A stretch of 45,780 bases of DNA from Armatimonadota bacterium (GTDB taxonomy: Bacteria; Armatimonadota; Zipacnadia; Zipacnadales; UBA5352): contig JAYENL010000149.1 of assembly GCA_034722055.1 (NCBI GenBank), positions 8,427 through 54,206 of the forward strand. Direction: 5' to 3'. Under the pieces are notes generated by a model. It did not search any database and was not told the origin of the DNA. It saw only the letters and a list, made by a program, of their open reading frames with translations. This document shows, in pieces, positions 1-45,780 of this stretch (within the stretch, counting starts at the first letter, position 1; the number at the start of each line of letters is the position of its first letter). The translations under genes were made by a program, and so were the position numbers.

Positions 1-906
1 AGCGCTCTGTGGAGGCTGATATCGGAGGAGTGGTCGCGTATCGGGGACACGGAAGCCTACACTGTCCAGCTCTCCCCACAGGGCAACTACCTTGCGGCCT
101 GGAGCTTCATCATGGACGTTCGGAGCGGCAGAAAGGTATGGTCAACCACTGCCGACGACACGTCGAGTGAGGTGGTCGCCTGGGCGACCGATGAAACGGC
201 CGCCTGGGTGAGATTCTGGTCGTACGGCGCCGACCCCGACCGCATCGAGCGCGTCTCATTGCCATCAGGAGAGGCCGAGACCGTCGTCGAGGATGCACCG
301 TTGATCTGCCAACTGTCGCCGGACGGTCGCTTCCTCGCCTCGGAGAACCCTCCGCAGAAGGCTCCCTACGCGCATGTGGCAGCAGTCGGGAATCCTGATC
401 GTAGACTCCGCCTGCCCGGTCACCGCCTCGCCAGCGAGACGTGGAGCCCGAATGGACGTTATCTGTGGACGACCGGCCCCGAGGGTATAGCCGTGGTGGA
501 TGCCGAGGCGATGGAGACCGTGACGCAGATCAGCGCGGAGCGGCTGGGGGTCCCACTGGAGGACTGGTCGGAGCAGATCGATCCGCTGGGGCTGCGTCCA
601 GCGAACTGGACGCCGGATGGCTCGCGCGTGGCTTTCTTGGCGGGGAGTATTCAGAACAGGGACATTCCAGTAGAGGAGGCAGAGTCCGGCCGATCCCCAC
701 AGCATCTGGTCGTGGCCTCGGATGATGGAGCTACTCTTCATGAAGTGACGCGGTGCGACGCCCAGCCTGTGTGGGTGGCGGGCTGGCTGTCCGATCAGCA
801 TGTCCTGCTGGTCGAGGATCACGAGCGACTGTCGCGGGTAGAGGTGAGCTCCGGTGACCGCGAGGTGATATTCACCGCGCCAGGAGCAGCGTCTGGGGGC
901 AAGTGA
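1..906 (+). CDS. Partial (5'-truncated) TolB/PD40-like beta-propeller protein
   Basis: Frame 1 is open from base 1 (SALWRLISEEW...). Repeated propeller motifs LSPQGNYLA, LSPDGRFLA, WSPNGRYL, WTPDGSRVAF; stop at 904-906. Confidence 0.7.
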   Translation, partial: SALWRLISEEWSRIGDTEAYTVQLSPQGNYLAAWSFIMDVRSGRKVWSTTADDTSSEVVAWATDETAAWVRFWSYGADPDRIERVSLPSGEAETVVEDAPLICQLSPDGRFLASENPPQKAPYAHVAAVGNPDRRLRLPGHRLASETWSPNGRYLWTTGPEGIAVVDAEAMETVTQISAERLGVPLEDWSEQIDPLGLRPANWTPDGSRVAFLAGSIQNRDIPVEEAESGRSPQHLVVASDDGATLHEVTRCDAQPVWVAGWLSDQHVLLVEDHERLSRVEVSSGDREVIFTAPGAASGGK

Positions 907-1165
907 ACCGCAGAGGCCAGACAAGCCAACTCGGAACTTCATCCTCAATGAGGGCAGCCACCTCAGTTGATCGCTACATCACCGACAGCTGCTTCGCCTC
1001 GCAAAGCCGGATGGTCGCCGAGCCGCCCGATCCGCTTGTGGCCCGGCTGCATGCCGTGCCGCTCGGTACGCTACTCCGCACTCACTGTAGCATGCCGCCG
1101 GGGAGGTGCGCGGGGGCATGGACGGAACTGGCTCTCAGCAGCCACCGAACCAGCGAGGTGCGTTC

Positions 1166-2689
1166 ATGCCCAGCGTGGCCTTCGACAATGAGCGGTACCT
1201 CGCCGAGCAGACCGCGGCGATCCTCGAGCGCGTCGAGCAGTTCGAGGGCAAGCTCTACCTGGAGTTCGGCGGCAAGCTGACCTTCGACTTTCACGCCGCC
1301 CGCGTGCTGCCCGGCTACGATCCCAATGTGAAGATGCGCCTGCTGCAGGGCCTGCGCGACCAGATCGAGGTGGTGTTCTGCGTCTACTCCGATGACCTCG
1401 AGCGCGGGCGCATCCGCGGCGACTTCGGCATGACTTACGACCTGGCGACGCTGCGGGCCATTGACGATCTGCGCGACTGGGGCATCGCCACCTCGGCGCT
1501 GGTGCTCACTCGCCACAGTGAGGGCCCGGCGTCCGAGCGCCTGGCGCGGCAGGTGCAGTCCAAGGGCATCGCGGTCTACCTGCACGCGGAGATCCCCGGC
1601 TACCCCAACGACGTGGAGTTCGTGGTCTCCGAGGCGGGCTACGGGCAGAACGCCTACGTCGAGACGCGGGCTCCCATCGTGGTGGTGACCGGAACCGGGC
1701 CCGGCAGCGGGAAGATGTCCACCTGCCTGTGCCAGCTCTACCACGATCACCGGCGCGGCCTCGATTCAGGCTACGCCAAGTTCGAGACCTTCCCGATCTG
1801 GAACCTGCCGGTCGAGCACCCGGTGAACGTGGCCTACGAGGCGGCGACCGCCGACCTGGGCGACATCGTCATGGTGGACTCGTTCCACCTGGAGGCCTAC
1901 GGGGAGACCGCGGTCAACTACAACCGCGACATCGAGAGCTTCCCGCTCCTCAAGGCCATCATCGACCGCATCGCCGCCGACAACGGGCGGAGCGTGCCCT
2001 ACCAGTCACCGACCGACATGGGCGTGAACCGGACCTACTCGGGGATCATCGACGATGCGCTGGTGCGGGAGGCCTCGACCCAGGAGGTCATCCGGCGCTA
2101 CTTCCGCTACAGCCGCGAGGTCAGCCAGGGGCTGTGCCCCCCGCAGGCGGTGCGGCGCACCGAGCTGCTCATGGCGCGGCTGGGAGTGAGCCCGACCGAC
2201 CGGCCGGTGGTGACGCCCGCGCATGAGGCGGCGGTGGACGCCGAGGAGCGGCAGAAGGGCAACGATGGCTTCTACTGCGGGGCGGCGCTGCAACTCCACG
2301 ACGGGACGGTGGTGGCGGGCAGCAACTCCACGCTGCTCCACTCGGCCTCGGCGGCGCTGATCAAGGGCATCAAGCACCTGGCGGGCATCCCCGCGCACAT
2401 CCACCTGCTGCCCGCGGACGTGGTCGGCGATCTGACAGAGCTGAAGGCCAACTACCTGGGCTCGACCTCGCCGAGCCTGAACGTGCAGGAGGTGCTGATC
2501 GCGCTGGGGATCACGGCGGGGAGCAATCCGGCGGCCCGCGCGGGGATCGAGATGCTGCCGCAGTTGCGCGGAACGCAGATGCACCTCACCCACGAGCCCG
2601 GGACCGGCGACGAGAACGGTCTGCGCAAGCTCGGCATCTCGATGACCACCGACGCGCGGGCGACCTCGACGGGGTACTTCCTCCGCTGA
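1166..2689 (+). CDS. DUF1846 (UPF0371) family protein with P-loop
   Basis: Family signatures FDNERYL..Q...ILER, KLYLEFGGKL, GPGSGKMSTCL.QLYH, GYAKFETFPIWNLP, YQSPTDMGVN. SD GAGGTG precedes ATG 1166. Confidence 0.9.
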   Translation: MPSVAFDNERYLAEQTAAILERVEQFEGKLYLEFGGKLTFDFHAARVLPGYDPNVKMRLLQGLRDQIEVVFCVYSDDLERGRIRGDFGMTYDLATLRAIDDLRDWGIATSALVLTRHSEGPASERLARQVQSKGIAVYLHAEIPGYPNDVEFVVSEAGYGQNAYVETRAPIVVVTGTGPGSGKMSTCLCQLYHDHRRGLDSGYAKFETFPIWNLPVEHPVNVAYEAATADLGDIVMVDSFHLEAYGETAVNYNRDIESFPLLKAIIDRIAADNGRSVPYQSPTDMGVNRTYSGIIDDALVREASTQEVIRRYFRYSREVSQGLCPPQAVRRTELLMARLGVSPTDRPVVTPAHEAAVDAEERQKGNDGFYCGAALQLHDGTVVAGSNSTLLHSASAALIKGIKHLAGIPAHIHLLPADVVGDLTELKANYLGSTSPSLNVQEVLIALGITAGSNPAARAGIEMLPQLRGTQMHLTHEPGTGDENGLRKLGISMTTDARATSTGYFLR

Positions 2690-2863
2690 GCCGCACGTCA
2701 GGTGCGCCGGGTTTCGGCGCCGATGACCCGCGGATCGGGAGCGAGGTCGCGACCATAAGCAGGTGACCCGACGGACCGCAGTGGACCCAGGCGCAATGGT
2801 GGAACGAACCTGGGTCGCTGACGATCCGCCCGCGAGAGAGGAGGGATCTCGGCTGTCGCCCTT

Positions 2864-3144
2864 TCAGGTCCTGCGTCGTCGGATCAGGAGACTCCCACTC
2901 CTGCCGTCGCGGCCAACAGGATCCAGGTCGCGGGCTCCGGAGTCGCCAGTGAGTTGGTTGTGTCTTCTCCAGACGCACTATCGTATTGAGTGATGGTTGG
3001 CGGACCAAGGCCAACTGTGTCGTCGCTCAGGGGGGCAGGCACTGGGGCTCCCTTCCCTGATGCTCTACCGGCGTTGGGGGCCAGTATCTCTGCGAGCTCG
3101 TCATGGATCGGAGCGGCGGTCGGGGCCTTCGAGTGACTCCTCAC
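2864..3144 (-). pseudogene. PEP-CTERM sorting-signal remnant with a 1-nt frameshift
   Basis: ORF ends ...ATPEPATWILLAATAGVGVS*. The adjacent frame continues LLIRRRRT* (TGA 2864-2866), completing a canonical PEP-CTERM tail. No signal peptide or full-length body is visible upstream. Confidence 0.7.
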
Positions 3145-3240
3145 TACGGCATCCGATGAGCGACCTGACCTATCCTAACGCACAGGACTGCCGAAGCTCA
3201 CAGCAGCGTCCCGCCTCTCTACCTGAAGCTTTCGGAGGTA

Positions 3241-6036
3241 ATGTTCATGCGCACCGCTGCCGCCATCCTCGCCGTCGCGATCTGTGGTCCACTCAGCGCA
3301 CAGGAGATCGCGCGCCGGCAGGTTCCGAACTGGAGCTTCGAGGCCGGCGAGGAAGCTCCGGATGCCTGGACGTGGCGAGCTGCTGAGGGGTCAGATGGGG
3401 AGTTCGAGTGGCTCGATGACGTCTCCCGCGACGGTGATCACTCTTTCCGTGTGGCCAAGATCGGCGCCGTCGGGTTCACGGTGCTGCTCAGCGACTTCGT
3501 GGAGGTCGAGGCAGGAGAGACCTACCGCGTCAGTGCTCGCGTGTGGCCCTTCCACAACGTGCGGCGCGGCGTCTACCTGATGATCAGCCAGCACACGGCC
3601 GACAGCGGCGATCAGCAGCTCCCGAACACCTTCGGGACGGTGCACCTCCCGCTCGAGGCAAAGCGCTGGCAGGAGGTCACGGCGAAGGTGGAGGTGCGGG
3701 AGGGCAACTCGCGCATCCGCGTGCACTGTCTGCAGGCCTTCCGGGCGTCTGATGTGGCGTGGGACGCCGTGACGGTCGTGCCCGCGGGCGAGGAGACTGA
3801 GCCTGAGCCGCGCTACGAGGAGCCCGTTCCGGAGGAGCTTCCGCCACTGGAGCCCGCCATGGCGCGGGTCGCCCAGCGGCCGCGGGCCGCAGTCGAGGTG
3901 ACGCGAGAGCATCGCCGGCCGCGCCTGTTCCTGGACGGGACGCCGACTCCGTGGGCCTGGTACGTGGGGCCCTTTCACACGCCCGACGACGCGCATGTCG
4001 CGGACTTCCGGGACGCAGGCGTCCGGGTCTATCTGGCCTCACTGGTCCTCGGCAGGGACGTCTACGGCGAGCGTGGGCCCTGGAGGGGCCCGGATCAGTT
4101 CGACTTCTCCGAGGTGGACGAGCGGCTCCAGCGCATCCTGCGCGTGGACCCGGAGGGCTATATCATCTTCTACCTGGCCTGTGATGCGTACCGCGAGTGG
4201 GGGGCCGAGAATCCCGATCATGTGACGCAGGATCAGGACGGCCTGCCCGCCATCGTGGATATGCACCCGAAGCGATGGGGCGGCGACCCGCCCGAGGGTC
4301 GCGAGCGCTACGGGCCCAGCCTCGTCTCGCAGAAGCTGCGCGAAGAGACAGCGGACGCACTTCGGCGACTGGTGGCGCACGTTGAGTCCAGCGAAGCCGG
4401 GAAGGCTGTGATCGGCTACCATGTGGCCGGCTACAATGACGGCCAGTGGTTCCAGTGGGCTCAGCTCGCGGGCGACGAGGTCCACCTGGCGGACTACTCC
4501 CCGGCGGCTGTGGCGAGCTTCCGGGACTGGCTCCGCCGGCGCTACGATGGCGACCTGGCCGCGCTGCGGGCAGCGTGGAACCAGCCGCAGGTGACCTTCG
4601 AGAGCGCGGAGCCGCCGGGCTTCGAGCGCTACTGGACGGAGCCGAGCGGGCTGCTCGATCCAGCGAGAGACGGCGATATCGCCGACTGGACCCGGTTCTA
4701 CTCCGAGGGCCCGGCCGAGACGGTGATGTTCCTGGCGGACGTGCTCAAGGAGGCAACCCCCCGCCCGATCATCTGCGGCACGTACTACGAAGACATTACC
4801 TGCAACTCGTCCAACCACATCGCTCTGGGGCGCTTCCTGGCCGGTGACGCCATCGACTGGTTCGCCGGACCGGCGGCCTACCTCATCCGCATGCCGGGCT
4901 ACCAGAGCGCGGTGCGGTCGGTCTTCGGCTCGGTCCTGCACCACGGGCGGACCTACCTAACCGAGCAGGACTGGCGCTCGTGGCTGTCTGTGCCCCGCAC
5001 GGCCGCACAGAACTTCGCGTGGGGGCGCGCGAAGACTGCCCCGGCGCACAACGCCATGGTCCGGCGTGAGTGCGGGATGGCACTGGCCTTCGGCACGGGC
5101 ACGTGGTGGTATGACATGAGCGGGGGCTGGTTCGCGGATGACGGGATCATGCGCGGGATCGCTGAGGCGATCGACGCGTTCCAGCGCGACCTGTCGATTG
5201 AGGGCATGCCGGGCGCGGACATGGCGGTGATCGTCAGCGAGGACAGCAACCACTGGGTCGCGCCGAAGGACGGCGGCCCGTTCCGCTACGAGGGCGTGAA
5301 GGCCCAGGTCGAGGAGCTAAACGTCGGCGGGGTGCCCTATCGAGTCTACCTGCAGTCGGACCTGCCCACCATTCCCGATCACCGCCTGTACATCTTCGCG
5401 AACCCCTACCGCATCAGCGAGGCCGAGCGGGCCGCGATCGAGCGGCTCAAGAGCCACGGCCGGACGCTGGTGTTCATGCACGCCCCCGGCGCGGTCACCG
5501 ACGGCGACGCCGCAGAGGCCGTCTCGCGGATCACGGGGATCGAGGTCGAGGCGCTGCCTGACCGGCCGGATCTCAACGCCCGGGTCATTGACGGCGCGCA
5601 CCCGCTTGTGACGGACCTGCCAGCGGGTATCGCGCTGCCGGGCACGATCAGGGAGCCGGCCTTCGCGGTGACGGATGCGGAGGCAACTCCGCTGGCGACC
5701 TACGTGGGCTCGGAGGCGGTGGCGGCGGCGCTGAGGGAGTTCGATGGCTGGCGCTCGGTCTACGTCTGCCCGCCACATCTGACCGCGGACTTCGCGAACC
5801 GCTTGGCACGCCTGGCGGGCTGCTGGGTGGCGGCCGAGCCGGGCAACGCGGTCTACGCCAACGAGCACTTCATCACGGTGCACGCGATCTTCGGCGGCCC
5901 GGAGACGCTGACGCTGGCGCGCCCCTCGCGCGTGACGGACCTGACCACCGGCGAGGTCATCGCCGAACGCACCGAGAGGATCGAGCTGGAGCTCACCCGC
6001 GGGGAGACGCGCTGGTTCGCGCTGCAGCCGAGGTGA
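3241..6036 (+). CDS. Secreted GH42-like (beta-galactosidase-like) glycoside hydrolase with N-terminal CBM4/9-like domain
   Basis: Signal peptide (MFMRTAAAILAVAICGPLSA); NWSFE CBM start; DYSPAAVASFRDWLRRRY..LAALRAAW motif; C-terminal trimerisation-like domain; SD GGAGGT. Confidence 0.75.
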   Translation: MFMRTAAAILAVAICGPLSAQEIARRQVPNWSFEAGEEAPDAWTWRAAEGSDGEFEWLDDVSRDGDHSFRVAKIGAVGFTVLLSDFVEVEAGETYRVSARVWPFHNVRRGVYLMISQHTADSGDQQLPNTFGTVHLPLEAKRWQEVTAKVEVREGNSRIRVHCLQAFRASDVAWDAVTVVPAGEETEPEPRYEEPVPEELPPLEPAMARVAQRPRAAVEVTREHRRPRLFLDGTPTPWAWYVGPFHTPDDAHVADFRDAGVRVYLASLVLGRDVYGERGPWRGPDQFDFSEVDERLQRILRVDPEGYIIFYLACDAYREWGAENPDHVTQDQDGLPAIVDMHPKRWGGDPPEGRERYGPSLVSQKLREETADALRRLVAHVESSEAGKAVIGYHVAGYNDGQWFQWAQLAGDEVHLADYSPAAVASFRDWLRRRYDGDLAALRAAWNQPQVTFESAEPPGFERYWTEPSGLLDPARDGDIADWTRFYSEGPAETVMFLADVLKEATPRPIICGTYYEDITCNSSNHIALGRFLAGDAIDWFAGPAAYLIRMPGYQSAVRSVFGSVLHHGRTYLTEQDWRSWLSVPRTAAQNFAWGRAKTAPAHNAMVRRECGMALAFGTGTWWYDMSGGWFADDGIMRGIAEAIDAFQRDLSIEGMPGADMAVIVSEDSNHWVAPKDGGPFRYEGVKAQVEELNVGGVPYRVYLQSDLPTIPDHRLYIFANPYRISEAERAAIERLKSHGRTLVFMHAPGAVTDGDAAEAVSRITGIEVEALPDRPDLNARVIDGAHPLVTDLPAGIALPGTIREPAFAVTDAEATPLATYVGSEAVAAALREFDGWRSVYVCPPHLTADFANRLARLAGCWVAAEPGNAVYANEHFITVHAIFGGPETLTLARPSRVTDLTTGEVIAERTERIELELTRGETRWFALQPR

Positions 6037-6389
6037 GCGGCCGGTCCGACCGCAACGCGGCCGCGGATCGCAGATGGCAACGTGCGCGAGGCGCTGGCTG
6101 GGGGGCTTTTGCGCCTGCGGCGCCGCGGTCAGGCCTCGCCGAAGCGCTCGTGCAGATCGTCGGCGGCCCGGAGAGGCTGCGCCTGGTTCTCCGCCCTGGT
6201 ATGGACGTCACGCTTCGCTGTCTGGGATGCGTCGCTGTAACCAGTACGTTCTCCTCTCGCCGGGTGAGCTGCGTCGGGGACGGCCCGAACGTGATCCTGC
6301 GGGGCAGGTCCGGGTCGTGGTGCCACTGCCGAGCTGATGTCACGTATTCCACTGCAGCTCGCGCAACGGACTCAGGCATGACGTGGGCA

Positions 6390-8486
6390 TCAGCCACGCA
6401 CGATCCTCACGATCCTGTGATCCCTTACGCCGCCGACCACGAATTCCATCCACCCCTCCGCCTCGCGGCACTCAAAGGCTTCGCCGGTCAGCGCATCCTC
6501 CGCGCCCGCGACCTCCCAGCCCGGCCGCACGCGCACCGTGATCGCATCCCGTCGCTCGAACGGGTCCAGGTACATGGCGTCCGTCTGCTTCTGCACGTGG
6601 ATCAGGTGCAGCAGCCACCCGCCCTCGTCCTGCATCAGCGAGTGCTTCACAGACACCGGCGCTTCAATGCGTATCTTCTCCGACACCCCCAGCACTTCGC
6701 GCAGCAGCGCCTCGAAGAGCGCCTTGAGATGCGGGCCGGCCTTCCGCGCATAGCCCTTCAGGACCGGCACCGGGAAGTACACGACCTGCCCCTCGCCGAA
6801 CTCGTTGAGCACGATCCCCGGATGCTTCGTCCGATGCCCCGGTGGCGCGTGGTCGTGGTAGACGTGGTAGCCGGTCTCGAAGTCGCTCTCGATGATGGGG
6901 TCCATGAGCCACGCCAGCGCCCTCGCGCCCTCCCGCAGCTGGACATACATGGGATGGTTCTTCGGGTTCAGCCGACCGCTGGCCTCATCCTTGATCAGCA
7001 GCGGCATCTCCGGCACATGCCCAGCGAGCGCCTCGTCCAGCCCGTCCAGGTAGCAGATGCTGAACTCAGAATCGGTGACGAGGCCCGCGCCGAACAGGTC
7101 CGCCAGCGCGAAGTCCTCCAGCCGCTGCCCGCGCTCGGAGAAGAGCGACGTGTGGTAATTCGCCGCCAGCCTCCCCCCGCCGCGCACGTACTCCCGGAGC
7201 CTGTCGCCAAGGTCATCGCTCACGTGCGGCATGTAAGGCAGCACCAGCAGCTCGTATCGTCTCATCTCCTCCAGCGAGAGGTCCTCGGTGCGAATCTCCC
7301 AGGGCGTGTGCGTCTCCATCAGAAGCTGCGCCAGCGCCTCCTCGTTCGAGTGTTGCTCCATGCGCAGATGCGCTGTCTCCTCCCGCTGCGCGATGGCCTG
7401 CAGCAGCCGGTTGTTGTACGCCGAGTGGAGGCTCGCGACCACCGGGACCGGCCGCCGGTCGCGGCACAGATCCTCGCGCTGGGCAACCCAGTCGAAGGCC
7501 TCGGCGATCGTGTCCCACACCACAGGCGGGACCTTGCCCGCGTAGTCGCCGCAGGGGTAGGGCACGTGGTTGATATTCAGCGCACCCGAATGTGACATCG
7601 CGATCGCCGCCAGCCCCTTGATCGTCTCCGGCGTGGTGATCGTCCAGTCCCCCCACGAGCCCTGGCTCTCGGGCATGAAGAGCGTAAAGGGCTTGCCCAG
7701 TCCCTCGCAGTAACGCGATCGATGGTCAGCGTGCAGGTAGCCGGGCGGATGCGCCTCCGTGGACAGGTAGTCCGCGCCCTCATCAAGCGTGGCGGAGATG
7801 GAGACGGGGTTCCCGCAGCCGTTCCACGACCAGCTCAGGCCCTCGCGCTCGCGGTTGCACGCGTCCATGGCATCACGGATGAAGCGCTCCCGCACGTGTG
7901 CCTGGTAGGTGAAGACGTCAAGCCACTGCCCCACGTCAAAACTCTCGGGCTCGAGCGGATACCCGAACATCGCCTGGAAGCCCTGGCGGCAGGCGTCGCA
8001 GAAGCAGCCGCCGGGGGCGAAGTACTGCAGATCGAGGAACCAGCCGTCGATCTGATAGTTGCGCGTCACCTCCGCCATGTGAGCGTTGACCATCTCGCTG
8101 AACTGAGCGTTGCTCATGCACGAGCAGGGATACCCGCACAGCAGCAGCGGCTCGCCGTCGGGCCTGACCTGGCGCCACCCGGGTTTGAGCTCCGCCAGCT
8201 CCCAGCTCAGGACCATGTTGTAGTACGCGATCATCTCCAGCCCCAGGGCCTTCGTGCGCTTCACGATCTCGCCGAAGATGTCGCCGCTCATGGCCGGGTT
8301 CGTGATCCCCACTTCGGTGGGGGCGAAGCTGCCGCCGTGCGCGGTCTTCACCTGAAAGATCAGGGCCTCGGCGCCAGTGCGCTCGATCTGCTCGAAGTAC
8401 TCGTCAAAGTCGATGGTGACCTCGGGCAGGAAGTTGGGCATATGCCAGTCGCAGAACAGCATCCGGGTGCTCAGCCGGCAGGCCAT
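6390..8486 (-). CDS. Glycoside hydrolase-like 6 / alpha-L-fucosidase-like protein with beta-galactosidase trimerisation domain
   Basis: DWHMP, KTAHGGSFAPT, YQIDGWFLD, CFCDAC motifs; C-terminal YELLVLP...LREYVRGGG...GEGQVVYF. No signal peptide. Confidence 0.7.
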   Translation of the reverse strand: MACRLSTRMLFCDWHMPNFLPEVTIDFDEYFEQIERTGAEALIFQVKTAHGGSFAPTEVGITNPAMSGDIFGEIVKRTKALGLEMIAYYNMVLSWELAELKPGWRQVRPDGEPLLLCGYPCSCMSNAQFSEMVNAHMAEVTRNYQIDGWFLDLQYFAPGGCFCDACRQGFQAMFGYPLEPESFDVGQWLDVFTYQAHVRERFIRDAMDACNREREGLSWSWNGCGNPVSISATLDEGADYLSTEAHPPGYLHADHRSRYCEGLGKPFTLFMPESQGSWGDWTITTPETIKGLAAIAMSHSGALNINHVPYPCGDYAGKVPPVVWDTIAEAFDWVAQREDLCRDRRPVPVVASLHSAYNNRLLQAIAQREETAHLRMEQHSNEEALAQLLMETHTPWEIRTEDLSLEEMRRYELLVLPYMPHVSDDLGDRLREYVRGGGRLAANYHTSLFSERGQRLEDFALADLFGAGLVTDSEFSICYLDGLDEALAGHVPEMPLLIKDEASGRLNPKNHPMYVQLREGARALAWLMDPIIESDFETGYHVYHDHAPPGHRTKHPGIVLNEFGEGQVVYFPVPVLKGYARKAGPHLKALFEALLREVLGVSEKIRIEAPVSVKHSLMQDEGGWLLHLIHVQKQTDAMYLDPFERRDAITVRVRPGWEVAGAEDALTGEAFECREAEGWMEFVVGGVRDHRIVRIVRG

Positions 8487-8492
8487 CCCCTG

Positions 8493-11400
8493 TCACTCCC
8501 GTGACCGCATCATGTGCCTTGCGGCGCCCCCTTCGCCAGCACCTGGGCGAGACCTGTTCGGGTTGTCCCAGGGGGCGAAGTTCCAGTTTGCGAACAGATT
8601 CGTGGCTGCGCGATCCACGGCGGGCGTCTGCGGCAGCACAGCCACCGCATCAAACCACGTGCCTGCATCTGCAGCGAGGCTCAGGCGATGCCCGCCCGCA
8701 CCCAACTCGGGGCCGGCGATCCTGTACCACGCCCACTGCTCATCCTCGTCAGGGTAGTGTACGAAGCCCTTCGTGTATGCGTGGCGTGGATCGGTCCAGT
8801 CGCCGAACCCGATCATGTGAGAGGTCCTTACCTCGCGGGCGTCACCGCCATCGACCTGGACCGTCACCGCAGACCTGCTGCCCCGGTCCCACCGTCCGCG
8901 GAGCCAGATGACGTAGGAGTCGGCCGCGGGGGCGGTGAAGTCAAAGATCAGCTCACCGTCGCCGTCGAAGCGGACGCCACGCGCGCCGCTGAGCTCTGGC
9001 ACCTCCACGACACTCGCCTCGCCCGCGATGCTGTCGGCCTGCTCCGCCTCCCTGACCAGCGGCGCCCTCGCGACCAGCACCTGCACCGGAATGCGCCGCT
9101 CCGCGTCCCCGTCGCGTACCACGACCTCGAAGCAGTGCACCTGCCCCTCGCCGGCTTGGGCACCGACCACGGTGAACGCCGCACGCGCGCCGGCTCGGGG
9201 CCCGGTCGAGCGCAATCTCTGCTCCTGTGGCTGGCAGTCCCAGCCGTCCGGCAGGCCCTCCAGTCCCACCTCAGCCTCAGTCTCTCGACCGTGCAGGGCG
9301 ACCTCAACCGGGAGCTGGTCGCCGGGGGATACGACGTACAGATTCCGGTGGCTCTCATGGTCGAGGTTGTAGTAGCTGATCGCATTCAGGGACACGCCCA
9401 GGTCGGTGTCATACCGCTCCACCCAGCAGCACCTGGTCTTCACCGGAACGGATACGGGCCCACCGACGAAGGTGATCCGGTTCGCGCCCAGCGAGAGCGC
9501 GCCGGGCAACGACAGCGGCGAGACGACAAAGGTGCTGCGCACGGTCAGACCCGTCACCTCGGCCTCACTGCCGGGCGCGAACGCAAGCTTCAGCCACCAG
9601 GCGTAGCGAGCCATCACATGCTCGCGCAGTCCCACCGCCAGCTCACCGCTCGCGTCCGGATTGCGCCACGCCTCCGTCCAGGTCTGGCCTCCGTCAAAGG
9701 ACAGCGAGAGGATGATCGTCCCCGGCTCCCGGGCCTGGTATGTGCCGGTGACTCGCGCGTCGGAGAAGATGTACGGGCACTCGGCGCGATAGACCAGCCC
9801 CGCCGCCTTATCTGCCGCTTGCGCCTGGAGGGCGGCAGCATCATCGCCGGCCGTCGGTGACATGTTCGTCAACTGCGTCGCCTCGCCGCCGTCCAACGGC
9901 CGGTAGACGATGGCCCCGTTGGCGAAGTAGGGTGGGATCTTGGCAAGCGGTATGGGCTCCCGATCGCCGGTGAGCTCAAACCACCGGCCCTCGTTCTGCC
10001 AGCAGATGCTCGCTTCTTCGCCCGCGCGCAACGGGAAGTGTATGTTGTGCGGGCGCTGGGCCACGCCGAACCTGGGTCCGCCTCCGCGCCCGGGGAAGTA
10101 GGAGTTGAGATTGCCCGGCTGCCGCAGCTTGCAGAACGGGTCCTCGCCCACCTCACGCAGGCCGATGACGCTCTCATTGTCTCGCTCCAGCCAGTACACG
10201 CGCGAGGACAGGTCGTAAAGACGCCAGTCGCCGTCGTAGTAGGCCTGCTCGAACTGATGGTGGGTGCCCGGGGAGTCGTTGGAGGAGATTCCCAGGGCGA
10301 GGAAGAGCTTGCGAAGGGTGAAGTTCAGCGGCCCGCACTGGTCGTACGGGTAGACGTTCAGGGCCTTGAGGAAGACGTAGGACACGCGCGAGCGATGACG
10401 CCCCGAGGGCAGAGTCTCACAGTAGTGGGCGTCGTAGTAGGCGGTGGTGTCGAGCACGTACTGCATGGCAGCGAAGGCCTTCTCCGCGTCGGTCTTCGCA
10501 TCCCCGCCCAGGGTCTCGGCGAGACTGTCCACGCTGAAGGGCACCACGTTGTCGTTGGCCCGCCAGCGCGGAAGCAGAGTCGTCTGCTCACCGGCGCCGT
10601 CGGCACGTTCGAAGGTCACCCACCGCATCAGCGGCTCGTAGTCGCCGTCCACGTCGATGGTGAGCGCATCGTGCTCGCCCGAGACGGTGGTCTCGACCTC
10701 GCGCCGACGATACTCCACGAACCGCGGGTCCGGCACCTCCGTGTCCCTCGACCACCGGTCCACCAGGTTGCGGTCGCCACGATTCTGCTCGAAGAGCCTG
10801 TCGGGCGCGTGTGGTTTGACCGCCACCGTGCGCCTCTGGAGTTCTCCGTCACTGAGGACCTCGAACGGGACCGTCTCGCGCTGCGGGTGCAGCTCACAGC
10901 CGGCGTAGGACCGGACGAAGCGGTCGTCGCCGCCGTGAACCCCGTGCCGCTCGTTCTCGAAGTGCCACAGGGCCCGGGTGTTGTCATCGACCGCGAACTC
11001 CCGGGACTGAGGTGTGAAGTCATCCGTGTACCGCACGACGTCGGAGATGCGGAACTCGTCAAGCACCGCCTCCACCGCGTCGCCCGGCGGCCAGACCTTG
11101 GCGGCCATGCGTCCGCCGATGAAGGCCTGCATGGGGATGGTGCGCCTGTCGGTCTTGTGAATGCCCTGGCCCGCGAAGTCCTCGGGACCGTCCGCCTCGA
11201 GGGTGCTCGGCCAGGGCTCGTCGTCGGGGCCCTCGACCCCCACGCGCGTGCCGTCCACGAAGAGCTGCAGGTGAGCGGTGGTATGGTCCCAGGTGGCGGC
11301 GATGTGGTGCCAGCGGCCCGCCTGCAGCGGGGCCGGGCCGCGCACCGTGTGCAGGTCACGGTTCGAGTCAGATATGGCGAACTCGAGCTGATTGTCGCCA

Positions 11401-13139
11401 TCGGCTCCCAGCTTGCGCAGGCGGGATTGCAGCCGGTAGAGGTAGGCGTAGCCGGTGAAGAAGATCCGCTCGACGCCGTCGTCGGCGTCCCAGGAGGGGC
11501 GGCACCAGAACTCGAGGGTGCCCCGCTGCAGGCCCCAGTGAACGGCCTGCAGCCCATGGTCGCCCGCCCCGGTGGTCATGGTGGCCTCCGAGCCGCCGTT
11601 GAACCCCAGTCGGCGCTGACCCGTGAACTCGAAGCCGCGGTTGACGGGCGCGCTGGGGATGGCGCCCTCCACGAAGCAGGAGTTGGTCGCCGCCGGCCAC
11701 GGCCACCGCTCGCCCGGCCGCACCACCACCCGGTCCAGCCATGCCGTGAAGGCCGAGTCCGGGCCCTCGATCCGCTCGTTGCTGTCGGCATCGACGGCGT
11801 AGCAGCGCATGCGGATGAGCACCTTGACGGTCGCTGCCTGGTGGCTGAACCGTCCGCGCTGGCGGAACTGCACGAGCTGGCCCTCCGCCAGCTCCAGCGT
11901 CAGCCACCGCGGCTGGACGGCGCACTCAGGGATGCGCGTGCCGTCACTGCGGAACTGCTCAAGCTCGATGCACACCGGCAGACCATAGGCGGCCCGCTCG
12001 GCCAGCAGATCGCACTCGAAGAGCATCTCCTGACCTGCGAAGTCCCGCACGTCCACCTCCTGGAAGATGCTGACTGTGTGGTCGCTGGTCTCCTGCTGTT
12101 GCTCGGATGTCGCATATGTGCCTCGGACCACCGCAATCCAGTCCACGCACACGCCCGGCTCCGCCCCCACCAGCGCGATGGGCACCGCCGCGGCCTCGTC
12201 CACGGTGAAGTTGACCGCGATCTGCGTCCACTGCTCGGTGCGCGGCGTCCACCGGCGCTGGCGTTGGCCGCCAACGACAACGGAGAGTGCGTCCTGGTCA
12301 CCGGATGGCCCCCAGGCCCGCACCAGCAGCGTGTACTGTCCGGCCTCCAGGTCAACCTCGCCGGCGGCTCCCGTCGTCTCTCCGCCCAGCGCCATGGCCC
12401 GGCCGCCGCTGGCCTCCGGCAGTTGCACCGCATTCAGGCCCGTCGGTTGACCGTACTGCTCGATCTCGGCCTTCATGATGCGGTCGGCCTCAGCCACCTG
12501 CGAGAGAACGTCCGGCTCGGTGACCACGATGGTGTCCTCGAGCGCATACTCTCCAACGGTGATCCTGAGCGACTGCCGTCCGGTGCTGTGCTCGAACGTC
12601 CCCAGCGAGGCCACCTGGCTCGGCTCGACCGTCCACCCAGCGGGCTGACCGCCGGCCTCCTCCTCGAAGCCGGGGTTGCTCAGCAGGTTGGCGGGAGGCA
12701 GGCGGTCGGCGGTGTACTGCTGCCCCGGTATGCCTCGGTCCCTGGTCTCGAAGTAGATGTCGAACCGGCCCACGTCGCCCTCGCGCGGAGTGGCCATCCA
12801 CGCCAGATAGCTGCGCGGCCGCCTCGTTTCGGGATCCAGCTCCGTGCGGCGGACGAACGGCACCTGTGTGGCATCTCCTGGGCCGCCCGCCCTGCGCCGC
12901 TCCACCACGCGCACCGACGCCGGGTCGAACTCCCCGTCAACTCCCGCCCGCTGCAGCAGCAGCGGGAAGTCCACCGCCACCTCCACCGGTCGTACCGCGT
13001 CGTCGCGGTAGGGGCCGGGCCGGGTGACCGTCGTCCGGAACCGCCACCGCGGGTTCCACCAGTCCCCGTTCCCCACGGCCAGCACCGCGCAGCAGCTTGT
13101 CAGCGCCCAGAGCGTCGTCAGGACCAGCTTGCCATTCAT
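8493..13139 (-). CDS. Large secreted multidomain protein: CBM-like, LamG jellyroll and transglutaminase-like domains
   Basis: Signal peptide; WWNPRWRFR N-terminal motif; NLLSNPGFEE; LamG GTLEFWCRPSW...WHHIAATWD...LFVDG...LDEFRISD; QCG...HHQFEQAYYDGDWRLYD. Confidence 0.7.
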   Translation of the reverse strand: MNGKLVLTTLWALTSCCAVLAVGNGDWWNPRWRFRTTVTRPGPYRDDAVRPVEVAVDFPLLLQRAGVDGEFDPASVRVVERRRAGGPGDATQVPFVRRTELDPETRRPRSYLAWMATPREGDVGRFDIYFETRDRGIPGQQYTADRLPPANLLSNPGFEEEAGGQPAGWTVEPSQVASLGTFEHSTGRQSLRITVGEYALEDTIVVTEPDVLSQVAEADRIMKAEIEQYGQPTGLNAVQLPEASGGRAMALGGETTGAAGEVDLEAGQYTLLVRAWGPSGDQDALSVVVGGQRQRRWTPRTEQWTQIAVNFTVDEAAAVPIALVGAEPGVCVDWIAVVRGTYATSEQQQETSDHTVSIFQEVDVRDFAGQEMLFECDLLAERAAYGLPVCIELEQFRSDGTRIPECAVQPRWLTLELAEGQLVQFRQRGRFSHQAATVKVLIRMRCYAVDADSNERIEGPDSAFTAWLDRVVVRPGERWPWPAATNSCFVEGAIPSAPVNRGFEFTGQRRLGFNGGSEATMTTGAGDHGLQAVHWGLQRGTLEFWCRPSWDADDGVERIFFTGYAYLYRLQSRLRKLGADGDNQLEFAISDSNRDLHTVRGPAPLQAGRWHHIAATWDHTTAHLQLFVDGTRVGVEGPDDEPWPSTLEADGPEDFAGQGIHKTDRRTIPMQAFIGGRMAAKVWPPGDAVEAVLDEFRISDVVRYTDDFTPQSREFAVDDNTRALWHFENERHGVHGGDDRFVRSYAGCELHPQRETVPFEVLSDGELQRRTVAVKPHAPDRLFEQNRGDRNLVDRWSRDTEVPDPRFVEYRRREVETTVSGEHDALTIDVDGDYEPLMRWVTFERADGAGEQTTLLPRWRANDNVVPFSVDSLAETLGGDAKTDAEKAFAAMQYVLDTTAYYDAHYCETLPSGRHRSRVSYVFLKALNVYPYDQCGPLNFTLRKLFLALGISSNDSPGTHHQFEQAYYDGDWRLYDLSSRVYWLERDNESVIGLREVGEDPFCKLRQPGNLNSYFPGRGGGPRFGVAQRPHNIHFPLRAGEEASICWQNEGRWFELTGDREPIPLAKIPPYFANGAIVYRPLDGGEATQLTNMSPTAGDDAAALQAQAADKAAGLVYRAECPYIFSDARVTGTYQAREPGTIILSLSFDGGQTWTEAWRNPDASGELAVGLREHVMARYAWWLKLAFAPGSEAEVTGLTVRSTFVVSPLSLPGALSLGANRITFVGGPVSVPVKTRCCWVERYDTDLGVSLNAISYYNLDHESHRNLYVVSPGDQLPVEVALHGRETEAEVGLEGLPDGWDCQPQEQRLRSTGPRAGARAAFTVVGAQAGEGQVHCFEVVVRDGDAERRIPVQVLVARAPLVREAEQADSIAGEASVVEVPELSGARGVRFDGDGELIFDFTAPAADSYVIWLRGRWDRGSRSAVTVQVDGGDAREVRTSHMIGFGDWTDPRHAYTKGFVHYPDEDEQWAWYRIAGPELGAGGHRLSLAADAGTWFDAVAVLPQTPAVDRAATNLFANWNFAPWDNPNRSRPGAGEGGAARHMMRSRE

Positions 13140-13584
13140 GGCGCACCTCGCAGGACCGTCTCGGCCATTGCCCCCTTCTTTTCATCCGGGGTCCGCGCTA
13201 TCCCTCTTTGCCGGGCGTGGGCCAAGCCAGAGTGGGGATCGTGACCGCATCGCGTCCTATCCCCACATGCACTTGGCGCGCGTGAGTGCCACCTGCACTA
13301 CGTGCCTCCCCAGCGGCTCTCCCCCTCAGGACGTCATCCTCCCAGTCGCAGTTACACACGGGTAATCCGTGGGATTCCCCCGCACCGTCCTCCGAAGTGA
13401 CTTTTTAAAGTGGTCACCCTTCATTTCTTCACTCTATCGAGCCCTCACAGGCTGAACATCCTCAATGCAGCTGGCGCCAAGAAGGGCGCAAGAGGCAGGC
13501 CGGAGTCGGTGCTGAAGCCCAACGTCAGCCACTCGCCTGCCCAGTTGGCCAGCAGGATGCGCTCTCCGCCCTCATCAGGCACCG

Positions 13585-16500
13585 TCACCCGAGGGCCGTC
13601 ACGACCAGGGGCACGTGGAAGGCCGCGCCGGGACTCACGTCCATGATGATGAAGCGATCGCCGGGCTCGAACTCGGCGGCAGCGCCGGGCTCTCGGAGGC
13701 GGATCGTGACATCGCCCACGCCGTAGTAGCCGGTCCGAGCGGTCTCGATCGCGAACCAGCGTTCCAGGTCCTCGGTGTAGAGCGGCTTGCCGTCGTAGAG
13801 GTAATGGCAGTTGAACAGCTTCTCCAGATGATCCCTCGTGAACAGCCAGCCCTCCTCGGCGTTCACCCGGTCTACTGTGCCCACAGCCGTCGCGAAGCCC
13901 GGGTCCGCGAGCTCGATGACGTACTCGCCGCCATCGTCGAGTTGGGTGACCGACTCGATCGTGAACACTGCGTTCTTGGGCCACGCGGGGTCGCTGAACA
14001 TGATCGGCCGGCCGGCGAGCGCGTCGCCCTCGGGCAGCGGCGCGCCAGCCCTAACCTGCACGGAGACGGCATCAAAGTCCACGTCCTCGACCGTCCCCTG
14101 GAGCAGCGCCTCCCGGCCCGGCTCCACCTCCACTGTCTCGATGTTCCCGCCATCGAGCGTGCGCAGCGCATGGAAGCGCCCATGGAGGCGCCACTGCTGC
14201 CGGCCGTCGGTGAAGGCATAGACCGGCTCGCGATCCAGGGACGAGAATACCACGAAGCTGCCCTCGGGCGTCGCCACCCTGACCGCGGCCGGCATCCCCC
14301 GCGTCGGCGAGCCCTCGGCGAGGGTCAGCCACTTCACGGACTGGATGCGCGGCTCGGCCTGGAAGGGCTCGAAGACCGCGCAGAAGGCGCTCTCGTGGGA
14401 GCCCGTCGCCTCAGTGTCGTCACGCGCGACGACGTAGGTGTCCCACGGGCTGCGAATTGGCGCGCCATGTCCCTCGCCGCTGCCGCGGAACAGCACGCGG
14501 CCGGGGCGGCCGGCCATCCACAGGGCCAGGCCCCCGTCGGCGTCACCACCGGCGTGCCACCGGCAGGACCAGTCGCCCTCGGCGGTCGTGCGGCGCAGAG
14601 CCTTGATGTAGCTGTAGCCGCTCTTGCGGCCCGGCTGATCGTCCACGCTGTCACTGTAGTGCCGCCCGGTGTCGGCCATCCACTCCACGTCCCGGCCCGC
14701 GAGCGTCCCCGGAACCGGCTCCATCGGCGGGTTGTCGCCCAGTGCCAACTGGAACCCCTCGCCGGGCTCGGGCGGGTCCGGAGAGCCCGGCTCGAACTCC
14801 TCGCCGGAGTACATGTGGTAGATCCAGTCCCGGCGCTCGCCGCCGCGCACGCGGAAGACGTCCACGATGTAGTGCGCGTCCTCGGCCATCGACACGATCG
14901 CCGCAGTGCGGTGATACAGGTCCGCCAGGTCGTAGGCATCGTTCGAGGCAGCCGCCGTGAGCTGCAGCCAGCCCGCGTCCGCGTAGAGGTCCAGCGTGCC
15001 AGTGCAGCCGGTCCGCTGCTCCATCTCGTTGACCATCACGCAGTTGTGCGTGACCGTGCTCGCGTACCACTCCCCGCGCTTGGGCGACTGCAGGTTGTGC
15101 GGGTAGCCCAGGTCGGCGGAGAAGTCGTAGCCGAAGCGGATCGGCTTGATCATGAGCTGGTTGCTGTGGCCGTGCCCGGCGCCGGACTGGGCGAAGTAGA
15201 AGCACAGGTGGAGCTGCTGCTCTGGCGGACCGATCGAGCGCATGATGCTGTAGCCGATGTCTCCGAACAGGACCGAGGGCTGTGGCTGATCGTGGGGGCT
15301 CAGGCGCGGCGTGCGGGCGTTGCCACCGTCTCCCCACAGCGGCAGCCGCCCGGCGCAGTCCGCCCTGTCGCGGAAGGTGCGGATGCGGGCCAGACGTGGG
15401 CCCAGCGCCTCCTCCGCGCTGACGCCCTCGGGATAGATCCCGCGCCCGCGGAAGCTCTCGATGAACTCGGCGAACCGCAGGTAGGACGCGTTGACGCCCA
15501 CCGAGTAGCCCGTGCTGTCCTCGTAGAACCGGCCGTCGCGGTAGATGCAGTTGGTGATGAGGTTCGCGATGCCGTAGCGGCCGTTCAGCGACTCCTCGAA
15601 GAGCCTGTCGTGACGGAAGTTGAGGGCGATCTCCATCATCGACCGCACCTGTGTGGTGCGCGTGTTGCCCCGCCCGAGCGGGATCGCGCGGTGAAGGTAC
15701 TCGTACATGTAGCCGAACAGGTCGCGCTCGATGTGGTAGCGGACGTCCTCGGCGTCCACCCGGCCGTCGCCGTTGACGTCCGGGTCGTCGCGCGTCTGCA
15801 CAAACCACTCGAGGATCTCCTCATCGTCGTCCAGCGCCTCGAAGCACATGTCGTAGGCCTCCAGGCAACTGTGGATGTTGCTTGGCTCGAAGTTGTGGTC
15901 CTCGATGTAGGCGCGCGCCGGGTAGTTGCGCCAGCGGTGGAGGCTGGTGTAGTTGCGGTAGACGTCGGCGAGGCGGGTGAGGATGACGAAGGCCTTGTGG
16001 GCGTACTCGGGCTCCCCGGAGATGGCGTGCATGTAGGCGAGGCACCACAGGCCGGCACTGCCGCCGTCGAACTCGGCCCATGGGCGGTAGGGTCCGGAGG
16101 TGAGGGTGCGGATCAGCGACAGACGGTAGGCCGCGACGAACCAGTAGGTGCCGGGGTTGGGGAAGCCCTCCGGGCACTGCCAGCCGTAGCCATCGTCCTC
16201 GATCGTCACCAACTCGCCGGTGCCCGGGTTCTCGACCTGCATCCCCGGGCCCCACTCCTCGCCCCCGACCGTGCAGCGGAAGTGGTTGGGCCGCCCCCAG
16301 ATCGGCTGCAGCGTGCTGATCCCGCCCAGGTGCAGCGGGCACCCCAGGGCGTAGCTGGGCACCAGCATGTGCGGATTCCCGGCGGGGAGCATCTCGCGCA
16401 GAAAGTCGTCGCTCTTCGCGCGCCAGTAGTCAGCCGTCTCGCGGTAGGCCCGCTGGTAGCTCTCGGGGTCAGCGGCGAACCGCGCACGCTCCGCCTCGAT

Positions 16501-16677
16501 CTCCGGGCGCTTGCGCGCGCCCTCGAAGGCGGCCCGCTTGCGCAGGGACATGAAGCGCTCCAGCGAGGCCCGCACCTCCTCCTCGGGCGGGTAGAACGTG
16601 TCCGGCTCCTTGTCGTACTGCGCCCACGCCCACGCGCCCGCCGACAGCAGCACTGCACACGTCATGACCTCGCGCAC
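13585..16677 (-). CDS. Heparinase II/III-like polysaccharide lyase
   Basis: Signal peptide; DGRFYEDSTGY, LPLWGDG, GHGHSNQL, ADLGYP, STVTHNCVMVNE, YIVDVFRVRGG motifs. GTG start with SD GGAGAG. Confidence 0.8.
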   Translation of the reverse strand: MREVMTCAVLLSAGAWAWAQYDKEPDTFYPPEEEVRASLERFMSLRKRAAFEGARKRPEIEAERARFAADPESYQRAYRETADYWRAKSDDFLREMLPAGNPHMLVPSYALGCPLHLGGISTLQPIWGRPNHFRCTVGGEEWGPGMQVENPGTGELVTIEDDGYGWQCPEGFPNPGTYWFVAAYRLSLIRTLTSGPYRPWAEFDGGSAGLWCLAYMHAISGEPEYAHKAFVILTRLADVYRNYTSLHRWRNYPARAYIEDHNFEPSNIHSCLEAYDMCFEALDDDEEILEWFVQTRDDPDVNGDGRVDAEDVRYHIERDLFGYMYEYLHRAIPLGRGNTRTTQVRSMMEIALNFRHDRLFEESLNGRYGIANLITNCIYRDGRFYEDSTGYSVGVNASYLRFAEFIESFRGRGIYPEGVSAEEALGPRLARIRTFRDRADCAGRLPLWGDGGNARTPRLSPHDQPQPSVLFGDIGYSIMRSIGPPEQQLHLCFYFAQSGAGHGHSNQLMIKPIRFGYDFSADLGYPHNLQSPKRGEWYASTVTHNCVMVNEMEQRTGCTGTLDLYADAGWLQLTAAASNDAYDLADLYHRTAAIVSMAEDAHYIVDVFRVRGGERRDWIYHMYSGEEFEPGSPDPPEPGEGFQLALGDNPPMEPVPGTLAGRDVEWMADTGRHYSDSVDDQPGRKSGYSYIKALRRTTAEGDWSCRWHAGGDADGGLALWMAGRPGRVLFRGSGEGHGAPIRSPWDTYVVARDDTEATGSHESAFCAVFEPFQAEPRIQSVKWLTLAEGSPTRGMPAAVRVATPEGSFVVFSSLDREPVYAFTDGRQQWRLHGRFHALRTLDGGNIETVEVEPGREALLQGTVEDVDFDAVSVQVRAGAPLPEGDALAGRPIMFSDPAWPKNAVFTIESVTQLDDGGEYVIELADPGFATAVGTVDRVNAEEGWLFTRDHLEKLFNCHYLYDGKPLYTEDLERWFAIETARTGYYGVGDVTIRLREPGAAAEFEPGDRFIIMDVSPGAAFHVPLVVTALG

Positions 16678-17093
16678 GGTCTCTCACTCTCCGGGTTCCC
16701 TCTTTCGCCTCGCATGCAGCTACTGGCGCTGGTCGGCCGCCTCCAGTAGCTCGGATGCCTCACATCATATCACAACACCTGGCCTCGCCCACGCAGACAG
16801 GCCACCAGACCGCCGCACTCAGCTCATTGCTCGGAGCGTTCACGCGCCGGGTCGCACAGACTGGCTGCTCGGAACGGAGTCGCTGAAGGCCACGACAGCC
16901 CGGTCTGCTCCGACTGACCTGTCCCGGATGGTGTTGTCGGCTGTGATGTGATGATCGGGGGTGCGGACACTGCTGGCACCGGTGCAATAGAGGGCCTCGG
17001 GCAGGGGCCTGTCGCCACGAGTGCCCGTCTCCCGCAGGTCGTGCCCGGTGTCCGGGCGAACTGCTGTCCATCCCACGACCGGGAGGGCCGCCG

Positions 17094-20000
17094 ATGACCC
17101 GCGCGATACGTGCAGCCGCCATTGCTCTGATCTTCGGATGCATCCCGGCGCTGTGCCTCGCCCAGACGCCGATTCTCACCGTTCCGTTCGATGGCAGCGA
17201 CGCTGCCATGCTGTCACTCAATGGCGCCGAGGAGATCGTCGGCTTTGCCACCATGGGCGGACCCTACGTGATGGGTCTCAAAGGCCGGGCGCGCGAGCTT
17301 GGCGGCATGAACCGCCTGCGCTTCTTCCTCAATGAGGGCCTCGTGCCGCCTGAGGGCACCCTCAGCCTCTGGGCACGGCCGCTGGACTGGACGCCCGCCG
17401 ACGCCCGGCACTTCGTGTTCTTCGCGCGCCTCGACTTCACCGAAAACGAGCAGGGCTACGTGCGGATGATCCTCTACAAGTACTGGAACACCGACGAGAT
17501 CGCTATGCTGGTGCAGAACACTCCCCTGACCGAGAGGTCGGCGCTGATCCGCGTGCCCGCGCCGGACTGGGAGGAGGGCTACTGGCATCATCTCGCCATC
17601 ACATGGGACGCCGAGCGCTACCGCCTCTACATCGATGGTCAGCAGGCCGGCGAGGCGCCTGCCATCATGCTGCCCGCCGAGGGCCGCTGGGAGCTGTCGG
17701 TGGGCACGCCCTGCGAAGGCTGGAAGTACATCGGCGATGAGAAGAACGCGATCGACGAGTTCGCGATCTACGCGGAGGCGCTCAGCGCAGAGACCATCCA
17801 CTCACAGTATGAGCAGATGCTCGCCGCAGCGCGGCCTGAGGCCCTCACGCCCCCCGAGCAGGCGGGACCGCCTCCGGTCGAGGGGAACCTCGCCCTGGCG
17901 GACGATGGGGCCTGGGTGATCGCGTCGTCCTTCGCGGATTATGAGGAGCACTACTCCGACAATCTGATCGACGGCCGTGAGGAGAGCGTCTGGGCGCCGT
18001 TGACGCCGACGCTGCCGCAGTGGCTGGAGATGCGCTGGCGCCTGCCGCGGCGCGTGGACGGCGTGGTGCTTCGACAGTCCGAGCCAGCGCATGTCGCCGC
18101 GCTGACCGTCGATGCGTGGCTGGATGGGGACTGGGAGCAGGTCGGGAGTCTTGCCGACGTGCCCGCTGAAGCGTCGGAGTTGCGCGCCCAGTTCGACGCG
18201 ATCACGACCGACCGCGTCCGGGTGACCCTCAATGAGGGCGAGCCGGAGGGCCTCGAGCTGAGCACGCTGGCGGTGATCGGGCCGGAGCAGCCGATCCTGC
18301 CGCCGACGCCCGTGACACCTGACGAACCCGAGCGAGTGACGGTCCTCGACGCGTCTGTCGCTCCTGAAGGCGTGGAGCCGGGCGAGATGGTGCGCGTGGA
18401 GGCGACGGTGACCTCTGACGGCGCCCTGGCAGAGGACTACATCTTCGCCTTCGAGATCGCTGAGACCCCGCAGGAGGCCGGCTGGAGCGACCTTTTCGTG
18501 GCGGGTATGGCAGTCGCGGCGGATACGCCGACCTCCCAGTGGCAGGCCGGTCAGGAGCACGTTTTGTCGGCGGAGGTCCGCCTGCCGGAGTGGGCGCCGG
18601 ATGGGCCGGTGCCGGTGCGGCTGGTGGGGATGAGGGCGCAGGGCACGACGCTGCAGGCGGTCGATGGTGACGGGCAGCCACTCGAGGCCGTCGCCACCGT
18701 GGAGATCGAGCGCTTCGATGGCCGGGTCGTAGCGGGAGTGGCCGGGGCTCGCCTCAATGTCACGGGCGGCGTTGCGCGGTGGGTGCTTGGTGAGGAGTCC
18801 GTGCCGCCGATAGGCTGGGCGATGACGACGCCGTCGTGGGACCGCTACCATCATTACTCCTCCACCGGCGTGCGCGTCTACCACGCGAAGACGCTGCCGC
18901 TGAGCTTCGACGACGCCCCAGGGCACTTCGAGCGCGTCTGCTCGCAGCTTGACGAGCGGATGCGCCACGCTCTGCGCGTTGATCCCGGCGCGCTGTTCAT
19001 CGTCAACCCCGACCTGCGCCCCGAGCAGGCGTGGCTGGCCCGCAACCCCGGCGAGCGCCTCGTGACCGCTCAGGGCAACCTCGGGCCGATCAGCTTCTCC
19101 TCCGCGAAATACACTGAGGCCGTCCACCAGTTTCTGCGCCGGCTGATCCGGTATGTGCACGCGCAGGACTACGCCGACCACGTCATCGGCTGGCTGCCCT
19201 ATGTGTGCGGATCGCCGGATTCGGTCATGGGCGGAACCGAGGACAACCTCTTTCAGGAGGACCGCACGCGGTTGACCTTCGGTGACCACAACCCGCAGGC
19301 GATCGCCGCCTTCCAGGCGTGGCTGCGTGACAAGTACGAATCCCTGGAGGACCTGCGCGCAGCCTGGCAGGACCCGGACCTGACCTTCGAGACAGCGCGG
19401 CCCGTGATGGCAGAGATCACCGCGGAGGGCGTTGACGGCGGCGTCTTTCGCGATCCGTCGGGCAACCAGATGACCTTCGATTACGCGGAGTGGATGTCCG
19501 GGGTGGTCGGGCGTTTCAACTCCGATCTCATGGGCATCGTGAAGGAAGAGGCCGGCCGCGAGGTGCTGGCGGGGACGTACTACGGGTACAACGTGGCGCA
19601 CCTCCGCGGCTACAACACGCCCGGATCGTGGCTGCAGAACAACAACTTCGACTTCCACGAGCGCCTCCAGGACCCGAACTGGGACTTCTTCGCTGAGCCC
19701 ACGCCCTACTCCAGCCGCCGTCCGGGGACGTCGTACTACACGTCGCACACCAGCGGCTCCCTGCGTCTGCACGGAAAGCTACACATGGCGGAGATAGACC
19801 ACCGGACCTTCATGGCCGGGCAGAAGCGCTACGGCCGCATGCGCTCCGAGCGCGAAACCCAGGCCGTCATGCGGCGGGATATGTCGGCGCTGATCATCGC
19901 CGGACAGGGCTACTGGTTCAGCGACTGGAGCCGGGATGAGAGGCGGGACCTCGTTCCGTGGTTTGCTCAGCCGGGGATCCTCGGGGCGATCGAGGAGGCA

Positions 20001-20921
20001 CGGGAGACGCACCAGTCCACCATGAGTCGCGAACGTGAGAGCGCTGCACAGATCGCGGTCATCACCTCCGGTCGCACGATGCGCTATCACGATGTCTACC
20101 GCACGTCGCCGCTGTATCACAACCTCATCCCGCTGACCCTGTGGGATGCGATGGGGAAGATCGGCGCACCGTATGACATCTTTACCATCGAGGACCTCGC
20201 CGCGCCTGAGGTCCACGATGGCTACCGGCTCTACGTCTTCCTCAACGCGTTCTTCCTGCGCTCGGAGGACCGCGAGCGGATCGATGCGCTCAAGTCCGAC
20301 GGGCGCACGCTGCTGTTCTTCTATGCGCCGGGCTATGCGACCAGGGAGCGGGGGTTGAGTCTGGATGTGATGGCGGATGTCACCGGCATCAACGTGGTCG
20401 AGCGAGCGAACCCGGAGTGGATGGAGTATCACCTGACCAACTACGGGAGCAGTCTGCTGGGGACCGCCGAAGCTGACTCCACCGTTCGGATCGAGGCCTT
20501 CGGCTACGAGCTATCCCGCAAGCTGCATCCCCCGGAGTTCGGGCCGGTCTTCGCCATCGACGACCCGAACACGGCCGTGTTGGGGACCTATCCCGACGGT
20601 CAGCCGGCTTTGGCCGTACGCGACTACTCGCACTGGCGGAGCGTCTACTGCGCGGTGCCGCGCATGACCAGCGCAATCCTGCGCGGAGTGGCTCGCCTCG
20701 CGGACGTCCACCTCTACTGCGAGGAGGACGTCGTGCTGGACGCGGACGACCGGCTGCTGATGCTCCACAGCGGCTGGGACGGCGATCGCGACCTTGAGGT
20801 TGCACTGCCTCGGCCGATGACGGTGACCGACGCATGGACGGGCGCGACCCTGTGCACGGATGCCGAAGGCCTTACAGTCACGCTCCCCGAATCAACCACA
20901 CGTCTGCTGCATCTCAAGTGA
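17094..20921 (+). CDS. Secreted LamG + discoidin (F5/8) + GH42-like glycoside hydrolase
   Basis: Signal peptide; EGTLSLWARP...WHHLAITWD...LYIDG; NLAL...ASS...NLIDG..W..PQWLE; catalytic region resembling 3241-6036 (ALRVDP, AIAAFQAWLRDKY.SLEDLRAAW). Confidence 0.75.
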   Translation: MTRAIRAAAIALIFGCIPALCLAQTPILTVPFDGSDAAMLSLNGAEEIVGFATMGGPYVMGLKGRARELGGMNRLRFFLNEGLVPPEGTLSLWARPLDWTPADARHFVFFARLDFTENEQGYVRMILYKYWNTDEIAMLVQNTPLTERSALIRVPAPDWEEGYWHHLAITWDAERYRLYIDGQQAGEAPAIMLPAEGRWELSVGTPCEGWKYIGDEKNAIDEFAIYAEALSAETIHSQYEQMLAAARPEALTPPEQAGPPPVEGNLALADDGAWVIASSFADYEEHYSDNLIDGREESVWAPLTPTLPQWLEMRWRLPRRVDGVVLRQSEPAHVAALTVDAWLDGDWEQVGSLADVPAEASELRAQFDAITTDRVRVTLNEGEPEGLELSTLAVIGPEQPILPPTPVTPDEPERVTVLDASVAPEGVEPGEMVRVEATVTSDGALAEDYIFAFEIAETPQEAGWSDLFVAGMAVAADTPTSQWQAGQEHVLSAEVRLPEWAPDGPVPVRLVGMRAQGTTLQAVDGDGQPLEAVATVEIERFDGRVVAGVAGARLNVTGGVARWVLGEESVPPIGWAMTTPSWDRYHHYSSTGVRVYHAKTLPLSFDDAPGHFERVCSQLDERMRHALRVDPGALFIVNPDLRPEQAWLARNPGERLVTAQGNLGPISFSSAKYTEAVHQFLRRLIRYVHAQDYADHVIGWLPYVCGSPDSVMGGTEDNLFQEDRTRLTFGDHNPQAIAAFQAWLRDKYESLEDLRAAWQDPDLTFETARPVMAEITAEGVDGGVFRDPSGNQMTFDYAEWMSGVVGRFNSDLMGIVKEEAGREVLAGTYYGYNVAHLRGYNTPGSWLQNNNFDFHERLQDPNWDFFAEPTPYSSRRPGTSYYTSHTSGSLRLHGKLHMAEIDHRTFMAGQKRYGRMRSERETQAVMRRDMSALIIAGQGYWFSDWSRDERRDLVPWFAQPGILGAIEEARETHQSTMSRERESAAQIAVITSGRTMRYHDVYRTSPLYHNLIPLTLWDAMGKIGAPYDIFTIEDLAAPEVHDGYRLYVFLNAFFLRSEDRERIDALKSDGRTLLFFYAPGYATRERGLSLDVMADVTGINVVERANPEWMEYHLTNYGSSLLGTAEADSTVRIEAFGYELSRKLHPPEFGPVFAIDDPNTAVLGTYPDGQPALAVRDYSHWRSVYCAVPRMTSAILRGVARLADVHLYCEEDVVLDADDRLLMLHSGWDGDRDLEVALPRPMTVTDAWTGATLCTDAEGLTVTLPESTTRLLHLK

Positions 20922-20935
20922 GAGCACACTACGGC

Positions 20936-20944
20936 TGCTACAAT
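20936..20944 (+). promoter_or_regulatory. Candidate extended -10 promoter (TGcTACAAT)
   Basis: TG-n-TACAAT in intergenic DNA upstream of a GGAGG-ATG at 21000. Confidence 0.35.
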
Positions 20945-21373
20945 GCCCGCGGCGGTCAGCCTCTGTCATCACCCTCCGGCTGGACCCGTCCCGGAGGACA
21001 TGACACGCGACGCAGGCGAGTGGCTGAGAAGATGGGACAGGAGAGCGGGACCTTGTGGATGATGTCTTGGGGAAGGCATTGGGCGACCGTCGCCTGATCC
21101 GCAGGGCCTCGAGAATCCGCCGAAGGTGCTGGTGGGGCACTGACGAAGGCGCTACGCAGGGCGGGCCGCGCAGTCTGCCAGGCGATCGGCTCCCTGCCCG
21201 GGAGGTGTGACACTGCGCTCCAGCCTTCACTCTGCCCGCTACCAGGAGCTTCATGACAGGCCGATGGGGGCTACACTGCGAATGGCATTCTGTCAGGGGG
21301 GGACCCGGACTGCGGAGGGGGCCGTTGGCTGAACTATGGTCACGCCGAAGTCGATGTTGAGGAGAGCTGCAGC

Positions 21374-24300
21374 GTGCAATTGGATCTGACCCTCGCCGGG
21401 CTCGTGGTGGGGCTCATGGCGATCTCGACGTGCGCCGCATTCGGACAGCAGGACGCCCCAGCACCGAATATCGTCGCGAACGGATCGTTCGAGGAGGCCG
21501 GAGAGGGAGGCGTTGCCCGAGCCTGGAGCATTGAGGGCGTCGCCCGGACGAGCGTGACCGATGCCGAGGCCCACGAGGGCGAGCGCAGCCAGTTGCTGGT
21601 GCTGGATGCCGGGCAGCATGCCTCGCTGCAGCAGACCGTTGAGGTGAAGCCTCATACGACCTACCTCTTCAGTGCGTGGGTTCACGCCAGCGGGCGGGTC
21701 GTGGCACGGGCGGGCGGGCTGGCGATGAGCTACCACCGCCAGGGCCAGTGGCAGAAGCTGGTGGGCGTGGTGCGCAGCGATGACAGCGGCACCATCGATG
21801 TCAGCTTCGCATGCCGGCCGCTGGACGCTACGCCCGCGCGGGCCTGGATCGACGACGTCGCGCTGCACGAGGCTGGCGCGCCTGAGGCGCCCCAACGCGA
21901 GGCGCTCTACGCCCAGACGCGGCTCGTGGAGGATGGCACCGCAGCGGCCACCATCATCTACCCCTCGGGCAGCGAGCACTATCGGGCTCTGGCGCAGCGG
22001 GCCGCCGCGGCGGTGCAGCGGGCCACCGGCGTGCCGCTGCCCGTGGTCGCGGACACGGACGCCACGCAGCAAGGCCCTCCGGTTCTGCGGGATGAGCTGC
22101 GCGGGCGGAACTTGGTGCTGCTGGGGCGACTGGGGATCAACCGCGCCATGTGGCCCGCCTACAACCGCTTCCTCTGCGCCGTGGACGGCTACTACCCCGG
22201 CGGCGACGGCTACGTGGTGCGCACCGCCACCAACGTCTTCCGCAACGGCCGCAACCACATCATCCTCGGCGGGAGCACCGACGCGGGCGCCGAGCGCGCG
22301 GTCGGTCGCTTCCTCGAGCTTCTGCCCGACGTGGACGATGACGGATCGCTGACGCTCCCGTGGCTGCTGGATGTTGACCTGCAGGGCGAGTGCCGAACGG
22401 CGTTCGAGGAGCGCGACGCCCTGTGGCGAGAGAGCCCGGAGGATCCGGCCCTGCCGCCCTTCGAGCCAGGCTACGAGACCGTCCGGCGGTGGTACGAGAA
22501 CGCGATGGGCTGGTACTGGTCCGGGTGGGATGGCTACCGCCAGCGAGCGCTGAAGCATCTCGACCTCGTGCTGGCGGACCGGGCGTATACCCATCACTAC
22601 CTCGTGGAGTTCCTGGTGCGCACGTGGCAGATGATCGGCGACAGCCCGATCATCACCGCCGAGCAGCGGCACGGCCTCGACAGCCTCATCCTGCAGAACT
22701 TCTGGGACTTTCTGCTCGGCTCGGACCTGCGCTGGATGCGCGTCTTCTCGCCGCCCTACGACGATGTCACGATCACGAGCCGCCATCAGATCGCACCGCT
22801 GATGGCCGACATCGCCATGGCGCAGTTTCTCGACAGCCGCCTGCCGCTGGAGGGTGAGATCGGAGACCTGGTCAGGTTCCGCCTCAGCGAGAAGCGGGCC
22901 TTTATGGATCATATGGTGGAGCACCGGTGGGGCCCGAGCGCCCCGGGTGCCATCAACGGGAGCGGCTGCCACGAGGAGATCGTGGCCTCGATGTTCCGCT
23001 ACGCGCTGGAGTACGAGCGCTACGGTTTCTTCGAGAGCGGCAACGCCCGCCGGGCCCTGCACCTGGACATGATCGACCACCGGGGCGGGCGGCTGATGCG
23101 CCCAGTCGATCGCCAGGATACCCACCTGCTGCTGGGGATACTGGCGCATTACCACAACGATGGGCGGTACCTGCGGCTGATGCGCACCCTCCCGCACGAG
23201 GTCCGTCCGACGGGCTACTTCCAGGGGCGCTACGTCAACGAGGTGCATCGCTACGTGCCGGGCGCCGAGCTGACCGGGGAGGCGCCCGACGAGTTGGCGG
23301 GCCTGCGGCTTCCCGAGACCATGCCGCACGTGCTGCGGGACCTCGACCGCCTGGCGCGCGGGAGGTACCGCCGGGCCGAGGTCGATCCGGAGTCGATCCT
23401 CGACTTCATCGCTTTCCGCGGCGGCTTCGACCTCCCGGACGACTATCTGGCGATCAGCGGCCTGGCCATGCACTGCGCGCCTGGTGCCATACTGACGCTG
23501 AGCTCTCACGGAGCCTACTGGCTCCGCCAGGCATCGGACTCCTACTTCGGCCAGAACGGGCTGCACGTGCTGCGCCTCGACCGAATCACGGACGACCCTG
23601 CGCCCTATCCGGCCGCGGCGACGCTCGATTGGCACCATGAGCTGGAGGACGGCGGAGCGGTCTCGCTGACTCTGGAGCCCTTTGGGGGAACGCAGTGGCG
23701 ACGGAGCGTTGTCTGGATCGACCCGGGCCTGTTCATCGTGCGCGACACCGTCTCCCCGCTGGAGAGCGGCGAGTACATGGTAGTCGTCAACTGGCATCCC
23801 AACGGGACGGTCTCCCCCGAGGCGGGCAGCTTCCGCGTCGTCAACGGCTCCAGGCGCATGCGTGTGAGCCCCCTCGGCGACGGTCTCCAGGCGCGAAGCA
23901 GTCATGAGCGCCAGCAATACATGTCTCACATCCGGATCTCACGCTCCGGCGCCCTGGAGGCCGACGAGACCGTTACCATCACGACCGTGCTGCAGGTGAG
24001 TTCGGGTTCGGGCGCAACGGAGTACGTCGCAGCGATGCCCGACACCCAGCAGGTAACGCTGACGCCGGAGACAGGCGGTGCCCAGAGGATGGTCATCTCC
24101 TGGGCGCCGCAAGCTGCCGACGGGCCGCCCATCCGCGTCGAACGTGTCGAAGCGGCCCCAGCGGCGGGCGAGGAGCAGCCGGTGCTGGCGGCTGCAGATC
24201 AAGCCCGTGCCGAGGAGCTTCCGGATCGTACGGCACGCTGGCGGACCGCATGGCAGTACGAGGGCCTGCTGCGGCCTGCGAGAGTCCATCCAGTGAGGCG

Positions 24301-25831
24301 CGTCTCCGAGGAGGTCGTTGACCTGGGGCGGGTGGTTGAGCTCGATGAGATTCGTGTCACCCACCGCCGTGGGAAGTGGTATCCCGCGAAGATGCCCGAA
24401 ACCGTCGAGGTGGCAGTGCCTGATGACGGTGGCGCCATGCCGCCGCCTGACGGCCCCGGCTGGCGCGAGATCGACGTGCCGGTGGTCTCCCGGCCCGGCG
24501 TGCACACCGACAACTACGGCGAGGCCCACCCTGTGCCTGACGACTATCAGGCGCTGGAGCTGGACGGCTTGCCCGCGCGCTGGGTGCGTGCCGCGGAGGT
24601 CGATCTGCTGGCCTTTTACGAGCGCGGTCGCCGCGAGGCCCGACGACCGCTGCATCTGGACGTTGCCGACCTGACGGGCGCCGGCGAGCACGTGATCCTC
24701 GTCAGGCCACCGTCCTGGCCGAAGTTCATACGCTTGCACACGCGCGGCGTGGAAGATGACGCTCTGGCACTGCTGGACCCGTCAGGCGACGAGCGCCTGC
24801 AGTTCGAGCCCGAGCAGGATGTGCAGGCGGTGCGGCTGGTGGACTGGCTTGGGACCGGCCGGCGCCAGCTTCTGGTTGCCACCGTCGATGCGCGTATCCA
24901 CGTGTTCGACGCCGACGGCACGCCTCTGCGCACCATGGACCTCTACGAGATGCACCAGCACTTCAACGAGACGGAAGGGCGGCCCAACACCAGGCATCCA
25001 GCGGGCGGCTTCACCATGCCCTACTCGATGGGCCTGTGGCGGCGAGGGCCTGACGGCGCGGCCAAGATCGTGGTCAGCCGCTACTGTGCATTCAGCTTCC
25101 TCGACGAGCGCGGCGAGTTCGAGGGAGTGCTCCATGCCGGCGGGTACGTGACGCCGGAGCTGCTCCCCGAGGGCCTCGACTTCGACGGCGACGGACGCGA
25201 TGAGCAGGTCTGCCTGTCCAGGGGCACCGTGTGGCGAATCAGCGGCAGCTCGGAGCCCCACGTGGCGGAGCCGGAGGGGGAGCTGTTCTACCCGCAGGTG
25301 TACCGGGCCGAGGCCCTGAGGGAGCCGGCGTGGAGCGCGCATATCGACGGACCGCGGACCTTCGTCTTCGAGCCGGTGAGGGGCGAGGATGCGTCCCGCC
25401 ACGTGCTCGTGGTCCGGCAGAACTACGTGGGGATGTACGACGGTCGCGAGCATCGCTGGACGTTCACCTGGGCGCCGCTGGTGGATATGACCGCCGCCAC
25501 CAGCAGACAGAGCGAGGATGGTCTGATCGAGGTCCTCGCAGTCACCCGCGACGGCGTGTTGTGGACATTCCGCTGGGATGGCGACCCCGAGCAAGGCCCG
25601 GAGCGTGACGCCCGGCCGATAGCCGTGACGGTGACTGCCATGGCGGCGGGGGCCGATGGGGAGTTGCTGCTGGCCACTCCCGAGGGGCTCGTGTTGGAGC
25701 GCGATGGGCGAAGCGGCCGGATCCTCGATGGCGCCTTCACCGACGTCGCCCTGCTCGGCAGGCGTGCCGCCGACGGCATCATCGCGGCGCGGGACGATGG
25801 GCGCATCATCAGGCTGGATCCCGCCGAGTGA
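21374..25831 (+). CDS. Large secreted putative carbohydrate-active protein (CBM4/9-like, GH20/GH67-N-like domain, helical core, C-terminal FG-GAP-like propeller)
   Basis: Signal peptide; NIVANGSFEE...HEGERS..QQTVEVKPHTTYLFSAWV; NLVLLG...YPGGDGYVVRT..IILGGSTDAG; ADLTGAG and DFDGDGRDE calcium-blade-like motifs. Confidence 0.6.
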   Translation: MQLDLTLAGLVVGLMAISTCAAFGQQDAPAPNIVANGSFEEAGEGGVARAWSIEGVARTSVTDAEAHEGERSQLLVLDAGQHASLQQTVEVKPHTTYLFSAWVHASGRVVARAGGLAMSYHRQGQWQKLVGVVRSDDSGTIDVSFACRPLDATPARAWIDDVALHEAGAPEAPQREALYAQTRLVEDGTAAATIIYPSGSEHYRALAQRAAAAVQRATGVPLPVVADTDATQQGPPVLRDELRGRNLVLLGRLGINRAMWPAYNRFLCAVDGYYPGGDGYVVRTATNVFRNGRNHIILGGSTDAGAERAVGRFLELLPDVDDDGSLTLPWLLDVDLQGECRTAFEERDALWRESPEDPALPPFEPGYETVRRWYENAMGWYWSGWDGYRQRALKHLDLVLADRAYTHHYLVEFLVRTWQMIGDSPIITAEQRHGLDSLILQNFWDFLLGSDLRWMRVFSPPYDDVTITSRHQIAPLMADIAMAQFLDSRLPLEGEIGDLVRFRLSEKRAFMDHMVEHRWGPSAPGAINGSGCHEEIVASMFRYALEYERYGFFESGNARRALHLDMIDHRGGRLMRPVDRQDTHLLLGILAHYHNDGRYLRLMRTLPHEVRPTGYFQGRYVNEVHRYVPGAELTGEAPDELAGLRLPETMPHVLRDLDRLARGRYRRAEVDPESILDFIAFRGGFDLPDDYLAISGLAMHCAPGAILTLSSHGAYWLRQASDSYFGQNGLHVLRLDRITDDPAPYPAAATLDWHHELEDGGAVSLTLEPFGGTQWRRSVVWIDPGLFIVRDTVSPLESGEYMVVVNWHPNGTVSPEAGSFRVVNGSRRMRVSPLGDGLQARSSHERQQYMSHIRISRSGALEADETVTITTVLQVSSGSGATEYVAAMPDTQQVTLTPETGGAQRMVISWAPQAADGPPIRVERVEAAPAAGEEQPVLAAADQARAEELPDRTARWRTAWQYEGLLRPARVHPVRRVSEEVVDLGRVVELDEIRVTHRRGKWYPAKMPETVEVAVPDDGGAMPPPDGPGWREIDVPVVSRPGVHTDNYGEAHPVPDDYQALELDGLPARWVRAAEVDLLAFYERGRREARRPLHLDVADLTGAGEHVILVRPPSWPKFIRLHTRGVEDDALALLDPSGDERLQFEPEQDVQAVRLVDWLGTGRRQLLVATVDARIHVFDADGTPLRTMDLYEMHQHFNETEGRPNTRHPAGGFTMPYSMGLWRRGPDGAAKIVVSRYCAFSFLDERGEFEGVLHAGGYVTPELLPEGLDFDGDGRDEQVCLSRGTVWRISGSSEPHVAEPEGELFYPQVYRAEALREPAWSAHIDGPRTFVFEPVRGEDASRHVLVVRQNYVGMYDGREHRWTFTWAPLVDMTAATSRQSEDGLIEVLAVTRDGVLWTFRWDGDPEQGPERDARPIAVTVTAMAAGADGELLLATPEGLVLERDGRSGRILDGAFTDVALLGRRAADGIIAARDDGRIIRLDPAE

Positions 25832-25946
25832 GGCTCAATTCGGATGACCGAGAGCTCCGCTGCTGCAGCCTGACAGATGCCATGCGCCAGTGGACGCGCA
25901 GAACCGGGCATCTGCGCCACGTCAGAGCGCGAAGTCAGCCGGCCGC

Positions 25947-27569
25947 CTACTCAACTACCTCCACGTCGATGTGGAGGCAGGTCAGCGGCGGGGCGTCGTG
26001 GATGTAGAGCAGCCTGCCGGGGCTCACCTCGCGGATGGCGTTGTAGTTGAAGCCCTTATCAGGCGTCACCACCCGATGGTAGCTCCAGGTCCGGCCGCCG
26101 TCGGTGCTGAAGGCAATGCAGCTTCCCGGCCTCCCATAGCTGCAGGCCAGCACCCCGTTGCTCATCAGCACCACGTCCGGGTCCACGCTGCCGAACTCCA
26201 GCACCGTTTGCTCACTCCAGGTCTGGCCGGCGTCCTCCGACCACACCTGCTCCAGCGGATGCATGGTGCCCTGCCGTAGCACCGCGGTCATCTCGGTGTC
26301 GCTGAGGAACTCCACGCCCGGCTCGTGTCGCTCTCCGATGGTGGAGACATACTCCCAGGTCCGCCCCCGATCCGTTGACTGCAGCAGGTAGCCCGCCTGA
26401 GAGTTATACGTGACCGCCAGGAGAGTATCGTCGCCACGCCGGAAAATATCGCGGTCGAAGACGAGGGTGGTCCCGCCTCCTTCCAGCACCTCCTCCGGGG
26501 TGTGCAGGCGGCTCTCATACATGCTGAAGGACTCCGCGCCCGGATCGAAGTGGTAGCTGATCCCCACGTAGCTGCCGTACCGTTGCAGGCGCTCCGTGTC
26601 ATACTTCACCGTCCACCGTGACGCGCCGAAGATGGACCCGTCGGACATGCGGATCATCGGCTGGGGCGCGAAGGTCTTATCCTGCAGGCCCTCGATGGGC
26701 GTCCAGGTCCTGCCCTGGTCGGTGGACGTCAGAATCCCGTAGGGCTCGAAGATGGCGTCCGGGCCCTGGGCCACGCTGAGCATCAGCCGCCCCTCGCCGA
26801 CGTTGTAGAGGTAGGGGCGCGTCATGCGCGGCAGGTCGCCGCGGGGGATCTCCCAGGGCTCGCTCATGGTGATCCGCAGCTCCGTCTCCACCTCGCGCTC
26901 CACATGCGGCCGCACCCCCAACCTCAGGAACTCCCAGCTCGAGTCCCCGAAGTAGGGCTCGCAGGTCGAGCCGAAGGTGACGAACGGCTCCCCGGCCTCG
27001 CTGGGCTGCCAGAAGGCATCGCGGCCCTCGATGACCATCTCGCCATCGACGAGGATGCTCATGTCGTGGCCACTGATCTCCAGGCGGTAGGTATGGAAGT
27101 CGCTGGTGGTGTCCATGAGGTACATGCGGTCGAGGAAGCTCGTCAACCGGCCCGGCACCAGCACCAGGCCCTCCTCCCGGCTGCCGTCGCCCACGCGGAC
27201 GGCCACCGGCCCGCCGGAGTAGATGGGCCGCAGCCGGCGAATGCTCTGAACGCCGGAGACGTCGTTGACCTTGACCCGGGCCTCCACCACGATGTCGGTG
27301 TCCGCCGGCCGCTCGAAGGGCGCCCGGTAGCTGCAGACGCCCTCGTCGGCCTCATCGACGATGCGGAGCGCCCCGTCCTCGATTCTGGTACTTCCCTCCG
27401 CGCCCTGATAGGTCCAGACATCGGCCGACGGCAGCTCGTCCCCCTCGTACTCCAGCAACCACGTCACATCGTCTGCGGCGCCGGCGGAGCCGACGCTGAG
27501 AGCAAGCAGAAGCAGGCACAGCAGCATCGCGATCTCGACTGACGGCAGTGTCATGACTGGATCCCTCAC
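25947..27569 (-). CDS. BNR/Asp-box exo-alpha-sialidase-like protein with N-terminal lectin-like domain
   Basis: Four Asp-boxes (STDQGRTW, STDRGRTW, SEDAGQTW, STDGGRTW); signal peptide; GTGA overlap with the upstream stop. Confidence 0.8.
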   Translation of the reverse strand: MRDPVMTLPSVEIAMLLCLLLLALSVGSAGAADDVTWLLEYEGDELPSADVWTYQGAEGSTRIEDGALRIVDEADEGVCSYRAPFERPADTDIVVEARVKVNDVSGVQSIRRLRPIYSGGPVAVRVGDGSREEGLVLVPGRLTSFLDRMYLMDTTSDFHTYRLEISGHDMSILVDGEMVIEGRDAFWQPSEAGEPFVTFGSTCEPYFGDSSWEFLRLGVRPHVEREVETELRITMSEPWEIPRGDLPRMTRPYLYNVGEGRLMLSVAQGPDAIFEPYGILTSTDQGRTWTPIEGLQDKTFAPQPMIRMSDGSIFGASRWTVKYDTERLQRYGSYVGISYHFDPGAESFSMYESRLHTPEEVLEGGGTTLVFDRDIFRRGDDTLLAVTYNSQAGYLLQSTDRGRTWEYVSTIGERHEPGVEFLSDTEMTAVLRQGTMHPLEQVWSEDAGQTWSEQTVLEFGSVDPDVVLMSNGVLACSYGRPGSCIAFSTDGGRTWSYHRVVTPDKGFNYNAIREVSPGRLLYIHDAPPLTCLHIDVEVVE

Positions 27570-28765
27570 TCGCGCGTTTTTCCCAACTCTTCCCGCGTCC
27601 GTCCGCGCAGGATCTGGAACTTGTAGGCCTCCATCAGCGCCAGGCCCTGGAAGGCAGTCCCCTCCACGGCCCCCATCAGCGCCGGGATGTTCTCGAAGGT
27701 GGCATCCTCGTCAGGAATGCCCCGGAAGCAATACAGGTCCATCCCCAGGTCCCTGATGAAGGCGTACTTGTCGTCGAAGTCGGCCGGGGGGACCTTGAAG
27801 TTGGCCATGGCGTAGACGGCGTCCACCAGGCCCTCCTCGGCCCAGGTCTCGAAGTCCAGGTCGTGGCGGCTCTTGGAGGTAGGCCCCTCGAACCAGTCCA
27901 TCACGATGACATGTACCTGGCGCCAGGGACCCACGGCCTGCCGGATCTGGCGCAGAAGCTGGGTGAAGTACTCCCCCTTCAGCTCGTGCCAGGCGTCTTC
28001 GTCAAACTCCTCGGTGCGGATGTCCACACCGTGGCGACGCCTGTACTCCTCAACGATCGGCTCCTCGTAGCCGAACTGCTCGCCGTCGGGGATCTCCGAG
28101 TAGGCGTCATTGGCATGCGCGTGGGATCGCAGGGAGACAAAGACCCCGTCAACCGGGTAGCGGCAGATCTCCTCCACCATGCGGACCCTGAACTGTCGGG
28201 CCTCGGGGAAGGCATAGCAGGGCACGCCGGTGAGGTAGAGCTCGCCGGTCCGGTCCACCCACTGGTACTCCGGATGCTCCCGCAGCAGCCGCGACATGTG
28301 GCCCATCTCCGGCAGGCCCTCGTCATAGACCGTGATCCAGGCGTAGACCGGCAGGCCGATCTGGTGGCCGAGGGTGCAGGCCTGGTGCAGGGGGTCCCAC
28401 TGGTCGATGAAGTCTGCTGTGGCGTGCGCCGGAGCGCGGGGATCGTCGCGGAAGTTGCGGTCCTCGACCTTGGACCTGTAGACCGCGCTGCCAACGGCGC
28501 TGAGCCTCCACAGAACGTGGGAGATGCCGGCTGCCTTGCACTTCTCAAACAGCGCACGGATGTCCTCGGGGGTGTAGAGCCGGTCCTCGGCCCAGTCGGC
28601 GTAGTAGCACAGGTCGAAGAAGTCCACGCACATGATGGCCTTCTTCATCTCCGGCTCCTCCTGCCCGGCGGCCTCCTGCTGAGCCTCCAGAGGCCACACC
28701 GCCAGGAGGCACGCCATCAGTGCCACGCCCACCGATCTGCTCTTGAAGCGCCGGTCATGTCCCAT
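27566..28765 (-). CDS. Family 10 glycosyl hydrolase-like (GHL10) TIM-barrel protein
   Basis: Signal peptide; YRSKV, WDPLHQAC..GHQIGLPVYAW, LREHPEY, CYAFPEARQ, EEICRYPVDGVF, LDFETWAEEGLVD. Confidence 0.75.
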   Translation of the reverse strand: MGHDRRFKSRSVGVALMACLLAVWPLEAQQEAAGQEEPEMKKAIMCVDFFDLCYYADWAEDRLYTPEDIRALFEKCKAAGISHVLWRLSAVGSAVYRSKVEDRNFRDDPRAPAHATADFIDQWDPLHQACTLGHQIGLPVYAWITVYDEGLPEMGHMSRLLREHPEYQWVDRTGELYLTGVPCYAFPEARQFRVRMVEEICRYPVDGVFVSLRSHAHANDAYSEIPDGEQFGYEEPIVEEYRRRHGVDIRTEEFDEDAWHELKGEYFTQLLRQIRQAVGPWRQVHVIVMDWFEGPTSKSRHDLDFETWAEEGLVDAVYAMANFKVPPADFDDKYAFIRDLGMDLYCFRGIPDEDATFENIPALMGAVEGTAFQGLALMEAYKFQILRGRTREELGKTRE

Positions 28766-28777
28766 CTTCGGCAGGCT

Positions 28778-30589
28778 CTACTCCTCCCCGGCGTCCTCTC
28801 CGGCTGCGCGCTGCATCGTCCAGTTGAAGCCGCTGCGGACCATGGCGACTCGCGCGGCGTAGGGCGCTCGCGGGGCCGCCATCTCGGCCTCCTTCAGGAT
28901 GCCGTTCAGCTCCGCGAGCACGTCCGGGGTGAAGAGGTGCTCCCAGGGATCGGCGGAGAATGACGCCGCCTCCATGCGCTCCTGGAGAGTCTTGAGGCTC
29001 GGATCCGCGTAGCCGTAGATGCCCCCGTGATCGCCGGTGTTCCAGACCTCCTCGGCCCGGGCGTAGAACCTGGCCATGGGCTCGGCGGCGGGGCCGAAGA
29101 AGGTGGTGAAGAACTCGTCGAGCATCGCCTCCAGATCGCGGTCGGGATGCCACAGCAGCTTCCCGGTGACGTAGAAGTCCAGGCCCATCCACCACAGCCG
29201 GTCCTGCCAGTGCTCCTCCAGCCGGCCGTCGCAGAAGATGAGCTCGCCGCTGAAGGGGATGCCGGTCTCCTCAGACCTACGCTTGAGGTCCTTGATGTCC
29301 TCGGAGATCAGGCTTGTGGTGACGGCCGGGACGCCACCCCAGGCAGTCCCCGCCCAACAGTCGAAGTTGTAGTACTCCCAGAAGGCCACGCTCTGTGGCT
29401 GGAGCTCCAGCCAGCCATTGAGCACGCGCTTGAAGCCGTCGTAGCCCTCCTTGTCCCAGAACAACTGGCGATGCTTGAAGATACAGACAGCGACATTGTC
29501 TGGCAGGCTGTCGATCTCCGTTGGGGGGAGCGTGTAGTCGTTGTAGGCCCCGATGATGATCCCGCGCTCGGGGAACTCGTCCGCTATGGCACGCGCCACC
29601 TCCACTGCGGCGGACGCGACCAGGTCGGACTGCAGCCCCATCCATCCGCGTTCGTCATGGATGTGCGGCTGGCAGAGCTCGCAGCGACACGGCCCTGGCG
29701 CCCCGTCATTTTGCATAACCGTGAAGTAGGGATACACATCGGCATCATGCTCCCTGAGCCAACTCCGGGCGTCCTCGATCATCTGCCGGCGCGCGTTGGG
29801 GTGAGAGAAGCATATGTGGTTGATGCGTCGGTCACCGTGCAGGGCGAAGTACTCCGGGTGTGTCTCCTTGTACTTGTCGGGCCACCTGTTGAACGAGTGA
29901 CAGCTCGCCTGGGGGTACTCCGTGGCGCCGCAGCCGAGCTTGCGCATCCATACCGCCGACTCCTCGCCACCCAGCGGCGGCTGGCCCAGTCTCTCGCGGA
30001 AGTAGGGCGCGTCGGCGATGTCCATCCGCGATACCCACAGCGAGGCGGAGCTGGGGATGACCTCGCCCACCTCGCCGGGAAAGTAGAACCGGCAGCCCAG
30101 CTCCTCCAGGAAGCGGTAGACCCCGTAGAGCGAGCCAGCGCTGCCCAGCGAGCGCCACGCCCGGGGGTTGACGCGCGAATCGTCGATGCCCGCGATGACC
30201 AGCGCCTCCGGCAGCGTCACGATGCGAAAGCCGTCCGGCCCCAGGTCATCGAGGCTGACCTGCAACTGATCGGTGTAGCGGCTGGCGCCGACCAGGACCG
30301 GGAGGCGCTCGTCGCCGAGCTGCTCCACCATGGCCGGCGAATCGTCCGAGATCTCCAGCACCTCGAAGGTCCCGCCGGTGATCTGGCCCAGATACGCGGC
30401 CAGCTCCTCGGCGGCGAAGCGCGTCACGTCCGGCGCATCGGCGGCGACGCCCACCACCGCTCGGGCCTCACCGTCCTTCGCGAGCGTCAGCGTCTGTGCA
30501 TGCACTGTAGTCATCCCAACCATCCAGCAGAGTGTAACAGCGAGCGCCGCGCTACGGAGTGTGGTCAGAGACGTCTTGCAGGCAGGCAT
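28778..30589 (-). CDS. DUF4838 domain-containing secreted protein
   Basis: AAEELAAYLGQITG, GSLYGVYRFLEELGCRFYFPG, HPEYFAL, CFSHP, CRCELC, AYNDYTLPP, FFGPAAEPM. ATG 30589 has SD AAGGAGG. Confidence 0.85.
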   Translation of the reverse strand: MPACKTSLTTLRSAALAVTLCWMVGMTTVHAQTLTLAKDGEARAVVGVAADAPDVTRFAAEELAAYLGQITGGTFEVLEISDDSPAMVEQLGDERLPVLVGASRYTDQLQVSLDDLGPDGFRIVTLPEALVIAGIDDSRVNPRAWRSLGSAGSLYGVYRFLEELGCRFYFPGEVGEVIPSSASLWVSRMDIADAPYFRERLGQPPLGGEESAVWMRKLGCGATEYPQASCHSFNRWPDKYKETHPEYFALHGDRRINHICFSHPNARRQMIEDARSWLREHDADVYPYFTVMQNDGAPGPCRCELCQPHIHDERGWMGLQSDLVASAAVEVARAIADEFPERGIIIGAYNDYTLPPTEIDSLPDNVAVCIFKHRQLFWDKEGYDGFKRVLNGWLELQPQSVAFWEYYNFDCWAGTAWGGVPAVTTSLISEDIKDLKRRSEETGIPFSGELIFCDGRLEEHWQDRLWWMGLDFYVTGKLLWHPDRDLEAMLDEFFTTFFGPAAEPMARFYARAEEVWNTGDHGGIYGYADPSLKTLQERMEAASFSADPWEHLFTPDVLAELNGILKEAEMAAPRAPYAARVAMVRSGFNWTMQRAAGEDAGEE

Positions 30590-30689
30590 GATGGCCCTCC
30601 TTGAGCTGATGGCGCTTGGGCCGGCAGCGTCTGCGGCGCCGGAAGTCGCACGGCGCCGCAGACTCTCCACACCGTGAGGGCGTGTGCTG

Positions 30690-31484
30690 TTAGTCCTCGA
30701 TGCGGGGATCCCAGTGCTTCGACTGCGCGCAGAAGCCTCTCTCGACGGCCTTGGCGTGCCCGTCAACGAAGGCCGCGTTCAGCATCTCGTTGTGTCGGAA
30801 GGCCAGGTAGTAGTCCAGCTTGGAGGGATCGGTGCTGTAGTAGGCGTAGTCGTGGTGGTTCGTCTCCGCGATCATGATGACCCGCGCGGGATGCTCGATG
30901 CAGGCCAGCGTCACCGGCCCTCCGCCGGTGGGCCCATAGGGGAACCAGTAGCCGCGCCATGGCGCATAGCAGAACACATAGTAGAGCGTCCCGCCGTAGC
31001 CGCCCTTCTCGGGGTGGTACATCCAGTGCGGGTCGCTCCCGCCCTGCTTCACCATGCTGGGGCACACCCAGATCATGTCGTTCTTGATGTAGGGCGCCAC
31101 GGCCACCTTCCAGGAGTGAACAACGCCCCAGCCCAGAGGATAGTCGGGCAGAGGTGGATCGTACCAGCAGTAGATAGTGGGGAAGGTCTCATCGTAGTCC
31201 TGGACATACATGTTCACCGCCAGGGCGATCTGCTTGACGTTGGAGAGACACTGTGTCTGTCGAGCCTTCTCGCGAGCCCGCGAGAAAACCGGAAACAAAA
31301 TCGCCGCCAGGATGGCGATGATGTGACCGCTGAAAAAGGTGGATTGGGAAGAATGTGACCCACGCAGCGCCCTGAGGATCGCCACAGCGCCGCGCCGATA
31401 TTCAGTTTCCGGCTTTTTCAGCGGTCACATGATGGCGATCACCACCAGCAGCTCGATCAGCGTGAAACCTCTACGTGCAGACAT
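30690..31484 (-). pseudogene. Prepilin-type N-terminal cleavage/methylation, DUF1559 / H-X9-DG protein, interrupted by a MITE
   Basis: MSARRGFTLIELLVVIAI|IAILAAILFPVFSRAREKARQTQCLSNVKQ...RHNEMLNAAFVDGHAK. Strong SD AGGAGGAGG. A 111-bp insertion creates TGA at 31425-31427. Confidence 0.9.
31323..31428. mobile_element. 106-bp non-autonomous MITE-like element
   Basis: Perfect 16-bp terminal inverted repeats GTGACCGCTGAAAAAG (31323-31338) and CTTTTTCAGCGGTCAC (31413-31428). Flanking direct repeat ATGAT at 31318-31322 and 31429-31433. Removal restores the canonical VIAIIAIL. Confidence 0.9.
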
Positions 31485-31513
31485 CGATACGCCTCCTCCT
31501 GAACGCTTATTCA

Positions 31514-31580
31514 GTCCGAAACACCATGGCTTCGGACCGTACATACGCAAGGGCTCACTTCTTGCTCTGAAGTGAGCCCT
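31514..31580 (-). promoter_or_regulatory. Two stem-loops in the prepilin gene leader
   Basis: AGGGCTCACTTC/GAAGTGAGCCCT is a perfect 12-bp stem (31550-31580). GTCCGAA/TTCGGAC is a 7-bp stem (31514-31537) near the SD. Confidence 0.45.
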
Positions 31581-31770
31581 GACGTAAACATCCCTTATGC
31601 GAGGCCGAAGCGCAACCGGCCCGTCGTTTACCACCGTGAAGGCCTTTTCCCCCTAGCACTGCTGTGTCCCCACCCCGTCGTCCCGCCCGAAAGCACCATC
31701 CCCTGTATAATACTCTGGACTATACTTCGCCACTCAGCGCCAGTATCCTTCCCGCGATCCGAATCTCATC

Positions 31771-31783
31771 TGTGAACGCTCAC
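31771..31783. promoter_or_regulatory. LacI-family operator-like palindrome
   Basis: TGTGAACGCTCAC is one mismatch from the symmetric GTGAGCGCTCAC core. Related TGAACGCTTA at 31500-31509; AT-rich -10-like tract at 31704-31724. Confidence 0.3.
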
Positions 31784-31859
31784 CTCGGGATCTGTCTCAT
31801 CGGTAGACTGTGCTCTACACCCCGCCGGACCACCAGCAGAAAGGACCGGCCAGCAGCGA

Positions 31860-32970
31860 TCACCGCGACCTCTCTGTCTGCGCGGGCGCGGACGTACGGA
31901 TCTGGTAGATGCGCACCTGGTTACGCTCCAGCTTCACCCACAGGTGGGCGAGATCGGCCCCGGTAAGCTCCTCACGCTCCCCGATGGCGCACGGGCGCTC
32001 GCCATACCCGTCGCACTGCCTCACGCGATAGCTGCCCTCCGGCAGGCGGAGACGGACCTCCAGGCCGACGTCCTCCGGCTCCCAGTTGATCGTGGCCAGC
32101 AGCCAGCCATCATCACCGCGCCGCAGGATCGCCTCCACATTGCGCCCCTGACGGTCAAGCTCAATGGCCCGGGACTCGCCGAGCAGGTCGTCCAGCGTGC
32201 CCAGCAGCTCAGCCCGAAACGCCGGATCGGTGAACTCATCCACCAGGTTCTCGACGAGCACCACGTCCTCACCGTCCGCCCATCCCGCCATCGCCGGAAT
32301 CTCCCTGCCCGTGCCCACCTCGTCTGCCTCGCCGAGCCGCTCGCAGATGAGAATCCGCGAGCCCGCTCGTCGCCCCTCCTCGACGGCCGCTGCCGCCCGG
32401 TTGGAGATGCAGTAGGGAAAGGGGAGCACGATGAGAGGGTAATCGCTCAGGTGCGCCAGCTCGTCCTCTCGCTCCAGATAGTGCACCTCGAAGGGGTAGC
32501 TGTGTCGGAGAAGGAGCTCCTCGACTATCCGGTGCGCCACGTAGCCGCGGATGCCGGCGACGCGCAGGTCGGCCTCAAAGTTGAGCTCCTGGCGGAGCTG
32601 CCAGAAGTCCTCGGAGGCCCGGCTGTGCAGGACAGCAATCTGTGGGAGGATCCGCGTGTCGCGCAGCCCGGCCTCCCCGCCCCGCATACGCACCCATGCG
32701 CGCACCCGCCACGCCCCCGGCTCGGTCAGCGGCAGGTAGCGCGCCCAGAAGCCCCGGGTGATCCCGACGCCATCCTGCAAATCCAGGGAGTGCCCGCCGG
32801 TGCGTCCCACGTCGGCCACGGTTCCGCTGAACATCAGCGGGTTGAACTCGGTGATCCAGCCGGCACGCCCGTCGGTCGGGTCGTCGAAGCTGAAGCTAGC
32901 GATCGGCTCGGCGCAGACCGAAAGGCCCAGGGGCCCCGGCCAAACCCATGGCCAGAAGACGCAATGCCAC
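31860..32970 (-). pseudogene. Frameshifted, probably internally deleted secreted glycoside-hydrolase-like gene (trimerisation-type C-terminus)
   Basis: SD GGGAGGTG plus GTG 32970 gives MALRLLAMGLAGA. Removing one base in GGGGCCCC (32930-32937) yields the signal peptide ...GALGLSVCA-EPIASFSFDD, in frame with ORF 31860-32834. C-terminal IAVLHSRASEDFW, YPLIVLPFPYCIS, LLATINW. Confidence 0.65.
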
Positions 32971-33532
32971 GGTGCGGCACCTCCCGGTAGTCAGTGTAGG
33001 CGCTGCCGCGTGATGATCGCCATCTCGCCCGCGAGCATCAGACCAGTGGGACGAGCTGGCGGAGAGCTTGTCCGATGTTGCCTGGTGCCGACACAGTGCT
33101 CCAGACGGTGAGAAGGGCCTATGGGGGTAAACCTCGCCTTTGTGAGGGCACGACTGCGCGCGATGGCCTGCCAGGGGCCGACGTGTCGGTAGTCTTCCGG
33201 CGGTGCCTGGGCGAGCAGTTGGTGATGCTGACACACCACCCCTTGGAGCGGACGCCCCTACAGTAACTCCCTCCGGTTCACGTAGCCTCGACCGACCATG
33301 GCGAGGGCCGTGTGCTGGCTGAGTTTGTTGATGATCTGCACAAGTGTATGTCGCTTCCGGCCCATCGTCCTGCCTGCCATGTCGGCCCGGATGCCTCACG
33401 GTCGAACATGACACCTGACCGATTCTGGGCGGGCAGGACGCTCTGGAAGAATATCTGTCAAGTCTTGTGGCGGACGGGGAGGGATGACAGGATGAGTTGA
33501 GGAACCTACAATCCTATAACACAGATCATCTT

Positions 33533-33563
33533 AACAGGTGGTGCAAACGCCTGCGTATTAATG
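33533..33563 (+). promoter_or_regulatory. Candidate ECF-type promoter upstream of the Hsp70 cluster
   Basis: aaCAG-N16-CGTATtaATG in an AT-rich intergenic patch; resembles motifs at 40071-40100 and 44557-44587. Confidence 0.35.
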
Positions 33564-33737
33564 GACGGTGCGAGAGGTCGGGTATGTGGTCGGCAGTAGT
33601 GCGCGGATGAAGCCATTCGCAGGGGGCAGACGCTGACCGAGACTGACGCAGTCCACAGCATGTGGACGGAGCAGAACGCCAACTCGAAGCCTGGCAGAGC
33701 AGCACGATGATGGGGCTTGCCGCGAGAGGTGTCGGCG

Positions 33738-35363
33738 ATGAGTGAGGGCCCGAGTAGTCCGGAGCTTGTGGGGGACGACTGGTGTTGCGAGGCCCTGCTG
33801 GAACTGGCGAGACCGGAGATCTACTGCGAGAATCCCTTTCGGTTGCTTGAGGTCCCAATCGATGCAAGCTCGCGGGACATCTCGCGGCGATCCAGGAGAC
33901 AGCAGATTATGGAGAAGTACGGGGGAGGCGGCCGGCAGGGAACGGCCTCCGGACTATCGCTGCAGCTATCGGCGGAAGAGGATCAGGTGCAGGCGGCTCA
34001 GCAGCGGCTGAGAGACCCGGAGCGGCGACTCATCGATGAGCTGTTCTGGATCTGGCCTGAGGAGCCGGGGAAGTCGAAGCGCGACCAGGCCATCATGGCC
34101 TTGGGCAGAGGTGACCTGAACGAGGCTGGGCGGCTGTGGCGGGAGCGCGAGGAGGCCGGTGACAGCGACGGTGTCGCCACTCATAACCTGGCGGTCATCT
34201 ATCACGTCCTGGCCCTGGACTGGGAGCTCCGGGCGTTGGAGGCGTCGATCACGGCCGAGCAGCGCAAGCGCCAACATGCCTACTGGAAGCAAGCCTTGCC
34301 ACGCTGGCAGGAGCTGGAGAAGAAGGAGTTCTTCTGGAGTCGCCTCGCCGATCGCGTCCGGGAGCTCAATGATCCCCGGCTGACGACCGGGACGGCACGG
34401 CGCATACGGACGTCATTGCCGGTTGCGCTGCTGCTGATCAACGCGCAACTGGGGCTGCGTGCGGCTCGGGCAGGCGACAGGAACTGGGCCCGCGAGCACG
34501 CGAAGCTGATATGGAATTCCGGGTGGGGGCAGGAGGCGATTGACGAAGCGCTGTCGCGGGCGCTCAGGCCCCTCCGGGACCGCGTGAAGAGCCTCTGCCA
34601 GCAGGCTCGAACGAACAGTGACGCCGATCCCGCCGGGGGCGACGCGGTTGTTCAGGAGCTCATACACGGTACTCGCCAACCGCTGCGTATCATGGACTAC
34701 ATGCTGCCAAGGGGCAACCCGATGCGTCAGGCGGCACACGATGAGGTCGCGAATGCTGCGCTGGAGGTCCAGGTGAAGTTCGGGCGGGAGACGGAGGACT
34801 GGCAGCGGTCGGAGGAGCTGCTCAAAAGCGCCGCGGCCGTGGCGGAGGGCCAGGCCACACGCGAGCGGCTTGAGGACAACCTCAACACTGTACGCGAGAA
34901 CGCGCGCTACAAGCGGCTCGTAGAGAGGTGTTTCTTCTGCACTCGAGCTGCCGACGACGGCGCTGAGCTGGAGGTGCAGATGTACGGCAACATCACCCGC
35001 ACGCCCACCCTCGAAGGTACGCACGTAGAGTGGCAGAAGGCGGTCATCTCGGTCCCCCGCTGCAATCGCTGTAAGAAGGCCCACGGAAAGGCCGTGGGCC
35101 TGCCCTGCGGCCTGGGCTGCGCCGGCGCCATAGCCGCCCTCATCATCGCCGGCATCGTCAGCTCGGTGACCGGTGATAGCGACGCTGCAGCCGCGGCCTG
35201 GCTAGTGGGTACGTTCGTCCTGGGAGTGGGTGGCGCCGTGATGGGGTGGGCGATGGGTCAGGCGCAGAGGGGCGTGAAGCCGATCGAGCACCGAGACAAG
35301 TACCCGCCCATCCGGGAGCTTATATCTAAGGGATGGCAGTTCGGCGAGGGGCCGTCGGGCTGA
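33738..35363 (+). CDS. J-domain-like (HPD-less) / TPR-like protein with C-terminal Zn finger and two TM helices
   Basis: NPFRLLEVPIDASSRDISR (J helices I-II) and QAAQQRLRDPERRL (helices III-IV) without HPD; ATHNLAVIYH TPR-like helix; CFFC...CNRC; two hydrophobic segments; SD GAGGTG. Confidence 0.7.
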   Translation: MSEGPSSPELVGDDWCCEALLELARPEIYCENPFRLLEVPIDASSRDISRRSRRQQIMEKYGGGGRQGTASGLSLQLSAEEDQVQAAQQRLRDPERRLIDELFWIWPEEPGKSKRDQAIMALGRGDLNEAGRLWREREEAGDSDGVATHNLAVIYHVLALDWELRALEASITAEQRKRQHAYWKQALPRWQELEKKEFFWSRLADRVRELNDPRLTTGTARRIRTSLPVALLLINAQLGLRAARAGDRNWAREHAKLIWNSGWGQEAIDEALSRALRPLRDRVKSLCQQARTNSDADPAGGDAVVQELIHGTRQPLRIMDYMLPRGNPMRQAAHDEVANAALEVQVKFGRETEDWQRSEELLKSAAAVAEGQATRERLEDNLNTVRENARYKRLVERCFFCTRAADDGAELEVQMYGNITRTPTLEGTHVEWQKAVISVPRCNRCKKAHGKAVGLPCGLGCAGAIAALIIAGIVSSVTGDSDAAAAAWLVGTFVLGVGGAVMGWAMGQAQRGVKPIEHRDKYPPIRELISKGWQFGEGPSG

Positions 35364-35413
35364 TCCACCGGAAGAGGCGGAGGGGTGCCCGCCTGGCGGA
35401 ACCCGGCGGAAGC

Positions 35414-36016
35414 ATGAATGGAGAGCGCGACGAAATGGACGGGGACATCGGGAGCGTTTACCGAGAGCTGCGCTCGACCGGACTTGGCGGGCTGTGGGCC
35501 GGACTGCGACAGTTGCTGTTCCCCGCCGAGTTCCGGATTGGGCCCCCCGCGTGGCCGCCAGCGGGTCAGGACGGCCTCGAGGCACTCATGGCAGCCGTCA
35601 GCGAGGCGAGAGGGAGTGAGCCCAGCTCCCCAGAGGAGAGCAGAGGTCTGGTGGTTCGGGATAGAGTGGTGGCGGATCTGGCAACACAGCTCTGGCGCAT
35701 GCGCAAGAGAATGCTCGACGCGGACACTGGAGGGCCGCGCGAGGAGGTGCGGGGGGAGTACCGAGCCCTGGAGGCGGCGTGGGATGCGCTCAGCGAGGCG
35801 GGCGTGGACATTCGCGACTACACCGGGAAGCGGATGCCTCAGACGGGCTCCTACACGGTCAGCGTGCTGGCCTTCGAGCCCACGCCGGGTGTCACGCATG
35901 AGGTCATCACCGAGACGGTCAAGCCCTCTGTGTACTTCGATGGGGAGCGGATCCAGATGGCTGAGGTGGTCGTGGCCACGCCTGAGGACTCGGAGGAAAC
36001 AGCGCAAGAACAATAG
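35414..36016 (+). CDS. GrpE-like nucleotide exchange factor homolog
   Basis: LSEAGVDIRDYTGK...VLAFEP...ITETVKPSVYFDGERIQMAEVVV resembles the GrpE beta-head. Lies directly upstream of Hsp70. The start may instead be ATG 35435. Confidence 0.7.
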   Translation: MNGERDEMDGDIGSVYRELRSTGLGGLWAGLRQLLFPAEFRIGPPAWPPAGQDGLEALMAAVSEARGSEPSSPEESRGLVVRDRVVADLATQLWRMRKRMLDADTGGPREEVRGEYRALEAAWDALSEAGVDIRDYTGKRMPQTGSYTVSVLAFEPTPGVTHEVITETVKPSVYFDGERIQMAEVVVATPEDSEETAQEQ

Positions 36017-36106
36017 TACTCGGCGGAGGGCGAGACGGACGCCTGACGAAGCGCTTGTTTGAAGCCATCACGGGGCTGAGACGGACAGGTCGAGGGAGGC
36101 AGACGA

Positions 36107-38641
36107 ATGGCACGCCAGACAATTGACTTCGGCATTGACCTCGGCACCACCAACAGCGCCATCGCCGTCTTCGACGGCATCGAGGCCGAGGTCATCCCCA
36201 ACAACGAGAACCTGCCAATCACACCGTCGGCAGTGCGCATCGATGACTCAGGCGCCGTTACGGTGGGCAAGACGCCCCGGGAGCGCTACTTCAGAGACCC
36301 CGACAACGGCGCCATCGAGTTCAAGCGCCTGATGGGCGAGCAGGAGACCATCAGCTTCGCCGACAGCGGGCGGTCGATGACGCCCGCGGAGCTGTCAGCC
36401 GAGGTGCTCAAGTCGCTCAAGAGCGATGTTCAGCAGCGTGTCGGCGAGGAGCTGAACGCCGCGGTCGTCACCGTGCCCGCGGAGTTCGGACTGCCTCAAA
36501 ACAAGGCGACGGACAAGGCGGCGCAGTTCGCCGGCTTCTCCCAGCGGGTCCTGTTGCAGGAGCCGATAGCGGCGGCCCTGGCCTACGGCTTCCAGGCCGA
36601 GGACGAGGACGTGTTCTGGATGGTCTACGATATGGGCGGGGGGACCTTCGACGTGGCCATCATCCAGATGCGCGACGGGATGATCGAGGTCATCAACCAT
36701 GGTGGCGACCAGTACCTGGGCGGCAAGAACGTGGACGAGGCCATCGTCAAGGACCTGCTCATCCCCCAGGTCGTGTCCAGGTACGACGTCAGCGACTTCC
36801 GGCTGGGCAACGAGAAGTGGCGAGTGCCTCTGGCCAAGCTCAGACTCTCAGCCGAGGACGCCAAGATCCGGCTCTCGCGCCAGCCGACAGCGCAGGTGGA
36901 CATCGACTACCTGGGCAACGACGACCGCGGTCAGCCTATGGCGGACTTCCTCGTCGAGGTCTCGCAGGCCGATGTCGAGCGCATACTCGAGCCGATGATC
37001 GTGCGCACCATCAACGCTGCCAGGAAGGTGCTGGAGGAGAAGCGGCTCAGTCCCGGTGACATCGAGCGACTGCTGCTTGTGGGCGGCCCCACTGCTACCC
37101 CTTACCTCCGCCAGCGTCTGGAGGACCCCACCAGCGGACTGGGGATACCGCTGGATTTCAGCCAGGACCCGATGACGGTCGTGGCCTGTGGCGCGGCGAT
37201 CTTCGCGGGCACCCAGCGGCTTGAGGAGGCGATGGGGCCCGCCGTGACGGTCGAGCCGGGGCAGTACCGGATCGAGCTTGAGTACGATCCGATCGGGCCC
37301 GACCCGGACCCGTTGATCGGAGGGAAGGTGATCGCCCAGGAGGGCGGCGACGTATCGGGCTTCACGATCGAGTTCGTCAACCGGAGCCTGCCTCACGACG
37401 ATGAGTGGCGCAGCGGCCAGGTCCCTCTGGGGCCGGATGGCACCTTCACGACGGTGCTGTTCGCAGAGCGGGGTCTACCCAATGAGTTCGGGATTGACCT
37501 GCGGGATGCCACCGGAAGCGCTCTGCCGGCAGTGCCCGAGTCCATCACCTACACCGTCGGGGGCGTGCCGGACCGGCCGATCCTGACGCACTCCCTGGGC
37601 GTGGCGATGGCGAACAACGAGGTCGATCGGTTCTTCGAGAAGGGCACGCCGCTGCCCGCCCGGGCGCGCAGCAAGCACAAGACAACCGTCGCGGTGAGGC
37701 GGGGCGGGCAGCACGAGGAGCTGATCCGCATCCCGGTCGTTCAGGGAGAGAACACGGTGCGTGCCGACCGCAATAAGCTCGTCGGCGCGCTGGAGATCAC
37801 GCCTGACGAGATCAGGCGCGATGTGCGGCAGGGCAGCGAGGTTGACATCACCATCGAGATCGATGAATCCCAGCGCGTACTCACCAAGGCCTGGGTGCCG
37901 GTGCTGGACGAGGAGTTTGAGGAGGTGCTGGACCTCAACCCGCCCCCGCCGGATGTGGGCGCACTGCAGCGTGAGGTCAGTGAGGAGAGGCGGCGACTGA
38001 CCGAGGCCAGGCAGCAGGCCATTGAGACAGGCGATCCTGTGGCGCGAGAGGCACTCGACCGCATTGAACAGGAGCGCCTGCTCGAGTCCGCCGAGGGATC
38101 GGCCGAGGCGGCCGCAGAAGGCCAGAAAGACGCCGCCCGGCAGTGTCAGGACCTGCTGCTGCGGCTCAGGTCCGCCGTTGACGAGGTCGAGGATGCCCTG
38201 CAGTGGCCGGCCCTGGTGTCGAAGGCTGAAGAGGCCATCGAGGAGGCGGAGAGGCTGGTTAGCGACCCCGAGATCGCGGCCCACGGCGGCGGCAGCGTGG
38301 ACGCCGAGGTGCGTGCGCTCCGCGAGGCCATCCAGCAGAAGGACCGTGACACGCTGCAGGCGCGCCTGGATGACCTCCAGCGGAAGGTCGTTGAGGTTCT
38401 CCAGAAGCACCCGGCCTTCTGGGTCGCCCTGTTCGAGCACCTGCAGGGGCTGCAGCTTCAGATGACTGACCAGGCCCAGGCCCAGCAGCTCATCGCTCGG
38501 GGCCAGCAGGCCATTGCCGACGGCGACGTTGCGTCCCTCCAAGGCGTCTGCCAGCAGCTCGTCGCGTTGGTGCCCGGTGAGGTGGCAATGCCCGAAGGCG
38601 TCCCTGGCGGTCTCATAGGAACCACAACCAAGTTCTGGTAA
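36107..38641 (+). CDS. Atypical Hsp70/DnaK-family protein (844 aa)
   Basis: GIDLGTTNS, VVTVPAEF, LLQEPIAAALAYG, VYDMGGGTFDVAI, LLVGGPT; substrate-binding-like HSLGV...KGTPLP; long helical C-terminus; SD GGGAGG. Confidence 0.95.
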   Translation: MARQTIDFGIDLGTTNSAIAVFDGIEAEVIPNNENLPITPSAVRIDDSGAVTVGKTPRERYFRDPDNGAIEFKRLMGEQETISFADSGRSMTPAELSAEVLKSLKSDVQQRVGEELNAAVVTVPAEFGLPQNKATDKAAQFAGFSQRVLLQEPIAAALAYGFQAEDEDVFWMVYDMGGGTFDVAIIQMRDGMIEVINHGGDQYLGGKNVDEAIVKDLLIPQVVSRYDVSDFRLGNEKWRVPLAKLRLSAEDAKIRLSRQPTAQVDIDYLGNDDRGQPMADFLVEVSQADVERILEPMIVRTINAARKVLEEKRLSPGDIERLLLVGGPTATPYLRQRLEDPTSGLGIPLDFSQDPMTVVACGAAIFAGTQRLEEAMGPAVTVEPGQYRIELEYDPIGPDPDPLIGGKVIAQEGGDVSGFTIEFVNRSLPHDDEWRSGQVPLGPDGTFTTVLFAERGLPNEFGIDLRDATGSALPAVPESITYTVGGVPDRPILTHSLGVAMANNEVDRFFEKGTPLPARARSKHKTTVAVRRGGQHEELIRIPVVQGENTVRADRNKLVGALEITPDEIRRDVRQGSEVDITIEIDESQRVLTKAWVPVLDEEFEEVLDLNPPPPDVGALQREVSEERRRLTEARQQAIETGDPVAREALDRIEQERLLESAEGSAEAAAEGQKDAARQCQDLLLRLRSAVDEVEDALQWPALVSKAEEAIEEAERLVSDPEIAAHGGGSVDAEVRALREAIQQKDRDTLQARLDDLQRKVVEVLQKHPAFWVALFEHLQGLQLQMTDQAQAQQLIARGQQAIADGDVASLQGVCQQLVALVPGEVAMPEGVPGGLIGTTTKFW

Positions 38642-38674
38642 AGGACCCCGCGTGACTGGAGAGAGGGACGTGCC

Positions 38675-39370
38675 ATGGCCGACACAGGCGGGCACCAGCG
38701 TGCCGCCGGCGATGCACAGCCTGGCCTGACAGCGCTCGTCGCGCAGGTGACGGTCGCGAGGGCCACGGAGCTGGCCCGGCGCGGACGATATGAGCGGGCC
38801 GAGCAGCTCATCGACACCCTATCCCCAGCGCAGCGATCGGCTCCAACGGCGCTGGACATCCTCGCACGCATTCGCGCCCAGCGCGGGGACCTGCTCGGGG
38901 CGGCGTCACTATGGCACCGGGCTCTGGAGCAGGATCCGCACAACGAGGCGTACCGCGCCGCTCTGGGGCGCATCGGTGGACTGCAGCGCCGGCCGCGATG
39001 GACCTCAGTCCTGCTGCCGCTCATCCTCACGGTCCTGGTCGGGGCGGGGGTGGTCTGGGCCGGGTTGTGGGCCGATTCCCGCTTTGGCGCCATCGAGACC
39101 AGCCAGCGGTCCCACATGGCGATGATCACGAGAGCGATCGACGGCGTGGATGAGGCGCTGGACGGCGTCGAGCAGAAGCAGAAGGCCCTGGCGGCGCAGG
39201 TGGATGAACTGGCGGCCGACGAGGCGGAGCTGGCGCGGACGCTGCAGGGCAGAGCAGACAGGCTGGACGGGCAGTTGGCCTGGCAGAAGCGTCAGCTTGG
39301 AGGGCTGCATACGCAGGTGCAGCGACTGCGAGACCAGGTCTCAGAGCTGGAGACCACGCCCGCGCACTGA
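38675..39370 (+). CDS. TPR + single TM + coiled-coil membrane protein
   Basis: ALDILARIRAQRGDLLGAASLWHRALEQDPHNEAYRAAL (TPR); VLLPLILTVLVGAGVVWAGLW (TM); heptad-rich C-terminus. Confidence 0.75.
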   Translation: MADTGGHQRAAGDAQPGLTALVAQVTVARATELARRGRYERAEQLIDTLSPAQRSAPTALDILARIRAQRGDLLGAASLWHRALEQDPHNEAYRAALGRIGGLQRRPRWTSVLLPLILTVLVGAGVVWAGLWADSRFGAIETSQRSHMAMITRAIDGVDEALDGVEQKQKALAAQVDELAADEAELARTLQGRADRLDGQLAWQKRQLGGLHTQVQRLRDQVSELETTPAH

Positions 39371-39482
39371 CGTACGCTTCGGCGGCCGCGGGTCAGCAGT
39401 TGCTGGCCTGTGGCGCGCCTTCTCGGGATCCCGATCCGAGACGAAGCTATGGTACCGCACCTGCACCTTCCGAGGTCGGGAC

Positions 39483-40052
39483 ATGGCAATGGGAACGCGA
39501 CCGTGCGACGAAGAGCTTGCTGCCGCGGCCGCCGCGGGGGATGATGCGGCCTTCGAGGCGCTCTTCCAGCGGCTCTATCACAGCGCATACGCCGCGGCCC
39601 TCAGGTCCGTCGGCGACGACGAGGCCGCCCAGGACATCGCCATGCAGGCCTTCGCCAACGCATACGTCGCGATGGCGGACGGCCGCTTCGATCCCGATCT
39701 GTGCACGTCTTTTAAGGCCTACCTCCTGCGCATCGTCTCCAACCTGTGCATAAGCCTCTGGCGCCGATCCCGCCTGGACACGGTGAGCCTCAACGCCGGG
39801 TCTGATGACGCGCCTGCAGTGGACCCGCCTGATCCGGGCGCGGGCCTCGACAGCCGTGTGGATCTCCTGGCCATCGAGCAGGCCTGGCCGGAGCTGTCCT
39901 GGGCGGAGCGGACCGTGCTGTTGCGCAAGTACTGGGCCGAGGAGACGTGGGCTGAGGTGGCCGAAGCCATGGGCATGGCCCCGCACCAGGCCAGATACTT
40001 GGCAGGCAGGGCGAGGCGCAAGATCCAGGCTGCGGGAGACAGGATGGTCTGA
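39483..40052 (+). CDS. ECF (sigma-70 group 4) RNA polymerase sigma factor
   Basis: DEELAAAAAAGDDAAFEALF, AQDIAMQAF, SFKAYLLRIVSNLCISLWRR (region 2); LSWAERTVLLRKYWAEETWAEVAEAMG (region 4); SD GAGGT. Confidence 0.9.
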   Translation: MAMGTRPCDEELAAAAAAGDDAAFEALFQRLYHSAYAAALRSVGDDEAAQDIAMQAFANAYVAMADGRFDPDLCTSFKAYLLRIVSNLCISLWRRSRLDTVSLNAGSDDAPAVDPPDPGAGLDSRVDLLAIEQAWPELSWAERTVLLRKYWAEETWAEVAEAMGMAPHQARYLAGRARRKIQAAGDRMV

Positions 40053-40070
40053 GAACAGCCGTCGTTGGTT

Positions 40071-40100
40071 CGCAGTTCTGTGAGCACGCGCGTATCTATG
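40071..40100 (+). promoter_or_regulatory. Candidate ECF promoter between sigma and anti-sigma genes
   Basis: cgCAG-N15-CGTATctATG, just upstream of the anti-sigma start. Confidence 0.4.
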
Positions 40101-40117
40101 TACAGGGGACATCGAGC

Positions 40118-40876
40118 ATGAGCGATCGGGCATTCACTGCGGCGATCAAGAAGTGGTGGGAGCGTGAGGCACAGAGACTGCGCCGGGATCGACCGCTGCC
40201 CCGCACCGACGGCTGTCTGTCGTGGCAGCAGGCCTACCGGCTGGCGGGAGGCGGCTCCGAGGACGCATTGCCCGAGGCCACCCGGCGTCACGTCGGACAG
40301 TGCCAGCATTGCCGCAGGCTCGTGAGGGCCTTTGAAGCGGCCCTGGGCGACGTCCCGGTCGCCAAACAGAGAGGAGACAGCGCTATGAGCGAACCCGGTA
40401 TCTGGGAGAGCGTGAGGGAGGGCGTGCACCGGCTGAAGGGGGCGCTGGAGATCTCCCTGACGGGAGCGGCTGGCGCGGGGGCCCAGCCGACACTGGCGTA
40501 TGCGTGGCGGGGCGCCGAGGACGAGGAGGGGCAGGAGCCGCCCCTGGCGGACGTGGAGCAGAGCTCGCCGTCGTCATTGAAGACGGGCCTGGAGTTCCCG
40601 GAGCTGGGGGTGGGCCTGGAGCTGGAGGTGGAGAGGAAAGAGCCGTCCATGCAGGTCAGCGTGCAGGCCCGGCCCTACTTTCCCGACACGGAGGTGCGCT
40701 GCGAGGACATCAGGGTCGTCTTCCGCAGGTCGAGCGGGGAGGAGATGATGGCCTGCTGGCTGGGGGAGGGCGATGAGATGACGATCCCGCGTGTGGACGG
40801 CGGGCAGTTCGTGTTCGTCATCACGAGCCCCGATGTCCCCAGCATCTACGAGATTCCGCTGGCAGTGCTGGCCTGA
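40118..40876 (+). CDS. Putative soluble zinc-finger (zf-HC2/ZAS) anti-sigma factor
   Basis: GCLS...RHVGQCQHCRRLV (H-x3-C-x2-C) directly downstream of an ECF sigma. No TM helix; beta-rich C-terminal domain. Confidence 0.8.
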   Translation: MSDRAFTAAIKKWWEREAQRLRRDRPLPRTDGCLSWQQAYRLAGGGSEDALPEATRRHVGQCQHCRRLVRAFEAALGDVPVAKQRGDSAMSEPGIWESVREGVHRLKGALEISLTGAAGAGAQPTLAYAWRGAEDEEGQEPPLADVEQSSPSSLKTGLEFPELGVGLELEVERKEPSMQVSVQARPYFPDTEVRCEDIRVVFRRSSGEEMMACWLGEGDEMTIPRVDGGQFVFVITSPDVPSIYEIPLAVLA

Positions 40877-40906
40877 GACGCCGCCGCCAGCGTAGGAGGC
40901 ACGAGG

Positions 40907-43330
40907 ATGGTCCCCCGAGAGCTGGCTATATCGCGGCACGGCCAGACCTATGAGTTCCACCGACGGCTTCTTGTGCAGGACGCCGGTGCCGGCCCATGGC
41001 GGCCGAAGCCGGACCACAAGTTCGTCGATGACCCCACGCTCCACAGGCTGCTGTCGATGGTGGACGCACTGCACCGGCGCTCCAAGCCGGTGACGCGCCA
41101 GGCCGTGCTGGGCGTGGGCCGCTTCATCGACGACTACTTCCTTCCAGACCAGGTGCGGGAAGAGCTGCAGACCATGGAGACGTCGGTGGTGGTGGTCACC
41201 GAGGACCCCCGCATCCCATGGGAGCTGGCAGGAGTGGTCGGGGAGGGGCCAGAGGCGACCTGCCTGGGCGAACGCGTCCGCGTCGGCCGCTGCCTGTGGG
41301 CGCAACTGAGTGCCAGACGGCTGCCCGCGGACCAGGAGCAGGAGCACCCCGCCGAGGAGAGGCCCCGCGCCCTGGTCATCGCCGACCCCCTGGAGGAGCT
41401 GGCGGAGGCCCGGGCGGAGGCCCAGTACCTCACCGGCCGACTCAGCGAGCTGGGCTGGAAGGTGGACAGCATCTTCGGGCGCCAGTGCACCTACGACCTG
41501 CTCTTCGATGCTCTGTCGGCGGGTCGCTACCGGTTCGTGCATCTGTGCTGCCACCTCGTGGAGCACCAGACGGGAGGGGCCATACCCACCAGCACCGATC
41601 CCCTGGCCGCCGGGACGGTGGCGAACTTCGACATGCACCGGCAGGTGGTCTACCTCAACGCCTGTCGCTCCGCGGTGCACTCCGACGAGGGCGTCGCCGA
41701 GGAGGGGATATCCCCCATGGTGGCCGGGATGGCGCAGGCCTTCATCGAGGCCGGGGCCTCCGGCGTGGTGGGGAGTCTGTGGAAGACCGAGGACTACACC
41801 AGCCGGGTGTTCGCCGAGGAGTTCTACCGGGGGCTGATGCACACCGGCAGCCTGGGCGCAGCCCTGCTCATGGCCAAGAAGCTCAACCTCGAGCCGGACG
41901 ACGAGAGGCTGGAGGCGGGGACGCTGTCGGGGTTCGTGCTCTACGGGGACCCCGACATACGCATCGCGGCCCCGGCGCCACCGCCCGCCGCTGAGGCTGC
42001 TGAGGCGCCCCGCGAGTGGCCGCCGAGGGGGTGGTTCGATGACCGGGCCAGCGAGGCCGTGCGGCGGGCGGCGCTGCTGACCGAGCTCGGTGGCGGCGCC
42101 ATGACCTCCCTGCACCTTGGCTGGGCGCTGATCGCCGATGACGACGCCCCGCTGGCGAGCTGGATGCGCGATGCCCGGCACCCGCTGGGCAACGCCCGCG
42201 CCATCGCTGCGGCCCTGGCCGGCGTGCCCGAGGAGGACGACTGGCAGGCCGGGCAGCCGGCCCAGCCGGAGATGAGCGCCACTGTGGAGACCATCTGGGA
42301 GTGGGTCGAGGAGGCCCGGGCCGGAGGGCGCATCACGCTGGCGCAGCTCTCCGAGCAGTTCGCCGGGGCCGGCGGGGGGATGATGGGCGAGCTGCTTGAG
42401 TGGCTGTGTATCGACCTCTCCGACTACCCCCGGGTGCCCAGGGCTGTGCCGCTCTCCGAGCGGGCGGCGGAGGCGGTCGAGAACGCGCAGGATACCGCGA
42501 AGTGGAGCGAGGGCGTGGTCAGCAGCGCCCACCTGCTGCTGGGCATCCTGGAGGTCGGCGGCGGCCCCCTGTCGGGGTGGCTGCGCAGCGTGGGGCTGGA
42601 CCCTGACCAAGCCACTGAGAAGCTGCGCGAGGCCCTCCTGGAGGGCGAGCCCGATCCGGCCATCGATGAGACCTCGCTGTCGATCAACGCCGGCCGCATC
42701 CTGGCGACGGCCCGGCGGCGCGCCCGGGAGTCCGAGCGCGGCGAGGTGCTCATCGCCGACATCGTGGACGCCGCTGCGGAGCTGCACGCCGGCACCTTCG
42801 GCCGGCTGCTGGCGGCGTGGAAGTACCCGGGGGCCGGGGAGGCCGAGGGCGTACCCGATGTCGCCTCCGGCGCCGCTGAGGACGCCGCCGAGGCCTGGAA
42901 CCTCGCCCCCGAGACCATGGAGCTGGTGGTGGCCGGGGCCCGTATCGCGGCGGCGTGTGGGCACCGTGTGGTGGGCACCCCCCACGTGGTGGCGGCCGGC
43001 CTCCGGATCAGCGAGCCGCTGAGCAGCGCCGTGCGTGCCGTGGGGTATGATCCCGATCAGGTTCTGGCCGGCATCCTGGCGGCGATGGGCGCTCCCGAGG
43101 GCACAGATGCCTTGGAGGCAACGCCCCGGACCGAGGACATCGCTCCCTCATCGAACCTCCGGCAATCCGTGCGCCGGGCCCACGAGCGGGCGGGCAGCGG
43201 TGCTCCGCTGACGCCGGAGCAGCTACTGATAGCCGTCCTCACTCAAGCGACAGGATCGACGCTCGCGATCCTGCAGCGGATGGGCATGGAGCCGTATCGG
43301 ATAGTAAGGGCGCTCGAGGAGCAGGCATAG
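40907..43330 (+). CDS. CHAT (caspase-like) protease fused to tandem Clp N-terminal repeats
   Basis: IPWEL, ALVIADP..L..A..EA, RFVHLCCH (His), VYLNACRS (Cys), GMAQAFIEAGASGVVGSLW, FVLYGDP; then six Clp-repeat-like units such as PLSERAAEAVENA...VSSAHLLLGIL. Confidence 0.85.
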   Translation: MVPRELAISRHGQTYEFHRRLLVQDAGAGPWRPKPDHKFVDDPTLHRLLSMVDALHRRSKPVTRQAVLGVGRFIDDYFLPDQVREELQTMETSVVVVTEDPRIPWELAGVVGEGPEATCLGERVRVGRCLWAQLSARRLPADQEQEHPAEERPRALVIADPLEELAEARAEAQYLTGRLSELGWKVDSIFGRQCTYDLLFDALSAGRYRFVHLCCHLVEHQTGGAIPTSTDPLAAGTVANFDMHRQVVYLNACRSAVHSDEGVAEEGISPMVAGMAQAFIEAGASGVVGSLWKTEDYTSRVFAEEFYRGLMHTGSLGAALLMAKKLNLEPDDERLEAGTLSGFVLYGDPDIRIAAPAPPPAAEAAEAPREWPPRGWFDDRASEAVRRAALLTELGGGAMTSLHLGWALIADDDAPLASWMRDARHPLGNARAIAAALAGVPEEDDWQAGQPAQPEMSATVETIWEWVEEARAGGRITLAQLSEQFAGAGGGMMGELLEWLCIDLSDYPRVPRAVPLSERAAEAVENAQDTAKWSEGVVSSAHLLLGILEVGGGPLSGWLRSVGLDPDQATEKLREALLEGEPDPAIDETSLSINAGRILATARRRARESERGEVLIADIVDAAAELHAGTFGRLLAAWKYPGAGEAEGVPDVASGAAEDAAEAWNLAPETMELVVAGARIAAACGHRVVGTPHVVAAGLRISEPLSSAVRAVGYDPDQVLAGILAAMGAPEGTDALEATPRTEDIAPSSNLRQSVRRAHERAGSGAPLTPEQLLIAVLTQATGSTLAILQRMGMEPYRIVRALEEQA

Positions 43331-43390
43331 ACCGGCCGGCGGCCCATCGCTCCCACAGCCGCCGGTGCAGGCGATGGGGAGCCGGAGGGT

Positions 43391-43595
43391 GCTTCCCGCT
43401 CTCGGGCAGCGCGGATGGAACCCTCTGCCTCTGGGACTTCGACTGGGAGTGGGAGCCGGCCGAGGACGAGGAGTGAAAGGCGGGAGGGGGCGATCTTCGC
43501 CGACGAGATCTGGCGGATCGCCCTGGGCTGGAGGCATGAGAGGGTAGGAGACGGTCGGGGCCGTCAAGGAGCGAGGAGGGGAGAAGCGATGGCTA
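43391..43595 (+). repeat. Copy 1 of a ~205-bp imperfect direct repeat (WD40 gene 3' end + intergenic + start codon)
   Basis: Aligns with 44436-44641 at an offset of ~1045: TTCGACTGGGAGTGG, GGACGAGGAGTGAAAGGCGG, GGGCGATCTTCGCC, ACGAGATCT, ATGAGAGG, GGGAGAAGCG(A/G)TGGCTA. Confidence 0.9.
43393..43476 (+). pseudogene. Orphan 3' end of a paralogous WD40 gene
   Basis: Encodes FPLSGSADGTLCLWDFDWEWEPAEDEE*, compared with FALSGSSDNTLRLWQFDWEWQAVGDEE* in the intact gene. Confidence 0.8.
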
Positions 43596-44521
43596 AGAGC
43601 GACGCGATGAAGGCCGGGATCTCGTATGTGAGGCGCATGCGCAGCAAGGGCGTGCCCGATGAGCGCATCAGAGCCAGCCTGCGCTCATCGGGGTGGTCAG
43701 AGGCCGCTATCGAGCACCTGTGGGCACGACTGGGGCGACGGAGATCTCGCGGCGGAGGGCAGGCAGCCGGGGCCGCCGCGAGAGTAAAGCAACTATTGGA
43801 GGGCATCGCTGATGCCATCGAGCGGGGGGCGGGCAGGGACGTGATGGCCCTTGCCGGAGAGATGCGTGAGCTGCCGGGGTACGAGCTGGACGAGAGGGAC
43901 CCGACACTACTTGCGCATTTGGCGGAAGCCGGACGGGACGGCATCCTCACGCGAACGGGACTGCGCGACGCATGGCACGTGCGAACCTTCGAAGAGCACG
44001 ACTGGTCCGTGGAGTCCGTCGCCATCAGCCCGGACGGGTGGTTCGCGCTCTCGGGTGCCGGTGGCGGGCTTCTCCCCCACGACAACACCGTCCGCCTGTG
44101 GGAGCTCGACAGCGGCCAGTGCCTCCGGGTTTTCAAGGGACACACGGCCTGTGTGAACTCCGTGGCCATCAGCCCCGACGCGCGGTCCGCACTGTCGGGG
44201 AGCTCCGACAAGACTCTCCGCGTCTGGGACTTTGACAGTGGCGACTGCGTGCGCACCTTGAGAGAGCACAGGGACTGCGTCAACGCTGTCGCCATCAGCC
44301 CCCACGGGCGGTTTGGGCTGTCGGGGGGCGGAGACAAGACTCTCCGCCTGTGGGACCTGGACAGCGGGCAGTGCCTGCGGACCTTGCACGGACACACGGA
44401 CGGCGTTTACGCGGTCGCCATCAGCGCGGATGGGCGCTTCGCGCTGTCGGGGAGCTCGGACAACACCCTCCGGCTGTGGCAGTTCGACTGGGAGTGGCAA
44501 GCGGTCGGGGACGAGGAGTGA
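43589..44521 (+). CDS. WD40 repeat protein (four repeats) with N-terminal helical domain
   Basis: Four GH...VAISPDG..ALSG..DKTLRLWD-type repeats; N-terminal YVRRMRSKGVPDERIRASLRSSGWSEAAI; SD GAGGAGGGG before ATG 43589. Confidence 0.85.
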   Translation: MAKSDAMKAGISYVRRMRSKGVPDERIRASLRSSGWSEAAIEHLWARLGRRRSRGGGQAAGAAARVKQLLEGIADAIERGAGRDVMALAGEMRELPGYELDERDPTLLAHLAEAGRDGILTRTGLRDAWHVRTFEEHDWSVESVAISPDGWFALSGAGGGLLPHDNTVRLWELDSGQCLRVFKGHTACVNSVAISPDARSALSGSSDKTLRVWDFDSGDCVRTLREHRDCVNAVAISPHGRFGLSGGGDKTLRLWDLDSGQCLRTLHGHTDGVYAVAISADGRFALSGSSDNTLRLWQFDWEWQAVGDEE

Positions 44522-44641
44522 AAGGCGGAACCGGGCGATCTTCGCCTACGAGATCTTGCGGATCGGCGTGCGCTTGACGTATGAGAGGATGGGAGGCAGT
44601 CGAGGCCATCAGGGAGCAAGGGATGGGAGAAGCGGTGGCTA
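44436..44641 (+). repeat. Copy 2 of the ~205-bp imperfect direct repeat
   Basis: Matches 43391-43595. Contains the candidate promoter CGG-N16-CGTAT (44559-44582) and GTG 44635. Confidence 0.9.
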
Positions 44642-45780
44642 CCAGCGTGGCGATGTTCCGCCTCGGGCGATGGGACGAGGCCCTGGAGCTGGCCGAGCAG
44701 ATGACCGAGGACGATCCGGCGCAGCCCGCGGTTCGAGGCATCTGCGGGACGCTCACCCGCCTCCCGCTGGAGCTGGGCACGCGGTGCCCGGCGGCGCCCG
44801 AGGACCTGGACGGGATCGAGGCGGAGCTCGGCAGGGCTCGCGCCGCCGGCTGGTCGGAGGTTGAGGCATGCTTCGGCTGGGTAAGGCTGCTGCGGAGTTC
44901 GGCGACGCCCTCTCCCGAGGACCTCCCGCAGCTTGCGGCACTGGCGGATGCTGCGGGCAAGAGCGCCTGGACGCCCATAAGGGGCCTGGCGGGCCGCGCG
45001 CTGGCCTTCTATGACATGCGCCGGCAGGCAGTTGGCCGCCTCAGTGATGCCGCGGGAGCAGCCGAGGGGGACCTGGCAATGCTGGAGGCGAGACTGGAGG
45101 CCGGCCGGCTTGGCGAGTTCCGCGCCGGGGACGTGCCGGAGCCGACTCCCCCGCTTCCCGCCTGGCTTCATCATGAGTGGCGCCTGCTTCTGCAGGCGGA
45201 GGTGCTGACGCAGGACGAACGGGCCCTGGACGCGGCTGAGCGCACACTGGGGCTACTGGTGGAGCGATGGCGGCGGGAGCCGGAGCCGGCCGAGAGCGAT
45301 GGATACGCGCAGGCCGAGCGGCGCCGGCTGCGCGCTCGCGGGCTGGTGGCGCGAGCCCGGCTGGCTCTGGCCCGGAATCGGCCCGACCTGGCGGCGGAGC
45401 ACCTCGACGCCGAAGGCGCCGAGCATCTCCCGGAGTGGGAGCGGGTCTACCTGCGAGCGCTGGCGGACTGGCAGGCGGGCGATCTCGACGCAGCCCACGA
45501 TGGTCTCAGAGGCTCGTTGCGGGCGAATCCCATGCAGCGGCGTGTGAGGCAGGAGCTGGGCTCGTTGATCGCCGGCCGCAGGCCACAGGAGGCGCTGGAG
45601 CATATCGACGCCGGGCCCCACTCCCCCGGCCTGGTCGGCGCCCGCGCGGCCGCGCTGCTGGCCCTGGGTCGCGACCGGGAGGCTGCGGAGGCCCTGGAGC
45701 GGCTTGAGGACCCACCTCTGGTGTGCTTCCCGCGCCTGAGCTGGCCCGACGGGCAGAGAGCTCGGGTCCGGCAGGCGTGG
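44635..45780 (+). CDS. Partial (3'-truncated) TPR-like helical protein
   Basis: Frame 1 is open from 44581 to the window end and is absent from the ORF track. FRLGRWDEALELAEQM, YLRALADWQAGDLDAAHDGLRGSLRANP, ARAAALLALGRDREAAEAL. Alternative starts at 44581 and 44623. Confidence 0.7.
   Translation, partial: MATSVAMFRLGRWDEALELAEQMTEDDPAQPAVRGICGTLTRLPLELGTRCPAAPEDLDGIEAELGRARAAGWSEVEACFGWVRLLRSSATPSPEDLPQLAALADAAGKSAWTPIRGLAGRALAFYDMRRQAVGRLSDAAGAAEGDLAMLEARLEAGRLGEFRAGDVPEPTPPLPAWLHHEWRLLLQAEVLTQDERALDAAERTLGLLVERWRREPEPAESDGYAQAERRRLRARGLVARARLALARNRPDLAAEHLDAEGAEHLPEWERVYLRALADWQAGDLDAAHDGLRGSLRANPMQRRVRQELGSLIAGRRPQEALEHIDAGPHSPGLVGARAAALLALGRDREAAEALERLEDPPLVCFPRLSWPDGQRARVRQAW

Follow-up and report, generated by a model that had tools for sequence, protein, structure and literature searches.

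The last nine genes of the window (the whole stretch of 45,780 nucleotides analysed) combine an Hsp70 set with an ECF sigma factor, an anti-sigma and a CHAT protein. Do they work as one system? The initial annotation proposed that they do, with a membrane-anchored Hsp70 cassette gating a protease that cleaves the anti-sigma. We confirmed nine open reading frames (g1 to g9) on the + strand within 33738..45780, with gaps of 30-258 bp (50, 90, 33, 112, 65, 30, 258 and 59 bp in order), as had been described. The gene labels also proved correct. They are supported by domain matches (HSP70, E 3e-75; Sigma70_r2/r4; CHAT, E 1e-22; Clp_N, E 5e-15; WD40; TPR) and, for the J-like, GrpE-like and anti-sigma proteins, by family profiles, neighbours and invariant residues (Table 1). 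The genes are located where they had been placed, but the locus runs on for about 10 kb past the window edge, with an assembly gap and then eight further co-oriented ORF stretches. Their order is TPR, ClpN-AAA+, kinase, TPR, J-like, GrpE-like, a second Hsp70 (Hsp70b) and Zn-TPR, which is also the composition of module C. The extended locus contains two dedicated HSP70 and GrpE pairs. The nine genes are a mosaic of three separable modules (A, g1 to g4; B, g5 to g7; C, from g9) rather than one fixed system. The related genomes in the counts below are kin, and hence are not independent observations.

Table 1. Features of the locus; positions refer to the window.
Feature	Position	Strand	Description	Basis or remark
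Promoter match	33484..33512	+	sigma-70-like, weak	upstream of g1; 10/12 matches
g1, module A	33738..35363	+	541 aa; HPD-less J-like domain, TPR-like helical solenoid, CxxC...CxxC beta hairpin, two TM helices	
g2, module A	35414..36016	+	divergent short GrpE-like protein, ~200 aa	family matches to Pfam GrpE
g3, module A	36107..38641	+	atypical Hsp70 (Hsp70a), 844 aa	motifs, fold matches
g4, module A	38675..39370	+	TPR, one TM helix and coiled coil, 231 aa	domain search, hydropathy
g5, module B	39483..40052	+	ECF sigma factor, 189 aa	TIGR02937 68 bits, cut-off 42.9
g6, module B	40118..40876	+	soluble CHCC zinc anti-sigma, linker, C-terminal domain	zf-HC2 neighbours, invariant residues
Candidate cut site in g6	40508..40513		R131-G132	RG motif, a lead only
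g7, module B	40907..43330	+	CHAT (caspase-fold) domain, then ClpN repeats, 807 aa	domain search
Direct repeat, copy 1	43387..43576	+	190 nt	flanks WD40 gene
Direct repeat, copy 2	44432..44621			80% identical to copy 1
g8	43589..44521	+	WD40 protein with 4 repeats only	variable slot; not conserved in orthologous locus
g9, module C start	44581..45780, on past the window across the assembly gap	+	TPR protein, ~780 aa	TPR matches

The chaperones of module A are distinct from the housekeeping set, as the initial annotation had noted. DnaK and DnaJ are encoded elsewhere in the genome on contig C29, and GrpE on C21. The J-like domain of g1 spans about residues 25-105. Searched against the PDB at E ≤ 10, a profile built from 85 family sequences returned 13 matches, all of them J-domain proteins (best E 0.048). 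The HPD motif of J-domains is present in 0/85 of these sequences. The structure model of g1 (pLDDT 91) resembles helical-repeat proteins only, and the whole-protein Foldseek search returned generic helical repeats with no match at E ≤ 0.001. C398, C401, C442 and C445 are invariant in 42 family sequences, and the TM helices were assigned from hydropathy. The g2 protein itself has no Pfam match. Pfam GrpE is matched by 21 of 63 members of its family (best E 3.7e-5), and the best PDB GrpE match for the family is weak (E 0.3). Homology of g2 to GrpE is supported by these profiles, and its role in nucleotide exchange is putative. In g3, an Ig-like beta sandwich of ~100 residues separates the ATPase domain from the substrate-binding beta domain, which is followed by a long helical tail. 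The ATPase motifs GIDLGTT, K, EP and DxGGGTFD are invariant across 50 orthologues. The Arg of the DnaK RIINEP motif is replaced by Val in g3 and by Pro in 44 of the 50. Against the DnaK equivalog model g3 scores 270.7 bits, below the cut-off of 822.55. The promoter match upstream of g1 is not evidence of function (1 found, 0.6 expected in shuffles).

Judged by its sequences, module A is a broad family of its own, an HPD-less Hsp70 cassette. The J-like/GrpE-like/Hsp70/TPR arrangement was found in 76 loci across many phyla. The g2 and g3 families lie close to a g1 homologue in 63/76 and 60/76 of these, respectively. The g4 family is present in 43/76, and 13 of its 44 members carry a C-terminal OmpA domain. 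In one genome, G176, the g2 and g4 homologues are fused. The usual partner of the cassette is a kinase, found in 49 of 63 loci with room upstream; it is missing upstream of module A here. A ClpN-bearing family adjoins the cassette in 29/76 loci (Clp_N was matched by 14 of the 27 short members scanned), and some sigma factor is near it in 18/76. A 150-sequence CHAT profile, which recovers 4/4 CHAT genes of this genome, found no CHAT gene near any of the 76, and orthologues of g5 or g6 are near none of them either. The Hsp70a end is complete in 53 loci, and at least 3 kb follow it in 40 of these. Full-length CHAT-ClpN occurs anywhere in only two of the 76 module A genomes, and in neither was it seen on the contig of the cassette; G176 carries both, on different contigs. 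A CHAT-ClpN gene adjoining module A in genome G426 was considered, the coordinates being close, and dropped, the two features being on contigs of different length (692,077 vs 463,159).

Module B contains the sigma factor, its putative inhibitor and the CHAT protein. The sigma factor g5 has orthologues in the related genomes G411 (71% identical) and G352 (41%). No Pfam match was found for g6. Among its Atlas neighbours zf-HC2 is present at 0.95 (23-62% of members), residues C33, H58, C62 and C65 are invariant in three orthologues, and hydropathy indicated no TM helix. The g5 and g6 proteins are predicted to bind one another, in line with the modelling check that had been suggested. The complex model scored 0.88, whereas the best of three controls scored 0.00; partner pLDDT is 71, and at least 75% of the contacts are shared between runs. 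The mark applied is reached by 116/157 solved pairs and 2/215 mismatched pairs. This model may reflect likeness only, because complexes of ECF sigma factors with zinc anti-sigmas have already been solved. The RG motif in the g6 linker is not present in the G352 anti-sigma. Compared with other CHAT-linked anti-sigmas, the C-terminal half of g6 gave an hhalign E of 0.3, not above shuffles (0.24-0.98). The regions upstream of the sigma gene in three aligned genomes showed no shared promoter.

No AAA+ domain and no hydropathy peak were found in g7. A 150-sequence alignment of CHAT relatives indicated that its catalytic dyad, His216 and Cys253, is kept; His is present in 141 and Cys in 147 of these sequences. 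A ClpN-like region was noted in 90 CHAT proteins. The catalytic His is Asp in four of six readable close orthologues, including that of G411 with its intact trio of sigma factor, anti-sigma and CHAT-ClpN. One Asp orthologue is 73% identical to g7 and lies within the same gene order. With the dyad kept in g7 and these substitutions in relatives, cleavage is possible, not obligatory. The tree is compatible with His216 having been either retained or regained. We dropped loss of a Gly after the catalytic His as a sign of a dead protease, a hydrophobic residue there being normal in the g7 subfamily. A PDB sequence search with the CHAT domain gave one weak, unrelated match. A metagenome scan with the CHAT-ClpN alignment gave three loci, all distant matches to CHAT alone.

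The sigma factor, anti-sigma and CHAT protein do belong together, as first supposed. The trio recurs in G411 and G352, in 2/2 CHAT-ClpN loci of Bryobacterales and, with a ClpN-less CHAT, in 14 loci of one other class. All 16 trio loci outside the order keep His and Cys. An ECF sigma factor, a soluble zinc anti-sigma and CHAT(-ClpN) form a portable trio, which occurs in three lineages and in some cases with no Hsp70. No Hsp70 module lies beside the Bryobacterales trio in the G426 DNA examined. Within the order, CHAT-ClpN is present in 5/67 genomes, all five among the ten with atypical Hsp70. It adjoins a Clp/kinase/GrpE/Hsp70 operon in four of the five and the sigma pair in three. Two genomes with CHAT-ClpN, G158 and G176, have no match to the g6 anti-sigma. 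The trio is kept in G411 and module A is lost. Only the 3' end of g4 (169 nt, 73%) remains there upstream of the sigma gene, which indicates that the junction between modules A and B dates back to a common ancestor.

Conflict genes accompany CHAT-ClpN in relatives. The gene order of modules B and C is kept in another genus at 75-78% DNA identity, and in two further genomes a more distant Clp/Hsp70 operon lies beside CHAT-ClpN. The slot of g8 is occupied in G411 by a TM gene and two DO-GTPases, and the N-terminus of g9 is shorter than in the G411 orthologue. The orthologous locus of G411 ends with Hsp70-vWA, GrpE, Hsp70, an fn3-like protein, a DO-GTPase and GAP1-N2 (E 1e-14); a DO-GTPase is also found in the G352 locus. 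Relatives' loci carry DO-GTPase2, GAP1-N2, Hsp70-vWA and Hsp70-TIR genes. DO-GTPase (PF19993) and GAP1-N2 (PF20013) have no match in this genome, which is 92.7% complete. No locus protein here matched fn3, and the G411 protein is below the cut-off (E 1.5e-4). PADLOC models, applied one by one to the locus proteins, gave only generic kinase, AAA+, WD40, TPR and weak BovA matches. The conflict context suggested at first is seen in relatives, where DO-GTPase/GAP1-N2 or TIR genes accompany CHAT-ClpN and atypical Hsp70. Carbohydrate-enzyme genes near the locus are unrelated neighbours.

We favor, with a probability of about 0.5, a three-module mosaic in which module B is likely a protease-gated sigma switch for the chaperone and conflict genes behind it, and the Hsp70a cassette is likely a neighbour, not the gate. 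The zinc anti-sigma is predicted to hold g5 via the first 76 residues of g6. Input may reach g7 through its ClpN repeats, either as a client or adaptor or through the state of the ClpN-AAA+/Hsp70b machine. Next, the CHAT domain would free the sigma factor, here probably by cutting the g6 linker at the candidate site, and by binding only in the His-to-Asp relatives. Released g5 would transcribe the downstream island. Module A may act as an ATP switch tethered to the membrane, served by J-like and GrpE-like partners of its own and normally coupled to a kinase. The locus most likely serves in conflict or stress signalling, not in bulk protein folding, and the downstream chaperone set is probably turned on for stress or anti-virus defence. 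As described in the accessible parts of the papers cited here and below, Csx29/Csx30 are a precedent for CHAT-controlled sigma release (PMC10028731), and DdvA/DdvS are another for such a switch (PMC11506125). The favored switch is weakened because the RG site is not conserved in G352 and the C-terminal half of g6 has no homology above shuffles to the other anti-sigmas. It is weakened further because the catalytic His is Asp in close orthologues and two CHAT-ClpN genomes have no g6 match. The lack of a shared promoter in the three upstream regions, the Bryobacterales trio with no Hsp70 module in the G426 DNA and the generic PADLOC matches also speak against it. Cleavage of the anti-sigma, as first claimed, fits the dyad kept here but is weakened as a conserved step. 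The ancestral age of the A-B junction also counts against this reading, since it is poorly explained if module A is a chance neighbour.

That junction, together with the tight co-orientation of the nine genes, the presence of module A and CHAT-ClpN in G176 and the sigma factors near some cassettes, would fit the system originally proposed, with a signal that is sensed by the membrane J-like/GrpE/Hsp70a cassette and leads it to activate the CHAT protease, which cuts the anti-sigma. We consider this decidedly unlikely. CHAT, g5 and g6 orthologues are near 0/76 module A loci, the rare CHAT-ClpN genes of module A genomes were not seen on cassette contigs, G411 dropped module A yet holds the trio, and the usual partner of the cassette is a kinase. 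The neighbourhood comparison does not support the cassette as protease gate and rejects a single system of nine genes. A link between Hsp70 and CHAT-ClpN holds for the second module outside the window, not for the cassette within it. Alternatively, CHAT-ClpN may serve the ClpN-AAA+/Hsp70b machine chiefly as its adaptor or effector, in many cases as a pseudo-protease, and merely share an operon with a sigma factor freed by zinc loss, Clp-driven unfolding or the kinase. The Asp substitutions, the more frequent adjacency of CHAT-ClpN to the Clp/Hsp70 operon (4/5 genomes, vs 3/5 for the sigma pair) and the ClpN-bearing genes common beside module A agree with this. However, the sigma-anti-sigma-CHAT order occurs in two other lineages with the dyad intact in 16/16 loci, and g7 and most relatives retain His and Cys. 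We regard this alternative as somewhat unlikely. The patchy distribution, the variable slot with its direct repeat and the carbohydrate-enzyme neighbours could instead reflect modules assembled in one island without functional links, the Hsp70 sets being back-up folding chaperones. This, too, is decidedly unlikely: HPD loss in 85/85 sequences, the matching change in Hsp70a and the inserted domain speak against ordinary folding, and both the B and C order held in another genus and the more distant Clp/Hsp70 operon beside CHAT-ClpN in two more genomes argue for linkage. Compared with the favored switch, a more daring proposal is that the trio is an undescribed portable cytoplasmic switch whose ClpN repeats read a private Hsp70-Clp machine and whose CHAT domain cuts the anti-sigma at the Arg-Gly linker. 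We think it unlikely. If true, protein-folding stress would trigger a bacterial immune island, and in close relatives a scaffold form that is dead as a protease would be evolving.

The literature searched, which covered few subscription papers, contained no publication on either Hsp70 cassette or on the sigma/soluble anti-sigma/CHAT-ClpN trio. The HSP70/GrpE theme of GAP1-N2 DO-GTPase systems (Kaur et al. 2020, PMC7159879) shares dedicated HSP70 and GrpE, TPR/DnaJ-type partners, membrane components and a predicted conflict role. In the sections consulted, its description does not include the HPD-less J-like protein, ClpN-AAA+, CHAT-ClpN or the sigma pair, and DO-GTPase2 and GAP1-N2 are unmatched in this genome, though present in the G411 locus. 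Two supplements of that paper hold no HSP70, GrpE or Armatimonad entry; its neighbourhood tables, possibly elsewhere, could list such loci. DnaK-DnaJ-GrpE with ClpB has in common the Hsp70 ATPase motifs, substrate-binding fold, J-like and GrpE-like partners, Clp-type AAA+ and ClpN domains, but here HPD is missing, the RIINEP Arg is replaced in Hsp70a and an additional domain stands between the ATPase domain and the one that binds substrate. The EACC1-protease-DnaK fusions (PMC12642450, in part) likewise connect a DnaK-like chaperone with a defence module built on a cysteine protease, which suggests sensing through the chaperone. The DnaK-like domain of that system is part of a fusion, lacks a lid and shares ~50% identity with DnaK, and a pore serves as effector; here there is no fusion, and the EACC1 family is unmatched at the locus.

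CHAT control of a sigma factor is characterised in one system and proposed for another. In type III-E CRISPR (PMC10028731, in part), where the trigger is RNA, Csx29 is likewise a CHAT protease of the cytoplasm, the sigma inhibitor Csx30 also has a linker and a C-terminal domain, and CASP-sigma is the sigma factor. CHAT is fused to TPR there and to ClpN here, where a zinc anti-sigma acts as the likely inhibitor; a scan of 17 protein stretches from the locus gave no Cas gene, Cas7-11 included. Features in common with DdvS/DdvA of Myxococcus xanthus (PMC11506125, in part) are a CHCC zinc anti-sigma that holds an ECF sigma factor, a CHAT domain and defence-island control. For DdvA, CHAT control with a periplasmic trigger, and CHAT autoproteolysis, are proposals of that paper. 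DdvA is a single membrane protein with a periplasmic TPR-CHAT, whereas here the anti-sigma is TM-less and CHAT, together with ClpN repeats, is encoded by a gene of its own. The His216 g7 and its 73%-identical Asp orthologue provide a natural pair for asking whether cleavage is needed. A soluble CHAT-ClpN wired to dedicated Hsp70/Clp machines and GAP1-N2 conflict loci would add a third input to CHAT control of sigma factors and connect the regulation of immune genes with chaperone cycles.

The window holds nine ORFs on the + strand with short gaps between them. Pfam and NCBIfam back the HSP70, ECF sigma, CHAT plus Clp_N, WD40 and TPR assignments. The nine-gene arrangement described in the initial annotation is borne out. 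The genes belong to three modules with separate distributions. Module A encodes a J-like TPR membrane protein (g1), a GrpE-like protein (g2), Hsp70a (g3) and a TPR-TM-coiled coil protein (g4). Module B encodes an ECF sigma (g5), a zinc anti-sigma (g6) and a CHAT-ClpN protein (g7). A WD40 gene follows, and the TPR gene g9 begins module C. Contig C149 of the host genome, G000, runs on past the window, beyond a gap of 100 Ns that comes with a duplication of 127 nt. There, the module C ClpN-AAA+ protein (659 aa) has a single Walker A motif, the small J-like protein (183 aa) is a weak match (E 0.045), Hsp70b (844 aa) shares ~29% identity with the Hsp70a family, and the GrpE-like protein is the second at the locus. 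The housekeeping DnaK and DnaJ (contig C29) and GrpE (C21) are encoded elsewhere. The recombinase-like ORFs near the contig end may mark a mobile element, 11 kb away from the locus.

Coordinates of features at the locus and in related loci
Feature	Location	Description
Module C	G000:C149:54307-64140, just beyond the window (L001)	Order: rest of TPR gene, ClpN-AAA+, Ser/Thr kinase, TPR, small J-like, GrpE-like, Hsp70b, Zn-TPR; co-oriented with g1-g9; 59-81% identity to the G411 locus
190-nt direct repeat	Window 43387-43576 and 44432-44621	Around the WD40 gene; 80% identity between copies
Upstream genes	Window 1100-32834	Large carbohydrate-active/lectin-domain genes, DUF1559 gene, DUF1846; no relation to the finding
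Tyrosine recombinase-like ORF and recombinase-related fragment	G000:C149:75085-76230 and 80943-81608	Near contig end; read by eye
Fused g4 and g2 homologues	L108:16823-17962 (G176)	One 379-aa ORF
Two apparent protease/sigma/anti-sigma sets in tandem	L171:3727-12539 (G663)	Order: 962-aa ORF, sigma-like and anti-sigma-like ORFs (by eye), then sigma, zinc anti-sigma, CHAT-ClpN

A g1 alignment, built from 42 of 61 g1 relatives, gave 125 stretches that were confirmed across the genome collection. From the 80 best of these come 76 module A loci, in Chloroflexota, Planctomycetota, Acidobacteriota, Verrucomicrobiota, Bacteroidota, Actinomycetota and others. Near g1, tblastn located g2 in 63 loci, Hsp70a in 60, a kinase in 58, g4 in 35 and Clp AAA+ in 13; g5, g6 and g7 were matched in none of the 76. 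Of the 63 loci with room upstream of g1, 49 have a kinase that ends no more than 1.5 kb from it, and the window has no kinase at that distance. A CHAT profile of 150 sequences, which recovers all four CHAT genes of G000, also found no CHAT gene in the 76 loci. Of the 53 loci in which the end of Hsp70a is complete, 40 extend at least 3 kb beyond it, which reaches the position of g7 in the window. The sigma profile matches 18 of the 76 loci, the g6 profile none. Full-length CHAT-ClpN occurs in 2 of the 76 whole genomes, with CHAT-domain matches only in six others. One of the two, G426, carries it on a different contig from module A, and the second, G427, seems to duplicate the assembly of G176, a relative with CHAT-ClpN.

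The relative G411 retains 169 nt of the g4 3’ end (73%) just upstream of its sigma gene. This remnant speaks against a chance neighbourhood of modules A and B, and indicates that their junction is older than both G000 and G411, with module A later lost in G411. The old junction counts in favour of the proposal of one linked system; the 76 module A loci, none with a CHAT gene, count against it.

The g1 N-terminus is J-like as judged from sequence: all 13 PDB matches at E<=10 are J-domain proteins, the best with E just 0.048. Pfam DnaJ matches 3 of 85 family members, and none of the 85 has an HPD motif. The ATPase motifs of Hsp70a are kept in all 50 full-length orthologues. The Arg in the RIINEP motif of DnaK, the J-domain contact R167, is replaced by Val in Hsp70a of the window and by Pro in 44 of 50 orthologues; none of the 48 family residues displayed is Arg. 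A model of Hsp70a residues 366-625 (pLDDT 92) contains a genuine substrate-binding domain, with a Foldseek E of 2e-8 and a structural match at Z 12.9 and rmsd 2.4 (113 aligned). In the model it is preceded by an inserted beta sandwich, a common fold (best Z 9.5, rmsd 3.2, 101 aligned). Module A resembles an Hsp70 switch tethered to the envelope, in which J-Hsp70 coupling would be altered. Beyond the conserved 390 residues, the g1 family tails (L014-L089) vary among RDD, HEAT, ankyrin, SH3, TPR, DUF4190, cyclophilin and no Pfam match, and may be analogous to those of sensor-swapping systems. OmpA is found at the C-terminal end of 13 of 44 g4 relatives. In the G176 fusion, the GrpE-like part would fall after the TM helix. 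In several Verrucomicrobiota-rich loci (L029, L049, L053, L060, L070), the module A kinase is preceded by genes for a sigma factor and for a protein of the GYF type.

Few genomes carry a close CHAT-ClpN orthologue: 4 of 401 in the phylum and 5 of 67 in the order. Sigma and anti-sigma are directly upstream of CHAT-ClpN in G000, G411 and the relative G352. The anti-sigma alignment matches 2 of the 401 phylum genomes, and has no match in G158, G176 or G413. Outside the phylum, 35 CHAT genes retrieved with a broader alignment were inspected. An HxxxCxxC protein is directly upstream in 16, each preceded by a sigma (15 by profile); two of these trios are Bryobacterales CHAT-ClpN, and 14 come from one class, are kin and lack ClpN. 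The predicted complex of g5 with g6(1-120) scored 0.88, compared to 0.00 for the best control, with a pLDDT of 71 for the partner and at least 75% of contacts shared between runs. The mark applied was reached by 116 of the 157 pairs with a solved complex and by 2 of the 215 mismatched ones. Modeling agrees with the sigma:anti-sigma pairing, and the score may reflect likeness to similar complexes already solved. Loci from the class of G424 (L141, L137, L151-L161, L169) share a conserved gene set of sigma, CHAT and a soluble zinc anti-sigma whose linker contains an Arg-Gly motif, a candidate separate membrane-coupled switch. In L141, the CHAT protein includes a hydrophobic segment and an FlgT_C-like end.

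Among the 150 of 153 CHAT sequences that met the coverage filter, 141 have the catalytic His and 147 the Cys. g7 has both, as His216 and Cys253. The site can be read in six close full-length orthologues, and in four of them, the G411 protein with its 73% identity among them, the His is Asp; the G352 site is unreadable. Since g7 groups with the G411 protein (100/100), one loss plus reversal and two losses are equally parsimonious. Both residues are kept in all 16 outside CHAT genes with the sigma/HxxxCxxC pair. Arg-Gly occupies one aligned linker column in 13 of the 16 outside anti-sigmas, is found in g6 (R131-G132) and the G411 anti-sigma, and is absent from that of G352. Homology of the anti-sigma C-terminal halves (E 0.3) is not above 20 shuffles, so this site is a lead only. 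Separases cut after Arg, and craspase sites vary (PMC11506125).

All five CHAT-ClpN genomes fall among the 10 of 67 order genomes read as having atypical Hsp70 (Fisher P 2.6e-5 in the order and 0.0016 within the family, inflated by kin); the G352 Hsp70 is of a different type. A Clp/kinase-linked Hsp70 operon, module C or a more distant one, physically adjoins CHAT-ClpN in four of the five genomes. The G411 locus, joined from contigs C67 and C49 via a 65-nt overlap, starts with sigma, anti-sigma, CHAT-ClpN, TM, two DO-GTPases and TPR. ClpN-AAA+ (81%), kinase (78%), TPR, J-like, GrpE-like, Hsp70b (81%) and Zn-TPR follow. Its tail of Hsp70-vWA, GrpE, Hsp70, fn3-like, DO-GTPase and GAP1-N2 matches the HSP70/GrpE theme of GAP1-N2 systems (PMC7159879). 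CHAT-ClpN lies divergently to an operon that encodes Hsp70-TIR, a Clp AAA+, a kinase, a GrpE-like protein and further Hsp70 proteins both in G176, on one contig, and in G158, across a 99-nt overlap. A DO-GTPase lies behind the G352 trio, where the contig ends. DO-GTPase2 and GAP1-N2 have no match in the G000 genome, where the slot of the G411 DO-GTPases holds the WD40 gene between the 190-nt repeats. The first copy resembles the 3’ terminus of a former WD40 gene, and the repeat hints at a variable slot that has undergone duplication or an exchange of cassettes. Four atypical Hsp70 proteins carry C-terminal TIR fusions (L098, L123, L124, L126, in G176 and G158), and an Hsp70-vWA fusion is present at L119.

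The initial annotation envisaged a membrane Hsp70-gated sensor activating the CHAT protease, which cuts the anti-sigma and switches on an ECF regulon for stress or anti-phage defence. Its observations are confirmed, and its interpretation is supported in part. In the mechanism we propose, g6 is predicted to bind g5, and g7 would control g5 release, by cleavage in G000 and perhaps by binding in the Asp relatives. ClpN domains bind adaptors and clients, and the ClpN repeats of g7 would receive input from the Clp/Hsp70b machine. Freed g5 would drive the downstream island, probably in conflict or stress signalling. The PADLOC run returned generic domain matches only, and the literature searched contains no description of either Hsp70 cassette or of the sigma/anti-sigma/CHAT-ClpN trio. 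Module B in the middle of the locus falls outside both DdvS/DdvA and Csx29/Csx30 yet is comparable to either (PMC11506125, PMC10028731), and the surroundings fall outside the GAP1-N2 systems yet resemble their HSP70 theme (PMC7159879).
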